Source: Candidatus Undinarchaeales archaeon (GTDB taxonomy: Archaea; Undinarchaeota; Undinarchaeia; Undinarchaeales; JALTGF01). From it: a DNA stretch of 64,000 bases. A program made the translations under genes and the position numbers. The notes beneath the pieces were generated by a model. That model did no database searches, was not told the DNA's origin, and saw nothing but the letters and a program-made list of their open reading frames with translations. Within the stretch, counting starts at the first letter, position 1. The number at the start of each line of letters is the position of its first letter. The stretch is from NCBI GenBank assembly GCA_046483005.1, contig JAWOEA010000004.1:23323-87322 (forward strand), written 5' to 3'. This document shows, in pieces, positions 1 to 64,000 of the stretch.

Positions 1-95
1 GTATACGGAAGGGTTTTTTTTCTTTTTCAGTAGTTTTTTTAATTCGGATTCTTTTACTACTTCAATTATGTTTCTTGTTATTAAGTCAATTTTTT

Positions 96-259
96 TCATT
101 CTTTTGTGATTAATTCTGAAATTCCGCAGTTATTGCATTTTATTTTGTATTCGAATTTTTCGCCTGTAACTTTTTGAAGTGCTTTCTTTTTTCTTTCATC
201 TATTTCTGCAACTTTCAGATCCTCTGAACCGCAGAGAGAGCATTTTTTTGGTTTCTTTG
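96..259 (-). CDS. small zinc-ribbon protein (about 54 aa, CxxC...CxxC); not in the ORF track
   Basis: Manual translation of the minus strand gives MTKKPKKCSLCGSEDLKVAEIDERKKKALQKVTGEKFEYKIKCNNCGISELITKE. It has two CxxC pairs typical of a Zn ribbon. Confidence 0.3.
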
Positions 260-353
260 TCATACTGGATAATTAATGATTCCTGATTATATAGATTATC
301 CTTTAAGAAGGGAACATCTTTTAAACTTTGAATTGTTAAATTGGTTTAGAATA

Positions 354-938
354 ATGAACGAAAAAACTAAACTAGGACTAATTGCACTGTCACTTATTGC
401 AGTGATTTTCGTAGCAGGATGCGCCGGGGGAACTCCGGAAGGAACTGAAGGAGGAGAAGAAACTACCGGCGGAGAAACTGCAAGCGGAACCGGTTCAGAA
501 TCTGCGGCCAGTTTTGCTGCAGCTATGTCATCCGGAGAAAGCTACAAATGCGTAGTCACTACCACAGATATGGAAGAACTTAATGAAATGACCATCTGGG
601 TTAAAGGCGGAGACGCCAGGGTTGAGTATGCAACAAGTGAAGGAAAAGAATACAACCAGATAAACAAGGACGACACAATCTGGTGGTGGGACCCTCAGGA
701 AAAGACAGGAATAACAAGAACAGTAACTGCTGAAGAAACTGAAGGAGAAGAAGGAACAGGAGAAGAATCAAGCGGATTTGAAACAGAAGAACTTGAAACA
801 AGTTATGAATGGGAATGCACCGCAACTTCAGTCAGCGACAGCAAGTTTAACCCGCCGGACGATGTTGAATTCATAGACATGAGCGAAGGATTCAGCTCCG
901 AAGATGTTGAAACTTTGGCAGAGCAATACGGATCTTAA
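354..938 (+). CDS. secreted or lipoprotein-like acidic Thr/Glu/Gly-rich protein (hypothetical)
   Basis: N-terminal hydrophobic signal (LGLIALSLIAVIFVAGCAGG, lipobox-like Cys), then a low-complexity acidic region. The start is placed at the internal Met (MNEKTK); the ORF-track start at 276 is probably too early. Confidence 0.45.
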   Translation: MNEKTKLGLIALSLIAVIFVAGCAGGTPEGTEGGEETTGGETASGTGSESAASFAAAMSSGESYKCVVTTTDMEELNEMTIWVKGGDARVEYATSEGKEYNQINKDDTIWWWDPQEKTGITRTVTAEETEGEEGTGEESSGFETEELETSYEWECTATSVSDSKFNPPDDVEFIDMSEGFSSEDVETLAEQYGS

Positions 939-1092
939 ACTAAAAAATGGAGGAGAGAAATGCAATCTCCTCTTGTTTTATTTTTATTAGAAAATATTTA
1001 ATTAGAATAGAAAGTATAAACTACAAATAACTCGGCGAACTCAACTACTGTCGCCTCGCGAACGAAGTGAGCGAGTGCGGCACCTGTTTTTA

Positions 1093-1147
1093 CCAGATTT
1101 TTCAGCACAGGGAACCACTTGCATAGGGAACCAATTAAAAAATCTGG
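1093..1147. other. perfect 10-bp stem hairpin (ccagattttt ... aaaaatctgg) whose loop contains a direct repeat agggaacca x2; abuts the tRNA 3' end
   Basis: The inverted repeat is read directly. It lies 3 nt from the 3' end of the minus-strand tRNA. Confidence 0.4.
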
Positions 1148-1149
1148 AG

Positions 1150-1223
1150 TGGGACCGGTGAGATTTGAACTCACGACCACGGCGCCCCGAACGCCGCATC
1201 ACACCAAGCTAGACCACGGTCCC
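1150..1223 (-). tRNA. tRNA-Pro (anticodon CGG), 74 nt, no encoded CCA
   Basis: The reverse complement folds as a cloverleaf. The acceptor stem GGGACCG pairs with CGGTCCC. The T-arm is GTGAG-TTCAAAT-CTCAC. The anticodon stem CGGCG/CGCCG carries the loop TTCGGGG, giving anticodon CGG. Confidence 0.8.
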
Positions 1224-1282
1224 GGAATTGCTGTATAATATGTATGTTGAGGTATAATTAAGTTTTTGAGGATAAATTTTTA

Positions 1283-1858
1283 TTAAATTCCAATGTCCCT
1301 AATAATTTTCTTGATTTCTTTTCCAAATTTATTCATCAATAAATAACCAACATATAATAAAACAAGAATAATAACTACATTTTCAGCAGAAAACCCTTTG
1401 ATTGAAGTTGTTTTAATTAAAAATAAAAATCCAGTAACTGTAAAGAAAATAATTTGGATAACTTTTTCGATATTACTTCCCGTGCTGAGAGGTCCTTTAA
1501 AATGAGCAAAATTACTATGTTTACCTATAGGCCAGAACCAATGAATGCCCATCTTAGTAGAAGAATCAGTTATAAAATGGCTGAGTATTCCAAGGAATAC
1601 TGCTAATGTCCAAACAATATTCTTAGATAGGATAAAAATAAGTCCAGTAATAATTAGCAAAAACCAGATATTATGGCAAACATACCTGTGTCCTCCTAGT
1701 AATTTAAGAGGTTTGCCTATAAGATGAGAAGGGTGATCAATATCCGGAATGAACGCTGCAAATCCAGCCAATAAAATAAAACCAAAATTTAAATCAAAAA
1801 AATAAAAAACTAAGGCTCCAGAAAATAAACCAGCAGATATGTGAGTTAGTAATTTCAT
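1283..1858 (-). CDS. polytopic membrane protein, possibly a membrane-bound metal-dependent hydrolase (DUF457-like)
   Basis: Several TM helices. The PDIDHPSH and H-rich motifs resemble membrane hydrolase families. Weak call. Confidence 0.3.
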   Translation of the reverse strand: MKLLTHISAGLFSGALVFYFFDLNFGFILLAGFAAFIPDIDHPSHLIGKPLKLLGGHRYVCHNIWFLLIITGLIFILSKNIVWTLAVFLGILSHFITDSSTKMGIHWFWPIGKHSNFAHFKGPLSTGSNIEKVIQIIFFTVTGFLFLIKTTSIKGFSAENVVIILVLLYVGYLLMNKFGKEIKKIIRDIGI

Positions 1859-1884
1859 TTTTCTTTAGTTTTATTTCTTAAACC

Positions 1885-2127
1885 TTAAAGCCAACCGGAT
1901 TTTTTCTTTTTCTTCTTTCTCTTGGTGTCTTTTACACGATCGCTTACTGTATAAGTTCTCTTTGCAATTCCTCTTTTCTTTGCCTTCTTTTTGCTGACTC
2001 TCTTCTTTATTTTTCCGTCAAACGGGTCCCTTAAACCAACTGACTTAGTGTTTGTGTAATGATCTACTTTTCCAGTTATTGGATTTCTAACGGCTTTTCT
2101 TTTTGTTTTCTTCTTTTTCTTTGCCAT
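1885..2127 (-). CDS. lysine-rich basic small protein (possible nucleic-acid-binding)
   Basis: MAKKKKKTKRK...KRKKKKKKSGWL, very high Lys content. A TATA-like tttttatat sits about 30 bp upstream of the MAK start. The ORF-track start at 2178 is probably an over-extension. Confidence 0.45.
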   Translation of the reverse strand: MAKKKKKTKRKAVRNPITGKVDHYTNTKSVGLRDPFDGKIKKRVSKKKAKKRGIAKRTYTVSDRVKDTKRKKKKKKSGWL

Positions 2128-2170
2128 TTTCTTGAATAAATATATGTTTTTGAGATATAAAAACCTAACT

Positions 2171-2222
2171 TTTACCACTTACAACCTTCTACCTTCCACC
2201 TACTACCTTCTACCTGCAACCT
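2171..2222. repeat. tandem heptamer pyrimidine tract (about 7 x YYTYYMM, consensus TTCTACC); contains a 30-mer identical to 2755..2784
   Basis: Read directly as tttacca cttacaa ccttcta ccttcca cctacta ccttcta cctgcaa. The exact 30-mer ccttccacctactaccttctacctgcaacc occurs twice in the window. Confidence 0.7.
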
Positions 2223-2694
2223 ATTTCTCAATATGATACCACTTATCACATTTTCGGCAGTATTTGAAAAACTCTCCATTGATTTTTTCGAATTTTGTAT
2301 AAAGTGATCCGTCTTCCGGACAAAACATTTCGCTTTCAGTATCTTCTGCGTCTCTTAGTTCTTTCTTAATTTTCTTCTTTTTCTCCCTGTGTTTTTTCTT
2401 TGCTTTTTTCTTTTGTTTCTTTGTTTTGGGCTTCTTTTTAGCTTTCTTTTTCTTGGTCTTTGTTGCAGTACTTTTACTGCCCATAACTTCATCTAAAGGA
2501 ACATTAGCAGCAACTAAAATTTCAGTCCATGTAATTTCCTTGCTTCTTGCAGCATCGTAATATTTTGCATACTTTGATTTTCTAATTGCTCTTGAAGAAA
2601 CATCTACTCCTTTCTCATATAATTCCCTTATTCTTTCTGCAAGATAAGCTATTCTTTCATAATGCTCTTTTGGATACTTCTCGTACTTTCCCAT
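2221..2694 (-). CDS. hypothetical protein with a central poly-Lys linker and a C-terminal Cys-rich Zn-ribbon
   Basis: The N-terminal helical domain is followed by a KKKKAKKKPKTKKQKKKAKKK linker and then CPEDG...CRKCDKWYH. Confidence 0.45.
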   Translation of the reverse strand: MGKYEKYPKEHYERIAYLAERIRELYEKGVDVSSRAIRKSKYAKYYDAARSKEITWTEILVAANVPLDEVMGSKSTATKTKKKKAKKKPKTKKQKKKAKKKHREKKKKIKKELRDAEDTESEMFCPEDGSLYTKFEKINGEFFKYCRKCDKWYHIEK

Positions 2695-2735
2695 ATCAAA
2701 AGTATAGAGCTGAACATTTATTTAGTTTACTAAGC

Positions 2736-2784
2736 ACTACATTTCCGCCTTCTCCCTTCCACCTACTACCTTCTACCTGCAACC
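2736..2784. repeat. second copy of the tandem heptamer tract (7 x 7 nt), shared 30-mer
   Basis: actacat ttccgcc ttctccc ttccacc tactacc ttctacc tgcaacc. It lies upstream of minus-strand gene 2221..2694 and of polB. Confidence 0.7.
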
Positions 2785-2826
2785 AAACCAAAACCCCTAT
2801 TAATACAAAACACCTACTTTCCAGTT

Positions 2827-5280
2827 ATGGGAGAATACAACTTTTGTCTGCTGGATGTAGATTATATCATAATTGATGAAAAGCCCGTAATTCGAATGTT
2901 CGGCAGAACAGACAAAGGAGAGAGTGTAGTTGCATTTGACCGGACATTTGAGCCTTATTTCTATATAGAATCTGAAAATCCGGAGGAATGCAAAAAGAAG
3001 CTTGAAATCCATGAACCTAATGATTATACGATTAAAAAAACTAAATTAACTGAAAAAATTCTCCTCGGCAAAAAGAAGAAAATGGTTAAAGTTTTTACAA
3101 AAAAACCCGGCGATGTTCCAAAGGCAAGAAGAGATGTAAAAAATATCGACCCTGTCAAAGAAGTTTATGAAGCTCATATTCTTTTTAACAGAAGATATTT
3201 ATTTGACAAAGGGCTCCAGCCGATGACTATGATTAAGGTAAATGGAAAAATAACCAACGATGTAAGGCTTAAAAAGGATACTAAAGCGGACAAATTCATT
3301 GAAATTGAGGGAAACCCAAAAAGCACGGAGAAACCAATTCCAAAATTAAAGGTAATGGCTTTTGATATTGAAGTTTACAATCCAAAAGGGGCTCCAAGAC
3401 CGAAGAAAGATGAAATTATTATGCTCTCATTGAAGTCGGGAGCAGAAGAAAAGGTAATCAGTACAAAAACAGTTGACAAATTTTCAGATAAAATAATTAA
3501 AGTGGATTCTGAACTTGATATTATTAAAAAATTCGAAGAAATTGTAGAAAAAGAGGATATAGACATCTTAGTTGGATACAACACGGACCAGTTCGATCTG
3601 CCGTATATAAGAGACAGGGCGGAGAAGCATAAACATACCTTCAAGCTTGGAAGAACTAATGATAAAATCAAGTTCAAGACGAAAGGAATGTTCGCCGCCG
3701 CTGAAATTAAGGGCAGGGTGCATGTCGATTTATTCCATTATGTTTCATACATCCTTAGAGGTGCTTTAGGAAGTGTAAGTAAGAGGACTCTTTCAAATGT
3801 AGCCCATGTCTTCCTTGATAAAGGAGAAGAAAAAGGAGATATTGACTGGAGAGACATGCCGGAATACTGGAACTCGGACGGCAAAAAACTGGAAACATTT
3901 TTTGAATACTCATTAAATGACGCTGTTATTACTAAACAGCTGTCAGATATTTTCACGCCGAAAATTTATGAAATTGCAAAACTTGTAAAAGTTCCTTTGT
4001 TTGATGCCAACAGAACTTCATACGGACAGTTGGTTGAGAACTATTTAATTTGGAATGCACATGAGAAGGGAGAAGTTGTCCCGAACCGGCCGAAAGAGGC
4101 AGAAAGAGAGAGCAGATATAAAAACGGCTCAATTACAGGGGCTTACGTTCATGAGCCGGAAAAAGGCATGCACGAAGATATTGCACTGCTGGATTTCAGG
4201 TCGCTGTATCCTACAATTATTATTTCGCATAATATTGACCCGGGAACTATTGACTGCAGTTGTTGCAGGGAGACTGCTGAAAGAATTGGAGATACCGGAC
4301 ACTGGTTCTGCGATAAGAGAAAAGGACTGATTCCAACTGTTCTTAATGATATTTTGAATAAGAGAATTAAAATCAAGGAAAAAATGAAAAAACTGGATAA
4401 AGGCAGTCAGGAATATTCTGAATTAGACAATGAACAATATGCTTTGAAAATTCTGGCAAACTCTGCATACGGCTACTTAGCTTACAGAAATGCAAGATGG
4501 TATACAAGAGAGGGAGCTGAATGCGTTACATATCTTGGAAGGATGTATATTAAGAAGATTATGAAAATTGCTGAAAAGAAAGGACTTGATGTCATATATG
4601 GAGACACTGACAGTTTATTTGTTACTACAAAAGAAGGCAAAATAAAGGAGAAACTTCCCGAATTCATGGAAAAAGTCAAGCCGGTTCTCCCCGGAGTTAT
4701 GGAGCTGGAGCTCGAAGGTATTTTCAGAAGAGGCATTTTTGTTTCAAAGAAAAGATACGCTTTAATTGATGATACGGATACAATGAAAATCAAGGGGCTT
4801 GAATTCGTAAGGAAAGACTGGTCCCCTTTAGCAAAAGAAACTCAAAAAAATGTTCTGCAGGCCTTGCTGAAAGACGGTTCTGCTGACAGAGCATTCGAAA
4901 TTGTCAGAAAAGTAATTAAAAAAATAAAATCAGGAGATGTAAAAAAAGAAGACCTTGCAGTTTATACTGAATTGACAAGACCTTTGGATAAATACAAAGT
5001 TACTGCACCCCATATTGCTGTCGGGGAAAGAATGAAGAGAAAAGGCAAGAAAGTAACTACCGGAACTACTGTCGGATATATTATTATGAGAAACGGAGGA
5101 AAAAATATCAGCAGCAGGGCAAGGTCAGTTGAAGAAGCACAACTGAAAAAGTATGACAAGAACTACTATATTAAAAAGCAGATAATTCCAGCCGTTTCAA
5201 GAGTAATGGAAGCTTTAGGTTACGGTGAAGATGAGCTTCTGGGAAAGAAGCAGGAAACACTGGAGGAATACTTTCAATGA
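2827..5280 (+). CDS. polB: family B DNA polymerase
   Basis: 817 aa. The exonuclease motif FDIEV and the polymerase motifs YGDTDS and KILANSAYG are present. The N-terminus is of the LLDVDYI type. Confidence 0.9.
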   Translation: MGEYNFCLLDVDYIIIDEKPVIRMFGRTDKGESVVAFDRTFEPYFYIESENPEECKKKLEIHEPNDYTIKKTKLTEKILLGKKKKMVKVFTKKPGDVPKARRDVKNIDPVKEVYEAHILFNRRYLFDKGLQPMTMIKVNGKITNDVRLKKDTKADKFIEIEGNPKSTEKPIPKLKVMAFDIEVYNPKGAPRPKKDEIIMLSLKSGAEEKVISTKTVDKFSDKIIKVDSELDIIKKFEEIVEKEDIDILVGYNTDQFDLPYIRDRAEKHKHTFKLGRTNDKIKFKTKGMFAAAEIKGRVHVDLFHYVSYILRGALGSVSKRTLSNVAHVFLDKGEEKGDIDWRDMPEYWNSDGKKLETFFEYSLNDAVITKQLSDIFTPKIYEIAKLVKVPLFDANRTSYGQLVENYLIWNAHEKGEVVPNRPKEAERESRYKNGSITGAYVHEPEKGMHEDIALLDFRSLYPTIIISHNIDPGTIDCSCCRETAERIGDTGHWFCDKRKGLIPTVLNDILNKRIKIKEKMKKLDKGSQEYSELDNEQYALKILANSAYGYLAYRNARWYTREGAECVTYLGRMYIKKIMKIAEKKGLDVIYGDTDSLFVTTKEGKIKEKLPEFMEKVKPVLPGVMELELEGIFRRGIFVSKKRYALIDDTDTMKIKGLEFVRKDWSPLAKETQKNVLQALLKDGSADRAFEIVRKVIKKIKSGDVKKEDLAVYTELTRPLDKYKVTAPHIAVGERMKRKGKKVTTGTTVGYIIMRNGGKNISSRARSVEEAQLKKYDKNYYIKKQIIPAVSRVMEALGYGEDELLGKKQETLEEYFQ

Positions 5281-5909
5281 TTAAATGGATTTTCTTTGAT
5301 ATTGACAACACGTTGTATGAATCAAAAAAATTGGCTGAAGAAGCCAGAAAAAATGCAGTAAATGCAATGATATCTGCAGGACTGCCGGTTCAGTCGGTTT
5401 CAGAGACTTACACAAAATTAAAGCAGATAATAGATGAATACGGTCCGAATTATTCAAAACATTTCGATAAGCTTGTTGAACAGTTTGATGTTGCAGAAGA
5501 TAAATACGATATAATCGCTGCAGGAGTTATTGCATATCATAATACTAAATTCGCCATGCTGAAACCCTCATTTGAAATTATAAATACTTTGAAAGAGCTG
5601 AAAAAAGAATATAGATTAGGGATAATTTCAAACGGCAGACCAGTTAAACAAAGAGAAAAATTAATCCGGCTTGACTTGCAGGACTTTTTTGAAGTTGTTG
5701 TAATTTCTGAAGAAATCGGCACTCAAAAACCGAAACCGAAAATATTCAGGACAGCAGTTGAAAATGCGGGCTGCAAACCGGAAGAAGCAGTCATGATAGG
5801 AGACAAAGAATCAGATATGGCAGCTGAAAAAATTGGAATGCATACCATAAATATTAAAGATTTAGAAGACTTTGAACAAATTAAAACAGAGGTTGATGAT
5901 ATTGAATGA
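5277..5909 (+). CDS. HAD-superfamily hydrolase
   Basis: Motif I FFDIDNTL (DxDxT) and motif IV GDKESD are present. It overlaps the polB stop by 4 nt. Confidence 0.7.
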   Translation: MIKWIFFDIDNTLYESKKLAEEARKNAVNAMISAGLPVQSVSETYTKLKQIIDEYGPNYSKHFDKLVEQFDVAEDKYDIIAAGVIAYHNTKFAMLKPSFEIINTLKELKKEYRLGIISNGRPVKQREKLIRLDLQDFFEVVVISEEIGTQKPKPKIFRTAVENAGCKPEEAVMIGDKESDMAAEKIGMHTINIKDLEDFEQIKTEVDDIE

Positions 5910-6456
5910 AAAAATAAAAGAGGCAGTCGAAGCTTTAAAAAATGGAGGAGTCATTGTTTATCCTACAGAGACGGTTTACGGTTTAGGGGCGGATATATTT
6001 AATGAAAAGGCAGTTAAGAAAATTGCAGGAATGAAGGGCTGGAAAGAAAAGAGACCGATTTCAGTTGCATTAAAAGAAGACCAAATTGAAGATTTTGCAG
6101 TTGTTGATGACAATTCACTGGAATTAATTGACAGGCTTCCCGGTCCAATGACACTTGTTTTAAGAAAACAGAATAAAGTTCCAAACTGGATTACAGAAAC
6201 AGATTATGTAGGACTAAGAGTTCCTGAAAGTGAAACTGCAATGCTGCTTGCCGAAAATTTTGGTCCGATTACTTCTACTTCAGCCAATGTCAGCGGGCAG
6301 AAAGCCCCTTATAAAGTTGAAAATATAGATGAACGGATAAAAGAAAAAGCAGATTACATTTTAGATGAAGGAGAAACCAGATATAAGGCTCCGAGTACGG
6401 TAGTTAAGATAAATGATGATATTGAGATACTCAGAGACGGTGTTTTAGAAATATGA
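5899..6456 (+). CDS. tsaC: L-threonylcarbamoyladenylate synthase (YrdC/Sua5/TsaC domain)
   Basis: Carries the classic VYPTETVYGLGAD motif. The start is placed at MILNEK; the ORF-track start at 5872 overlaps the upstream gene. Confidence 0.8.
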   Translation: MLNEKIKEAVEALKNGGVIVYPTETVYGLGADIFNEKAVKKIAGMKGWKEKRPISVALKEDQIEDFAVVDDNSLELIDRLPGPMTLVLRKQNKVPNWITETDYVGLRVPESETAMLLAENFGPITSTSANVSGQKAPYKVENIDERIKEKADYILDEGETRYKAPSTVVKINDDIEILRDGVLEI

Positions 6457-7349
6457 ATTCAGAAGTTTTAAAAAAATACAAGGAAGCAGGAAAAATCTGG
6501 AAGAAGGCTGAAAAGCTCGGGAGAAAACTCGTTAAACCCGGAACAAAAGTCCTGGACATTACTGAAAAAATTGAAGCTTTAATTAGAGAAGAAGGCGGAG
6601 AAATGGCTTTTCCTTTGAATATTGGAATTGATGATGTTGCAGCTCATTTTACTCCTGATTCGGACTGTAAAATTGAAATTAAAGAAGATTCTCTGATAAC
6701 TTTAGATATTGGAGTTCATGTAGACGGATACATTGCTGATGCCGCATTTACATTAAGTATGAGTGAATCAGAAGAACATATGAATTTAATTGAAGCCGCT
6801 GAAAAATCTTTAGAAAATGCAATTGAAGTTGTTAAGCCTGGGGTCAATGTTGAAAAAATAGGAGAAGCTGTTGAAGAAACTATGGAAGAATATAATGTTA
6901 AACCAATTTCAAATTTAACGGGACATAACGTTGATCAGTATTCACTGCATTCAGGACTGACAATTCCAAATGTTAAGAAAAAAGGAGGAACTATAAAGGC
7001 AGGTACTGCAATTGCAATTGAACCTTTTTCTACGAACGGAGCCGGGCAGGTTCATGATGCACAGGAGATTCATATTTATGAGTTTTTGAAAAAGAAAAAT
7101 ATCAGAATGCAGGAAAGCAGGAAAATTCTGCAGATGGCTGAACGTGACTTTAATAAACTGCCTTTTGCAAAAAGATGGCTTGAAAAAAATGTAAGCAGTT
7201 TAAAGTTAAAAATGGCCCTGAAAGAGCTGCTTGATGCCGAAGCATTGTATCAATATCCTGTCTTAAAGGAGAAGGAAAAAGGACTAGTCGCCCAGGCAGA
7301 ACATACTATGATAGTCCAGGAAGACGGAGCTCTTTTAACTACTGCATAA
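6453..7349 (+). CDS. map: methionine aminopeptidase, archaeal type 2
   Basis: 298 aa with the pita-bread fold metal ligands. The size and sequence are typical of archaeal MetAP. Confidence 0.8.
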   Translation: MNSEVLKKYKEAGKIWKKAEKLGRKLVKPGTKVLDITEKIEALIREEGGEMAFPLNIGIDDVAAHFTPDSDCKIEIKEDSLITLDIGVHVDGYIADAAFTLSMSESEEHMNLIEAAEKSLENAIEVVKPGVNVEKIGEAVEETMEEYNVKPISNLTGHNVDQYSLHSGLTIPNVKKKGGTIKAGTAIAIEPFSTNGAGQVHDAQEIHIYEFLKKKNIRMQESRKILQMAERDFNKLPFAKRWLEKNVSSLKLKMALKELLDAEALYQYPVLKEKEKGLVAQAEHTMIVQEDGALLTTA

Positions 7350-7405
7350 TAACCTTTTTAACCTTTAAAACCTTATAATAAGATACAATTTTTTGAGGTG
7401 ATATA

Positions 7406-7918
7406 ATGAATCCAGAAGAGGAAGCACAGAAAAAAGAGGAAGAAAAATCAGAAGACAAACCACAAGAAGAGAATGAAGACAAAGAAATAGAACAAGAGTT
7501 AGAAAAAGAAGACAGACTTCCTTTTGCTAATGCGAGAGTAGTTTCACTCCTGAAGAAAGGACTTGATGAAGATAAAATGGTCCGGTCCAGAGTCAAGAAA
7601 GAAGCAAACGAATGGCTCGGAAAAATGGCTATGAGAGTTGCAAACGACATGAACAAAAGCCCTTATACCATGATTGAAGCAGGAGATCTGCACAGAGCAA
7701 TTAAGAAGTATGAACAGCTCGAAAGAGTCGCAGAGCAGAAAGAGAGGATGGTTCTCGCTTTACAAAGGATCATCGAAGACTGCAAACTTCTTATTTCAGA
7801 TGTAGAAAGAAGTTTTGACATAGATGACGAACTGAAAAGAAAAGATAAACCAGGAAAAACTCTTTCTAAAACAGCAAAAGAAGAACAGGAAGCTGAAAAC
7901 GAAGAATCTGAAGAGTAA
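7406..7918 (+). CDS. histone-fold protein with acidic/Lys-rich N-terminal tail and a C-terminal charged coiled-coil extension
   Basis: The core LPFANARVVSLLKKG...MVRSRVKKEANEWLGKMAMRVANDMNKSPYTMIEAGDLHRAIKKY matches the helix-strand-helix histone-fold pattern. It is flanked by about 45 aa of E/K-rich tail and a 60-aa coiled-coil. Confidence 0.5.
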   Translation: MNPEEEAQKKEEEKSEDKPQEENEDKEIEQELEKEDRLPFANARVVSLLKKGLDEDKMVRSRVKKEANEWLGKMAMRVANDMNKSPYTMIEAGDLHRAIKKYEQLERVAEQKERMVLALQRIIEDCKLLISDVERSFDIDDELKRKDKPGKTLSKTAKEEQEAENEESEE

Positions 7919-7981
7919 AAAAGCGGTTGTAAATCAGCATGTCACATGAAGGGCAGCCGCAGCTCTCTTCTCTTTTTAAAA

Positions 7982-10243
7982 TTATCCAACATATCTTGGT
8001 TTATCTGCAGAGCCTGTCGCAGCTCTCTGTTTGAAATTCTTAAGAACTTCTTCATATGACTGCTTTGTTTCGTCACTCATTGTAGGAGAGATGGTCTCCA
8101 TTGCATCTTTGAAATTCTTCATGGTTATTTTCTTTGATTTAATATCTTTCCTTAAAGCAAGCATTGCTGCTTCTCTGCATAGAGCTTCAATGTCTGCTCC
8201 GACATAATTTTCAGTTAATTCTGCAAGCTCGTCTAGTTTAACATCATCTGCAAGAGGCATATCTCTTGTATGCACTTCAAATATTTTCTTCCTTGCTTCT
8301 TCATCCGGTACAGGAGTTAGGATATGTCGGTCAAATCTTCCCGGTCTCAAAAGTCCAGGGTCAATTATGTCAGGCCTATTTGTTGAAGCAATTACAACTA
8401 CATTTTCGAGCTCTTCTAAGCCGTCCAGTTCAGTTAAAAGCTGATTTACAACTGTTTCAGTTACATGAGAACCAGTATGTCCTCCTCTTTTTGGGGCTAA
8501 AGCATCCAATTCATCAAAAAATATAACGCTTGGAGCAACCTGTCTTGCCTTCTTGAATATTTTTCGTACTCCTCTTTCAGATTCGCCTACCCACTTGCTA
8601 AGCAGTTCAGGTCCTCTGACAGATATAAAATTTGAATCTGATTCATTTGCAACTGCTTTGGCGAGCATAGTTTTTCCTGTTCCCGGCGGTCCGAACAAGA
8701 GGACGCCTTTTGGAGGATGTATTCCCATATTTTTGAAAGCTTTCGGCTTCTTGAGAGGCCACTCAACTGCTTCTTTGAGTTCCTGTTTGACATTTTCAAG
8801 ACCTCCGACATCCTTCCATGAAAGTTTAGGAACTTCGACCATGACTTCACGCATTGCACTTGGTGAAACATTTCTTAAACCAGATTTGAAATCTTTCTTA
8901 TTGACTCTTAAATTTTCCATGATTTCAGTAGGAACTTCTTTTTCTTCCTCAAGATTTAATTTTGGAAGTGTCCTTCTTAAAGCAGCCATTGCCGCTTCTT
9001 TGGCAAGAGCCTCTAAATCTGCCCCTACATAACCATAAGTCACATCAGCCCATTTGTCAAGACTGATGTTTTTGTCAAGAGGCATTGCTCGGGTATGAAT
9101 CTGTAAAATTTCTTTTCTTCCTTTTCTGTCAGGAACGCCAATTTCAATTTCTCTATCAAATCTGCCTCCTCTTCTTAGAGCAGAGTCCAATGCATCAACC
9201 CTGTTAGTTGCTGCAATGACGACGACTTTTCCTCTTGATTTTAAGCCATCCATCTGGGAAAGTAAAGTTGCAACAACCCTTCTTTCTACTTCTCCTTTAA
9301 CTTCTTCTCTTTTTGGAGCTATTGCATCAATTTCATCAATAAATATGATTGTAGGAGCATTCTTTTCTGCTTCTTCGAATACCTGTCTTAATCTCTTTTC
9401 TGATTCTCCATACCATTTTGACATAATTTCAGGACCATTTATGGACATGAAGTTTGAATGGGTTTCATTTGCGACTGCTTTTGCAAGGAGAGTCTTTCCT
9501 GTTCCAGGAGGGCCATGTAAAAGAACTCCCTTTGGAGGTTCAATTCCAAGCTTGTCAAATAATTCAGGATGTTTTAATGGAAGCTCAATCATTTCTCTTA
9601 CTTTAGAAATTTCATCTCCAAGTCCGCCAATATCTTCGTAAGTGACCTGAGGGATTTTCTCCATTTCTTTCATTTCAACAGCTTTAGGATTTACCTGAAC
9701 CTGAGTCATATCGGTAATAACTACCGGTCCTTTCGGCTTGGTTGAAACTACCATTAATTTTAAATTAGCAAAACCAAACATTGGTTCAAATGCATTTGAA
9801 AATAAATCTGAGAAAGGATCTTTCTGTTTAGGCTGAGCTCTGATAGGACTTACAATATCTCCTTTCATTACTGGTCTGCCCATGAAACTTTTTTCAATTC
9901 CGGAGCCCACCATCTGAATTTGAATTCCTTTCTGGGCCGGAGCGAGAACTACTTTGTCTGCTTCTTTGACTTCTGCCTTTCTTATTTTGATATGCTCTCC
10001 AATACTTCCTCCGGAATTCCTTCTTAAAATCCCGTCCATCCTTACAACTTCTCTGCCTACATCGCTTGGATAAGCTTTGGCTGCAACAGCTACTGATTTT
10101 CTTTCGCCCTCAAGTTCAACAACATCTCCGGGCGCGACATTTATCTTTTTCATGGATTTAGAATCAAGTCTAACTATGCCCTTTTCCGCGTCGTTGGGCC
10201 TCGCCTTTATTACCTTTAATTCTATTTCCTCTTTTTCAGTCAT
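7982..10243 (-). CDS. cdc48: CDC48/VCP-like AAA+ ATPase (N domain plus two AAA modules)
   Basis: 753 aa with two GPPGTGKT Walker A motifs and DE Walker B motifs. It has an N-terminal double-psi barrel-like domain. Confidence 0.9.
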
Positions 10244-10244
10244 T

Positions 10245-10535
10245 TTATATCTCGTTAACTTCTCTTAAATCCTTAAGTTTCTGAAGCAGGAACTGTTCGT
10301 ATTGGTCTATGATAGTATCTATATTTTCTCCTTGTTCTCCTTTAAAAAAGTTTGCAATTTCAGCCCATATTTCCTCGTTGAATTCCTCGCAACCCATTAA
10401 ACCGCTTACCATAACTACATTTACAGTGGTTGTAAAGGATAAATCAAGTCCGCTGGCTATCATATTGCCTCTCAGCTTTTGGATTGTGTCATAAAGTTTC
10501 TTATTTATTGAGATGGTTTTTCTCACAACAGTCAT
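10245..10535 (-). CDS. small hypothetical protein, possibly a ribbon-helix-helix-like regulator, abutting the cdc48 start
   Basis: 96 aa. The N-terminal [16 protein letters not shown] resembles an RHH beta strand plus helix. Its stop abuts the cdc48 start. Confidence 0.3.
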
Positions 10536-10657
10536 TATATTTCCCTCAAGTATGAAATGATGAAAGTGTTACTATTTAAGGTTTTGGGTGGTATTTACTC
10601 AGGAAAGAGTGGAAAAGCTCTGCCGATGTCGGTTTTTAGAAAACACCCCCAAATTAA

Positions 10658-10675
10658 CTGAGTTCAGTTAAAAAA
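10658..10675. promoter_or_regulatory. perfect palindrome TTAACTGA-gt-TCAGTTAA upstream of the radB TATA box, candidate operator
   Basis: 8+8 inverted repeat with a 2-nt spacer, about 20 bp upstream of tttataaaa, which lies about 27 bp upstream of the radB ATG. It sits in the divergent intergenic region shared with the cdc48 operon. Confidence 0.4.
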
Positions 10676-10707
10676 AGTTTATAAAATCAAAAGCACGCAG
10701 TATAACT

Positions 10708-11415
10708 ATGAATATTTTTAAAAAAGAGGAAAAAGAAGAATTTGACCTCAAACCGGAAGCAATACCGACAGGCTGCACTAAATTAGACAAACTCATAGGA
10801 GATGGATTACAGACTAAAATATTAAGTCACGTTTACGGAAAGCCAGGGTCTGGAAAGACCAATTTATGTATAAGTACGGCAATAGAATGCGCCAAACTTG
10901 GAAGAAAAGTTGCATATATAGACACTGAAGGTGGTTTTAACTATGTCAGACTAAGACAAATGTGCAAAGACGATGATTTAATAAACAAAATAGTTATTGC
11001 CCAGCCAAAAAGTTTTGAGGAGCAGTTAAAACTTGTTAAAAGGCTTCCTAAACTGCTGAATACTGATTTTAGTTTAGTTGTCCTAGATTCAGCCGTAAGT
11101 TTATACAGATTGAACGTAAACGGTTCAAGAGAGGACATAATAAAATTCAGCCGGAAGCTGGCGAAACAGGCTGCGTGGCTGACTCAGCTCGCTTCAGAAA
11201 AAAAAGTGGCAGTTATTGCTACAAACCACGTTTATGATTCTTTTAATAAGAAAGGAGTTTCGCCGGTCGGCGGAGACACTTTAATGTACTGGTCCAAAAT
11301 GATTTTGAACATTGAAAAGAAAAGGAAGAACAGGAAAGCTTCTTTAGTAAAACACCCATTTATGCCGGATGGGAAAAGTATTAAATTCAGAATTACCAAT
11401 TCTGGCTTGGAATGA
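10708..11415 (+). CDS. radB: RadB (RadA/Rad51 paralog, KaiC-like recombinase-mediator ATPase)
   Basis: 235 aa with Walker A GKPGSGKTNLC and the RecA-fold core only. The size is typical of archaeal RadB. Confidence 0.8.
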   Translation: MNIFKKEEKEEFDLKPEAIPTGCTKLDKLIGDGLQTKILSHVYGKPGSGKTNLCISTAIECAKLGRKVAYIDTEGGFNYVRLRQMCKDDDLINKIVIAQPKSFEEQLKLVKRLPKLLNTDFSLVVLDSAVSLYRLNVNGSREDIIKFSRKLAKQAAWLTQLASEKKVAVIATNHVYDSFNKKGVSPVGGDTLMYWSKMILNIEKKRKNRKASLVKHPFMPDGKSIKFRITNSGLE

Positions 11416-12320
11416 CCAGCCTTAAAACTGAACTTGCCGGAGTAAAATTAAAAAATCCAACTGTTTTAGCTGCGGGAATTTTAGGAAATACTAAAGAGTT
11501 GTTGGAAAGAGTTTCTAAATCAGGAGCAGGAGCTGTAACAACTAAATCAATTTCCTTAAACCCCAGAAAAGGAAACAAAACTCCTAATGTAATTGAAATT
11601 GAGCAAGGTTTATTAAATTCAATGGGTCTGCCGAATCCCGGAATTGATTCATTTTTAGCTGAAATAGAAGGAATAAAAACTGATTCTGCTTTGATTGTTT
11701 CAGTAGCTGGAGAAAAAACAAAAGAATTTGTCAAGGTTTCTAAAAAATTTGGAGATGTTCCTGACATTATCGAACTTAATTTGAGCTGTCCGAATGTTGA
11801 AGGAGGAATGCTTTTCTGTCAGGACAAAAAGCTTGCAGGAAAGGTTGTTAAAAAAGTCAAGAAAAAAACAGAAGTTCCTGTCTTTGTAAAGCTCGGCCCG
11901 AATGTAAATAATATTTCTGAAATTGCAAAGGCGGTTGAATCTGCAGGAGCAGACGGAATTACTGCGGTAAACACCATGCCGGCGATGGCAATTGATTTGG
12001 AGACAGGAAAAGCGATTTTCAACAGAAAAACCGGTGGATTGTCCGGACCTGCATTAAAACCAATTGCTTTGAGGTGCGTTTATGAGATTGCAAAAACCGT
12101 TGATATTCCAGTAATTGGAACCGGAGGAATAAGCTCCGGAGAAGACGCCGCGGAAATGCTTATGGCTGGAGCAAAAGCTGTAGGAATTGGAACTGCAGTA
12201 TGGAACCACGATTTTGATGTTTTTAATAAAGTAAATGAAGAATTAGAAGAATATATGAATAGAAAAAGGTTTAAAAGGTTAGAAGATTTAGTAGGATTGA
12301 CGATTAAAGGAGGTAAATAA
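11412..12320 (+). CDS. pyrD: dihydroorotate dehydrogenase catalytic subunit (class 1B)
   Basis: 302 aa TIM-barrel DHOD with motifs NLSCPN and GGISSGEDA. It is followed by pyrK. Confidence 0.85.
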   Translation: MTSLKTELAGVKLKNPTVLAAGILGNTKELLERVSKSGAGAVTTKSISLNPRKGNKTPNVIEIEQGLLNSMGLPNPGIDSFLAEIEGIKTDSALIVSVAGEKTKEFVKVSKKFGDVPDIIELNLSCPNVEGGMLFCQDKKLAGKVVKKVKKKTEVPVFVKLGPNVNNISEIAKAVESAGADGITAVNTMPAMAIDLETGKAIFNRKTGGLSGPALKPIALRCVYEIAKTVDIPVIGTGGISSGEDAAEMLMAGAKAVGIGTAVWNHDFDVFNKVNEELEEYMNRKRFKRLEDLVGLTIKGGK

Positions 12321-12321
12321 A

Positions 12322-12540
12322 TTGGCAGCAAGAGATAAAATCTTCGGAGGGTTGTTGAGTCTTTTAGCAGTACTCGTTGCAGTGATTTATTTCTACGGAA
12401 TGTGGTACGGCTATGCTCTGCTTGCAGTTCAGGTTGTTGTCTCAGTAATTTTCATAGGACTGATGGCCATGATATTCTGGATGGGATATACAATAGCCAC
12501 AACACCTACCATAGAAGAAATTAAAAAGCGAAAGAAATAG
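12322..12540 (+). CDS. small two-TM membrane protein inserted between pyrD and pyrK
   Basis: 72 aa with two hydrophobic helices and a KKRKK tail. Confidence 0.35.
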   Translation: MAARDKIFGGLLSLLAVLVAVIYFYGMWYGYALLAVQVVVSVIFIGLMAMIFWMGYTIATTPTIEEIKKRKK

Positions 12541-12544
12541 GCTG

Positions 12545-13333
12545 ATGGCCTCTAAACAGAGAACGTACGAAATAACAGAGATTATAGAAGAGACTCCGAA
12601 TGTAAAGTCATTTATTTTTGATTTTGAACAGACCGCCCAGCCGGGGCAATTTTTAATGGTATGGGTTCCTGATTTTGAAGAAATTCCCATGAGTGTTTCT
12701 TACTGCTCTGACAACAAAATAGGAATTAGTGTTTATGCGGTCGGAGAAACTACTGAAAGACTGCATGAAATGAAAGAAGGAGATTATGTTGGGCTGAGAG
12801 GACCTTACGGAACTAGCTTTGAGCCGAAAGGAGACAAAGTTGCAGTTATTGGAGGGGGGTGCGGTTCAGCTCCACTTGGATACTTGGTTGAAAGTTTCTT
12901 TGATGAAAATGTTGAAGTTCATGCTTTGCTTGGAGCCGGAACGAGAGACAATCTGCTTTTCAAAGACAGATTAGGAAAACTCCCTTATGCCGACATTCAT
13001 TGCGCAACAGATGACGGGAGTTGCGGGCATGAAGGATTCATTACAGAAGTTTTCAAAACTTTGACTGAAAAACACAAATTTGACAGAGTTTACACCTGTG
13101 GTCCTGAAATAATGATGAAAAAAGTTTATGATATCTGCAGGAAGAAAAAGATAGACCTGCAGGCAAGTCTTGAAAGATATATGAAATGCGGGCTTGGTAT
13201 CTGCGGAAGCTGTGCAATTGACGGATATTTAGTATGTAAAGACGGACCGGTATTTGGTATGGAAGACCTGAATAAAATGAGTGAATTTGGAAAGAAGAAA
13301 AGAGACAGGTCAGGATGTCATGTTAAAGTATGA
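12545..13333 (+). CDS. pyrK: dihydroorotate dehydrogenase electron-transfer subunit (FAD/2Fe-2S)
   Basis: The FAD-binding barrel plus a C-terminal Cys cluster CGLGICGSCAIDG...C are present. Confidence 0.8.
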   Translation: MASKQRTYEITEIIEETPNVKSFIFDFEQTAQPGQFLMVWVPDFEEIPMSVSYCSDNKIGISVYAVGETTERLHEMKEGDYVGLRGPYGTSFEPKGDKVAVIGGGCGSAPLGYLVESFFDENVEVHALLGAGTRDNLLFKDRLGKLPYADIHCATDDGSCGHEGFITEVFKTLTEKHKFDRVYTCGPEIMMKKVYDICRKKKIDLQASLERYMKCGLGICGSCAIDGYLVCKDGPVFGMEDLNKMSEFGKKKRDRSGCHVKV

Positions 13334-14544
13334 ATGCTGATTTAATTTTAAAAAATGGGAAAGTAGTTAGAGAAAAAGGAATTGTTGAAGCCGATATTTT
13401 AATTGAAAACGGAAAAATTCTTGACTTAAAAAAGACAGGAGGTAAAGCAGAAGAAAAAATTGACTGCAAAGGAAAATTAATTCTGCCTGGTCTGATAGAT
13501 CCGCATGTTCATTTTAGAGAACCGGGACAGATTCATAAAGAAGACTTTTCAACCGGTTCAATGTCTGCTGCTTTCGGCGGAGTCACCACTGTATTAGATA
13601 TGCCAAATAATTCTCCATTCATTGATACTAAAAGAAGATTTATTGGAAAAAAAGAGCTTGTTGAAAAGAAAAGCTGTGTTGATTTTGGATTATTCTTTGG
13701 AATTTCAACATATGGAAAGGATGAAATCAACGAAGTTGATCCGATTGGGTACAAATTTTATACTGCAGAAGAAGAGCTTGCGCCCCTTCCTGAACTGCAG
13801 TATGCGATGAATCAGGTTGAAAACAAAATTTTTGCAGTTCATCCGGAAGACCCTGAAATTATTGAAAGAGAGGACAGGGGAACTCCTCTTGCAGAATATT
13901 CAGCAATTAAAAAGGTTCTTGAGCTTGATTCAGGAACAAATAAAATTCATTTCTGTCATGTAACCAGTTCCAAAAGTGTTGAACTTTCTGGAGATGCAAC
14001 ATGCGAAGTTACACCTCATCATTTATTTTTAGACAAAAAATTTGCAAAAGAGAATGCAGGCTTTGGAAAAGTTCATCCGCCTCTAAGAAAAAAACTGGAA
14101 ATTGACAGTTTATGGAACAGTTTGAATAAAGTTGATTCTCTTGCTACTGATCATGCACCCCATACAATTGAGGAAAAGAAAGATGAAAATCCCCCTCCTG
14201 GTTTTCCGGGAGTTGAAACTCTGCTTCCTTTAATGGCGGATGCTGTTTCGGAAGGCAGATTAACCTGGGAAGAATTAGTCAGACTTTTAACAGGAGGAGC
14301 AGAAATTTACGGTCTTGAAAAAAAAGGGAAGATTAAAGAAGGTTTCGATGCAGACTTTGCAATTCTGGACAGAAAAAAAGAATGGGAGATTAAAGCAGAT
14401 AAATTGCATTCAAAATGCGGATGGACCCCTTACGAAGGAAGAAAAGTTAAAGGCAAATTAGAAAAAACTATTTTAAGAGGGAAGGTAATTGTTGAACAGA
14501 GAGAATTCTTTGGCAGAAAAGGATTTGGAGGATACTTGAAATGA
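13330..14544 (+). CDS. pyrC: dihydroorotase (amidohydrolase superfamily)
   Basis: The DPHVHFREPG and DHAPH metal-ligand motifs are present. It lies within the pyr operon. Confidence 0.8.
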   Translation: MNADLILKNGKVVREKGIVEADILIENGKILDLKKTGGKAEEKIDCKGKLILPGLIDPHVHFREPGQIHKEDFSTGSMSAAFGGVTTVLDMPNNSPFIDTKRRFIGKKELVEKKSCVDFGLFFGISTYGKDEINEVDPIGYKFYTAEEELAPLPELQYAMNQVENKIFAVHPEDPEIIEREDRGTPLAEYSAIKKVLELDSGTNKIHFCHVTSSKSVELSGDATCEVTPHHLFLDKKFAKENAGFGKVHPPLRKKLEIDSLWNSLNKVDSLATDHAPHTIEEKKDENPPPGFPGVETLLPLMADAVSEGRLTWEELVRLLTGGAEIYGLEKKGKIKEGFDADFAILDRKKEWEIKADKLHSKCGWTPYEGRKVKGKLEKTILRGKVIVEQREFFGRKGFGGYLK

Positions 14545-15416
14545 AAAAAATTGTAATACCATGCGAAAAAACTGAAAGCCTTGCTATTGATATTGCTGAA
14601 AAAATTGACGGAAGACTTGCAAGCTATGAAGACAGGAGATTTCCGGATAATGAATTTTATTTCAGGGTTGAAACTGACTTAAAAGGAAAAGAAGCAGTCA
14701 TTGTCCAAACAGGCTACCCGGATCCGAACTCATCAGTTGTTGAACTTTTGATTATTGCAGATGCCTGCAGACACCATGGAGCTGAAAAAATTACAGCAGT
14801 TATTCCATATGTTCCTTATGCAAGACAGGATAAGAGATTTGAAAAGGGCGAAGCATTCAGTTTGGAAACTATTGGCAACTTAATGAAAAATGTTGGAATT
14901 GATAAAGTAATTACAGTTGATACTCATTTCAAAAGGGAATACGGAAAGTATGATTTCTTTGGAATTAAAGCAGTGAATATAAGCGCAGGCGTTCCTTTAG
15001 TTAAATTCATTAAAAAGAAATTTGATGTGAAAGAACTGCATATAATTTCTCCTGATTTAGGAGCTTCTGAAATGATTGATAATGCAGCAAAGAAAACTAA
15101 ATCAAAAAAGGCTAAGCTAAAGAAAGTCAGAAAAGGAGATTATGATGTTGAAATGACCGGAAAGCTTGAAGTTAAAGGAAAGAATGTTCTTGTCTTGGAT
15201 GATATTATTAGTACAGGTGGAACCATGGAAAAGGCAGTAAACAGAGCAAAAGATGCGGGAGCAAAAAAAGTTTTCGCCGCTGCAACGCACGGTTTATTTG
15301 TTTCGGATGCCATGACCAGATTAAAAAAAGCATCCAGTTATGTTGTTACAACTGATTCAATTGAAAATGATACTGCCGAAGTTACTCTGACAGATGAAAT
15401 TGTGAAGGTTCTTTAA
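14541..15416 (+). CDS. prs: ribose-phosphate pyrophosphokinase
   Basis: It has the PRPP-binding loop VLVLDDIISTGGTM and an N-terminal Prs domain. Confidence 0.8.
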   Translation: MKKIVIPCEKTESLAIDIAEKIDGRLASYEDRRFPDNEFYFRVETDLKGKEAVIVQTGYPDPNSSVVELLIIADACRHHGAEKITAVIPYVPYARQDKRFEKGEAFSLETIGNLMKNVGIDKVITVDTHFKREYGKYDFFGIKAVNISAGVPLVKFIKKKFDVKELHIISPDLGASEMIDNAAKKTKSKKAKLKKVRKGDYDVEMTGKLEVKGKNVLVLDDIISTGGTMEKAVNRAKDAGAKKVFAAATHGLFVSDAMTRLKKASSYVVTTDSIENDTAEVTLTDEIVKVL

Positions 15417-16079
15417 ATGGGAAATGAAAAACTAAAAGAAAGAGTAGGAAAGAAAGCTGCTGAATTTATTAAAGGCGGAATGACCGTCGGTCTGGGAACA
15501 GGTTCTACTGTTTTTTATCTTTTAAAAGAGCTGGAAGGAAAGAAAATCAAAGGAGTCTGCACTTCAAAAGATACTGAAAAGAAAGCAGAAAAATTTGGAA
15601 TTAAAACAGCTGATTTAAATGATGTTGAAAAAATTGACATTGCAGTAGACGGAGCAGATGAATTTGATAAGGATTTGAATTTAATAAAAGGCGGAGGCGG
15701 GGCTCTTACCAGAGAAAAAAATATTGATTACAGGGCTGAAAAATTCATTGTTATTGTTGATGAGAGCAAGAAAAAAGAATTTTTAGGAGATTTTGGCCTG
15801 CCAGTTGAGGTCATGCAGTTTTCCTGGAAACATATAAAGAAGGATTTGGAAAAACTGGGAGCCAGAGTGAAAAGAAGGGGCGGAAAAAAACCATTTGTTA
15901 CAGATAATGGAAATTATATTTTAGATGCACAGTTTGAAACCATACTAAAACCTGCAAGACTTGAAAAATTGATTAATGATATTCCAGGCGTTGTTGAAAA
16001 CGGGATATTCAGAAAAGAAAAAGTCAGCATAGTTTTAATGGGAACAGAAAACGGCGTTGAAGAGTTTAAGAAAAACTAA
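15417..16079 (+). CDS. rpiA: ribose-5-phosphate isomerase A
   Basis: It carries the GLGTGST motif and the DGADE and KGGGGA motifs. Confidence 0.85.
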   Translation: MGNEKLKERVGKKAAEFIKGGMTVGLGTGSTVFYLLKELEGKKIKGVCTSKDTEKKAEKFGIKTADLNDVEKIDIAVDGADEFDKDLNLIKGGGGALTREKNIDYRAEKFIVIVDESKKKEFLGDFGLPVEVMQFSWKHIKKDLEKLGARVKRRGGKKPFVTDNGNYILDAQFETILKPARLEKLINDIPGVVENGIFRKEKVSIVLMGTENGVEEFKKN

Positions 16080-16690
16080 GCATACATGTAATCGCAGGGC
16101 GGTTTTGAATCATCATTTATTTCCTGGCCGGTTAATTTTTTAACTCTTTGCCTGCATTTTTCCGCTTCTTTGGTTCTACCTAATTCATCCAAGACAAGTG
16201 CTTTTTGAGTTAATGTAGCAGGGTCATTTTTAACCATTTCAAGTGCAGTATCTAGATATTTGAGAGAAGTTTTTAGTAAGTCTTTTTGTTTAAGCTTTTG
16301 CTTGCCTTTTTGTTTTCTTTCTCTGTACATGTTAAGATGAAGTGTCCCAAGATTATACCAAAGAGGAGGAATGTTTTGATTTATTTCTAATGCTTTTTCA
16401 AAACACTTCTTTGCCTTATCGAACTTTTTAAGAGCATCATAAACGGTGCCTTTGTTAATCCACGCATATACTCCATCAGAATTTACTTCAGTTGCCTTGT
16501 CATAATATTCAAGTGCAGTTTCATAATCACCTAAGTTAAAATAAGAAAGTCCTAGATTTGTAAGAACTTTATATTTATTAAAAGACTCATCCGGAAGAGT
16601 TTCATAAAGGTCAATTGCTTCTTCATAATTTCCCTGCCTAAGGGCGTTGGTTGCTTTTTGCATTATTTCATGAATTTCTGACTTATCCAT
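16076..16690 (-). CDS. TPR-repeat protein
   Basis: Repeated A/Y/L-rich 34-aa units with the pattern W-LG-Y...A... Confidence 0.6.
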   Translation of the reverse strand: MDKSEIHEIMQKATNALRQGNYEEAIDLYETLPDESFNKYKVLTNLGLSYFNLGDYETALEYYDKATEVNSDGVYAWINKGTVYDALKKFDKAKKCFEKALEINQNIPPLWYNLGTLHLNMYRERKQKGKQKLKQKDLLKTSLKYLDTALEMVKNDPATLTQKALVLDELGRTKEAEKCRQRVKKLTGQEINDDSKPPCDYMYA

Positions 16691-16692
16691 TT

Positions 16693-18792
16693 TTACTTCT
16701 TCTTTTTGCTTTTATTTTTCTTCTTGCTTTTCTTTTTCTTTCCCCAGCTGGCTTTTGAAGGACATTCCGGATCTATGCACATCCGATAATTTTTTCTTTT
16801 GCCTCTTCGAATTACTTCAATTATAGGAAGTCCATCATGCTTGCATTTCTTTTCTGTTTTCACAATTTTTGATTTTTGCGGAAGAGGATATGAAACCGTG
16901 CAGTCAGGATAGCTTGAACAGCCGACAAATTGCTTCCCGGTTCTCTTTGAAACTCTGATTATAAGATTTCCTTTGCATTTTGGACATTTTCCCAATGTTT
17001 TCTGCTCCTTGATTGCATTTCTTTTAGCTTCAACCAGTCGGTTTCCAATTTCTTCTTCATGAGCCTTGAATTTTTTAATTAATTTTTTGAGCGTTTCTTT
17101 TGCTTCAAGTATGACTTCATCCTTGTCCAGTTTTCCGGCCTTTATTTTTTCAATCTGCGTTTCAAACTTCCTTGTGAGGTCTTCGGAAACAATTTCTGGG
17201 ACGTAATCAGTAAGCGTTTCAACAACTCTGCTTCCGAAATTAGTAACTTTGATACTGGACCCTTTAATATAATCTCTATCGTATAAAGTCTGGATAATTT
17301 GAGCCCTTGTTGCCTTTGTTCCTATACTAAGTTTCTCCATTTGCTTGATAATTGTTGCAGGAGAATATCTTTTTGGAGGCTTTGTTTCATCTTCTTTCCT
17401 GTTCAATTTTTTAACTTTGATTTCCTGATCTTTTTTCATTTCAGGAAGCTCTTCTTCCTTTAGTTTTACATATGGCCTGTAGAAATGGTACCAGTTTTCT
17501 TTAACTGTTCTGGCCCCTTTTGCAAAGAAAGGTTCTCCGTTTATGTCGAAAGTTATTTTCTGGAACTGCCTGACTGCCGGCTTTCCAAATGTTGAAAAGA
17601 ATGCTTTTACAATTAAATCATACAGTTTGAAATCTGCTCCGCTGAGGCCTTTTGGAAGCTCGCCTGTTGGATAAATACACGGATGCGCCGGGTCCTTTTT
17701 CTTACCCTCATTCGCCTTTAATTTAGGAGTATCAACTAATTCTGAGGCGTGTTCTTTGTATTTTTTCTGTTTTGCTATTTTTTTAAGAAGCTCCTTGATG
17801 TTTGTTTTAGGAAGTTTTTGAGAACTTGTTCTTGGATAAGAAATTAACCCTTGTTCGTATAAAGTCTGTGCAATTTTCTGAGTTCTTTTAGGGCTGAATT
17901 TGAAAACTCTGTAGGATTCGCTCTGTAAGTCTCCAAGATTTAAAGGATTTGGCGGTTTTCTTGACCTCTTCCTTTTAGAAATTTTTGAAACGACTGCAGT
18001 CTTTCCTTTGCACTTTTCAAAAACATTTTTGGATTCTTTTTCATTAAAGAATTTTTTCTTTTTATGCTTTGCTTCAACCTTGTTTTCAAGAATAGCAGTT
18101 AAAACCCAGAATGGCTTTGGATCGAACTTTTTAATTTCTTTTTCTCTTTCATCTAAAACTTTTAAAGTAGGAGTCTGAACTCTGCCTGCACTTAAAGTAC
18201 TGTATCCTCCTGAAACGGAGGTGTATGCATAGGAAAGAGCTCTTGAAACATTTATTCCATAGAACCAGTCTAATGTATGTCTTGTAATTCCCGCATCTGC
18301 CAGATTAAAATCAAGATGTTCCATTGCATTTTCATATGCCTTCTTGATTTCGCTTTTAGTTAATGTTGAGAATTTCATTCTCTTTGCTTTTTTCAGGCAG
18401 TCCGGTCCGCAGGTAAACTTGATTGCATTATATCCAATAAGTTCTCCTTCAATATCGTAGTCGCACGCAGAAACGTAAGAATCTGCATCTTTTGCAAGCA
18501 TTTTAAGAGTTTGTACATACTGCTTTGTAAATGCAGAAGATTTGCTTGCTTTATAGGAAGGAACCCACTGAATGTCAAAAATAGGATATCCGGAAGAACC
18601 TGGTTTTTCTTTTAAAGTAAAGACATGGCCTACTGCAGGAGCGACTATTATTTTTTGATCTCCTTTGTTTAGAATATAGTAAGAAACTTTTCCCTTTTTC
18701 TTTCTCTGAGGACTTCCATCTGCCAGAGCTGAGGCTATCTTCTGGCTTACTTTCGGTTTCTCTGCTACAATTAACTGATATTTTCCTGTCAT
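16693..18792 (-). CDS. topA: type IA DNA topoisomerase (Topo I/III family) with C-terminal Zn-ribbons and Lys-rich tail
   Basis: Toprim N-terminus QLIVAEKP and the active-site region GLISYPRTSS are present. Several Cx2C zinc ribbons follow. It ends in KKKKSKKKNKSKKKK. Confidence 0.85.
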   Translation of the reverse strand: MTGKYQLIVAEKPKVSQKIASALADGSPQRKKKGKVSYYILNKGDQKIIVAPAVGHVFTLKEKPGSSGYPIFDIQWVPSYKASKSSAFTKQYVQTLKMLAKDADSYVSACDYDIEGELIGYNAIKFTCGPDCLKKAKRMKFSTLTKSEIKKAYENAMEHLDFNLADAGITRHTLDWFYGINVSRALSYAYTSVSGGYSTLSAGRVQTPTLKVLDEREKEIKKFDPKPFWVLTAILENKVEAKHKKKKFFNEKESKNVFEKCKGKTAVVSKISKRKRSRKPPNPLNLGDLQSESYRVFKFSPKRTQKIAQTLYEQGLISYPRTSSQKLPKTNIKELLKKIAKQKKYKEHASELVDTPKLKANEGKKKDPAHPCIYPTGELPKGLSGADFKLYDLIVKAFFSTFGKPAVRQFQKITFDINGEPFFAKGARTVKENWYHFYRPYVKLKEEELPEMKKDQEIKVKKLNRKEDETKPPKRYSPATIIKQMEKLSIGTKATRAQIIQTLYDRDYIKGSSIKVTNFGSRVVETLTDYVPEIVSEDLTRKFETQIEKIKAGKLDKDEVILEAKETLKKLIKKFKAHEEEIGNRLVEAKRNAIKEQKTLGKCPKCKGNLIIRVSKRTGKQFVGCSSYPDCTVSYPLPQKSKIVKTEKKCKHDGLPIIEVIRRGKRKNYRMCIDPECPSKASWGKKKKSKKKNKSKKKK

Positions 18793-19988
18793 TGTTTTGG
18801 TGCAGCTCCTGATTTAACAGCTGCTTCTGCAACTGCTTTTGCTTCTGATTTCATTACCTCAAGATTAAGAGGCGAAGGTAATATGTTTGTTTCATTTAAG
18901 TTATCTTCCGAAACAGATGAAGCAAGGGATTTGGCGGCTGCTAATTTCATTTCTTCATTAATTTCGGTTGCTTTTGAATCAAGAGCGCCCCTGAATATGC
19001 CAGGAAAACCTAAAATATTGTTTATCTGGTTTGGATAATCTGACCTTCCGGAAGCGGCTATTTTTGCCCCAGCTGAAACTGCATCTTCGGGCATTATTTC
19101 GGGCTTTGGATTTGCGCAGGCAAAAACTATTGGAGTAGAAGCCATTGATTTTATCATTTTTTCATTAACTAAATTTGGAGCACTTAAACCCAGAAAAACA
19201 TCTGCTCCTTTTAATGCGTCTTCTAAATTTCCTGAAATGTTTTCCTTATTTGTTCTCTCTGACATTTCTTTTTTGTATTCATTCATGTTTTCTTTTCTTC
19301 CCTGGTGGATTATTCCGGAGCTGTCTGAAAGGATTATGTCTTTTACTCCTGCATTCAGGTAGAAATTTGAGCAGGCAATTGCTGCTGCTCCTGCTCCCGA
19401 AACTGCCACTTTTATTTCGTTTATTTTCTTTCCAACAACTTTTAGTGAATTAAGTAGCGCTGCAAGAGTTACAACTGCAGTCCCATGCTGGTCATCGTGA
19501 AAAACTGGAATGTTCAATTTATTTTTTAGTTCGGACTCGATTTTAAAACAATTAGGAGCTGCTATATCTTCCAGATTGATTCCTGCAAAAGATTTTGAAA
19601 GAAGGGAAACAGTATTTATTATTTTTTCAGGGTCTTTTGAATTTAAACAGACTGGAACGGCATCAATTCCGACCATTTCTTTGAAAAGAACACACTTTCC
19701 GGACATGACAGGATAGGCAGCATCCGGACCAATATCTCCTAAGCCTAAGACTGCAGTTCCGTCTGATACAACTGCAAGCATGTTGTCTCTGTTGGTATAT
19801 TTAGAAATATTTTCCGGTTTTTTCTGAATTTCTTCCGAAATTTCTGCAACGCCAGGAGTGTAAGCCATCGACAAATCTTTAAAATTTTTGAGTTCAACCT
19901 TGCTTTTAACTTCTATTTTTCCTTTCTTTTTAGAATGATAATCTAAAACTTCTTTCCTGCTATACTTTGCCCTTTTTTTCATGTTCAA
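18789..19988 (-). CDS. NAD(P)-dependent malic enzyme (short form)
   Basis: The malic-enzyme signature FHDDQHGTAVV and a GAGAA NAD-binding motif are present. 399 aa. Confidence 0.8.
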   Translation of the reverse strand: MNMKKRAKYSRKEVLDYHSKKKGKIEVKSKVELKNFKDLSMAYTPGVAEISEEIQKKPENISKYTNRDNMLAVVSDGTAVLGLGDIGPDAAYPVMSGKCVLFKEMVGIDAVPVCLNSKDPEKIINTVSLLSKSFAGINLEDIAAPNCFKIESELKNKLNIPVFHDDQHGTAVVTLAALLNSLKVVGKKINEIKVAVSGAGAAAIACSNFYLNAGVKDIILSDSSGIIHQGRKENMNEYKKEMSERTNKENISGNLEDALKGADVFLGLSAPNLVNEKMIKSMASTPIVFACANPKPEIMPEDAVSAGAKIAASGRSDYPNQINNILGFPGIFRGALDSKATEINEEMKLAAAKSLASSVSEDNLNETNILPSPLNLEVMKSEAKAVAEAAVKSGAAPKQ

Positions 19989-20889
19989 TTAGTTTCATAA
20001 TTTTTTCAACAAGAAGTTTTCCTACTTTTTCCTGGGCTTCATGAGTTGTTGAACCTAAATGAGGAGTAAAAATAATCTTGCCGCGGACTTCCATTATTTT
20101 GGATTCAAATGGTTTTTTGTCCCAGAACACATCAAGCGCCGCTCCTGCTATTTCCTCATTTTTCAGTGCTTTATAAAGATCATCTTCATTTATAATTCCG
20201 CCTCTTGCTGTATTTATGATATAAGCCGAAGATTTCATTGATATTAGTTCCTTTTCAGAAATCATGTCTTTTGTCTGGCTTGTCAGAGGCAGATGAATTG
20301 TCAGGAAATCGGCTTCTTTAAGCATTTCAATTAGAGAAGTATTCTTTCCATTTACTTTTTCAAGGAAATAAGCATGGGGATTCCTGTCGTGAGCAACTAT
20401 TTTCATTCCAAGAGAAGAAGCAATTTCTGCAACTCTTTTTCCAATTCTTCCTAAACCAATAACTCCGAGGGTTTTCCCTTTTAATTCAAATCCCTTCAAA
20501 GCTTTCTTTTTCCACTCGCCTTCTTTAATTGAATGATCTGCTTCCGGAATGTTTCTTGCCAGCGAAAGCATTAAACCAATTGCCAGTTCTGCAACAGATT
20601 CAGTAGGAGCTTCAGGCGTGTTTATGACTTTGACGCCTTTTTCTTTTGCATATTCCAAATCAATATTGTCTAAACCGACCCCTGCTCTTACAACTGCTCT
20701 CAATTTTGGAGCCACTTCAAGAATATCTTTTGTTATTTTTGTCCTGCTTCTTACAATTATGATATCGTATTTTTTAATTTCTTCAGAAAGTTTTTCAGGA
20801 GATATATTAAAATCAGTTACAACATCAGCTGCCTTTTCTAGTTCTTCAATTGCTTCTTTGCTTATTTTGTCTGCTGCCAAAATTTTCAT
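19960..20889 (-). CDS. D-isomer-specific 2-hydroxyacid dehydrogenase (phosphoglycerate dehydrogenase or hydroxypyruvate reductase-like, no ACT domain)
   Basis: It has a GVIGLGRIGKRVA NAD-binding motif and the catalytic His/Glu/Arg triad region. Confidence 0.75.
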   Translation of the reverse strand: MKILAADKISKEAIEELEKAADVVTDFNISPEKLSEEIKKYDIIIVRSRTKITKDILEVAPKLRAVVRAGVGLDNIDLEYAKEKGVKVINTPEAPTESVAELAIGLMLSLARNIPEADHSIKEGEWKKKALKGFELKGKTLGVIGLGRIGKRVAEIASSLGMKIVAHDRNPHAYFLEKVNGKNTSLIEMLKEADFLTIHLPLTSQTKDMISEKELISMKSSAYIINTARGGIINEDDLYKALKNEEIAGAALDVFWDKKPFESKIMEVRGKIIFTPHLGSTTHEAQEKVGKLLVEKIMKLIEHEKKGKV

Positions 20890-21950
20890 CTTAATATTTC
20901 AGATAAAGCAAATAAAGTTCTTTCAAGTTCCTCTCTGCCTACTTCTCCCATATGTCCTATTCTGAACATCTTTCCCTTCATGTGCTTTTGAGCTCCCGCT
21001 ACAAGTATGTCATAATCTTCGTTCAATCTTTTTCTGATAAATTCTGCTTCGTCGTCTTCAATTGAGGTTAAAGTATTTGAACAAATATCGCAGTTTTCAG
21101 GGAATAAATCAAGACCCATCTCCTGAACTTTTTCTCTGCAGTAGTCTGCGTTTTTCTTATGTCTCTCAATTCGATTGTCAATTCCTTCTTCTTCAATTAT
21201 ATCAAGTGCAACTTCTAAGCCGTAAAGTGTTGAGATTGCAGGAGTCCAGGGAGGTTTAGGATATTTCTTTTTGAATTTCATTAAATTGTTGTAATATACA
21301 TTTCTCTCAGAAGTTTCAACTGCCTTCCATGCCTTTTCTGAAACTGAAACAAATGCAAGGCCCGGCGGCATTGAAAAACATTTCTGGGAGCCTGAAACAC
21401 AGATGTCAACATTCCAGTCGTCGACTTTTACCTCATCTCCTGCAAGGCAGGAAATTGTGTCAACGCAGAGTAAAGTTTCAGAGTCCTTTGTCATTTCTCC
21501 TATTTCCCAGATAGGATTTAAAACTCCTGTGCTGGTTTCATTCTGGACGACTGTTATTGCTTTGGTATCTTCTTTCAAAGCATCTTTAATTTTTCCTGTA
21601 TCTATTTCTTTTCCCCATTCATAGTCAATTTCAGTTACATCAGCTCCAAACGCTTTTGCAATATCTCTGTATCTTTCCGAAAATTTTCCTGAAACTACAG
21701 AAACTACATGATCTCCCGGAGAAATGGTGCTTGCAATTGAAGCCTCCATTCCGGCTGTTCCTGAGCCGGCCATGATAAAAGTATCATTGTCAGTTTTGAA
21801 AATTGGTTTTAATCTTTCTGAACTTTCTCTTACAAAATCTGTAAATTCAGGCGTTCTATGATGTATAATGGGCTGAGACATTGCCTTCAGTACTTTATCG
21901 GGCACTACTGTCGGTCCGGGCGTCATTAAAAGTTTGGGTTTCATATCCAT
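20886..21950 (-). CDS. class V aminotransferase (serine-pyruvate or phosphoserine aminotransferase-like)
   Basis: PLP-fold with the SGSQKCF lysine motif. It is adjacent to the 2-hydroxyacid dehydrogenase. Confidence 0.75.
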   Translation of the reverse strand: MDMKPKLLMTPGPTVVPDKVLKAMSQPIIHHRTPEFTDFVRESSERLKPIFKTDNDTFIMAGSGTAGMEASIASTISPGDHVVSVVSGKFSERYRDIAKAFGADVTEIDYEWGKEIDTGKIKDALKEDTKAITVVQNETSTGVLNPIWEIGEMTKDSETLLCVDTISCLAGDEVKVDDWNVDICVSGSQKCFSMPPGLAFVSVSEKAWKAVETSERNVYYNNLMKFKKKYPKPPWTPAISTLYGLEVALDIIEEEGIDNRIERHKKNADYCREKVQEMGLDLFPENCDICSNTLTSIEDDEAEFIRKRLNEDYDILVAGAQKHMKGKMFRIGHMGEVGREELERTLFALSEILR

Positions 21951-21990
21951 ATGCGATTAATTGAAGCAAGGGGTTTATTTAGTTTATTAC

Positions 21991-23265
21991 TTATTCAGGT
22001 TTAATTTTTTTAAAACCAGTATATTTTTGAAGTTTTTTTGGAACTTTTACTGAACCGTCAGACTGCTGGAAATTCTCCAGAAGTGAAACTATTGTTCTGC
22101 TTGTTGCAAATGCAGTGCTGTTGAGGGTATGAATCGGTTTCGGTTTATCATTTGGTTTTATTCTGTATCTGCATTTTAATCTTCTTGCCTGATAATCAGT
22201 ACAGTTTGAGCATGAAATTACTTCCCTGTATTTTTTCTGAGCGGGCATCCAGGCCTCAATGTCATATTTTTTTGCTGCAGTATTACCAATATCACCGGTA
22301 CAAACATTTACTACACGGTAGGGCAAGCTGAGCCCTTTTACAAGCTCTTCTGCGCAATTTAAGAGAAAATCATGCTCGCTCCAGCTTTCTGCAGGCTTGC
22401 TAAAGGTAAACATTTCGACCTTGTTAAACTGGTGAACTCTGAAGATTCCTTTCGTATCTTTTCCGTGAGTTCCCGCTTCAGTTCGGTAGCATGGAGAGAA
22501 GCCGGCATACCTTTCAGGAAGCTGATCTGCGGATAGAATTTCATCATAATGCATTCCTGCAATTGCATGCTCGCTTGTTAAAGTTAAGTATAAATCTTCA
22601 TCTTCTATTTTGTAAATTTCTTTTCTGGACATTGGAAGCATTCCAACGCCGTACATTATTCCTTCCCTTACCATGTTTGGCGGGATTACTCTTTTGAAAC
22701 CTTTTTTTGAAAGAAAATCAAGAGCATAATTGATTAAAGCCATTTCAAGGGCCACGCCTTTTCCGAGCATATAGTAAAATCTAGCTCCTGATGTTTTTGC
22801 GGCGCTTTCAACATCAAATAAATTTAAGGTCTTGCCAAGTTCGATATGGTTTTTTGGTTTGAAACCAAACTTAGGTGTTTTTCCGACTTTTCTTATTTCC
22901 TTGTTGTCGGTTTCGTCCTCTCCTTGTGGTACAGATTCATGAAGAATATTTGGGATTTTTGAAAGTAATTTGTCCCTTTTTTCTTTTCTTTTGTCTGCTT
23001 TTTCAACTACAGATCCAATGTCTTTTGTTAGTTTCTGCATTTCCTTGATCTTCTTTTTTGCAGGCTTTCCTTTCTTTTTCTGTTCGGAGATTTCAAGGCT
23101 TACCTTGTTCTTTTTATGTTTCAGATTATCCCTTTTCTTAACTAGAGTTCTCCACTTGTTATCGTGTTTAAGGACGTTGTCAATTATTTCAAGACCTTCG
23201 CCTCTTCTCCTTTGAGAGTCTTTAACTAGTTCAGGATTTTCCCTCAAGAGGTTTATATCAATCAT
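21991..23265 (-). CDS. serS: seryl-tRNA synthetase
   Basis: It has an N-terminal coiled-coil arm and the class II motifs FRVHQFNKVE and GFSPCYRTEAG. A Lys-rich insertion lies in the arm. Confidence 0.85.
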   Translation of the reverse strand: MIDINLLRENPELVKDSQRRRGEGLEIIDNVLKHDNKWRTLVKKRDNLKHKKNKVSLEISEQKKKGKPAKKKIKEMQKLTKDIGSVVEKADKRKEKRDKLLSKIPNILHESVPQGEDETDNKEIRKVGKTPKFGFKPKNHIELGKTLNLFDVESAAKTSGARFYYMLGKGVALEMALINYALDFLSKKGFKRVIPPNMVREGIMYGVGMLPMSRKEIYKIEDEDLYLTLTSEHAIAGMHYDEILSADQLPERYAGFSPCYRTEAGTHGKDTKGIFRVHQFNKVEMFTFSKPAESWSEHDFLLNCAEELVKGLSLPYRVVNVCTGDIGNTAAKKYDIEAWMPAQKKYREVISCSNCTDYQARRLKCRYRIKPNDKPKPIHTLNSTAFATSRTIVSLLENFQQSDGSVKVPKKLQKYTGFKKIKPE

Positions 23266-23322
23266 CTTAAAAATAGATAGGATTAGAGAATTTAATAAAG
23301 TTTCTGAGTGGGAGAAATAGGA

Positions 23323-23787
23323 CTAGTAATTTGGAGTTATGAAAGTATGGTCAAATTTATCAGATTGAGAATCTAAAAATGCACCCCATGTTTCATCAAT
23401 AGGTTTAATATATCTTTTTTCAGTTAGGTATTTGTGGGCTTTTCTCTGTCTTTCAGCTTTCTTTGTTTTGTAATTCAAATCAAATTTAATAGAATAAACA
23501 AGTTTTCGAGTAATTTTTTCTGGTTCGTTAGTTCTTTTAAAATCAAGAACAAGCTCTAGATTTTTATATACTTCAAGACGTACTTTCTTTCCGGACGGAG
23601 GAATTTCTTTTACTTTCTTAAGAAATTCATTGAATTTCTTTTTTGCTTTGCCGCCCCATGCATCTTCCATTGGCTCCTTTAGAACTTTTTTATAATATGA
23701 TTTAAAAAAGTCAATCAAATGATTTCGTATAGAAATGAATGTCTTGTCTTCGTCTTTTTTAATTAGTTCAATTGTAATTTTGGCCAT
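23323..23787 (-). CDS. hypothetical protein
   Basis: 154 aa with no recognisable motif. Confidence 0.4.
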   Translation of the reverse strand: MAKITIELIKKDEDKTFISIRNHLIDFFKSYYKKVLKEPMEDAWGGKAKKKFNEFLKKVKEIPPSGKKVRLEVYKNLELVLDFKRTNEPEKITRKLVYSIKFDLNYKTKKAERQRKAHKYLTEKRYIKPIDETWGAFLDSQSDKFDHTFITPNY

Positions 23788-23840
23788 ATAAACGATTAAT
23801 TAACAAAATAATTTAAATAATTGTCCCTTTGTTAAAACGA

Positions 23841-25328
23841 TTACCAGTTCTCAAGGACTTCTGTAATCAGCCTTACGCCGTAGCCAGTTGCTCCCTTGCT
23901 TGCATATGGTTTTGGGTTCTTTGTTTTTTCAATATAGGCAGTTCCCGCAATGTCTAAGTGCGCCCAATTTGTATTTTCCGGAACAAAATTTTCAAGGAAA
24001 GCTGCTGCAGTAATTGCTCCTGCTCCCTCTTCCCCGATGTTTTTAACATCGGCTACATCCGATTTAAGCTGTTTTTTGTATTCCTTCCAAAGAGGAAGCT
24101 GCCATACTTTTTCAGATGTCTGCTCTGCGGCATCTTCTATTTTTTTGAGAAGTTTCTTATTGTTCCCAAGAAGTCCGGCTGCTACATAACCAAGAGCTAC
24201 AACACAGGAACCAGTTAATGTTGCCATGTCAATGATTGCCTCAGGCTTGTATTTTTTGGAATATGCAAGAGTGTCCGCCATAATAAGTCTTCCCTCTGCA
24301 TCCGTGTTTATGATTTCGATGGTTTTGCCTGAATGCGATTTTACAATATCTCTTGGTTTCTGAGCGTCCCCTCCTGTCAGATTTTCAGTTAAGGGCGTTA
24401 AACCGATTAAATGAATTGACAGTTTGAGTTCTGCTGCTGCTCTAACTATACCATACACTGCAAGTGCTCCACATTTATCATAATGCATGTTGTTCATCGC
24501 CTTTGTCGGTTTGATATCAAGCCCGCCTGCGTCAAAAGTTACTCCTTTTCCTACTAAGACGACCGGCCCTTTCTTTCCGCCTTTGTATTCAAAAGCAACA
24601 AGCCTCGGTTCTTTTGCTGAGCCGGCTGAAACGCCAAGAATTGTATTCATGTTTTCTTTTTTCATGTCTGATTTTGTCAGCATGTTTACAGAAAGTTTTT
24701 TGTATTTTTTAGAAAGTTTTTTGGCTTCTTTTGCAAGATACTTTGGCGTTGCAATATTTGCAGGAAGGTCCTGCAGACTTCTTGTATAATTAGCAGATTC
24801 TGCGAGGATTTTTCCGCGTTCTGCTGCCTTTTTTACTTTCTTCTTCTTGCCGGGGCAGCCGATTTCAAAGATTTTAACTTCTTTGTCCTCGTCTTCATCT
24901 CCTTTGGTTTTATATTTATCAAATGAATAAGAAGCAAGATACGCTCCTTCTGCTAAAAGAGATGCGAAAGTATCTACTCCTAGAAGGTTAGGTAAGTATG
25001 CAGTGATTTTTTCAGCGCCTTTGCTTTTAGCGTAATTGAAAAATGTTGCTGAAGCCTGTCTTATGTTGTCGGTTTTGTATTCTTCTTTCTTTCCGATTCC
25101 AACAAGAAGAATCTTCTCGGCTGGAAGGTTTCCTAGAGAAGAGATAACAAATGTTTCGTTGAGTTCTCCTTTGAACTCCTTATCCTTCAATGAATCTGTT
25201 ATTTGGTTGTTGACATTGTTGTCCAGAGTCTTAAATCTGTACGGCATGTCTTCGTCTTGATGTAGAAATATTGCAATGACATCTGTTTCGATGTCGTGTG
25301 GTTTTGACTTAATGATTTCTAATTTCAT
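23841..25328 (-). CDS. pepA: leucyl aminopeptidase (M17 family)
   Basis: It carries the M17 signature NTDAEGRL and the metal ligands. Confidence 0.85.
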   Translation of the reverse strand: MKLEIIKSKPHDIETDVIAIFLHQDEDMPYRFKTLDNNVNNQITDSLKDKEFKGELNETFVISSLGNLPAEKILLVGIGKKEEYKTDNIRQASATFFNYAKSKGAEKITAYLPNLLGVDTFASLLAEGAYLASYSFDKYKTKGDEDEDKEVKIFEIGCPGKKKKVKKAAERGKILAESANYTRSLQDLPANIATPKYLAKEAKKLSKKYKKLSVNMLTKSDMKKENMNTILGVSAGSAKEPRLVAFEYKGGKKGPVVLVGKGVTFDAGGLDIKPTKAMNNMHYDKCGALAVYGIVRAAAELKLSIHLIGLTPLTENLTGGDAQKPRDIVKSHSGKTIEIINTDAEGRLIMADTLAYSKKYKPEAIIDMATLTGSCVVALGYVAAGLLGNNKKLLKKIEDAAEQTSEKVWQLPLWKEYKKQLKSDVADVKNIGEEGAGAITAAAFLENFVPENTNWAHLDIAGTAYIEKTKNPKPYASKGATGYGVRLITEVLENW

Positions 25329-25379
25329 ATATAAAGTTAAGTATAGAAAGTTTTTAAAGTTATTGGGAGAATAAAAGAT

Positions 25380-25829
25380 ATGGAATTTGAAGTTAAGTTG
25401 GTTTCCCCGGAAAAAAAGTATCTTGATGCTTGTTTTAGAGACGTCAAAAAACGACTTAAAGAATATTTAGGTGCTAACTACTGGTTTTTAGCTTATAAAG
25501 AAAATAAAATTGTTGGATTCATAGCTGTGAGAGAAACTGATGACTTTAGAGAGATGGAAGCCTATTCACTACCCATTGACTTTTCACCTGGTGAATTTGA
25601 ACCATTTATTTATGTTGAGATGGCATATGTAAGTAAGAAATTCCTGAAAAAAGGCGCATGGTCCTCATTAAGAAATAAATTAGATGAAGTTGCAGATGAA
25701 AATAAGATAAATGTTATCACAGAAATCGCTAACAATAACTCTTTTTTAATTAAAAAATTGAAAGAAAAAGGATATAAAAAGATTGCAAAAAGCAGAGATT
25801 TCAACTACCTTTTCAAAAAAAACAAGTAG
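25380..25829 (+). CDS. hypothetical protein (possibly GNAT-like fold)
   Basis: 149 aa. The call is weak. Confidence 0.3.
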   Translation: MEFEVKLVSPEKKYLDACFRDVKKRLKEYLGANYWFLAYKENKIVGFIAVRETDDFREMEAYSLPIDFSPGEFEPFIYVEMAYVSKKFLKKGAWSSLRNKLDEVADENKINVITEIANNNSFLIKKLKEKGYKKIAKSRDFNYLFKKNK

Positions 25830-25864
25830 CTTGCCTGATGCCGATTCTTAAAAAAACAAAGATT

Positions 25865-26119
25865 TGTGAGGAGAAATGTTTCGGTCAAGTCTCACATTTC
25901 AGCTGAAAAACAGCAGAAAACTCTCCAAAAATGAAAAAATTAACCCTCACATTCCGGTTTTTCCGGCGTAAAAAGCTGCCGGGACCCACAGAACTTGTTC
26001 AAACTCAATTTTTGGTTCTAAAAGAAGTCTCACATTTGAGCATTTTGAGCACAAAAATAACATATCTGCTGTTTCTGGGCCTATTTTCGGTTTTCAGACA
26101 GAAAAATTAAATCTCACAT
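25865..26119. repeat. left array: one TGTGAGG (+) then four TCTCACAT motifs (at 25891, 25947, 26029, 26113), spacing 56-84 bp, upstream of the wHTH gene at 26280
   Basis: Read directly as aagtctcacattt (x2), cctcacatt and atctcacat. The array is the reverse complement of the one at 29177..29538. Confidence 0.65.
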
Positions 26120-26279
26120 GAGTTGTTCAGAAAAATTTTCGGATATTTTCTTAAAAATTATGTAAACTATGTAGTGGACGTGTCGTATTGTCGATAGATA
26201 TTGATTTTTAAGATATGTCTACTCGTCGCCTGACATGTAAACTCGCAAGATATATAAACTTTGAAAATAAAGGAAGAAC

Positions 26280-26825
26280 ATGGATCTGCTAAAAGCTATC
26301 GGTTTAAAGAAAAAAAAGAAAAAGAAAAAGTCCAAAAAGAAGAAAAAAACGTCAACTAAATCCAAAAAGAAAAGTAAAAGCAAGAGCAAGAAAGAAAGTA
26401 AACAGAAAAAACAAGTTGAAGATCCGGTTATGACAGTTTCCCGTCAGCTGACCAACATACGACGCGACTTACAGGACATGGACTCAGTTGTGCGTAACGG
26501 TTTTCAGGGACTTAGAGCAGACCACCATAGAATTCTTGAAGAGCAGTTCGATAAAGAAGACCTGGAAGAGTTCAAAAAATGGACCGAAAAAAGAAAACTC
26601 ACATTAAAGCAGATAAAAGGAAAGGTTGAAGACGAGCTTGAGATGATCGAAATCGACCGGAAGGTCCTTGATTTGATTGAAAAAGAAAAAAAGAGATCTG
26701 CTGAAATTGCAGAGGAACTAGAAATAAGCAGACAGTACGCTTCCGAAAGACTGAACGAATTAATCGACCAGAAACTTGTCAAAAGAGTGAAAAAAGGCAG
26801 AAAGGTCTACTACAAAGCAAGCTAG
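26280..26825 (+). CDS. winged-helix DNA-binding protein with poly-Lys N-terminal tail
   Basis: The N-terminus is KKKKKKKKSKKKKKTSTKSKKKSKSKSKK. A C-terminal wHTH (EIAEELEISRQYASERLNELIDQKLVKRVKKGRKVYY) is present. Confidence 0.55.
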   Translation: MDLLKAIGLKKKKKKKKSKKKKKTSTKSKKKSKSKSKKESKQKKQVEDPVMTVSRQLTNIRRDLQDMDSVVRNGFQGLRADHHRILEEQFDKEDLEEFKKWTEKRKLTLKQIKGKVEDELEMIEIDRKVLDLIEKEKKRSAEIAEELEISRQYASERLNELIDQKLVKRVKKGRKVYYKAS

Positions 26826-26889
26826 TGGTTTTATACAGGAAACAAAGACCAGGTAAAAGTTTTTAAAGCTGTTTGACTTACTGGGAAGC

Positions 26890-27405
26890 ATGGCAAAGAG
26901 CAAAAAATTCTGGAAACTGTTGATAATCAATACCTTGGACAGTATTCAGGAGATTGATACTGTTGTTGAGGGACTTGTTGTCGGTATTTTTGGTATTTTG
27001 CTTGGCATCGCCGGTTTCTGCTATTTTGGGTACATCGGATTAACATTGTCTGCAGAGATTTCCTTGCTAGCGGTTTTTGCATATCTAGCAGTTAGTTTCT
27101 ATCATATTTACGCTTATGAAAGAGACAAGAAAAGAGCAGACGGGTCAATAGGAAGAGTTGTTGAAAGGAGTGCAGAAATATTGATTCTCTTGATAGCGAT
27201 TATGGTTTTTTATGTTTTGATTTTTGAGCAGATATTAACCGTAAGAAGTATTGCGGATTTGGTCAGAAATTCAAGAGGATTAATGGCAGTAATGATGAAA
27301 AGTCTGCCTGGGCTTGCGGTTTTAGTCGTTCCTTTATTTGGCTGGGAATGGTTTGCTGAAAAGACTCCAACAGACGATATTTTGAAAAAGGTGTTTAAGA
27401 AATGA
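26890..27405 (+). CDS. membrane protein (4-5 TM)
   Basis: Hydrophobic helices are spread throughout the sequence. Confidence 0.45.
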   Translation: MAKSKKFWKLLIINTLDSIQEIDTVVEGLVVGIFGILLGIAGFCYFGYIGLTLSAEISLLAVFAYLAVSFYHIYAYERDKKRADGSIGRVVERSAEILILLIAIMVFYVLIFEQILTVRSIADLVRNSRGLMAVMMKSLPGLAVLVVPLFGWEWFAEKTPTDDILKKVFKK

Positions 27406-27677
27406 ACAACACTACTGAAACCATTCAAAATGTTGAGAAAACTGTCAGTTTAATTGATAAAATCGCACACTATCTCGGTAGTTTATCTGACTTGGCAAGC
27501 AAAGGTAATGCATACATGCAGGCTCTCGGACTGAGCCAGACGCAGTCCTATGCAGTTATTGCAATAATTGCACTGGTTGCCCTGCTCGGAGTGTTTAAAT
27601 TTTTGAAAATCATTACCAAGGTCTTGATTTTTGGACTAGTTATTTGGATTATTTTAAGCTTAGTTGGAATTTTGTAG
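27402..27677 (+). CDS. small membrane protein, paralog of 27746..28009
   Basis: LKIITKVLIFGLVIWIILSLVGIL aligns with LKIVTKVMIFALTLGFIGLFLGVAAGII in the neighbouring gene. Confidence 0.45.
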   Translation: MNNTTETIQNVEKTVSLIDKIAHYLGSLSDLASKGNAYMQALGLSQTQSYAVIAIIALVALLGVFKFLKIITKVLIFGLVIWIILSLVGIL

Positions 27678-27745
27678 ACCGAAAGATATAGAAAGGAAAA
27701 AGACCACTAATTTTCCCGGAGGGAGAAAGGCAGTGATATAGGCAG

Positions 27746-28009
27746 ATGGAAATAACTACTCTGCTCTGGATCTTAGAACTTATTAGCAGTATTATGGCTG
27801 CTATTGCTGGTTTTATTGGCTGGCTGTTCTCTGCATTTATGGGAATCGGTCTCAGTTATCTGCATTCATCTATTTTAATTGGAATTGTCTTTCTGGTTGG
27901 CTTCTATCTGGTTTTCGTAATGCTCAAAATTGTAACAAAGGTTATGATATTTGCATTAACTCTTGGATTTATTGGGTTATTTTTAGGTGTAGCTGCTGGA
28001 ATAATTTAA
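27746..28009 (+). CDS. small membrane protein, paralog of 27402..27677
   Basis: It shows the same conserved pattern as its paralog. Confidence 0.45.
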   Translation: MEITTLLWILELISSIMAAIAGFIGWLFSAFMGIGLSYLHSSILIGIVFLVGFYLVFVMLKIVTKVMIFALTLGFIGLFLGVAAGII

Positions 28010-28518
28010 TCTCTTGATTTCGCTTTTGCTGTTTCAACTATTGATTTATATTCGTTTCCAACTTGTTTAAGAAATATTGAAAATTCAGTGCTCGGTTTGA
28101 TTATTTTTTTATAATATTTCTGTTTCTTCCGCTTGCTTGCGAATTTCTCTCTTTTTACTGAAACCATCCCTACTTTTTTTAATCTTGGAAGGATTATATT
28201 GTAAAAAGTTGCTTTTGAATAGTCATTTTTCTTAATAAATTCACCCAAATCGTCTCCATGCAGCTCGGTTTTTTCCAAAAGTAAATTCATGAAATTAGTT
28301 GCAACTTCATTGTATACTTTCTGATACTTTTCCGGAAAGATCAACTGTATTATCTGCTCCAGTTCTAAACGGACGCCCTGATGGTACTTCCACTCTTTCC
28401 TTAGCTTTCTCAAGTCATTAAGCCATAGACTTTCCTTGCTTGGAACGCCTCTACTGGGCGGGCTCTGTCCGGAATTGGACGTTTCTCTCTCAATATCACT
28501 TTGGTGTGTTTCGGTCAT
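28006..28518 (-). CDS. hypothetical protein
   Basis: 170 aa, basic, with no motif. Confidence 0.35.
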   Translation of the reverse strand: MTETHQSDIERETSNSGQSPPSRGVPSKESLWLNDLRKLRKEWKYHQGVRLELEQIIQLIFPEKYQKVYNEVATNFMNLLLEKTELHGDDLGEFIKKNDYSKATFYNIILPRLKKVGMVSVKREKFASKRKKQKYYKKIIKPSTEFSIFLKQVGNEYKSIVETAKAKSRD

Positions 28519-28780
28519 TGTTTCTTTATACCTTCGTCAGATATATAAAACTTACCACTATGGTAAACTCTTCAGAGAAAAGAAAAAAGGAGATAATTGA
28601 GTGGGTTTATTATTATGGTGTTGAGTGGGAAATCTCTCTGCTGGGGGCCCGGTTAAACGACTGGTTCGGGAAAATTTAGCTCTATTTAGGAAAAACAGGT
28701 GTTTTTGTTTACCAATGTGGTGTTTAATTAGTAGTAGAATATGAGGAATAAGTGAATAAATACTGCATACCATTTTGGTG

Positions 28781-29068
28781 TTAAATATCTTTCAGAGTTA
28801 GAAGGTTTTCAATGTGGTTTGCGAGCTTATGGCCCTCTTCTGTAAGCTCGATATACTTGGTCCTGCCGTCTTTTTCCGTTTCAATGAGGCCCATTCTTTC
28901 CATCTTCTTAACTAGTTTGGATGCATGAGCATAAGTGCAGTCAATGTGTTTTGCAAGAGAATTGGTATATGGATCTTCCTTTCTTTTTATTGAAACCAGC
29001 AGCCTGGCAGGCATTTTCTGGAAGAAAAGTCCTTCAATGTCGGTTGATTTTATTGAATTTGCCATCTC
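28781..29068 (-). CDS. small winged-helix transcription regulator (MarR/TrmB/ArsR-like)
   Basis: The wHTH reads LAKHIDCTYAHASKLVKKMERMGLIETEKDGRTKYIELTEEG. The start is placed at MANSIK. The 100-aa N-terminal extension in the ORF track is translation of the repeat-rich intergenic region. Confidence 0.5.
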   Translation of the reverse strand, partial: EMANSIKSTDIEGLFFQKMPARLLVSIKRKEDPYTNSLAKHIDCTYAHASKLVKKMERMGLIETEKDGRTKYIELTEEGHKLANHIENLLTLKDI

Positions 29069-29176
29069 AATTGCCGATATGTTGTTCTGATTTATATAGT
29101 TTAATGTATGGTTAATTGTAAATAAATCAGAATTTATTTTAAATCGATAGACTGAGGACATATATTTATTGAAATT

Positions 29177-29538
29177 TGTGAGAGATAGATTTTTGGTATA
29201 AAAAGGAGTATGAAAGTATGAATAGATGAAAATAGTAGTAAACAGGAAAATGTGAGACTTTCTAACCGAAAGAATTGGGCTAACGAGATGAGTGAGTGAA
29301 AATAGCCGGTCAGGAGCTGTCTTTGAGTGGATTTGTGAGAGGTTGCTGTTCGATTGGTAGGAAATTTGACCGGACAAGTATTTTGAGACAGCAGAAAAAA
29401 ATGGTTTTTGAAAGAGTATAAAACAAGAAAATTAGAAGGGCGCTATATGCTGATTGTGAGAGTGAGTATGAAAGTATGAAAATCATACAGCCTCCCTAAA
29501 TTGTGAAACTTGTCCAGACCGAAAAAGTAAGTCTCACA
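29177..29538. repeat. right array: four TGTGAGA (+) motifs (at 29177, 29251, 29334, 29455) then one TCTCACA (29532), spacing 74-121 bp; also 2x gtatgaaagtatgaa (29208, 29466)
   Basis: Read directly. aatgtgagacttt is the reverse complement of aagtctcacattt found in the left array. Confidence 0.65.
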
Positions 29539-29609
29539 AAAACAAGATGCTGCGCCAGACAAATGGAGGGAGAGAAAAGTATAATTAATAGATTAGAGAT
29601 AAACTTGAT

Positions 29610-29897
29610 ATGAGAAGTAAAAAGCCGGCGTGCCACTTCTGCGGAAGTAAAAAAGTTGTCGTTCTGGAGACAGAGCATCCGGAAAACAGACATCCTGGAG
29701 ACAAAAGATGGTCAGAAGTATCCTTAATTGATATTCTCAGATGGGTTAATGATGAAAAGAAGAAAGTTGACGGGAAAGATATAAGCAGACTTGTACCTGA
29801 TTTTGTAAAAAACTGGATGAGGATAGGAGTTAAGTTTGAGCTCTGTCCGGAATGTAAAAGAATTGCAATTTCGCCGATGAAACAAAAGAGGCTTTAG
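29610..29897 (+). CDS. small Zn-ribbon protein
   Basis: CHFCGS...CPECKR, 95 aa. Confidence 0.4.
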   Translation: MRSKKPACHFCGSKKVVVLETEHPENRHPGDKRWSEVSLIDILRWVNDEKKKVDGKDISRLVPDFVKNWMRIGVKFELCPECKRIAISPMKQKRL

Positions 29898-30109
29898 CTT
29901 GTTTCTATTTTGATGCCTTTGCTTTTAAACATCTTTAAATATGCTTTAAATCCTTTCACTTTAGTAGTATCTAACTCAATTAAAAAAGAATATCCTTCTT
30001 GTTCTCCGTTTTTCTTAAAAATTACATCTGTATAAGCCGTCCAGTTTGCAATTGTTCTTAAAAATACAGGAATGGTTTTGTCATTATGGAAACTTATTTT
30101 TAATTTCAT
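29894..30109 (-). CDS. small hypothetical protein
   Basis: 71 aa with no motif. Confidence 0.25.
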   Translation of the reverse strand: MKLKISFHNDKTIPVFLRTIANWTAYTDVIFKKNGEQEGYSFLIELDTTKVKGFKAYLKMFKSKGIKIETS

Positions 30110-30265
30110 TTTTGGTAAAGCAATAGTACACTTAAGTTTATTTATAATTTTGTTATTTCATAAAAACTGATTTAGAAAACTTTAAAAAGGACAGCAACTA
30201 CTTCATTTCTACCTAGTTCTAGAGTAAAGGAACAGGCAAATAAAGAAAACGGAGGAAATAAAGAA

Positions 30266-30553
30266 ATGGCTGATGTAAAATTTGAAACTCTTAAAGCTGA
30301 GATAGTCGACTTCGGCAACAACAATTTCATTGAAGTTGCAAGAAAGAAAGCTATCACTTCTGATGGATCAAATGAATTTCTTGCAGTAAGCAGAGGCTTC
30401 TATGCACCTGACGGAAGCAAGAGATTCAAGAAAAGCTTCACCATTCCGGATGACGACAAAGTAATTAACTTTATCGTAGACAAGCTTCCAGGAATGCACC
30501 AGGCCGGCGGAGAATCTGCCGAAGAAGACGAATCAGAAGAAAAAGAAGAGTAA
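30266..30553 (+). CDS. small protein with possible PC4/YdbC-like ssDNA-binding fold and acidic tail
   Basis: FLAVSRGFYAPDGSKRFKKSFTIPDDD parallels the PC4 C-terminal domain pattern (hxhxR-aromatic-xxP-DG-K-KK-hslhP). SD-like ggagg lies 10 bp upstream. It ends in EEDESEEKEE. Confidence 0.3.
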   Translation: MADVKFETLKAEIVDFGNNNFIEVARKKAITSDGSNEFLAVSRGFYAPDGSKRFKKSFTIPDDDKVINFIVDKLPGMHQAGGESAEEDESEEKEE

Positions 30554-30675
30554 AAGAAAATAGAGAAATAAGGAAAAGGCGTGGAGCGGAGATGCAGCTG
30601 CGATGAAGGCGTTAAAACTCTAATTAAAATAACTTGCAGTTAAATAGGGACTAATTTTTGCTTTTTAAATTTTTA

Positions 30676-30929
30676 TCAATTTTTATCCCATACTGGGAAT
30701 CCTAAAATTTTCACTTCAATGCCATGGCTTTCTAATTTATCTACAAAGGTTTCAATTGAGTCATTGTCCCCTTTCAATGTACAGATAAGCTCATTGGACG
30801 TTATTGAATAGTCAGTAAGATTCAATTTATCTATTTTGGAATTAACACTTTGATTTTGTCTTCATATTTATCCCAAAATTTAGAATAATCTTTAATTTTC
30901 TTGCTTGTCAGTTTAATTCTGCGTTCCAT
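30676..30929 (-). pseudogene. frameshifted third paralog of the small-protein family 30982..31494 / 31567..31794
   Basis: Frame A reads MERRIKLTSKKIKDYSKFWDKYEDKIKVLIPK and then stops. Reading frame B from the A-run continues ...NQSVNSKIDKLNLTDYSITSNELICTLKGDNDSIETFVDKLESHGIEVKILGF, which aligns with the C-terminal motif of both paralogs. The same promoter repeat lies upstream. Confidence 0.5.
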
Positions 30930-30943
30930 TTCATTAAATGAGT

Positions 30944-31006
30944 TATTAAATTGAGATATAAATCTTACGGGAGACTAATTTTTATAATTTATATACTTCA
31001 AATCCT
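30944..31006. repeat. 63-bp direct repeat, copy 1 (about 88% identical to 31504..31566); contains the TATA box tttatatctcaat (minus strand) for the downstream paralog
   Basis: gttattaaattgagatataaatcttacgggagactaatttttataatttatatacttcaaatcc. It overlaps the last 8 codons of gene 30982..31494. Confidence 0.7.
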
Positions 31007-31494
31007 TTTTCTTTTAAGAAATCAGCGAGCTTTTCGATGTTCTCGGCTGTTCCTTTAAACATTATGGAACCCATAGAGGATTGACTATACTCAATTCCTT
31101 TTAAATCTAAATTAGGTGACATGGACAGTAAATCAATATATAATGAAGACAGCTCCGACTTTGGAATTTTTTTGTCTAAAACTTCGGATATTTTTTCTTC
31201 CGAAAGATTTTTGATGAGTATATTAAAAGTGGGCCTGTATTCTTCCTCTGAAATATGTTCAAATAATATCTTAAATGCCTCTTTCTTTGATATCCTTTCA
31301 ATTAAAAATGTAAGCAGTATATCTTTTGATTTTTCTGATAAATTTTCAAATAAAGAGAATATTAACTTGTTTGATAACAGTTTGAAGGCATTGGAATCTT
31401 CTTTTTTAATTTCTTCAGAAAGATTTTTTATAATTTTTTTAATAGAATCTTTAGATTCCGGCGGTTTTACCATTAATCGGCTTTTTCTGACCAT
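30982..31494 (-). CDS. hypothetical protein: helical N-terminal domain plus C-terminal small alpha/beta domain shared with 31567..31794
   Basis: The C-terminus QSSMGSIMFKGTAENIEKLADFLKEKGFEV aligns with DSGPIECDFKGKKSHIEKALTELKELGFEI. The start is placed at MVRKS, 27 bp downstream of the TATA. The first 23 codons of the ORF-track model are encoded by the repeat and promoter. Confidence 0.5.
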   Translation of the reverse strand: MVRKSRLMVKPPESKDSIKKIIKNLSEEIKKEDSNAFKLLSNKLIFSLFENLSEKSKDILLTFLIERISKKEAFKILFEHISEEEYRPTFNILIKNLSEEKISEVLDKKIPKSELSSLYIDLLSMSPNLDLKGIEYSQSSMGSIMFKGTAENIEKLADFLKEKGFEVYKL

Positions 31495-31503
31495 ATATGA
31501 TAA

Positions 31504-31566
31504 GTTATTAAATTGAAATATAAATCTTACGGGAGAACAATTTTTATAATTTATGTGCTTCAAACC
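31504..31566. repeat. 63-bp direct repeat, copy 2; contains promoter and a relic C-terminus (FEAHKL-stop) in another frame
   Basis: gttattaaattgaaatataaatcttacgggagaacaatttttataatttatgtgcttcaaacc. A partial third copy (aattgaaatataaa) lies at 31811..31824, about 20 bp upstream of the ATG of 31567..31794. Confidence 0.7.
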
Positions 31567-31794
31567 TTACTTCTTGATATCTACTATTTCAAAACCCAAT
31601 TCTTTTAATTCAGTCAATGCTTTTTCGATATGACTCTTTTTCCCTTTAAAATCGCACTCGATTGGACCAGAATCACGAGGATCTGAATTGCCGCCTACTA
31701 AATTCCAATCACAAGCTAACTTATAAAGAACATTTTCAATCAGTATGCTTTTATGAGGGGGCTTAATGAATGCTTTGTAAGTTTTCTCACTCAT
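31567..31794 (-). CDS. small protein (75 aa), possibly a GlnB/PII-like or ferredoxin-like beta-alpha-beta fold; tandem paralog
   Basis: MSEKTYKAFIKPPHKSILIENVLYKLAC... The beta-alpha-beta pattern is reminiscent of the PII N-terminus. The ORF-track 5' extension to 31926 is upstream DNA. Confidence 0.4.
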   Translation of the reverse strand: MSEKTYKAFIKPPHKSILIENVLYKLACDWNLVGGNSDPRDSGPIECDFKGKKSHIEKALTELKELGFEIVDIKK

Positions 31795-31873
31795 ATTAAT
31801 TATATCAATTAATTGAAATATAAACCTTTTTGAAAAAGTAAAAATACTACCCAAAATAAAGAAAAAGAGTAAA

Positions 31874-32734
31874 ATGAAAAAATTTGCCGGTTTAATAGAC
31901 CAATTCTCAGACTTTGAAAAAAGCAAGATTGTAATAGCTCAGGCTCCGTATGCCGGAACAGTTAGTTATGGAAAAGGAGCAGAACTTGGACCGGAAGCAA
32001 TTATTGAGGCATCAAAACATCTGGAACTTTTTGATTTGGAGCTTGAAAAAAATTTTGCAGGGGAGCTCGGAATTCATTCATTGAAGCCGTACAAACTTCC
32101 TGAAAAACCGAAATATGCAGTTGAATCTATGTACAAGGAAACTAAAAAATTACTTGAAAAAGATAAATTCGTCATAACTCTTGGTGGAGAGCATACTGTT
32201 TCAGTTGGAGCAGTAAAAGCATATTCAGAAAAATTTGATGATTTATCTGTACTTTATTTAGATGCTCATGCAGACTTAAGAAATGAATTTGAAGGGCAGA
32301 AATACAGCCATGCATGTACATTAAGAAGAATTTCAGAATTCAATAAAAGCTTTGTTCATGTCGGATGCAGGTCTCTGTGTGAGGAAGGTTATGGTAAAAT
32401 TAAAGAAAAGAACTATAACTTCATATGGATGCAGGAAATCAAAGAGAAGGGCTCTCAGATTGGAAAGATTTTGTCTGGATTGCAGGAGAACGTGTATGTA
32501 AGCATAGACATAGATGTTTTAGATCCGGCAGTTATGCCTTCAACAGGAACTCCTGAGTCGGGAGGAATGAACTGGTATGAAATTACTGAAATTTTAAAAG
32601 AAGTTGGCAAGAAAAAGAACATTGTCGGCTTTGATTTGGTTGAACTTGCTCCAAAAGAAGGACTTAAAGCTCCTGATTTTACAGCAGCAAAATTAGTATA
32701 CAAACTACTAGGATACTCCTTGGTTCAGAAATAA
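31874..32734 (+). CDS. speB: agmatinase/arginase-family ureohydrolase
   Basis: The Mn-binding motifs GGEHTVS, DAHADLR and SIDIDVLDP are present. Confidence 0.8.
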   Translation: MKKFAGLIDQFSDFEKSKIVIAQAPYAGTVSYGKGAELGPEAIIEASKHLELFDLELEKNFAGELGIHSLKPYKLPEKPKYAVESMYKETKKLLEKDKFVITLGGEHTVSVGAVKAYSEKFDDLSVLYLDAHADLRNEFEGQKYSHACTLRRISEFNKSFVHVGCRSLCEEGYGKIKEKNYNFIWMQEIKEKGSQIGKILSGLQENVYVSIDIDVLDPAVMPSTGTPESGGMNWYEITEILKEVGKKKNIVGFDLVELAPKEGLKAPDFTAAKLVYKLLGYSLVQK

Positions 32735-32736
32735 AT

Positions 32737-33129
32737 TTATTCTTCTACTGCTTCTTCGGTTATTCCAGGAATGAACTGCGCTTCTTCCGGTTCTTCTGAA
32801 GATGCAGCACCTTCAAGTTTTTTAGGAACAGTTACAAGAACTATGTCATCGCATGCCAGAACTTCTCTGTAAGGAATTAAAATTGTTTTTTTAATGTCTT
32901 CTGTTCTTGAAACAGTATCATACAAATAGCTGTTTTTGGACATCTTGACTGCAAAACCATACAAAGAACCTTTTTCAGTGTCCAGCATAGCGTCTTCTAC
33001 TTTACCTACATACTGAGCGTTCCTTGTGAAAACGTCTCTCCCTGAAAGTGTTGTTAGATTAACCACTGTCATTTTCTCCCTTTGTTGATTAGTTTTTAGG
33101 TTTATATAAGTTTTGTTGATGGTTGACAA
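32737..33129 (-). CDS. PRC-barrel domain protein
   Basis: GRDVFTRNAQYVGKVEDAMLDTEKGSLYGFAV matches the PRC-barrel pattern. Confidence 0.55.
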   Translation of the reverse strand: MSTINKTYINLKTNQQREKMTVVNLTTLSGRDVFTRNAQYVGKVEDAMLDTEKGSLYGFAVKMSKNSYLYDTVSRTEDIKKTILIPYREVLACDDIVLVTVPKKLEGAASSEEPEEAQFIPGITEEAVEE

Positions 33130-33209
33130 TTGGTGCTTTGCATTTGATATTGCATTGGTTAGGAAAACCTTTTAAACAGAATACTATTATTAAAATTGGG
33201 TGACTTCAT

Positions 33210-33419
33210 ATGAGTGAGCTAAAAGATAAAGTAGAAGTTGATATAAAAGCCCTCGAAAAAATGCTTGATGTTGCTGTTGAAAAACTTGAGCATGCCGAGG
33301 ATAAAATAATTGTACACGTAAAAGAAGATGTTGTTGGCAGGGCAATCGGCCCCAGTGGTTCTGTTGTCAGAAGTGCTGAAATGGTTTTGGGAACAGCTAT
33401 CGAAGTGAAATCATTATAG
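33210..33419 (+). CDS. small KH-domain RNA-binding protein
   Basis: VVGRAIGPSGSVVRSAEMVLG carries a KH GXXG-type loop. Confidence 0.4.
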   Translation: MSELKDKVEVDIKALEKMLDVAVEKLEHAEDKIIVHVKEDVVGRAIGPSGSVVRSAEMVLGTAIEVKSL

Positions 33420-33429
33420 ATAAACTAAA

Positions 33430-34056
33430 GTGAAAACGAAAAAGTATCATTTTACTCAGAAAGAAATCTCTCATTTGGCTATTTCTGTTCTTGTAATGTC
33501 ATTTGTTGTTGCTTACAGTATGATTTCCGGTACTGTAAGTGGTTTTATTGAAACAGGAACTGCAATAGTGGTAACTATGCCCGCAAGTTTTGTTATTATT
33601 GCACCTGCTTTTGTTCTGCATGAGCTTGGGCATAAATTAACTTCACAAAGGTTTGGATTCCAGGCAGAATATCGGATGTGGACTCAGGGACTTCTTTTTG
33701 CGCTTTTGATCACGATTATGTCAGGAGGGAGTTTTATTTTTGTTGCTCCTGGCGCAGTCTATTTTGGAGGAGGGACTCGGAAAGCTTCTCTTGAACATAC
33801 TGCAAAAATTGGTATTTCCGGTCCGTTGGTTAATTTGATGCTTGCAGGAGTTTTTGGTTCAATAGCAGTTATTACTTCAGGAACAATTGGAATGATCGGT
33901 TCTTATGGTGCATATGTAAATGCTTGGCTCGCCATTTTTAATTTAATTCCTTTCGGACCATTGGACGGCGAAAAAATTCTAAAATGGAATAAAAAGGTTT
34001 GGGGAGCTGCAATGTTTTTAGGAATTGCCGTGTTTATTGGCTCAATGTTTATTTGA
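33430..34056 (+). CDS. M50-family (site-2 protease-like) membrane zinc metalloprotease
   Basis: HELGH sits in a TM helix and NLIPFGPLDG forms the third metal-ligand motif. About 6 TM. Confidence 0.7.
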   Translation: MKTKKYHFTQKEISHLAISVLVMSFVVAYSMISGTVSGFIETGTAIVVTMPASFVIIAPAFVLHELGHKLTSQRFGFQAEYRMWTQGLLFALLITIMSGGSFIFVAPGAVYFGGGTRKASLEHTAKIGISGPLVNLMLAGVFGSIAVITSGTIGMIGSYGAYVNAWLAIFNLIPFGPLDGEKILKWNKKVWGAAMFLGIAVFIGSMFI

Positions 34057-35029
34057 GTTTTTCAGAAAATTTCTGAAGCATCTTTTTTCCTTTGATTTCT
34101 TTTTTGAAAAGTTCAACCTGAATTAAAGTTTGATTTTTGAATTTATCTTTTAATTCTTTCAGTCTTTTTTCCTGTATTTTTCTTCTTTCTTTGCAGAAAC
34201 TGCAGTCCTTATTTTTAGGCTGGATTTGATTAATTATTATTTTTTCGACAGGTATTTTATATTCATTTAATTGTTCAAGGGCTCTTTCCGTTTCGGAAAC
34301 TGCCATTTCCTGCGGGATTGTAACTAGGACAAAGGTTGTCTGTTTTGGATCAGATAGGGCTTTTTTTCCTTTTTCAATTCTCTTCTTCATTTTTTCAAGA
34401 TTCCCCAGCGCCTGTTTTTTCCCATCTTTTTCATTCTTTTCAGTAAAAGGAAGTACTTTTTTGAACATGTCCATTGCATTTGAAAGCTGCATTTTAACTT
34501 TGAGCATTTTGCCTACCCAAGAATCCATTAGTTCAGGTAAAGACAGGAATTTTAAGGTATGCCCTGTTGGTGCAGTATCAAAAACTACATAGTCATATTC
34601 TGAAGTGTCAAGAAATTTGAGAAATAAATCAAAGGCGGCCATTTCATCCATTCCTGGCATTGAACCAAGGTCTGCCATGCCACCCATCATCTGCTCCGGG
34701 TTTAAACCGGGCATCCCTCCTCTCATTGGCATTCCGGGAAACTCAGGAGAGTCCGGAGTTTCTTCTGTTTCTATTTTAGGAGCTTCGAGTTTTTCCTTGA
34801 ATTTTTCCATTTCTTTTTCTGGATTGATTTCAATTGCCCATAAATTTTCAAAGAGTTTCTTTTCTTCGGCGCCTATTTTCTTTTCAAAGGAATCTGAAAG
34901 AGAATGTGCAGGATCGGTACTTACAATTAGAGTTAAGTTGCCGTCATTTGCCAGTTTCAAAGCTGTTGCTGCGGCCGTTGTTGTTTTTCCTACTCCTCCT
35001 TTTCCTCCAAATAAGATGAATTCAGTCAT
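34049..35029 (-). CDS. ArsA/Get3-family ATPase with Met/Gly-rich insertion
   Basis: P-loop GGKGGVGKTT, the signatures VSTDPAHSLSDSF and DTAPTGHTLKFL, and the insertion PGMPMRGGMPGLNPEQMMGGMADLGSMPGMDEM are present. It has a C-terminal CSFC motif. Confidence 0.7.
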   Translation of the reverse strand: MTEFILFGGKGGVGKTTTAAATALKLANDGNLTLIVSTDPAHSLSDSFEKKIGAEEKKLFENLWAIEINPEKEMEKFKEKLEAPKIETEETPDSPEFPGMPMRGGMPGLNPEQMMGGMADLGSMPGMDEMAAFDLFLKFLDTSEYDYVVFDTAPTGHTLKFLSLPELMDSWVGKMLKVKMQLSNAMDMFKKVLPFTEKNEKDGKKQALGNLEKMKKRIEKGKKALSDPKQTTFVLVTIPQEMAVSETERALEQLNEYKIPVEKIIINQIQPKNKDCSFCKERRKIQEKRLKELKDKFKNQTLIQVELFKKEIKGKKMLQKFSEKLK

Positions 35030-35423
35030 TTTTATGTAAGTGCTTTCTTATTTTAAGAAAACCAGACGTATCCTGAGAAACATACCAGGAGATTACTTTA
35101 AATAAATCTGTGTCATAGCGCTTATTTTTTGAGTAATTAATTAATTCTTTTTTGATTTTAGAAGTTGCTCCTTTTTTCAACATCTTGTTCGTTATTATAC
35201 TTTCTTTTTTGAACAAAACCCGATGGACAACTGCTCTTAAAACTCTATTTCTAAAAACCTTTCTCAAATAGAAAATCTTTTTTGGTGCGGAGCCCTCGTA
35301 GTTTTCAAGTATTTCGAGTAATGCCTCATATTCTTTTGCAGCAAAAAAACAGTAGGAAGCAATAAGAGTATTTCCTTTTTCTTTCATTTCTTTTCCTTCT
35401 TCAATACAGTCATTTTTTACCAT
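35022..35423 (-). CDS. hypothetical protein
   Basis: 133 aa and basic. Confidence 0.35.
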   Translation of the reverse strand: MVKNDCIEEGKEMKEKGNTLIASYCFFAAKEYEALLEILENYEGSAPKKIFYLRKVFRNRVLRAVVHRVLFKKESIITNKMLKKGATSKIKKELINYSKNKRYDTDLFKVISWYVSQDTSGFLKIRKHLHKND

Positions 35424-35454
35424 GTTAATTTCTTGTACCTGAATTTATTTATAC

Positions 35455-36807
35455 TTGATTAAATTACTTTTAAATACTATGGCAATTCATCCGATTGAAT
35501 ACAGGTACAATACTCCTGAAATGTATGGACTTTTTGAAGAAAAAAATATTTTAGAGAAGAGAATGCTTGTTGAAGCTGCTTTAGTTAAAGCCCATTCAAA
35601 AATTGGCAATGTTCCGAAAAAGGCAGCAAAAAAAGTTGAGAAAGTTGCAAAATCAGGGAATGTTAAGCTGAAAAGGGTTAAGGAAATTGAATCAGAAATT
35701 AAGCATGATTTGATGGCAATTGTTAAGGCAATGTCAGAAAAATCAGGCGATGCCGGAAAATATATTCATTTGGGCGCTACTTCATATGACATTATTGATA
35801 CTGCCTGGGCGTTGATTTTTAGAGAGGCTTTGAATTTGATTTTAGATGATTTGAAAAAATTTAAGAAAGTTTTGAAAAAAGGAGCTGAAAACTATAAAGA
35901 GACAGTTATGATTGGAAGAAGCCACGGACAGCACGGCATCCCAATTACGCTTGGTTTTAAATTTGCCAGCTGGTTTGAAGAAAATGAAAGGAATATAGAA
36001 AGGACAGAGGAAGCCCTTGATTTAATTTCAGTCGGACAGTTGACAGGAGCAGTTGGAACGCAAGCATCTCTTGGAGAGAAAGGACTTGAAATTCAAAAAG
36101 AATTTTTATCTGAACTAGATTTGGATGAACCAGGAATTACAACTCAAGTAATTCCAAGAGACAGGCATGCAGAAGTTATTGTTCATCTTGTGTTTATTGC
36201 AGAGGAGTTAGAAAGAATTGCAAAAGAAATTAGAAATTTACAGAGACCAGAAATTCTTGAAATTGAAGAGCCTTTCAAAAAGATGCAGGTTGGCTCTTCT
36301 ACAATGCCACAAAAAAGGAATCCGTATAGGTCGGAAAGAATCTGTGGAATTGCAAGATACTTGAGAGGAAATGTTTTGTCTGCTTTTGAAAACATTCCTT
36401 TAGAGCATGAAAGAGATTTGACTAATTCAAGCAATGAGAGACTGATATTTTCGGAAACATTTATTTTGATGGATTTTATTTTGCGAGAAGCCATTGATAT
36501 TGTTGGAAATTTGAATGTTTATCCTGAAAATATGCAGAAAAATTTGAATTTGACAAAAGGAAGAGTTATGGCTGAAGCAGTTATGATTAAGCTAGTTGAG
36601 AAAGGGCTGGGGAGACAGGAAGCTCATGAGCTTATCAGGAAGAATTCAATGAAAAGTTTCAAAGAAGATAAGCATTTGCTTGATGTTTTGCTTGAAGATA
36701 AAGAAATTAAAGAATATTTGGATGAAAAAGAAATTAAAGAAGTTATGAAACCAGGAAATTATTTAGGTACTGTTAAAAAGCAAATTGAGAAAGCTTTGAA
36801 AGACTGA
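35455..36807 (+). CDS. purB: adenylosuccinate lyase
   Basis: It has the fumarate-lyase signature GSSTMPQKRNP and a HLGATSYDI motif. Confidence 0.85.
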   Translation: MIKLLLNTMAIHPIEYRYNTPEMYGLFEEKNILEKRMLVEAALVKAHSKIGNVPKKAAKKVEKVAKSGNVKLKRVKEIESEIKHDLMAIVKAMSEKSGDAGKYIHLGATSYDIIDTAWALIFREALNLILDDLKKFKKVLKKGAENYKETVMIGRSHGQHGIPITLGFKFASWFEENERNIERTEEALDLISVGQLTGAVGTQASLGEKGLEIQKEFLSELDLDEPGITTQVIPRDRHAEVIVHLVFIAEELERIAKEIRNLQRPEILEIEEPFKKMQVGSSTMPQKRNPYRSERICGIARYLRGNVLSAFENIPLEHERDLTNSSNERLIFSETFILMDFILREAIDIVGNLNVYPENMQKNLNLTKGRVMAEAVMIKLVEKGLGRQEAHELIRKNSMKSFKEDKHLLDVLLEDKEIKEYLDEKEIKEVMKPGNYLGTVKKQIEKALKD

Positions 36808-36809
36808 TT

Positions 36810-37403
36810 CTACAGAGTTAAAATATATTTAAAAAAGGCGTATCCAAATGTTGTAAAATAAAAATAATTCACTGTTAAACCAATAAATTCTGATACAAAT
36901 AACTTAATCCAAGGAATTGGAGCCATTTTCTTTGCTATGAAGCCTCTCATAGTATCCCAAACCAATATAGACGCCATTCCTAAAAGAATGAAAGTTGAAT
37001 GGGAGATGTTTGTTCCATATATTCCAAGCAAATGCCTTGTTGTCAAAGTTAAACCTGTTAAAACAATCATATGAGTTACAGCTCCGTTAAATTCATCCGG
37101 TCTTAATTTAATTACAATAAGCATGCAGAGTACAAATAAAGGAATTGTAAAGACGATTCCAAAAACATAAGCATAAACAAACGTTAGGAAATAAAAGCAT
37201 TCAACTCCCATTTTCCAGGAATCGGTTTTTCTTGTTATTAACATTGCAATTAAAGACAGAAACCATATGAATCCTACTTTGAAGTAATACCAGAGAAAAT
37301 TGAAGGCGAGAATAGACAAAACTATTAAAATGACTACACCGATGCCGATTGCAATTGGGCCCGTATGTATGTCAACTTTAAGTTTTTTCTTTTTGTTTTT
37401 CAT
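36810..37403 (-). CDS. polytopic membrane protein, tandem paralog A
   Basis: The shared motifs DSWKMG, FTFVYAYVF and IKLRPDEFNGAVTHMIVLTG are also found in the neighbouring gene. Confidence 0.45.
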   Translation of the reverse strand: MKNKKKKLKVDIHTGPIAIGIGVVILIVLSILAFNFLWYYFKVGFIWFLSLIAMLITRKTDSWKMGVECFYFLTFVYAYVFGIVFTIPLFVLCMLIVIKLRPDEFNGAVTHMIVLTGLTLTTRHLLGIYGTNISHSTFILLGMASILVWDTMRGFIAKKMAPIPWIKLFVSEFIGLTVNYFYFTTFGYAFFKYILTL

Positions 37404-37999
37404 AGTAAATTCATGAAAAAGTTTAGAATTTTATAACCGAAAAGAGTTATTATAAAATAATTGATTATAAACTCAAGAGTATGATTTATAACTAATTTTG
37501 GAAGTGGGACAGGGGCCGTTTTCAGGGCTATAATTGTATCGCCTATGAACCATACGACAAGTGTAAATAATGCTGCAAATACGAATTCTGATTGAGATAT
37601 TCCTAAGCCGTAGAGAGAAAAGAAAAACCTTGCTGTTAAAGCTGTTCCCGTTAAAACAATTGAATGGACAAAAGCGCCGCTTCCTTCATCCGGTCTTATT
37701 TTGACTACTATCAAAAGCGCAGTGTACAGAAGAGGGAGAACAAAAAACAAATCAAAAAGATATGCATAAATAAAAGTGAATAAATAGAAAACCTCAAGCC
37801 CCATCTTCCAGGAATCCGGAAGCCTCATTAAAATAAAAAAACCAAGTGAAAGGAACCAAATTGCTAAAATTTTGAAAAACTGAGCAACATAGAAAATACC
37901 TACGAAGGTTGCAAGTAATAAAACTGCAAATCCGGCTACTAATAGAAATAAATTGTTTTTTGATTTAAAAAAATTTGAGAAAATAGTTTTAGTATTCAT
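37400..37999 (-). CDS. polytopic membrane protein, tandem paralog B
   Basis: It reads DSWKMG ... FTFIYAYLF ... VKIRPDEGSGAFVHSIVLTG. It overlaps paralog A by 4 nt. Confidence 0.45.
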   Translation of the reverse strand: MNTKTIFSNFFKSKNNLFLLVAGFAVLLLATFVGIFYVAQFFKILAIWFLSLGFFILMRLPDSWKMGLEVFYLFTFIYAYLFDLFFVLPLLYTALLIVVKIRPDEGSGAFVHSIVLTGTALTARFFFSLYGLGISQSEFVFAALFTLVVWFIGDTIIALKTAPVPLPKLVINHTLEFIINYFIITLFGYKILNFFMNLL

Positions 38000-38439
38000 C
38001 GTTCTTGTACTAATCTTTCAAGTTCAGAGTGTTCTTTTTCTAGGTTGTCAAGTTTTTGGTTAATTAAGGAGAGATATTGTACAACTCTGTCCGACTCTGT
38101 TTTTTGTAAATCTTCTTTTGACTGGATTTGATCAAGTTTGGTTTCAAGAATTTGAAGTCTTTCGCCCAGGTTTCTTAACGATCTGGATAAATCTTCTTTC
38201 GGTTCCGGTGCTTCTTTCGAAGATGGTTTTTCAAATGATTCCTCCTTTTCTTTAAATTCATTTGGTTCTTTTAACTTCTTTTCTGCTGGTGGGTTTGCCT
38301 TTTTTGAAGCTTCTTCTTTAGGAACTGGGTTTGGTCCCGATAAATCTTCTTCAAAATCATCATCTAAATCAGAAAAAGGATCTTCTTCCTCATCCGAAGT
38401 TCTTTTTAAAACTTTTTTTGCTATGTCCCTTATTCCCAT
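37996..38439 (-). CDS. acidic coiled-coil protein
   Basis: It has an E/K/D-rich N-terminus and a C-terminal heptad-pattern region. Confidence 0.35.
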   Translation of the reverse strand: MGIRDIAKKVLKRTSDEEEDPFSDLDDDFEEDLSGPNPVPKEEASKKANPPAEKKLKEPNEFKEKEESFEKPSSKEAPEPKEDLSRSLRNLGERLQILETKLDQIQSKEDLQKTESDRVVQYLSLINQKLDNLEKEHSELERLVQER

Positions 38440-38485
38440 ATATAGAAAAAGTGCTTAGAAGTATTTATGATTAATGGTAAAATAG

Positions 38486-38749
38486 TTACATTAAAAGAGT
38501 TGCAATATAAATTGAAAAGGAGCTGGAAATTATTGCAATAGCGCCCAGATTTAATTTTAAGGGAATGGGCTCTGCTTTTGATATGAAATATAATGAGAAA
38601 AGGGCTATAAACATGAAGAATAAAGGTGGCATTATCTTATTTGAAAAAAATATAAGCCAGCGGGGTAGTTTGTTATCCTCTACTGCTTTTCTGCTCTTCT
38701 TCTGTTTTTTTGTAGATTTTTTTCTTTTTTTGGCCATTAAACTCTGCAT
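38486..38749 (-). CDS. small membrane protein
   Basis: A Lys-rich N-terminus is followed by two TM helices. Confidence 0.3.
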   Translation of the reverse strand: MQSLMAKKRKKSTKKQKKSRKAVEDNKLPRWLIFFSNKIMPPLFFMFIALFSLYFISKAEPIPLKLNLGAIAIISSSFSIYIATLLM

Positions 38750-38787
38750 ATAAGTGCTTTCCAGGCTTAAAAATGTTTTGTGAGTGA

Positions 38788-39804
38788 TTAAACTACAATT
38801 TTTCCGTCTTTCAGTATAGTTTTTTCTTCGTCTTCTTTAGAAACTACAATCGTTGGGTTTTTGCAGATTACGTCCTGATGGGTTTTGGACTCGTTTTTAC
38901 CATCATACTCATTGTTTTTCCCTGTTGCTATATGACATGTTTTGAACGCTTTTTCTGCTATTGCCATTTCATCTACTATGTCTGCTTTTGAATTTATTCC
39001 AATGCCGAGCTCGCCGATTATTTTGGCCCATTTGTCGGTTTCCAGACTGTCGATATAATTTTTACAAACCTTGGAACTGTTTCCTTTGATATCTACTATT
39101 TTTCCTTTCTTAAAAGTAAGCACTATTGGTTTCTTGATAACCCCGAAACCAGTGGAACCGTCTATTATAAATTTACCTGAACCATACGTTTCAATCGGAC
39201 AGATGAACACTTCTCCACTTGGGACATTTTTAAAATCGCCTTGTTCTACTCTTCCAATAGATTCTATTGCTTTTCGGCCTTTTATCTTTAATTTTAAATC
39301 AGTTCCTTTTTTGGAAGTAATATGTGCATAGTCAGCCCAGTTTAATGTTTTCATAAGTGGCTCTGCTCTTTTATGCATATCTGTTAGCGGTTCAGATAAA
39401 ACAGAAAGATATTTTTTCTTGAAACCTGGCATATGTCCTACTCTAAATGGATTTGGGTCTGCCAGGAGGTTTTTTAGAATTAATTCTACTCTGAAAGGAG
39501 TTTCATCCCCTCCTATTTCTTCAGGGTTTGTTTGAAAAACGGTGAAGGCTGCTGCTTTATCTGTTCTGCCTTTAATTAAGTCAATTAAGGATTTTAAATT
39601 TTCAGGGACTTTTTTAAGAGGTCGGTCTTCTTTAGGTAGAAAGAATAAATGAGGATTTGCTGAAATTTTTTCGCTTGCGCTTTCCAATGCCTTTGCAATA
39701 TCTTTACTTTTTTCGTCAGTAATTATTAAAACATCTTGTCCTTTCTTTATATTAAGACATTGTTTTACCGCAACATCTGCTCCTTTTTTTAAACTAGTAT
39801 TCAT
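38788..39804 (-). CDS. aminopeptidase, probably M29 (AmpS/PepS-like)
   Basis: The N-terminus ...LNIKKGQDVLIITDE resembles the M29 EKGQEV start, and the length is about 340 aa. The start is placed at MNTSL. Confidence 0.45.
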   Translation of the reverse strand: MNTSLKKGADVAVKQCLNIKKGQDVLIITDEKSKDIAKALESASEKISANPHLFFLPKEDRPLKKVPENLKSLIDLIKGRTDKAAAFTVFQTNPEEIGGDETPFRVELILKNLLADPNPFRVGHMPGFKKKYLSVLSEPLTDMHKRAEPLMKTLNWADYAHITSKKGTDLKLKIKGRKAIESIGRVEQGDFKNVPSGEVFICPIETYGSGKFIIDGSTGFGVIKKPIVLTFKKGKIVDIKGNSSKVCKNYIDSLETDKWAKIIGELGIGINSKADIVDEMAIAEKAFKTCHIATGKNNEYDGKNESKTHQDVICKNPTIVVSKEDEEKTILKDGKIVV

Positions 39805-39817
39805 AACACATATATTC

Positions 39818-42088
39818 TTGGTACAATATTTATATTCTATGGAAAGTGTAAACCACAAATACCTTAAAGACGGAGCAATTGAATCTCGGATATATCAGGA
39901 GACTATTCTGGGGACTGCTTTGAAGAAGAATACTTTAGTGGTCTTGCCTACCGGTCTTGGAAAGACATTTGTTGCTGCAATGCTTGCAGCCAAAAGAGTT
40001 GAGGAAAATCCGAGATATAAGGTTCTGTTTCTGGCTCCGACTAAACCATTGGTTGTCCAGCACTGCGAAACATGGAAAGATGTTTTTGAAATTGAAAACG
40101 ATGAATTTCAGGTATTTACAGGAGAAACACCTCCTAAGAAAAGAGAAAAAACATACAAAGACCCGCAATTTATTTTTGCAACCCCTCAGGTTATTCAGAA
40201 TGACATACTTGCAGACAGGTATCCTTTAGATGAAACTTCTCTTCTAATTGTTGATGAAGCTCATCGGGCTTCTGGAAATTATCCTTATGGATTTATTGCC
40301 AAAAAATTTGTTGAGCAGGCAACTGAGCCGAGAATTCTTGGTTTGACTGCTTCGCCTGGTTCAAGTAAAGGAGATATTGAAAGAGTCTGCAACGAACTCT
40401 ATATTGAAGATATTGAAAGCAGGAGCAGAGAAAATGAAGAAGTTAAGAAATATATCAAGAAAAGAGAATTTAACTGGGTAAAAGTTGAGCTTCCAAAAGA
40501 CTTTGTCAGAATTAAATCGCTTCTTGAAGCAGTTATGAAGGATCATCTGAGATTTTTGAAGCAGGGAGAGATTATTAAAAGCTCTGCCATTGGAAAAATT
40601 AGAAAGAAAAAAATGCTGAAGCTTCAGTCTGAGCTGGTTAGGAAAGCCCAAAATAATTCTGATTTTTATAAATACATAAGTGCGGTTGCTGCTGTTTTGA
40701 AAATACATCATGCTTTGGAGCTTCTTGAAACGCAGGGAGTTAAACCACTCTGTAAATATTTCAAAAAACTGGACAGAGATAAAAGCAAGGCAGCAGGTAA
40801 TATTTTAAACAATCATGATTTCGGTAAAGCCAGAAGGATTGCTGAAACTTTAAAAGAAAAGAAAATTGAGCATCCGAAGGTAGATAAAATGCTTGAGCTT
40901 GTTGAATCTGTAGACAGAGCGATTGTTTTTGCTAACTACAGGTCTTCTGTTGATACTATAATTAAGAGATTAGAAAAGGCAGGAATTAAGGCCATTCGTC
41001 TGGTCGGGCAGGCGAAGGGAGGTGAAGACGGTTTGACACAGAAAGAACAGGTTAAAAGATTGGATGATTTTAGAAACGGAAAATATGACGTTCTTGTTGC
41101 AACCAGTATTGGAGAAGAGGGGCTGGACATTCCGGAAGTTGATTTGGTCGTATTTTATGAGCCCGTTCCTTCTGCAATTAGAAGTATTCAGAGGGCAGGA
41201 AGAACAGCAAGGCACAGTCCTGGAGCTGTTAAAGTTTTAATGACAAAAGGTACCAGAGACGAGGCTTATTACTGGGCTTCTTTTTACAGAGAAAGAAACA
41301 TGGAAAAGGCGTTGAAAAAAATTAATCTAGGTAAGGTTCAGAGAACTTTGGATAAATTTTCAGGAAATAAAAAGAAGAAGAGTAAAAAGGAAAAAAATAA
41401 AGATAACTCAAAAGAAAGTGCATTTGAGAAAAAAGACAAAGATGAAAAATTAGTTGTTTTTGCAGATACTAGAGAATCCGGATCCGGTATTTTAAGGGAG
41501 CTTAATGAGAATGGACTTGAAATTAGGATTAAGCAGCTTGATGTTGCTGATTTTCAAATTTCTGACAGAGTGGCAGTTGAAAGAAAAACTACAAGAGATT
41601 TTGTTAAATCTTTGGTTGACGGCAGGCTGTTTAAACAGGCCCCTAGCTTTTCTGAAATGTTTGAGAAACCGTTGATTATTGTTGAAGGAGAGGAACTTTA
41701 CAATCATGGAAAAATACACCCAAATTCAATCCGGGGAGCCCTTTCGTCCCTTGTTTTGGATTTTGGCCTTCCTATAATTTATACAAAAGATATGAAGGAA
41801 ACTGCCTCGTTTATTGAACTTTTGGCGAAAAGGGAGCAGTTGGATGAGAAAAGAGAAGTTGTTTTAAGGAGCGGCAAGCGGCCCAAAACAAAAGAGGAGA
41901 TGAAGCAATATATTGTTGAATCACTACCGAATGTTGGTCCTAGGATGGCTAAAAAATTATTGAAAAATTTTGGATCAGTAAAGGAAATATTTAATGCTTC
42001 TGAAACTCAGCTGAAAAAAATAGATAATGTAGGAGATAAAAAAGCAGGGAGAATTAAAAAAGTTATTGAGGAAAAATATGAAGAATAA
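39818..42088 (+). CDS. hef: Hef: helicase-associated endonuclease for fork-structured DNA (SF2 helicase plus ERCC4 nuclease plus HhH2)
   Basis: The helicase motifs PTGLGKT and DEAH are present. The C-terminal ERCC4 motif reads ADTRESGSG...VERKTTRDF, followed by a helix-hairpin-helix tail. A Lys-rich linker lies between the domains. Confidence 0.85.
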   Translation: MVQYLYSMESVNHKYLKDGAIESRIYQETILGTALKKNTLVVLPTGLGKTFVAAMLAAKRVEENPRYKVLFLAPTKPLVVQHCETWKDVFEIENDEFQVFTGETPPKKREKTYKDPQFIFATPQVIQNDILADRYPLDETSLLIVDEAHRASGNYPYGFIAKKFVEQATEPRILGLTASPGSSKGDIERVCNELYIEDIESRSRENEEVKKYIKKREFNWVKVELPKDFVRIKSLLEAVMKDHLRFLKQGEIIKSSAIGKIRKKKMLKLQSELVRKAQNNSDFYKYISAVAAVLKIHHALELLETQGVKPLCKYFKKLDRDKSKAAGNILNNHDFGKARRIAETLKEKKIEHPKVDKMLELVESVDRAIVFANYRSSVDTIIKRLEKAGIKAIRLVGQAKGGEDGLTQKEQVKRLDDFRNGKYDVLVATSIGEEGLDIPEVDLVVFYEPVPSAIRSIQRAGRTARHSPGAVKVLMTKGTRDEAYYWASFYRERNMEKALKKINLGKVQRTLDKFSGNKKKKSKKEKNKDNSKESAFEKKDKDEKLVVFADTRESGSGILRELNENGLEIRIKQLDVADFQISDRVAVERKTTRDFVKSLVDGRLFKQAPSFSEMFEKPLIIVEGEELYNHGKIHPNSIRGALSSLVLDFGLPIIYTKDMKETASFIELLAKREQLDEKREVVLRSGKRPKTKEEMKQYIVESLPNVGPRMAKKLLKNFGSVKEIFNASETQLKKIDNVGDKKAGRIKKVIEEKYEE

Positions 42089-42857
42089 AACATTTTATGA
42101 TTTAGTCAGGACACCGGGAACCCTTTCAAAGGTAATTCTTTCAATGCCATTAAAAAAAATTATTGAAAAGGGAGTATGGTATGGAAGGTGTGTGTTTGAA
42201 AGTATTGCAAGAATGGAACTCGCAGTATCTTTTCATTTAGAAAATGAAAAAGGTGAGAGTGGACTTCTTTCCTCCAGTGGTAAAGGCGCCTGGAGTCTTG
42301 AAGTTGTGAAGGATGGAAAAAGCCCTATAAGCGATACTTCTCCTATTTGCTGCGTTTATAATGAAAAATTAAAAAAATTGATTAGAAAACCTATTGATAA
42401 CCATGTGTTTTCAAGTAGTGAAATTAAAGAGTTTGTTAAAGAATATGGAACAAAAATAAATAAAATTAAAATTCCCAGAAAAAAGATAGATTATATTTGT
42501 AAAGAAAAAGGAATTGATTTTTCAAGAGAAATAAAAGGATATCCGATTGGCGCCCGACGGGATTTTTTTAAAAATAAAGGCAAAGAGAAAACATTCAATG
42601 AATATATGTTTACTCTTGCTGCTTTAGAGAATCTTGTAGAAGTTGATAATGAATATGGAATCAGAGGGTATTTTATGGATAAAAATAGAAGCGTTGGAAT
42701 AATTAAAAGAATTCCTCCAAAGCTTGTAGAAGCAGTTGCAAAAAGAGAATATACTGAACAGGAAGATAAGCTAATTGAAGAGTATGAAAAGAGATTAGAT
42801 ATTGGTTTTTATGAATTTGATGAAAATAAAAATGAATTTGTTTTGAAAAATAGTTAG
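42066..42857 (+). CDS. hypothetical protein
   Basis: 263 aa with no motif. Confidence 0.4.
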   Translation: MRKNMKNKTFYDLVRTPGTLSKVILSMPLKKIIEKGVWYGRCVFESIARMELAVSFHLENEKGESGLLSSSGKGAWSLEVVKDGKSPISDTSPICCVYNEKLKKLIRKPIDNHVFSSSEIKEFVKEYGTKINKIKIPRKKIDYICKEKGIDFSREIKGYPIGARRDFFKNKGKEKTFNEYMFTLAALENLVEVDNEYGIRGYFMDKNRSVGIIKRIPPKLVEAVAKREYTEQEDKLIEEYEKRLDIGFYEFDENKNEFVLKNS

Positions 42858-43270
42858 CTGACCAAAACCTCTTTTCTGAAACTTGTAAAATCCTCATAAA
42901 TTTTATCAAGCTGCTTAATTGCCTGTTCTTTTAATTTACCAGGAACTACTCCTGAAGGGAGGACTTCCCATTTTACTAAACTTGGAGGAGGTTCATCTGC
43001 TTTCATTGAGAGTTCTATTAAAACTTCATAGGTAAACCAGGCCTCATTAATAAAATCTCTTGCATCTGCAGTAATTTGTTTTGCTTTATTTGGATGTTCT
43101 CTTGCTTCTCTTATATACATATTTTCAAAATTAGAAATCCATTGTTTAAGCTCTGCTGCTTGTTGATGAATTACTGTGGCATCAACTGCTCCGGTTGTTG
43201 GGTCGATTGCAGATTTACATACTCTCCGTATAGATCTTAGTTTTGATTCGAGTTCTCTTATTAGTGCCAT
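42854..43270 (-). CDS. hypothetical protein
   Basis: 138 aa. Confidence 0.35.
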   Translation of the reverse strand: MALIRELESKLRSIRRVCKSAIDPTTGAVDATVIHQQAAELKQWISNFENMYIREAREHPNKAKQITADARDFINEAWFTYEVLIELSMKADEPPPSLVKWEVLPSGVVPGKLKEQAIKQLDKIYEDFTSFRKEVLVS

Positions 43271-43383
43271 ACTGAAAGAGTGGTTTCTAAAATACTTAAA
43301 AGTGTTGGTTCAGGTTGACAAGGTATTTAAAGTGTAGTTAATTATTATCCATATAGATAAAAATTAAGGTAAATTTTGATAAA

Positions 43384-43917
43384 ATGGGAAGAGGGAGACC
43401 GCCAAACAGTCCAGTAAGAGACAGGATGCAGATGATTGTAGATGCACTTGGGGTTACTTATGGTTATGAAATTCATAAGGCATATGAAGAAATTTTTGAA
43501 CCAATTGAATTGAGGTCAATGTATTATCATTTAAAAAAGGGAGTTGAATTGAACCAGTTTGAAGAAGTTGGTGTTGAAAAAGTTAAAGGTCCATTTACAT
43601 GGGGGGATGTTAGTATAAGAAAATATTATATTTTAGGACCGGAAGCTGAAAAAAGAGCAACTGCAGAAGTCCAAAAAGTAATTGAAAATGGTGATTTTGA
43701 AAGAAAGGAACCAAAAGATTTTGTTTCATGGGATAAAGTTATAAATGATTATAAAGAGAAATTAGAAAAAGAGATTAAAAAGAAAATGAAAGACAGCGAT
43801 GCAAAAGATTTACTAGACAACATTGATAAACTCCTTTCCTGGCTGGAAGTAAACTCTGACGAAGATGTAGAGAGTATTAAAAAGATCAGGAAAAAAGTAG
43901 AGAAAATACTTGAATGA
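43384..43917 (+). CDS. PadR-like winged-helix regulator with coiled-coil C-terminal extension
   Basis: TYGYEIHKAY...SMYYHLKKGVELNQFEE matches the PadR HGYEI...SLYPAL+RLE pattern. Confidence 0.45.
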   Translation: MGRGRPPNSPVRDRMQMIVDALGVTYGYEIHKAYEEIFEPIELRSMYYHLKKGVELNQFEEVGVEKVKGPFTWGDVSIRKYYILGPEAEKRATAEVQKVIENGDFERKEPKDFVSWDKVINDYKEKLEKEIKKKMKDSDAKDLLDNIDKLLSWLEVNSDEDVESIKKIRKKVEKILE

Positions 43918-43919
43918 AG

Positions 43920-44558
43920 ATTCAGAAACTAGTGAAACCCTCTGAGCCCTTTATTTCTATTGGAGATTAGAAAAATTGTCTCCATTTCCGAAAACTTTTG
44001 GAAAAATTTGAACTTTCTGAAATGAAAATATTGGATTTTTAGGTTTTTATGAAAAATCTCCACTTGAAATAATGGTGTGTTTTTAATATTTGTGAGGCGC
44101 AGGTTTTTGGTTTAGTTAGTTTTAGTAATACTATTTATTATTATTTATTATTATCTTTATGGAAAATATTTATTTATTATTTATTATCCATATAGAAAAT
44201 ATTTCACTTACAAACAAAACAACACACCCCTTTATTTCCCGTGGAGAACCCCTTTATTTCCTGTAGAGCTAAAAAGAAAGCCATTTTGGGCTTTAAATTC
44301 AAAATAAATAAATTTTTTAAAGTTTTTTACCAAACGAAACAGAATTTTGGACCTTTTAGACTCTCTCAACAAGACTCTAAAAGAAGAAAAAGCGCCCTTT
44401 TCCCAAACAAAGCCATCAAATCTATTTGTTCCACCTGAAATGAAGGGGGTGTGGGTTCCAAAAGTACTTATTTTGACAAATAAATATATAAACCAGTATT
44501 TCCTATGCAAAAAAGCAGTTAAAAAGTTGATCTTTTTTCTGCAGTGGGGTAAAAATTA
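43920..44558. other. oriC: chromosomal replication origin (oriC): ORB elements with G-strings flanking an AT-rich duplex-unwinding element, immediately upstream of orc1/cdc6
   Basis: ORB-like ctccacttgaaataatggtgtg (44058-80, +), ttccacctgaaatgaagggggtgtggg (44429-55, +), cacacccctttatttcccgtggag (44223-46, reverse complement = ctccacgggaaataaaggggtgtg) and aacccctttatttcctgtagag (44248-69, reverse). The DUE at 44120-44205 is made of (tatttattat)n. A weaker ORB lies at 43980. Confidence 0.7.
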
Positions 44559-45752
44559 ATGGCACAAAAGAAATTAGATGATCTATTCGACAACTTCCTA
44601 AATAAACAATCTCTTTTTAAGAATAAAAGGACTCTACAAGATGTTTATACACCTGAAACAGTTCCTCACCGCGAAGATCAAATTAAACAACTTGCTTCTA
44701 TACTCGTTTCAGCTTTAAGGGGTGAAAAACCTTCAAATGTTTTCGTTTATGGTAAAACCGGAACTGGTAAAACACTAGTTTCAAAATATGTAGCCAAAGA
44801 GCTTGAAACTCGTTCAAAAAGAGAACAAAGAAAACTTAAAGCAAGCTACCTTAATTGCAAAATGGAGAAAGTAAATACTTCATATCGACTGCTTGCTCAT
44901 TTTATTAATGAATTAGGTGAAGATGTCCCTGCAACCGGACTTCCTACAGACCAGGTTTATAAAAAATTCCTTAAAACAATTGATTCCGAAGGAGGGGTCC
45001 ATATTTTAATACTCGATGAGATAGAATCCCTTACTGATTCAAATATTCTCTATGATTTAACAAGAATCAACACTGAATTAGAAAATGCAACAATTACTAT
45101 TGTAGGGATTACAAATGATTTGTCTTTTACTGATGATCTAGATTCAAGAATAAAATCAAGTTTGTCAGAAGAGGAACTTGTTTTCCCTCCATATAATGCA
45201 ATACAACTTCAAGATATTCTTTCTCAGAGAGCAAACACTGCATTAGAAAACGGATGTCTGGAATCTGGAACAATTGAAAAATGTGCTGCACTTGCAGCTT
45301 TGGAACACGGTGATGCTAGAAGAGCTCTTGATTTGTTAAGAGTTGCCTGTGAACTTGCAGAACGGGAGAGTGAAGATTCAGTGACAATCAGGCATGTTGA
45401 GCTGGCACAAAAGAAACTTGATATTGATCGGATTGTTGAAGTGGTCAAAACTCTGCCTAAGCAATCTCAAATTGTTTTAAACAGTATAATTTATTTAAAA
45501 GACCTGAATAAAGAAGAAGTAGCAACAGGAGATGTATTTGAAGTTTATAAAAATTTCTGCAAACAACTTGGAAACTCACCTTTAACTCAAAGAAGAGTAT
45601 CTGATTTAATTTCTGAACTAGATATGCTTGGTTTAATCAACGCGACAATTATTTCAAAAGGAAGGTATGGAAGAACGAGAAAAATAAAGCTGGATATGTC
45701 TGAAAAAGCACTGGAAGACAGCAAGGAAATTCTTAAACAGGAATTATTATGA
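44559..45752 (+). CDS. orc1: Orc1/Cdc6 replication initiator (AAA+ plus winged helix)
   Basis: It has the Walker A VYGKTGTGKT and Walker B LILDEIE motifs and a C-terminal wH. Confidence 0.9.
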   Translation: MAQKKLDDLFDNFLNKQSLFKNKRTLQDVYTPETVPHREDQIKQLASILVSALRGEKPSNVFVYGKTGTGKTLVSKYVAKELETRSKREQRKLKASYLNCKMEKVNTSYRLLAHFINELGEDVPATGLPTDQVYKKFLKTIDSEGGVHILILDEIESLTDSNILYDLTRINTELENATITIVGITNDLSFTDDLDSRIKSSLSEEELVFPPYNAIQLQDILSQRANTALENGCLESGTIEKCAALAALEHGDARRALDLLRVACELAERESEDSVTIRHVELAQKKLDIDRIVEVVKTLPKQSQIVLNSIIYLKDLNKEEVATGDVFEVYKNFCKQLGNSPLTQRRVSDLISELDMLGLINATIISKGRYGRTRKIKLDMSEKALEDSKEILKQELL

Positions 45753-47173
45753 CAGAAAATACCGCTCCAAAAATAATGAATCTTTTTTTGGAGAATAACA
45801 TTCAACTCTCCAGAGATGCTTTAGATGAAATTCTCAAAAACGAAGAGCCTTTTTCTTATTCAGAAGATTTACTTAAAACATCAAAAAGAGAGGGCAGGCT
45901 GTTCATTAATCTTGAACAATTAAAAAAAGGAATAATTAAACCAGTAATTGAAGTAATAAAAAATTTCGATCAAACATATAAAATTTCTGACGTTCAGGAT
46001 ATGTCTGCATATTTCCAAGCAAGACTCAATTATTTTAAGAACAATCTTCAAAAACGCCTGCAATCAGTTGTTTCAATAAACAATGCAAAAAGAGCAGGCA
46101 GGGAAGAAATAAGTTTAATTGCAATTGTTTCCGGGAAAAGAACCACGAAAAGTGGAAATGTGATGTTTAGTCTTGAAGACTTTTCAGGAGAAATGAGAGC
46201 AATTGCAACAAAAGAGAAGCTAATTAAGGAAGCCGATAAAATTGTAAATGATGATGTTTTGGGGTTTACAGGGAACATGAGTAATGGTATATTCTTCATA
46301 AATGAGTTTACATGGCCAGATATGCCTATCCATAATAATCAAAAAACCAAAGGAGATGATGCAACTGCAGCATTTATTTCTGATGTTCATATTGGAAGCA
46401 GGGAATTTGAGGCTAAAAAATTTCAGAAAATGATTGACTGGATCAACGGCGATCTAGATTCTCATACAGAGCTTCACCCACATCTTTCTGAAAAGCTCAA
46501 ATATATTTTCATAGCCGGAGATCTTGTTGACGGTGTTGGCGTTTATCCAGGACAGGAAGACGATCTTATAATTAAAGATATTTATAAACAATATAAAGAA
46601 GCAGCGAAAATTTTAGAGCAAATTCCTGAAAGAATAAAAATAGTGATTTCTCCAGGAAACCACGACTATGTGCGGTTAGCCCAGCCTCAGCCTCCTGTGT
46701 CAAAAGAAACAGCTCCGGATTTGTATGACCTGCCGAATGTTGATATGATAAGCAACCCTGGATTGATTAAGGCAGGAAGTGGTTCTGAGAGCACTAACAT
46801 TTTAATTTATCATGGGACCAGCATAGATAAAATGGTAATGTCTGATCCAAATTTGAAGGACGGCTACAAAAAACCCGGAAAAGTAATGGCGGCATTAATG
46901 AAAAGAAGACACTTATGTCCTCTTTTTGAAGGCGATATAATGCCTCAGCCAAACCACGGCGACCCTTTAGTAATTCCTGAAGATATTGATGTCCTTCACA
47001 TGGGCCACGTCCATTCAAATGATATTGTAGATTACCGCGGAGTTACTTTAATTAATAGTGGGACCTGGCAGGCTAAAACAAGTTTTCAGGAATTTTTAGG
47101 ACATGAACCGACGCCAGCAAGACTACCTCTTTTAAATTTAAAAACAAACCAAATTACTTTAACACAATTCTAA
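45749..47173 (+). CDS. polB2: DNA polymerase II (PolD) small subunit DP1
   Basis: It has an OB domain plus a calcineurin-like phosphoesterase domain (FISDVHIG, GNHD). It lies next to DP2. Confidence 0.85.
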   Translation: MTENTAPKIMNLFLENNIQLSRDALDEILKNEEPFSYSEDLLKTSKREGRLFINLEQLKKGIIKPVIEVIKNFDQTYKISDVQDMSAYFQARLNYFKNNLQKRLQSVVSINNAKRAGREEISLIAIVSGKRTTKSGNVMFSLEDFSGEMRAIATKEKLIKEADKIVNDDVLGFTGNMSNGIFFINEFTWPDMPIHNNQKTKGDDATAAFISDVHIGSREFEAKKFQKMIDWINGDLDSHTELHPHLSEKLKYIFIAGDLVDGVGVYPGQEDDLIIKDIYKQYKEAAKILEQIPERIKIVISPGNHDYVRLAQPQPPVSKETAPDLYDLPNVDMISNPGLIKAGSGSESTNILIYHGTSIDKMVMSDPNLKDGYKKPGKVMAALMKRRHLCPLFEGDIMPQPNHGDPLVIPEDIDVLHMGHVHSNDIVDYRGVTLINSGTWQAKTSFQEFLGHEPTPARLPLLNLKTNQITLTQF

Positions 47174-50100
47174 TGGAACAAAAAGAATATCTCAAAACAC
47201 TGGAAGATGGGGTAAATAAAGAATACAATATCGCTTCGGACGCAAGAAAGCAGGGAGTTGATCCTGCGAAAGAACCGGAAATATATATTGCAAAAGACCT
47301 TGCAGATAAGGTAGAGGGTCTTATTGAATTTAAAGGACTTGCAGATATTGTCAGAAAACTACAGGAAGAAGTTAATACTGAAGAAGAAGTCGCCTTTAAA
47401 TTAGTTGATGAGGTAATTAAAAGAATAGACGACAGAGAAGAGGCAGCGGATTTAGCTGTAAGGGCTGCTCTTGCATTTCTAACACAAGGGGCGGTTGCAG
47501 CTCCTTTGGAAGGAATTGCAAAAATTAAAATTTTAAAAAATCCAGATAATTCCGAATATTTGGCAATTTACTACGCCGGACCTATCAGGGCGGCGGGAGG
47601 GACCGCAGAAGCTATCTCAGTAGTGGTTGCAGATTATGTCCATAAAGCATTAGGCTTAGACAGATACAAACCAAATCAAAAAGAAATAGGAAGATATGCA
47701 GAAGAAATACGATGGTATCACCGGAGAAAAAGACTACAATACCGGCCAAAAGAAGAGGAGGTCAAAACAATAATCAAAAATGTTCCAGTATGCGTTGACG
47801 GAGACCCAACTGAACCCTATGAAGTTTCAACTTACCGGAATTTAGGCAGAGTAAAAACAAACAGAGTTCGGGGAGGAATGTGTCTTGTTGTTGCAGAAGG
47901 TCTTGCTCAAAAGGCACCTAAATTATTGAAAAGATTAAAACCCATCCAGGAAAAGTACGGCCTTGACTGGTCATGGCTCGAAGGGCTTCTAGTAAAAAGA
48001 AAAACAGATGAAAGTAAAAAAGAAAAGGAAAAAATTTCAAATATTTTTGAAAAAGAGATACCTGAAGAATTCAAAAAAGAGTATAAAGATCACTTATTTT
48101 CAATAGATGAAATTACTGAAATTGTCCAGGAAACAAGTGCGATTGATGTCCTTGAAAACTATACTGATGAGGAACCCGAGAAAAAAGGAAGCGATAAGTT
48201 CTTAAATGAAATTCCTGCCGGCAGGCCTGTATTTTCTTACCCCGGAAGAAAAGGAGGATTTAATTTAAGATATGGAAGAACAAGAGGAAGTGGTTATGCA
48301 GCTCTCTGTTTAAATCCTGCAACTATGCATCTCTTAGATGATTTCATAGCAATAGGAACTCAAATAAGATTGGAACTTCCTGGAAAAGCAGGCATTGTAA
48401 CTCCCTGTGATACAATAAATGGTCCTACAATTCTTTTAAAAGATGGAGAGCTTTTGCAGGTTGATTCTTTAGAGGAAGCAAAAAAGTACAAAGGGAGAAT
48501 TGAGAGATTTACTAATTTAGGGGATATTTTAATCTCTGCAGGAGATTTCTTTGAGAATAATCATAAACTTCTGCCTCCTGCTTACTGCGAAGAATGGTGG
48601 GCAAAAGAAGTTAAGAAAGCTCAGAAAGATAAGAAAGCTTCAGCTAAAGAAATTTTAAATTCCTCAGATTATCTAAACGATCCTTTTAAGAAACCAGATT
48701 TTGAAAAGGCAAAAGAATTTTCAGATAAGTTTGAAGTTCCTTTACATCCTGTTTTTACTTTTCACTGGAATTATATTAGAAATTCAGATTTATTGGAACT
48801 TGCAGAGGCGCTTAAGGAAGCTGAAGTGGCTGATAATAAAATCATCCTGGAAAACAAATCCTCAATTAAGAAAATATTAGAAAAATTGTGCGTCTTCCAT
48901 AAACTAAAAGATTCAAAAATAGTTATTTCAAAGCATAAAGAACCTCTTTTATTTTCATTTGGCCGGCCTAAAGAGTGGAAAATAATAATACAAACAATAG
49001 AACAAAATAAACGGCACAAAGCATTAGACACCATTAACAAATTAGCAGAAGTCACTATAAAAGATAAGGCGCCAACTCGAATTGGTGCAAGAATGGGAAG
49101 ACCGGAGAAGGCAAAACCCAGAAAAATGACGCCTGCTCCTCATGTTCTTTTCCCAACAGGCGCTAAACAAGGCAGAGTTAGAGACTTCATGAAACTCTAT
49201 AAAGAAAAAAAGAAGGCAAAACCCTACCTTGCAAAATTTAAATGCGATAAATGCTCATCCTTCCAGTTTTTTCCCCAGTGTCCAAACTGCGGGGAAGAGA
49301 CAAAACTTCTAAATTTCTGTCCAAGGTGCAGAATTTTTTCAAGGAAGGATACCTGTGAAAAGTGCAATGCAAAAACCGTAACTTATGAACAGCAGGAAAT
49401 TGATATTAATGAATTACTGGATTCTGCCGCTGAAAAATTAGGAAGAAAGCTCCCAGACAGTATAAAAGGTATTTTGGGTATGTCCACTAAAAATAAGATT
49501 CCCGAGGCAATTGAAAAAGGGATTTTAAGGGCTGAGCAGGACCTTTATGTATTCAAGGATGGGACGATAAGACATGACAGCACCGATGCTCCTCTAACTC
49601 ATTTCAAGCCGTTTGAGATCCACACTTCTATTGAAAAACTGAAGAAATTGGGATATAATAAAGACATTTATGGAAAAAAACTTGAAAACGAGGACCAGAT
49701 TCTCGAATTAAAACCACAGGATATTTTAATAAGTGATTATGGTGAAAACTCTGCAACATCTTATCTGTTAAAAACAAGCAAATTCGTAGATAATCTCCTT
49801 GAATCTTACTATGGTCTTGAAAAATATTATAATTATGAAAATAAAAAAGACCTTGCAGGAACATTCGTAATTGCTCTTGCACCGCACACTTCTACAGGAA
49901 TTGTAGGCAGGATTATCGGCAGTACGGACGCTAAAGTCACCTTTGCCCACCCCTGCTTCCACGATGCAAAAAGAAGGGATTGCGACGGCGATGAGGATGC
50001 AGTAATGCTACTTCTTGACGCACTCCTAAATTTCTCAAAAAGTTTCCTCCCTCAAAAAAGAGGAGGTAAAATGGACGCCCCATTAGTTATAACTTCCAAG

Positions 50101-50718
50101 TTGGGGGCGCTGGAAATAGATGATGAAGTATATGACATTGACATTGTAGGAGAATATCCTCTTTCTTTCTATGAAACAGTTGAAAATACGGCCGACCCAA
50201 ATGATGTAAACTTACTAACATTCGGAGATACGATTTACGGAGAAGATCCTTTCGCCGGCTGGAATTATACTCACGAAACTACTGACATCAATAATGCTCC
50301 TTTGTCCAATATTTATACAAAAGGAAAAATGTCTGAAAAACTTAAAAAACAAATGCATCTTGCAGAAATGATTGATGCGGTTGATGAAAAAAATGTCGCT
50401 GAAAAAATCATTGACAGTCATTTCCTACCAGATATAAAAGGGAATTTAAGGACTTTTTCAAAACAGAAAGTCAGGTGTACTAAATGCAATTCAAAATACA
50501 GAAGACCTCCTCTTTCCGGAGTATGTACTAATTGTGGAGGAAATCTCACGTTTACTGTTCACAGAGGCTCGATTGAAAAATATCTGCAGATATCTAAAGA
50601 TTTAATTAAAAAGTATAACGTTTCACCTTACATTAGCCAGCAGATAGCTTTATATGAATCAAACATACTTTCAATATTTGGAGAAAAATCTCAGAAAAAA
50701 TTACAGTCCTTCACATAA
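47173..50718 (+). CDS. polC: DNA polymerase II (PolD) large subunit DP2
   Basis: 1181 aa with Zn-finger clusters and the CDGDEDAVML catalytic region. It shows no intein-sized insertion. Confidence 0.85.
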   Translation: MEQKEYLKTLEDGVNKEYNIASDARKQGVDPAKEPEIYIAKDLADKVEGLIEFKGLADIVRKLQEEVNTEEEVAFKLVDEVIKRIDDREEAADLAVRAALAFLTQGAVAAPLEGIAKIKILKNPDNSEYLAIYYAGPIRAAGGTAEAISVVVADYVHKALGLDRYKPNQKEIGRYAEEIRWYHRRKRLQYRPKEEEVKTIIKNVPVCVDGDPTEPYEVSTYRNLGRVKTNRVRGGMCLVVAEGLAQKAPKLLKRLKPIQEKYGLDWSWLEGLLVKRKTDESKKEKEKISNIFEKEIPEEFKKEYKDHLFSIDEITEIVQETSAIDVLENYTDEEPEKKGSDKFLNEIPAGRPVFSYPGRKGGFNLRYGRTRGSGYAALCLNPATMHLLDDFIAIGTQIRLELPGKAGIVTPCDTINGPTILLKDGELLQVDSLEEAKKYKGRIERFTNLGDILISAGDFFENNHKLLPPAYCEEWWAKEVKKAQKDKKASAKEILNSSDYLNDPFKKPDFEKAKEFSDKFEVPLHPVFTFHWNYIRNSDLLELAEALKEAEVADNKIILENKSSIKKILEKLCVFHKLKDSKIVISKHKEPLLFSFGRPKEWKIIIQTIEQNKRHKALDTINKLAEVTIKDKAPTRIGARMGRPEKAKPRKMTPAPHVLFPTGAKQGRVRDFMKLYKEKKKAKPYLAKFKCDKCSSFQFFPQCPNCGEETKLLNFCPRCRIFSRKDTCEKCNAKTVTYEQQEIDINELLDSAAEKLGRKLPDSIKGILGMSTKNKIPEAIEKGILRAEQDLYVFKDGTIRHDSTDAPLTHFKPFEIHTSIEKLKKLGYNKDIYGKKLENEDQILELKPQDILISDYGENSATSYLLKTSKFVDNLLESYYGLEKYYNYENKKDLAGTFVIALAPHTSTGIVGRIIGSTDAKVTFAHPCFHDAKRRDCDGDEDAVMLLLDALLNFSKSFLPQKRGGKMDAPLVITSKLGALEIDDEVYDIDIVGEYPLSFYETVENTADPNDVNLLTFGDTIYGEDPFAGWNYTHETTDINNAPLSNIYTKGKMSEKLKKQMHLAEMIDAVDEKNVAEKIIDSHFLPDIKGNLRTFSKQKVRCTKCNSKYRRPPLSGVCTNCGGNLTFTVHRGSIEKYLQISKDLIKKYNVSPYISQQIALYESNILSIFGEKSQKKLQSFT

Positions 50719-50954
50719 TGACCAAAGACAAAAAGAAACAGGAAGAAGAGGAAGAACTTTTATCGGAACCGGAAGAACCAAAGGAAGAAAAACCCGAATT
50801 AAAAGAACCAAAGGAAATGGAAGAATTTGAAGAACCTTCTTTTACTTCCCCTCAGGAATCTCTAAAAGAAAATGAAAAATTTTTATTCGCACTCTTGTTC
50901 TTTATCTTACTAACTTTCTTGTACTTATTTTTATTATCTAAAGGCATTCTTTAG
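50718..50954 (+). CDS. small tail-anchored protein (acidic N-terminus, single C-terminal TM)
   Basis: The N-terminus is E/K-rich and the C-terminus is FLFALLFFILLTFLYLFLL. Confidence 0.35.
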   Translation: MTKDKKKQEEEEELLSEPEEPKEEKPELKEPKEMEEFEEPSFTSPQESLKENEKFLFALLFFILLTFLYLFLLSKGIL

Positions 50955-52195
50955 CCAAATAAAAGAATAAGAAACGGTACCGAAATCCCTATATAACAAA
51001 GAACAACTGGAAAAATGAAAAAACCCATACATTCTGCTCTTCTAACCCCAATTAAAGGAGGAATCAGCCCAATTAAAGTCCCCAAAACAAGAATTCCGAG
51101 CCCGTAAACACCAGTTAATAAAAAGACGGTCAGAGCAATAAAACAAATTATCAAAATAGTGAATCTCCTATAATTTTCCATGTCCATGTCGCTTAATTTT
51201 CTTGCCATTTTTATCCCAATTTTAAAATGAAGAAACGTTGCAATGCTCCCTGAAATTAAGATAACGCCGAGTAAAATAACTAACTCTCCAAAACTAAAAG
51301 AACCAATAACTTTATTGATGGCAATTATAATGCCGGATCTCATTTTCTGAATTGAATACATAACAACTAAAGGAATAATTATATTTGAAGTATTAACACC
51401 AGAAACAGCAACCAAAAATTCTTTGCTGCTCGACTTTCTTGAAGCCTGCTGAACCATATATGCTGCCTGTGCAGAACCAATGCCTGGAAATAAACCGACA
51501 AGCATTCCTGCAAGCCCACCTAAAACAGAATTTTTAAAAATTTTTCTGAATTTCAGACTCATACCTATGTCTTCCTGAACCGGAATAAAAACTTCATTTT
51601 TCAAACTTAATAATAGAGTACTAATTCCAAACATCCCTGAAAGAGCAGGAAATATTGCTTCTACACTTAGAAATGAGTTGAATAACAGGAAGCCAAAGAA
51701 GCCCGATAAAAGAAAAATTAAAAATGCAATAATCGGCTTTTTCTCAAAAAATAAACCGATTAGAACAAAGAAAATCAGGATAAATGGAAGCATTTGTTCA
51801 ATTCCTGAATAAATTGTTGGTATTATTGAAATCAAAACAAGAAAAAGGCCGGAAGTCAAAAGTAATGAAAATAAAGAACCTGCACCAGTCAGCTTAATGG
51901 CTTCAATCGCCTCACCGTCCAAAAGCATTCTATGCCCCGGAAGAACAGACATAACCGTATCTTCATTAGGAGCTCCCAGTAAAATGGAAGGAATAAAATC
52001 AAGGAAAGAATGAACGACCGCCATTGCAATTATACCGGAAGCAATTGAAATGAACTGAAATGAAGAAAAGAAAGGCAGTGCAGTAATTAAAAGAACTGAA
52101 ACTGTATTGATATGAAGTCCCGGGATTAGGCCGGTTAGGACTCCAAGAGAGCAGCCAAACAAAGTAAAAATTAAAATTTCAAAAAGAATATTCAT
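50951..52195 (-). CDS. polytopic membrane protein, possibly a DUF112/TctA-like transporter
   Basis: 414 aa with about 12 TM helices and Gly-rich helices. Confidence 0.35.
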   Translation of the reverse strand: MNILFEILIFTLFGCSLGVLTGLIPGLHINTVSVLLITALPFFSSFQFISIASGIIAMAVVHSFLDFIPSILLGAPNEDTVMSVLPGHRMLLDGEAIEAIKLTGAGSLFSLLLTSGLFLVLISIIPTIYSGIEQMLPFILIFFVLIGLFFEKKPIIAFLIFLLSGFFGFLLFNSFLSVEAIFPALSGMFGISTLLLSLKNEVFIPVQEDIGMSLKFRKIFKNSVLGGLAGMLVGLFPGIGSAQAAYMVQQASRKSSSKEFLVAVSGVNTSNIIIPLVVMYSIQKMRSGIIIAINKVIGSFSFGELVILLGVILISGSIATFLHFKIGIKMARKLSDMDMENYRRFTILIICFIALTVFLLTGVYGLGILVLGTLIGLIPPLIGVRRAECMGFFIFPVVLCYIGISVPFLILLFG

Positions 52196-52542
52196 TTAAT
52201 CTGCACCTCATCCGGCCGGTTTGGAACAACTTCGAGTTCTCCCTTATATTCCTTAACAATGCCTTTAACTGAAATGAAAGCGCCGGTATAAACTTCTGAA
52301 GCAAATTCTTCCGGAGTAAAAACAACGATATCCGTAGTTTCAAACTGAATTAAAACAGAATCTCCAAATTTCCTTATGCTTTCTACTCTGCCTTCAATTT
52401 TCACATATTCATCTATATGCTCCGAATCAATTTTATTTAAAGCAACAAGCTCAGGTTCGATTAAAGAAACTCCAAAATACAATATAAAAATACCGATTAA
52501 AGAGCCGAATACACTAATTATTAATATTGTATCTCCCTCCAT
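52192..52542 (-). CDS. membrane-anchored OB-fold protein
   Basis: An N-terminal TM helix is followed by an OB-like beta region. It overlaps the downstream membrane protein by 4 nt. Confidence 0.35.
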   Translation of the reverse strand: MEGDTILIISVFGSLIGIFILYFGVSLIEPELVALNKIDSEHIDEYVKIEGRVESIRKFGDSVLIQFETTDIVVFTPEEFASEVYTGAFISVKGIVKEYKGELEVVPNRPDEVQIK

Positions 52543-52602
52543 AAAAGAATAGCAGGACTGGAAGTTTATAAAATTGATTTAACTGGACTGAGTTAATTAA
52601 GT

Positions 52603-53100
52603 TTATTCCTTTGTAGTTCCTTTCAGGTACTGCTGTGCTTTTTTAACTTTACAAATAGCATTCATAATCCTTGCAATATCCATTGATGATTCATAATCAT
52701 GAGTTTTTTCATTAACCTTTTTCATAATTTTTCCAAGAGAATCACAGTCATTGAAAGTAACTCCGAAACCAAAATCAATTCCATTTTCCCTTCCTTTTAG
52801 CATTTTCAAATATTTTTCTAACCACTTTATAGAGTTCTTTGTTTTTTCATCCTTCCACCCGTAGTTTTCTAATCTTTTTTCTTTATCTTTAAGGGCGTCC
52901 AGTATTTTTTCGGCTTTACTCCAGTTCTTTTCTCCGCCTTTTACTGCTTCATCTCTCATAGAATCAATAGCATCATCTTTCAGGTCTTCAATCTCTTTAA
53001 AACTATCTTCTATGGTTTTAATTCCTTTTCCTTTCTTTTCAAGTTTTTTTATGACTTTCTTTTTATCTTTTTCAGACAGATCACTAATATCTTTAACCAT
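52603..53100 (-). CDS. hypothetical protein
   Basis: 165 aa and Lys-rich. Confidence 0.35.
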   Translation of the reverse strand: MVKDISDLSEKDKKKVIKKLEKKGKGIKTIEDSFKEIEDLKDDAIDSMRDEAVKGGEKNWSKAEKILDALKDKEKRLENYGWKDEKTKNSIKWLEKYLKMLKGRENGIDFGFGVTFNDCDSLGKIMKKVNEKTHDYESSMDIARIMNAICKVKKAQQYLKGTTKE

Positions 53101-53126
53101 AGCAAAAATTTAGTGTCTCTCAATTC

Positions 53127-53690
53127 TTATATATCTTTCTTTAACTTTTTTTCAAACAAAATCTCATATTTCGGCCCTTTCGATCCTCTTAAAATACTTT
53201 CTTTAACAGTAATTTCATCAACTTTAATTTTACCAAAACCAATGTCTTGGTATTCATCTAAGATTTTTAGAACTTCTTCTTTCCGTTTCCTACTTTTCAT
53301 CCTTCCAATAGTTACATGAGGAATAAATTTTCTGTTATCTCTTTTTCCAACTTCTATATATTTATCAACTCTTTTTTTCAAACTTTTTAATTCTTCAGTT
53401 TCTTCAACACCAATCCAGATAACTTTAATATAACCTCTGTTTGGAAACACTCCTGTCCCTTTCAGTTTAAGTTCAAACGGGATTGTTTCTTCAGCCGCCT
53501 TTCCAAGTCCTTTTTCAACCTCTTTCAATTCTGATTCAGAAACATTCCCTAAAAATCTAGGAGTTAAATGCAAATTCTCCGGCTCAACAAATTTAATATT
53601 GGTATCCAGTTTTTCTAGCTCTGTAATTAATTCTCTTATCTTTTTCTTCTGTTTCTCTGCTAAATCAATATTTACAAAGCATCTAACCAT
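53127..53690 (-). CDS. thpR: RNA 2',3'-cyclic phosphodiesterase / 2'-5' RNA ligase (2H family)
   Basis: It carries the two H-x-T/S-x motifs HLTPRFLG and HVTIGR. Confidence 0.75.
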   Translation of the reverse strand: MVRCFVNIDLAEKQKKKIRELITELEKLDTNIKFVEPENLHLTPRFLGNVSESELKEVEKGLGKAAEETIPFELKLKGTGVFPNRGYIKVIWIGVEETEELKSLKKRVDKYIEVGKRDNRKFIPHVTIGRMKSRKRKEEVLKILDEYQDIGFGKIKVDEITVKESILRGSKGPKYEILFEKKLKKDI

Positions 53691-53742
53691 GATTTTTATT
53701 ACACGTAAACTTTAAAAAGCATATCGGTCAAGCAAATACAAC

Positions 53743-54054
53743 ATGACAACAAAACTAACAGATAAAAATTTCAAAGAGAAAACAAAAGAAGGAAACTGGG
53801 TAGTTGACTGCTGGGCATCATGGTGCGGACCATGCCAGATGTTCGGGCCAATATTTGAAGAAGCAGACAAAGACGTCGAAAATGTAAGCTTCGGAAAGCT
53901 GAACGTTGATGAAAACAAAGAAACCGCAGGAAATTTTGGTGTAATGTCAATACCAACTGTTCTTTACATGAAAGATGGAGAAGTAGTTGACAAATCAATG
54001 GGCGCCCTCCCTAAAGAGCAGCTCATTTCAAAAATAAATTCAGTTTTTGAATAA
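53743..54054 (+). CDS. trx: thioredoxin
   Basis: It has the WCGPC active site. Confidence 0.85.
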   Translation: MTTKLTDKNFKEKTKEGNWVVDCWASWCGPCQMFGPIFEEADKDVENVSFGKLNVDENKETAGNFGVMSIPTVLYMKDGEVVDKSMGALPKEQLISKINSVFE

Positions 54055-54055
54055 G

Positions 54056-54433
54056 TCAGCTTTTAAGTTCCTTTACAACAACTTTTCTAGTTCTGGGACC
54101 GTCCAGCTCTGCAAAGAAAACAGACTGCCACGTACCTAAATCTAATTTTCCTTTACTTACCGGAACAACAACAGAATTCCCCAGTAAAATCCCTCTTAGA
54201 TGAGAATCAGCATTTCCTTCTTGGTTATCATGCTTCCAGCCGCCTTTTTTAACAACTGTTTTTAGCATTTTTTTAATATCTAATCTGAGATTGGTTTCAT
54301 TTTCATTAATAAAAAGACCTGTAGTAGTATGAGGTGAATAAACAATTAAAATGCCTTCTTCTATCTCTGGTTCTAACCGGTCAGTTAGGTCTATTAAATC
54401 TACTCTGGATTCAGAATTAACTTTTAAGTCCAT
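54056..54433 (-). CDS. YjbQ/UPF0047 family protein (secondary thiamine-phosphate synthase-like)
   Basis: SPHTTTGLFINENE and DNQEGNADSHLR are family signatures. Confidence 0.7.
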   Translation of the reverse strand: MDLKVNSESRVDLIDLTDRLEPEIEEGILIVYSPHTTTGLFINENETNLRLDIKKMLKTVVKKGGWKHDNQEGNADSHLRGILLGNSVVVPVSKGKLDLGTWQSVFFAELDGPRTRKVVVKELKS

Positions 54434-54437
54434 ACAG

Positions 54438-54695
54438 TTAAATTACGTCTTGTTCGTTTACCAGAACAAAGTCGCCGACTGCAGTTACTGCGCTGAAAGG
54501 AAGCAAAAGCCTTCCCTGTCGGTCCCTGACCAAGTCCTCAAAATGAGCAACAATGTACTTGGTAGGCTCAACTAGTATGTTAATGAGTTCTCCGGTAGTT
54601 ACGTCAACTGTTATGTCCAGAACTTTGCCGAACATTCGGCCACCTTCTGAAACTACTGTCTTTGATTGTACCTCTTTAAACGGAATTTGTGCCAT
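54438..54695 (-). CDS. PRC-barrel domain protein
   Basis: 85 aa, with GRMFGKVLDITVDVTTGELINILVE. Confidence 0.5.
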   Translation of the reverse strand: MAQIPFKEVQSKTVVSEGGRMFGKVLDITVDVTTGELINILVEPTKYIVAHFEDLVRDRQGRLLLPFSAVTAVGDFVLVNEQDVI

Positions 54696-54704
54696 TTTTT
54701 AACC

Positions 54705-55268
54705 TCACAGACTCTTTTGTGCCGTCGCTTTTATAAACTTTTCTAATGTCTGTTTAATCTTTTCCTCAAACTCTTTCTTTGAGCCTTCATTTATAATGTA
54801 TTTCTCTCCCATTACAATTGTTCCAGCATGGTTCAGCCCCTGTATCTCTGCTTCATCTCTTGATTTACACTCTTCCAATGTCAGTGATCTTACTTTCCTA
54901 TCCATTAAGCGCTTGTATCTGGTTTCAGGAGAAACTAAAATAGAAATAACTTTGAAATCTTCTCCATATTTTTCTTTCAAAAATAAATATTCTTCATAAC
55001 TTCTTACGCCGTCAAACACAACTTTTTCTAATCCGTTCCTTTCAGCTCTCTCGGCAGTTTTTTTTGCATAAACTGCCATTCCTCCTTCTTTTCTTAAACT
55101 TTCCCTTACTTTTTTCTCATTTTTCTCATTCGTTTTAAGGCCCCTTTTATTCAATTCAATATCTGTAATGTCGCCTAATCTAATAATGTCAATTCCTTTT
55201 TCCTTTGCATATTCGGATGCCAGACTTTTTCCCGAGCCGGGCATGCCTGCAAACGCCAGTATTTTCAT
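54705..55268 (-). CDS. P-loop nucleotide kinase of the archaeal UPF0200 / dephospho-CoA kinase-like family
   Basis: The N-terminus MKILAFAGMPGSGKS is a P-loop. 187 aa. Confidence 0.55.
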   Translation of the reverse strand: MKILAFAGMPGSGKSLASEYAKEKGIDIIRLGDITDIELNKRGLKTNEKNEKKVRESLRKEGGMAVYAKKTAERAERNGLEKVVFDGVRSYEEYLFLKEKYGEDFKVISILVSPETRYKRLMDRKVRSLTLEECKSRDEAEIQGLNHAGTIVMGEKYIINEGSKKEFEEKIKQTLEKFIKATAQKSL

Positions 55269-55383
55269 TTCAAAAAGCTTTTATATCTTGTAGTATATAT
55301 TTAATTTGGAGATTGGCATAAAACCCGTTATTTTTTTGGGAGGAAGGGGCTTTCACTTATTTTTTTAGCCTCCTTTCCACTTT

Positions 55384-56631
55384 TTAAATTAAGAAAGTTG
55401 TAGCTAGAATTAAAAATATAAAGAAACCGAATACATCTGTCAAAGTTGTTATAAATATGCTAGAGGCAGATGCAGGATCAAGGTTCATTTTTTTCAGAGT
55501 CAAGGGAATTACAGTTCCTGCAGTACATGCAATTAGCAAATTAATGATTATAGAGGCCCAAACAATAATGCCAAGGAGCCACATGCCGTTTATAACATAA
55601 GCAACAACTGCAACAACTAATCCAGTTATAGCTCCGTCAATTACCCCGGCACCCATTTCTCTCAGTAAAATTCTGAATTCATTTCCCTTCTTAATTTCTT
55701 TCAGAACAAGGCCTCTGACAACAATTGCCAAAGTCTGTATGCCTGCATTTCCTCCCATTCCTGCGACAATCGGCAGATATACTGCTAAAATTACATATTG
55801 TGAGATAGTATCTTGAAATAAACCAATAACCGATGCTGCAATAAATGCAGTGAATAAATTAATTATGAGCCATTTATATCTGTATTTCACTTTTGTAAAC
55901 ATGTTATCCAACACATCTTCTTCTCGATTGACGCCTGCAAATCCATATAGGTCTTCAGTGGTTTCCTTCTGAATTACATCCAGCAGGTCTTTTGCATAAA
56001 TAACTCCAATAACCGAACCGTCGTCATCATAAACAACTACTCTTCCATGCGGATGCCTTTTAATAACTTTTAAACATTCTCTGTGTTTTGCATCATATTC
56101 TATACACGGAATATCAGAAATAAGATCTTCTATTTCCGTTTCACTTGTAACCATCAATTCATGCAGAGGGATTTCTCCTTTTAAAGTGCCATTATCAAAT
56201 ACTAAAATCACGGGCTCCTTTCCTGTCCTTTCAACATGTTCTTCAACATGCTCATAAACTTCATCTACAGTTGCATCTTCAGGGACTTCTATATAATCAA
56301 TGTTCATCATCCCTGCTGCTCTTTTAGGATAAAAATTAAAGAAAAATTCTGATTTTTCTTTCAGCTCAACTTTAAGATCCTCAAGTATTATTTTCCTTTT
56401 CCTTTTACTCAAAACAGCCAATACATCTTCAATTTCATCCGGATCAAGAAAATGACAGAATTTTTTTATTTCTTCTCTTTTCATACCTTTCAAGATCTTT
56501 TTTCTCAGTTTTTTGCCAACACTCAAAAGAACAAATCCTTGCTCACTCGGAGGAATCTCTCTGAAAACTTCAAGCTTATTTCTCTTTTTCTTTAAATCAG
56601 AAATTATTTTGGAAAGTTCGCTTTTAACCAT
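55384..56631 (-). CDS. mgtE: magnesium transporter MgtE
   Basis: It has an N domain, tandem CBS domains, and a 5-TM C-terminal domain with a GNAGIQT-like motif. Confidence 0.8.
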   Translation of the reverse strand: MVKSELSKIISDLKKKRNKLEVFREIPPSEQGFVLLSVGKKLRKKILKGMKREEIKKFCHFLDPDEIEDVLAVLSKRKRKIILEDLKVELKEKSEFFFNFYPKRAAGMMNIDYIEVPEDATVDEVYEHVEEHVERTGKEPVILVFDNGTLKGEIPLHELMVTSETEIEDLISDIPCIEYDAKHRECLKVIKRHPHGRVVVYDDDGSVIGVIYAKDLLDVIQKETTEDLYGFAGVNREEDVLDNMFTKVKYRYKWLIINLFTAFIAASVIGLFQDTISQYVILAVYLPIVAGMGGNAGIQTLAIVVRGLVLKEIKKGNEFRILLREMGAGVIDGAITGLVVAVVAYVINGMWLLGIIVWASIIINLLIACTAGTVIPLTLKKMNLDPASASSIFITTLTDVFGFFIFLILATTFLI

Positions 56632-56691
56632 GCATCAACTTATATTTCATTGTTTTATATCTTTTTTCGGCAATCCTAAAGTATTTATTAC

Positions 56692-59316
56692 TTGAAAAGC
56701 ACTTTACATGCCCCAATTATGACTATAAAATTTAAAGAGAAGCCCGCTACAGATAAATTGATCCTCTCAGAACTGGATCCCTTAGTCAGGAAATGGTTCA
56801 AGCAGAAGTTTGGGAAATTCTCAAAACCCCAAAAATATGGAATTTTACCGATCCATCAGGGAAAAAATATTCTAGTTTCAGCTCCAACCGGCTCCGGAAA
56901 AACACTTCTTGCATTTCTTTCAATTTTAAATGAACTAATTGTTTTAGCAAAAAGAGACGAACTTGAAGATAGAATTTATGCACTTTACGCTTCTCCTTTA
57001 AAAGCACTGTCAAGAGACATTGAAATAAACCTGAAAGAACCGCTGGAAGAAATGGAGGAAATTCATAGAGAATCTCTTGGAATTAGAATAGCAGTAAGAA
57101 CTGGAGATACAAGCCAGTACGAAAGACAGAAGATGCTGAAAAACCCGCCTCATATTTTAATCACTACTCCCGAAACTCTTGGAATTGTTTTGGTAGCTCC
57201 AAAATTCAAAAAGAAAATGATGGATATCAAATGGGTAATTATAGATGAAATCCATGCCCTTGCTCCAAATAAAAGAGGCGTTCATTTGTCTCTTTCACTA
57301 GAACGGCTTCAGAATTTAGCAGGACCTTACATACGAATAGGCTTAAGTGCAACAGTTGCTCCTCTTGAAGAAATGGCAAAATATTTAGTAGGTTATGAAA
57401 AAGGAAAATTGAGAGACTGTTTAATTGTTGATGTCCAATTTACGAAAGAATTAGATTTAAAAGTTTTAAGCCCTGTTAAAAATATAATCAGCGCGTCTCA
57501 GGATGAAATGCAGGAGAGTCTATATGAGTTAATGGACGACTTAATTCAGAAGCATAGAACAACACTTGTTTTTACAAATACAAGGTCTGCAACTGAAAGA
57601 GTAGTCCATCATTTAAAGACAAAATTCCCTAAAAAGTATGTTGAAAATATAGGGGCCCACCACTCCAGTTTATCAAAAGAACACCGGCTTGAAATCGAGC
57701 AGAAATTAAGAGACGGAGAATTAAAATCAGTTGTCTGCTCAACTTCTCTGGAATTAGGAATTGACATAGGGTATATCGATTTAGTCATTCTTTTAGGGAG
57801 TCCTAAATCGGTAGCAAGAGCTCTTCAAAGAGTAGGAAGGTCTGGTCATCAATTGCATGACAAGATAAAAGGAAGATTCATCGTAATGGACAGAGATGAC
57901 TTAGTCGAATGCGCAGTCATGCTCAAAGATGCAGTTGAAAAGAAAATCGACAGAATTAAGATACCCAAAAATGCACTTGATGTTCTTTCCCAGCAGATTT
58001 ACGGCATTGCAATTGGAAATCAGCAGCATATTGAAACTGTTTATGATTTAGTAAAAAGAAGCTACTGCTACCATGATTTAGAAAGAGAAGAATTCATGTC
58101 AGTTATTGATTATCTGGCAGGAGAATATGTGTCTCTTGAAGACAGAAATGTCTACGCAAAGATATGGCATAACAAAGAAAAAGGATTAATTGGAAAAAGA
58201 GGAAGACTTGCCAGAGCAATTTATTCAACAAACATCGGAACAATACCTGATGAATCTTATTTAACAGTTAAACAGAAAGATGAACCAATCGGAAAAGTCG
58301 AAGAAGCATTTTTAGAAAGAATTAAGAAAGGCGATATTTTCGTTCTTGGGGGAAAAACATACCGGTTTAATTATGCCAGAGGAATGACTATTCAGGTAAC
58401 TCCTCAACCAAATAAAGTGCCAACCGTTCCAAGCTGGTTCTCCGAGATGCTCCCTTTGAGCTACGACCTTGCCCTTGAAATTCAAAAATTCAGGAGAAAA
58501 ATGGAGGAGCAGTTTAAGGCTGAAAACTCAGAAAAAGAAGTTAAGAAATTTATTAACGATTATCTATATCTAAATGAATATGCAGTCAACTCAATCTATC
58601 AATATTTTAAGGAGCAGTATTTGTATGCAGAAATTCCTCATGATAAAAAATTAGTAATCGAGTTCTATCACGGTTTCTCAGATAAAAAGTATGTAATTTT
58701 CCATTCCCTTTACGGAAGAAGAACAAACGACGCCTTGTCAAGAGCAATCGCCTATTTAATTTCAAATGTAAAAAGAAAAAACATTGCAATTAACCTGACA
58801 GATAACGGCTTCTATTTAACAACAAACTCCGGAAAACTACAGGTACTGCAGGCTTTGAAAAAATTAAAATCTAATACTCTAAGATCAACTTTAAGAAAAG
58901 CAGTTGAAAAAACGGAAATTTTAAGAAGGAGGTTCAGACACTGCGCCGGCAGGTCTCTAATGATTTTAAGAAACTACAAAGGAAGGAAGAAAAGCGCCGG
59001 AAAACAGCAGGTCAGTTCTAAAATTCTACTTAGTGCAGTAAGAAGAATCTCAAAAGACTTTCCCATTCTAAAAGAAGCAAGGAGAGAAGTACTTGAAGAT
59101 TTAATGGATGTTAAAAATGCAGAAAAAGTACTGAAAAAACTGGAAAAAGAAAAGATTGAAGTAAAAATAATTGCAACAGATGTTCCAAGTCCCTTTGCAT
59201 TAAATTTAATTGCAAGAGGATACATGGATATCTTAAAAATGGAGGACCGACTGGAATTTGTCAGAAGACTTCACAAGACAATTCTGGAAAGGATTGAGCC
59301 CTATGAAACTGACTAA
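56692..59316 (+). CDS. lhr: Lhr-core ATP-dependent DNA helicase (SF2, DEIH)
   Basis: It has APTGSGKT and DEIH motifs, a winged helix, and the Lhr C-terminal domain. 874 aa. Confidence 0.8.
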
Positions 59317-60022
59317 CAATATTGAAGCAAGCGGTCTTGCACTTTATCTAGAAAAAAAGAAAACTTTAGTTATATCTGATTTACACTTAGGAATAGAAAG
59401 CAGCATGCACAGGTCTGGCTTTTTAGTTCCAAGATTTCAGTTCAAAGAAATAAAATCAAAGCTGGAAGAAATCTTTGAAAAATTATCTCCTGAAACGATT
59501 ATAATTAACGGGGACTTCAAGCACGAATTTGGAAAGATTCCAAAACAGGAATGGAGAGAAGGATTAAGAATGATTGATTTTTTATTTGAAAATACAGATG
59601 AACTTATACTTACAAAAGGAAACCACGATCCGGTTTTATTTCCAATTGCAGAAAAAAGAAAGGTTCCAATCAAAGAAGATGGGATTTTAATTGGAAGTAC
59701 TTACATAACCCACGGCGACAAAATTCCAAAAAACAAGGAGTTTGAAAAGGCAGATACTGTAATAATTGGAGATGTCCATCCTGCAGTCAGTTTATCTGAC
59801 AAAGGCGCTTCTGAAATCTATAAGTGCTTTCTGGTTGGAAAGTTCAACGACAAAAAATTACTTGTTCAGCCGAGTATGTCCCAGTCCTCTATCGGTTCAG
59901 ATGTTTTAAAAGAAAAAGTAAGGAGTCCTTTTCTAAAAGGCAGTCTTGACAATTTCAATGTTTTTGTATCTGCAGATAAAATAATGCATTTTGGAAAAAT
60001 AAAAAATCTCAGGGAACAATAG
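59303..60022 (+). CDS. metallophosphoesterase (MPE) partner of Lhr
   Basis: Calcineurin-like motifs DLHLG, GDFKHE and GNHD. The start is placed at MKLTNN, whose ATG overlaps the lhr stop codon (gene overlap 59303..59316). Confidence 0.7.
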
Positions 60023-60365
60023 TTTTCAAAAAATCAAGAACGATTATAATTACTGTCAGATAAAATAAATTGCTTCTGTAGAATTCAACGAGGATATTTC
60101 CGTCCCCATACATCCCTCTCAAAAGAATCATTGAAAAAATAACAAGTATTATTGATATTAAACCAATTACTGGAGTAAAGCCGTGGTGGAATAAATGAGC
60201 CATTGTTGATACAATTATTACAACAGCAAAAGCCGAAATCAATACTGGAGAAACTCCTCCTTTTGTAAATGAAAGAAAAGCAACTGCCCCTCCGAATATA
60301 ACGACTAAAAAAGTCCCTACCAAACAAACTGGATCAAAGTGCCCTTTAGTGTTTCGAGTTATCAT
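60009..60365 (-). CDS. small membrane protein (3-4 TM)
   Basis: It is hydrophobic throughout. Confidence 0.35.
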   Translation of the reverse strand: MITRNTKGHFDPVCLVGTFLVVIFGGAVAFLSFTKGGVSPVLISAFAVVIIVSTMAHLFHHGFTPVIGLISIILVIFSMILLRGMYGDGNILVEFYRSNLFYLTVIIIVLDFLKTIVP

Positions 60366-60660
60366 CTCGAATATAATATTGACTTTCTTTAAATATCTTT
60401 TTGAAATTAATTGTCTTTATTTATCGTTTTTTAATAATTTAATTGTCATACTTTTACTGTCATCAGACAAATTAGAGTCTTCAATTTCTTTCATTGTGTT
60501 TTCCGTAGTAGTATCTTCAGATTCGTCTAATGATATTTTTTCCATTGTCATTTTTATTTCATCTCTTTTTTTTATGTAGTTATAAAATATAATTAGGTTA
60601 GATAGTATTTATTTTTTTAGTTTAAGCAACCAATCCTATAATTTATATGTTTATTTGCAT

Positions 60661-60822
60661 AATAATTGATATGCCTTGGAAAATAAAACCTATCGATAAA
60701 TCAAAAATAAAAAAAGATAAATTATTATTAGAAAACCTTTTAGGAGAACTTTCAAAGAAAAAAGAAACTCCTAAAGTGAAAAAGTTAAAAGCAGAAATTG
60801 AAAAGATAAAAGAAGAACTCTA
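60661..60822 (+). CDS. small Lys-rich coiled-coil peptide (53 aa), convergent with the rSAM gene; speculative
   Basis: Manual translation: MPWKIKPIDKSKIKKDKLLLENLLGELSKKKETPKVKKLKAEIEKIKEEL. Confidence 0.2.
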
Positions 60823-60825
60823 GAA

Positions 60826-62133
60826 TTAATTTATAGTTTCTACAAGAATCGGCAACTCACTATTTTTACTTTCCAATATTTTTTTAATGCCTTTTTTAAT
60901 TTCTTCTCTTTGTAGTTTACAAAATTTTTCTGGAGGATCAGTATAACTTTTATTTTTTTCCTGATTTTCAACATAACAACTGCCTCCACAGTTCCACTTT
61001 GCAAAACATTTCTCGCATTTTTTGGACTTATGTATGGTAATTGATCTTATTTTCTTCAATTTATTTTTATTCATTTCAACACCTTTTGTAGTAACTTTAC
61101 CACAAATAAATTTATCATAGCATTTTCTATCAGCGTCCGTCATACCGTAACAGGTAGTTATATCTTTATTAGGAAGAACCATTAAATCTCCCGCGGGCAC
61201 TCCGCAATAAATACATTTAAGTGTAAAAATGTCTTTTAGTGTTTTTCTAGGTATTTTCACTGTTATCTCCTTTTTTTTGCCTAATGTTTTAGCTTTTTTA
61301 TATGATTTAATCAATTCTGATCTCTTTGGCGCTTTTATATTTGTTTTTAAACAGCGTCCTTTTTCTAAAACAACGCTCATGCCTAATTTTTTTATTCCAA
61401 GTTTTTTGGCATTTTCTATAATCTCTTCAATTTTATCACTTTCTTTTTTTGTCATAGGAAATGATATCATATAATCTACTCCAAATTTATTTAAGAGCCT
61501 AATATTTTTCTCTATCATTTTATATGATTTTTTACCGGAAGCAAGAGGTCTGTATTTATTCTGAAATTTTTTCAATAAATGAGCAGTAATTATTACTTTT
61601 GTATTATTTTCTTTAAACCACTTTGCAACTTCATCACTAAATGTCCCATTTGTAAATATTCTTGTAGCTATCTCTAAATTTTTTTTAGATGTTTTTTTTG
61701 CATATTCAACTGATTTTTTCATCAGTTCAAATTCAAGGGTCGGCTCCCCACCATAAAAGTAAATAACTAGTGTATTGGATTTTTTTGGAAGTGTCTTTAA
61801 TTTATAGTCAATAGCTTTTTTTGCAGTATTCCAATCCATCGATTTTTTATTTTTACCGCCTGAAACGTAACAGTAAATGCATCTCATATTGCAATTCTGT
61901 GTTAAAAGCAAACCAATTTCATTTGTTGTTTTTGGTTTTTTTAAACGCTTAGCGACCGGATATTTTTTTGCTTTGTTTTTTAAAGTCTCTAATGTTTCTG
62001 ACTTTGTAATTTCTCCTATTATGCCTTTTCGAGGACAATAGAATATCTTTTTTTCACCAATGTCTATCAAAAAATATTCCGAGTTTTTTTTAGAATTTAT
62101 TATATCTTCATATACTATCCTTTTTACAGTCAT
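60826..62133 (-). CDS. radical SAM enzyme with C-terminal SPASM domain and an ~80-aa N-terminal extension (peptide-modifying maturase candidate)
   Basis: The rSAM motif is CNMRCIYCY (Cx3Cx2C). The SPASM motif is CEKCFAKWNCGGSC (Cx2Cx5Cx3C), preceded by extra Cys (CIYCGV, CYDKFIC). Confidence 0.8.
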   Translation of the reverse strand: MTVKRIVYEDIINSKKNSEYFLIDIGEKKIFYCPRKGIIGEITKSETLETLKNKAKKYPVAKRLKKPKTTNEIGLLLTQNCNMRCIYCYVSGGKNKKSMDWNTAKKAIDYKLKTLPKKSNTLVIYFYGGEPTLEFELMKKSVEYAKKTSKKNLEIATRIFTNGTFSDEVAKWFKENNTKVIITAHLLKKFQNKYRPLASGKKSYKMIEKNIRLLNKFGVDYMISFPMTKKESDKIEEIIENAKKLGIKKLGMSVVLEKGRCLKTNIKAPKRSELIKSYKKAKTLGKKKEITVKIPRKTLKDIFTLKCIYCGVPAGDLMVLPNKDITTCYGMTDADRKCYDKFICGKVTTKGVEMNKNKLKKIRSITIHKSKKCEKCFAKWNCGGSCYVENQEKNKSYTDPPEKFCKLQREEIKKGIKKILESKNSELPILVETIN

Positions 62134-62235
62134 TTTAATTACCTTTTAGATTTCTAATTATGATTACTGAGACTACTTGTTCTCCTTATTTATGAAAATT
62201 CTCTTACGATTTACTATTTTTTTATTTATACTGTA

Positions 62236-62424
62236 TTAGAACATAGAAGAATCCGGCGCTGCCCAGCAATAATTGCATGCCTTTATAGTATTCTCGTCTT
62301 TATGTTCAATCATTGCACCTTTAACTTTATCTTTACAACTTGGATCAAGATCTAGTTTTACTACTTTAGTCATTATGTCTTCTACCTTTTTGTCTTTTAT
62401 TCCTTTACCTTTTCCATTTGTCAT
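62236..62424 (-). CDS. 62-aa Lys-rich peptide with C-terminal Cys/Trp core (CNYCWAAPDSSMF); candidate precursor peptide for the downstream rSAM/SPASM enzyme
   Basis: It lies 102 bp upstream of the rSAM gene on the same strand. A strong SD, ggaggtga, sits 8 nt before the ATG, and a TATA-like tatattaa about 35 bp upstream. Three Cys lie in the C-terminal half. Confidence 0.45.
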   Translation of the reverse strand: MTNGKGKGIKDKKVEDIMTKVVKLDLDPSCKDKVKGAMIEHKDENTIKACNYCWAAPDSSMF

Positions 62425-62508
62425 TTTCTAGTTCACCTCCTTTTCCATTTTATCTTAATATACTTTAATTAAACAAACTTTATATCTTTTCCCATCTACT
62501 TTTAAGAT

Positions 62509-63522
62509 ATGAATATCACAAAAAGCAGAGTATCTGAACTCTGGAAATTAAGCAGAGAAAAATATCCGGACAAATATTCTCTATCTGAAAAAAGCAATAA
62601 CTTACTAAAAGAAGAAAAAATACCAATTTCTGTTCCAACTCTCCATTTTAAATCAGAAAACATTTCAGCTTATCAAAGCCATTCACAGAGGTCTGCCTGG
62701 CTGCATAAACCTTGGAAATCAAAAAAAGTTTGGTATCCGGGAATAGAATACAAGGGAATAGGTGACAACGGAAATAAAATAAGGTCTTTGGGAAAGACTG
62801 CCTGGGGCGGACTTGAATTAGAAAAAACAACCCTAGAGCATAAGTTTTCAAGAAAAGCATTCAACGCCGGAATTTTCTGCCAGAGACCGATTGCCTGCTA
62901 TGAATACGGCGAATTCAAAGGAAAAAAGTTAGCAGTTTTGGTCAGAACATTTGTTTCTCCTTTAAGGCTGTCTGATTTCCATTTTGATGAGGAATTCCTT
63001 TCGAAATATTTGGACTTTAGAGAACAAACTGAAGAAGAATATGTAAACTCATTAGCAGAAATACTTGGAAAAAACGTAAGAAAATTATTCGATATTGGTC
63101 TAATCCACGGCTCGTTAGAAATGAATAATATAACTACAGAAGGAGAACTGGCTGATTTTGAACCAACAAGCGGAGGAACATGGGAAGGCGTAATGGAAAA
63201 CAAGGAGCCGAAATTTAGAGTTTTAACTTTAACAAGACTATTTTCAGCCATTAATGATATTTTTACTGAAACGGATACCTTTCTAAATACTTTTACAGAA
63301 ATGTTTTTCAATAAAAATATAAGTTTAAGTTCAAATTTCCCTGAAAAAGAAATAGTAGAAAAGTATATAGGAAAGGAACTTACTGAAGAAGACCTGAAAA
63401 TTAAGTTTCCCGAATTTAAAAATATAGAGAAAGCAAAGAAAATTCTCAAAAAAGCCAGAAAGAAAACCACTTCTGAAAAGGAAAAGAAACGATTAGATTT
63501 TATTTTGAAAGAACTAGGTTAA
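62509..63522 (+). CDS. hypothetical protein, possibly protein-kinase-like fold with atypical catalytic loop
   Basis: IHGSLEMNNITTEGELADFE resembles the kinase HxDxxxxN...DFG region, but the catalytic Asp is replaced by Ser. It is divergent from the peptide/rSAM pair. Confidence 0.3.
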   Translation: MNITKSRVSELWKLSREKYPDKYSLSEKSNNLLKEEKIPISVPTLHFKSENISAYQSHSQRSAWLHKPWKSKKVWYPGIEYKGIGDNGNKIRSLGKTAWGGLELEKTTLEHKFSRKAFNAGIFCQRPIACYEYGEFKGKKLAVLVRTFVSPLRLSDFHFDEEFLSKYLDFREQTEEEYVNSLAEILGKNVRKLFDIGLIHGSLEMNNITTEGELADFEPTSGGTWEGVMENKEPKFRVLTLTRLFSAINDIFTETDTFLNTFTEMFFNKNISLSSNFPEKEIVEKYIGKELTEEDLKIKFPEFKNIEKAKKILKKARKKTTSEKEKKRLDFILKELG

Positions 63523-63561
63523 ACGCCAATATTTTTATACTTCTTTTCATTATCAACTCCC

Positions 63562-64000
63562 ATGCACTTAATACCCAAAAAGTCAAGCCTTAAAAAATTC
63601 TGGCGGATTATGAGCTACTCCAAAGCCCATAAATGGAACTTTGTGGTTTTGTTCATTCTAACAATTTTAATTTCAGGAATCGCACTTGTAAATCCTTACC
63701 TAGTTAAAATCTTAATTGATGATGTTTTATTGTCTCAGAATTTCGATTTATTTTTCCTAATTCTTCTAGTATTTTTGGGAATGTTTGTTGTTGGCTCCCT
63801 AATAAATATTGCACTCAATTATGTATCAACTAAATTGACTGCAAATCTTGTTTTAGATGTAAAGAAAGATCTTTTCGAGCATTTAGAAAACCTCCATCTT
63901 GGTTTTTATCATTCAAAGAAAGTAGGTGATATTCTCTCAAGATTGAATGATGACGTTTACGGCGTTGAAGCTTTTTTAAAAACAGTAATTAATGAGGTTC
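63562..64000 (+). CDS. ABC exporter transmembrane domain (type I, MsbA-like), truncated by the window end
   Basis: Manual translation gives MHLIPKKSSLKKFWRIMSYSKAHKWNFVVLFILTILISGIALVNPYLVKILIDDVLL...DVKKDLFEHLENLHLGFYHSKKVGDILSRLNDDVYGVEAF. This is the canonical ABC exporter TM1-TM3 and signature region. Confidence 0.65.
   Translation, partial: MHLIPKKSSLKKFWRIMSYSKAHKWNFVVLFILTILISGIALVNPYLVKILIDDVLLSQNFDLFFLILLVFLGMFVVGSLINIALNYVSTKLTANLVLDVKKDLFEHLENLHLGFYHSKKVGDILSRLNDDVYGVEAFLKTVINEV

Follow-up and report, generated by a model that had tools for sequence, protein, structure and literature searches.

A putative RiPP-like peptide maturation and export cluster with a SelO-like protein as its conserved core in a Candidatus Undinarchaeales archaeon

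DPANN archaea are host-dependent and their genomes are tiny, so that each conserved accessory module in such a genome is a candidate for host interaction, and we know of no DPANN secondary metabolite that has been characterized. In this regard, a contig of Candidatus Undinarchaeales archaeon, a member of DPANN, raises a question at the right end of the stretch of 64,000 nt analysed here (the window): does a short peptide gene beside a radical SAM (rSAM) gene, divergent from the genes of a kinase-like protein and an ABC exporter, represent a system for peptide maturation and export, and which of its components is central to it? In a 2025 genome-mining survey, clusters of the ranthipeptide and sactipeptide types were predicted across the superphyla of archaea, also in DPANN, and few archaeal RiPP products had been identified according to that paper (PMC12144867). 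The rSAM and peptide half of the locus is the kind of cluster covered by that survey, in which the term 'kinase' is absent.

An earlier note on this DNA had placed a 62-aa peptide gene, with its Shine-Dalgarno sequence, 102 bp upstream of an rSAM/SPASM enzyme gene and had placed a 337-aa protein and an ABC exporter divergently from both, and all of these positions and motifs were found as claimed. The candidate precursor gene (62236..62424, minus strand, 62 aa) follows the Shine-Dalgarno sequence GGAGGTGA (62433..62440, minus strand), read from the sequence 8 nt upstream of the peptide ATG, while a spacer of 102 bp between peptide stop and rSAM start (62134..62235, minus strand), likewise read from the sequence, separates it from the gene of the radical-SAM/SPASM peptide-maturase-like enzyme (60826..62133, minus strand, 435 aa). 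Upstream of the peptide gene, the region 62441..62508 contains A/T-rich TATA-like elements and probably acts as a divergent promoter for this gene and for that of p337 (62509..63522, plus strand), the 337-aa protein. The gene that follows it encodes a fused type I ABC exporter and is cut by the window end, so that only its first 146 codons are included (63562..64000, plus strand).

The 435-aa enzyme carries the rSAM motif CX3CX2C as C81, C85 and C88, which are invariant, and a GGE motif at residues 128-130, and its match to PF04055 (64.9 bits, gathering cut-off 29.5) places it in the radical SAM superfamily. Its C-terminus contains CX2CX5CX3C plus additional cysteines, as expected of a SPASM protein, with a total of seven (C310, C328, C373-x2-C376-x5-C382-x3-C386 and C405); in SPASM domains, the additional cysteines serve as ligands of two auxiliary [4Fe-4S] clusters. 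It matches CteB and the PapB, Nif11 and SCIFF maturases best, and anSME less well, although its scores fall below the cut-off of every named curated maturase family in NCBIfam (PapB, 146 against 340; SCIFF, 121 against 425; Nif11-rSAM, 144 against 519). Judged by these profile scores, PapB, SCIFF and Nif11-rSAM are the closest families, yet the enzyme is a member of none of them. The CX3CX2C motif, the seven SPASM cysteines and the RiPP maturases as top matches support the earlier view of a SPASM-type, peptide-maturase-like rSAM enzyme. Grouping with anSME next to a sulfatase had been named beforehand as the outcome that would speak against this view and did not occur: the anSME model TIGR03942 scored 77 against a cut-off of 349, the lead of RiPP maturases over anSME amounted to 20 orders of magnitude for NCBIfam models and to 11 in a PDB sequence search, and the sulfatase motif C/S-x-P-x-R was found in no window ORF of at least 250 aa. 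An anSME identity was thus rejected.

The proposal that the enzyme begins with an RRE-like extension of about 80 aa was confirmed only in part. The extension is present, measures ~70 aa and carries the clade-conserved motif Y-I-I-Y-V-P-R-K-G-I, whereas a Pfam search of this region in six members of the clade gave no match, to PqqD or to any other family, with the threshold as wide as E<=10. An RRE is understood here as a leader-binding, PqqD-like winged helix at the N-terminus, with three strands and three helices; the AF2 model of the extension (pLDDT 30-58) predicts two strands and two helices. More distant relatives of the enzyme (L002-L006) are found in other multi-rSAM clusters or on contigs too short to show a peptide context.

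The 62-aa peptide consists of a Lys-rich N-terminal region followed by the C-terminal ...IKACNYCWAAPDSSMF, and an ortholog occurs at the same position in L001, the only close relative (74% aa and 86% nt identity). Past codon 6, substitutions between the two are distributed as 11/3/12 over the codon positions, and dN/dS is 0.25, compared to 0.47 for an antisense ORF (62273-62431, plus strand), which thereby agrees less well with the substitution pattern. From the ortholog, the codon-position pattern and a dN/dS below that of the antisense ORF, it follows, at the level of sequence comparison, that the 62-aa ORF is a real gene under purifying selection. The spacer downstream of it is less conserved (66% identity to L001), 'AAAAGGAGGTG' is kept at the Shine-Dalgarno sequence, and Rfam gave nothing credible that would attribute the high nucleotide conservation to a known ncRNA. 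The three cysteines reported for the C-terminal core do exist (C30, C50 and C53), but only two of them lie in the C-terminal string quoted at the time, C30 being located in mid-peptide; C30, H41, C50, C53 and W54 are identical in both orthologs.

Three features define a RiPP precursor: its gene is short and adjoins that of a modifying enzyme, its leader is conserved while its core varies, and the product is modified after translation. Adjacency to the rSAM gene and purifying selection are both observed for the 62-aa peptide, and a leader/core pattern is suggested by one marginal third sequence, a 60-aa ORF of the independent homologous cluster L010 that resembles the N-terminal ~40 residues (two-thirds) of the peptide and differs at the C-terminus (E 0.022 among 2,482 ORFs; shuffle p<=0.002). 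The family therefore comprises two clear members and this marginal relative. A word-seeded search returned the ortholog and no distant homologs, and three repeat proteins from an exhaustive HMM search of 1.84 billion representatives were discarded, as they share only a 'CW-x-APD' or 'NYCW' string with the peptide.

On the other side of the promoter region, p337 is kinase-like, as had been described, and without catalytic Asp, and its closest structures are SelO/YdiU, clearly the best by two independent methods. The SelO active-site set consists of the beta3 Lys, the alphaC Glu, an Arg pair 7 residues apart and an Asn/Asp pair 9 apart, without HRD Asp, and the roles of these residues in SelO have been described, the Arg pair holding the gamma-phosphate of a flipped ATP (PMC8097203). 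In the p337 family (21 members), K82, E110, R146, N207 and D216 are invariant, R153 is kept in 20/21 and the HRD-Asp position is S, T or A in 19/21, and the R146/R153 and N207/D216 spacings equal those of R170/R177 and N247/D256 in E. coli SelO. Both the active-site set and the SelO-closest kinase-like fold are thus found in p337. The relationship is one of fold and motif, and sequence homology is not established: a Pfam scan gave no match to p337 at E<=1, the SelO family included, SelO was not among the PDB sequences found with a p337 profile, and hhalign against E. coli SelO was not significant (probability 0.9%, E 0.059).

The earlier idea that p337 plays an accessory role did not stand. 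No other component occurs in all related loci, with the rSAM gene being found in just 5/14 informative p337 loci, and for this reason the SelO-like p337 is now regarded as the most widely conserved part of the cluster rather than a peripheral one. Its homologs share 31-69% identity and have otherwise unrelated genomic flanks; no viral or mobile copies of p337 were found. An ABC exporter adjoins the p337 homolog in 13/14 informative loci, and one p337 locus (L020) has no ABC transporter on 15 kb. The transporters are of two unrelated architectures, namely type I exporters in fused form and DrrAB-like ABC2 systems encoded by two genes. That exporters of two architectures accompany p337 despite unrelated flanks indicates selection for export rather than inherited synteny. 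The claim of a divergent ABC exporter is borne out by the full-length L001 ortholog (581 aa), on which the type I assignment is based, with fused ABC_membrane (1.1e-45) and ABC_tran (2.6e-34) domains. Its alignment to bacteriocin/HlyB-type exporters starts at about position 140 of the bacteriocin_ABC profile, so that the C39 peptidase domain is absent, and no leader peptidase was found in the cluster.

In 5/5 long-contig members of the rSAM clade (window, L001, L010, L011 and L020), a p337 homolog is found no more than two genes away, which is hard to explain without functional coupling. The L010 cluster combines the homologous rSAM, two B12-rSAMs, p337, an ABC exporter and the leader-like peptide, and among related loci the added tailoring genes include ApyD-like B12-rSAM and tandem GNATs, which are classic RiPP tailoring genes. 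A known anti-phage defence system was also considered and rejected, since the similarity reported by PADLOC was partial and generic only: viperin resembled the rSAM core (residues 75-168), and generic ATPase models matched the ABC ATPase, with nothing for p337 or the peptides.

Small ORFs of 37-63 aa occur beside p337 nearly everywhere, often as tandem paralogs (seven in L017, four in L022, three in L024, and two each in L012 and L009), as is typical of precursor-peptide arrays. One of them is a second small peptide gene in the window (60647..60823, plus strand, 58 aa as listed), convergent with the rSAM gene and absent from the earlier note. Its conserved part begins at an internal Met ('MPWKIKPIDK...'), which makes 60671 the probable start and ~50 aa the probable length. 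L001 has a conserved copy (64% aa identity), an HMM built from the copies of the window, L001 and L013 also picks up L019, and no other among the 2,482 ORFs scores as well; the copies adjoin a p337 homolog in 4/4 cases. A single superfamily for all p337-adjacent small ORFs was rejected (hhalign probabilities <=6%), and given this lack of profile-profile homology between the groups, it is from position that a common class of p337 peptide substrates may be proposed. A short helix motif, [LIVM]-[DE]-x-A-h-x-x-[LIVM], recurs in these ORFs and is not counted as evidence because it was defined post hoc.

On the basis of the genes present, their motifs and folds, their conservation and their linkage in gene neighbourhoods, we read the locus, with moderate confidence, as a putative cluster for the maturation and export of a RiPP-like peptide, with a SelO-like, putative nucleotidyltransferase as its conserved core. 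We infer the following course. The 62-aa peptide would be translated from its own strong ribosome-binding site, its Lys-rich N-terminal ~43 residues serving as a leader-like recognition region and its C-terminal ~19 residues, with Cys and Trp, as the part to be modified. Using a 5'-deoxyadenosyl radical and two auxiliary Fe-S clusters, the rSAM/SPASM enzyme would introduce an intramolecular cross-link into the peptide; the similarity of the enzyme to CteB and PapB makes a thioether derived from Cys the most likely link, with a C-C link involving the conserved Trp as an alternative. By analogy with SelO/YdiU, p337 may bind ATP or another NTP in a flipped orientation and transfer the nucleotide monophosphate, or else activate a carboxylate as an adenylate, its putative targets being the neighbouring 62-aa peptide and/or the 58-aa 'MPW' peptide, and the ABC exporter would secrete the product.

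It appears unlikely that the locus instead joins two unrelated modules, namely a ranthipeptide- or sactipeptide-like pair of rSAM and 62-aa peptide and, separately, p337 with the ABC exporter and helical ORFs, where SelO-like AMPylation would regulate the transporter or another protein and the small ORFs would encode regulators or peptides secreted without modification. Such a division would agree with SelO/YdiU enzymes modifying proteins and not peptides (PMC8097203), with most p337 loci being without rSAM, and with helical peptides near p337 that mostly contain no Cys and belong to groups not demonstrably homologous to the 62-aa peptide; on the other hand, it is at odds with the 5/5 association of the rSAM clade with p337 and with L010, where one operon contains the genes of the leader-like peptide, the ABC exporter and a B12-rSAM, at a distance of 1.6 kb from p337 and the SPASM rSAM. 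The peptide itself could be a small metal-binding or redox protein with C30, H41, C50 and C53 as a Zn or Fe site, the rSAM maturing a larger protein or a cofactor elsewhere, like anSME, QhpD or PqqE. Conservation over the whole length of the two orthologs, with no obvious hypervariable core, and the invariant Cys3His set speak for such a protein, but of these four putative ligands, the L010 relative has kept just the Cys that aligns with C53; the window ORFs of at least 250 aa lack the sulfatase motif, the lead of RiPP maturases over anSME in both searches is large, and the exporter and tailoring-enzyme context fits a secreted peptide, which makes this explanation quite improbable.

Doubt can also be directed at p337, which, instead of being a nucleotidyltransferase, might phosphorylate small molecules or proteins in the conventional way, like Bud32, RIO or WaaP, or might be a scaffold devoid of catalytic activity. 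This alternative is rather improbable in view of the agreement of two methods on SelO/YdiU as top structures, the SelO-specific Arg pair at identical spacing and the loss of the HRD Asp in 19/21 members, in spite of a weak Bud32 HMM match (E 0.091) and the non-significant sequence similarity to SelO, and the invariant metal and nucleotide ligands speak against a dead scaffold. Compared to SelO/YdiU, a protein AMPylating/UMPylating pseudokinase of ~480 aa, p337 shares ~14% identity over a shorter chain of 337 aa, lacks the C-terminal regulatory domain and has Asn in place of the Asp just before the catalytic-loop Asn. Its gene lies among those of small peptides and an exporter; for SelO, the literature searched described no such context and no link to peptide natural products. 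NIS siderophore synthetases (IucA/IucC, AcsD, SbnC and AsbB) are multi-domain proteins of ~550-600 aa that act on small molecules, with ~10% identity to p337.

ATP-dependent phosphorylation within RiPP clusters that contain an exporter has a precedent in the kinase domains of class III/IV lanthipeptide synthetases; unlike in p337, the catalytic Asp is retained in those of LanKC/LanL, which occur in fusion with lyase and cyclase domains. For ATP-dependent peptide nucleotidylation, MccB of microcin C type provides the precedent, again in a RiPP cluster with an exporter (PMC13255007), and has an E1/ThiF fold instead of the kinase fold of p337. Neither MccB nor LanKC/LanL was among the sequence or structure matches in our analysis. 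As regards the rSAM half, the best sequence and structure matches, CteB (SCIFF maturase) and PapB, form ranthipeptide thioethers and have in common with the 435-aa enzyme the CX3CX2C core, a seven-Cys SPASM domain and an adjoining gene for a short Cys-containing peptide; the present enzyme differs in its DPANN host and in a shorter N-terminal domain (~70 aa) with no recognizable PqqD-like RRE, and its peptide, with 3 Cys, is unrelated to SCIFF or PapA.

If p337 does act on the neighbouring peptides, AMPylating pseudokinases would, beyond regulating proteins, have a role in the biosynthesis of peptide natural products, a new RiPP-like class could be mined by the signature of p337, small peptides and an ABC exporter, and p337 would represent a 337-aa minimal SelO for mechanistic work. 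It is conceivable, although we regard it as doubtful, that an undescribed and mostly DPANN class of peptide systems exists in which a minimal SelO-like pseudokinase nucleotidylates or adenylate-activates ribosomal peptides before export, with rSAM/SPASM, B12-rSAM and GNAT enzymes as interchangeable tailoring modules and with secreted episymbiont factors, signals or weapons directed at hosts or competitors, as products. On a conservative reading, the rSAM/SPASM and 62-aa pair is a compact candidate archaeal cross-linking system outside all curated maturase families.

At the margins of the cluster, a 118-aa membrane protein (60009-60365) and a 44-aa ORF (60417-60551) were not counted as members; both are kept only in the syntenic relative L001. 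Within the divergent promoter region, 'GGAAAAGAT[A/T]TAAA' is likewise kept in L001.

An ABC exporter adjoins p337, the 337-aa protein with a SelO/YdiU-like pseudokinase fold, or its homolog in 13 of the 14 informative loci compared (the exception is locus L020), while the flanks of these loci are wholly different, with pentose-phosphate genes, ribosomal proteins, FtsZ and ProRS among the genes present there. Two kinds of exporter occur, a fused type I protein and a DrrAB-like ABC2 system of two genes. Between p337 and the exporter, or next to them, there are small ORFs of 37-63 aa, frequently in tandem arrays of paralogs, with seven copies in L017, two each in L012 and L009, four in L022 and three in L024. 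The SelO-like enzyme, the small peptides and the exporter form a conserved triad, accompanied by variable tailoring enzymes. Such an organisation is that of a RiPP-like family with p337 as its signature enzyme, and the version present in the window adds a predicted cross-linking enzyme of the radical-SAM (rSAM)/SPASM type and a Cys/Trp peptide. Homology between the different groups of small ORFs near p337 was not demonstrable; relatives of the 58-aa ORF of the window ('MPWKIKPIDK…', 60647-60823), a member of the small-peptide family adjoining p337, are found next to p337 in L001 (a close syntenic relative), L013 and L019. In L017 (8471-9959), the seven tandem paralogs, of about 57 aa, separate the p337 homolog from a DrrAB-like ABC2 transporter in a locus that has no rSAM; they share two conserved Cys (…SVCSALYRAKENMGR…PPQTPMGKLEAAMSIL…GKC…), and two related copies occur in L012.

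Searches of Pfam and NCBIfam assigned p337 to no family, the best result being a weak Bud32 match (E 0.091), and about 20 homologs were recovered with identities of 29-69%, labelled, where a label is given, as Undinarchaeales, Ainarchaeum, Woesearchaeota, 'archaeon' and one 'Methanobacteriota' MAG. Invariant in this family are K82, E110, R146, N207 and D216, R153 is kept in 20 of 21 members, and the HRD Asp position is occupied by Ser, Thr or Ala in 19 of 21, which bears out the degenerate kinase-like catalytic region described in the earlier note. It has been shown that in SelO the counterparts of this Lys and Glu, together with two Arg spaced seven residues apart, grip the gamma-phosphate of a flipped ATP, that Mg2+ is bound by an Asn and an Asp, and that the HRD Asp is likewise absent (PMC8097203). 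Residue spacings are identical in E. coli SelO (RVAPSHLR, HGVMNTDNMSLLGLTLDYG) and p337 (RTFVSPLR, HGSLEMNNITTEGELADFE). Because homology between the two is statistically not established at the sequence level, p337 is named SelO-like rather than a member of the SelO family.

In the window, ORF calls matched all gene positions of the earlier note, namely the rSAM gene (60826-62133, minus strand, 435 aa), the 62-aa peptide gene (62236-62424, minus), the p337 gene (62509-63522, plus) and the ABC exporter gene (from 63562, plus), whose ORF is truncated by the window end. The Shine-Dalgarno element claimed for the peptide gene can be read 8 nt 5' of its ATG (GGAGGTGA), and peptide stop and rSAM start are indeed 102 bp apart. 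The rSAM enzyme carries CX3CX2C (C81/85/88), a GGE motif and seven SPASM cysteines (C310, C328, C373-x2-C376-x5-C382-x3-C386, C405); these cluster cysteines and motifs are kept across 66 homologs. Among NCBIfam models it matches the maturases of PapB ranthipeptides (1.5e-42), Nif11 peptides (6.9e-42) and SCIFF (5.3e-35) better than anSME, the anaerobic sulfatase-maturating enzyme (1.3e-21), and among PDB sequences CteB (1.5e-21) better than anSME (3.8e-10); the anSME-type identity considered in the earlier note is further disfavoured by the absence of a sulfatase motif from window ORFs of 250 aa or more. Since every NCBIfam score is far below the curated cut-off, the enzyme is placed, on sequence grounds, as peptide-maturase-like, of SPASM type and outside all named families. 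By similarity its product would most likely be a thioether; SPASM enzymes also form C-C and C-O links. Its N-terminal extension of about 70 aa, which may be an RRE, has a clade-conserved motif (…Y-I-I-Y-V-P-R-K-G-I…), no PqqD match in six clade members and a model of low pLDDT (30-58).

The 62-aa peptide has only one other copy among 5.8 billion proteins, and no homolog came out of an exhaustive profile search across 1.84 billion representative sequences. L001, the 14.7-kb contig that holds this second copy, has the gene order of the window (ABC, 336 aa, then divergent 63 aa and rSAM). Nucleotide identity between window and L001 is 86% for the peptide gene versus about 71% for neighbouring genes (rSAM 71%, p337 72%) and 66-71% for flanking intergenic DNA, the amino acid identities of peptide, rSAM and p337 being 74%, 64% and 69%. 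Substitutions in the peptide gene fall 11/3/12 by codon position, with a dN/dS of 0.25. Its dS (62236-62424 versus L001 9698-9889) is about 0.54, all neighbouring genes being at 1.5 or more or saturated, and the gene may be constrained beyond its amino acid sequence, for example by codon bias from high expression or by mRNA structure.

The 62-aa ORF could instead be a small metal-binding protein, the rSAM substrate being a protein elsewhere; residues invariant between the two copies are C30, H41, C50, C53 and W54. A 60-aa ORF of L010, an independent homologous cluster, aligns with the first ~40 peptide residues and diverges thereafter, being the top non-self match (E 0.022, shuffle p<=0.002) in a set of 2,482 ORFs, an apparent leader/core pattern drawn from few sequences. 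It could also be that the locus consists of two independent modules, one in each half; the rSAM clade occurs in five loci only (window, L001, L010, L011 and L020), each time beside p337. The chemistry of p337, and the peptides as its substrates, we infer from fold, residues and gene neighbourhood only; alternatives for p337 are a phosphotransferase of the ordinary kind and a scaffold devoid of activity. Read as a RiPP-like cluster, the rSAM and peptide half is a new example of an already known kind, because clusters of ranthipeptide and sactipeptide type have been reported from genome mining throughout the archaea, including DPANN, with few archaeal RiPP products identified (PMC12144867). The novelty lies in the SelO-like core module, a predicted new variant, since no paper describing such an enzyme within a peptide cluster was found in the searchable literature.

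Tailoring genes differ between loci, L010 having two additional B12-rSAMs, one ApyD-like, and L011 and L020 tandem GNATs, with a CxxCxxCC protein also in L011. Another small ORF of L010 (11011-11181, minus; …KKDVERIVSNLKNLHLEDAEANEFIEQISDLCSG), with a helical N-terminus and C-terminal Cys, lies between p337 and the SPASM rSAM and may be a second precursor of that locus. In L020 (9-15177), p337, GNAT, rSAM and a 344-aa protein lie amid defence-island-like genes (SNF2 helicase, PD-(D/E)XK nuclease, PglZ), and this contig has no ABC transporter. L012, from a Candidatus Ainarchaeum MAG, carries tandem p337 paralogs (3210-4229 and 4249-5265). At two independent loci (L009, 5704-6699, minus; L007, 16157-17011, minus), the p337 module has a Fic-domain gene beside it or in its vicinity, which may be coincidence; besides SelO, Fic forms the other major family of AMPylases. 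L002-L004, the contexts of the search hit P0004, hold a different cluster in which three rSAM genes in a row and the gene of a 148-aa protein precede several PQQ-like beta-propeller/TPR proteins; the middle rSAM is 28% identical to that of the window. P0117, a 402-aa secreted repeat protein from the representative library, was rejected as a peptide homolog, only a 'CW-x-APD' string being common to both; it has eight 'HCWEAPDGQV/IHCS' units, with Lys-Arg (KRQE) in front of most of them and ERQE in front of two, and looks like a Kex2-processed fungal repeat-peptide precursor.

The window cluster is bordered by a 118-aa multi-pass membrane protein (60009-60365, minus) and a 44-aa acidic ORF (60417-60551, minus), both conserved in L001 only, which could be immunity or accessory genes or mere syntenic neighbours. 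GC content is below the window mean of 35.2% in the rSAM gene (28.1%) and the 58-aa ORF (23.2%; together 60647-62133), which could reflect Lys-rich coding or foreign origin. Directly upstream of the cluster lies a pair formed by an Lhr-type large helicase (DEAD, WH_Lhr and DEAD_assoc domains; 56692-59316, plus) and a calcineurin-like metallophosphoesterase (59258-60022, plus), whose ORFs overlap by 59 bp.
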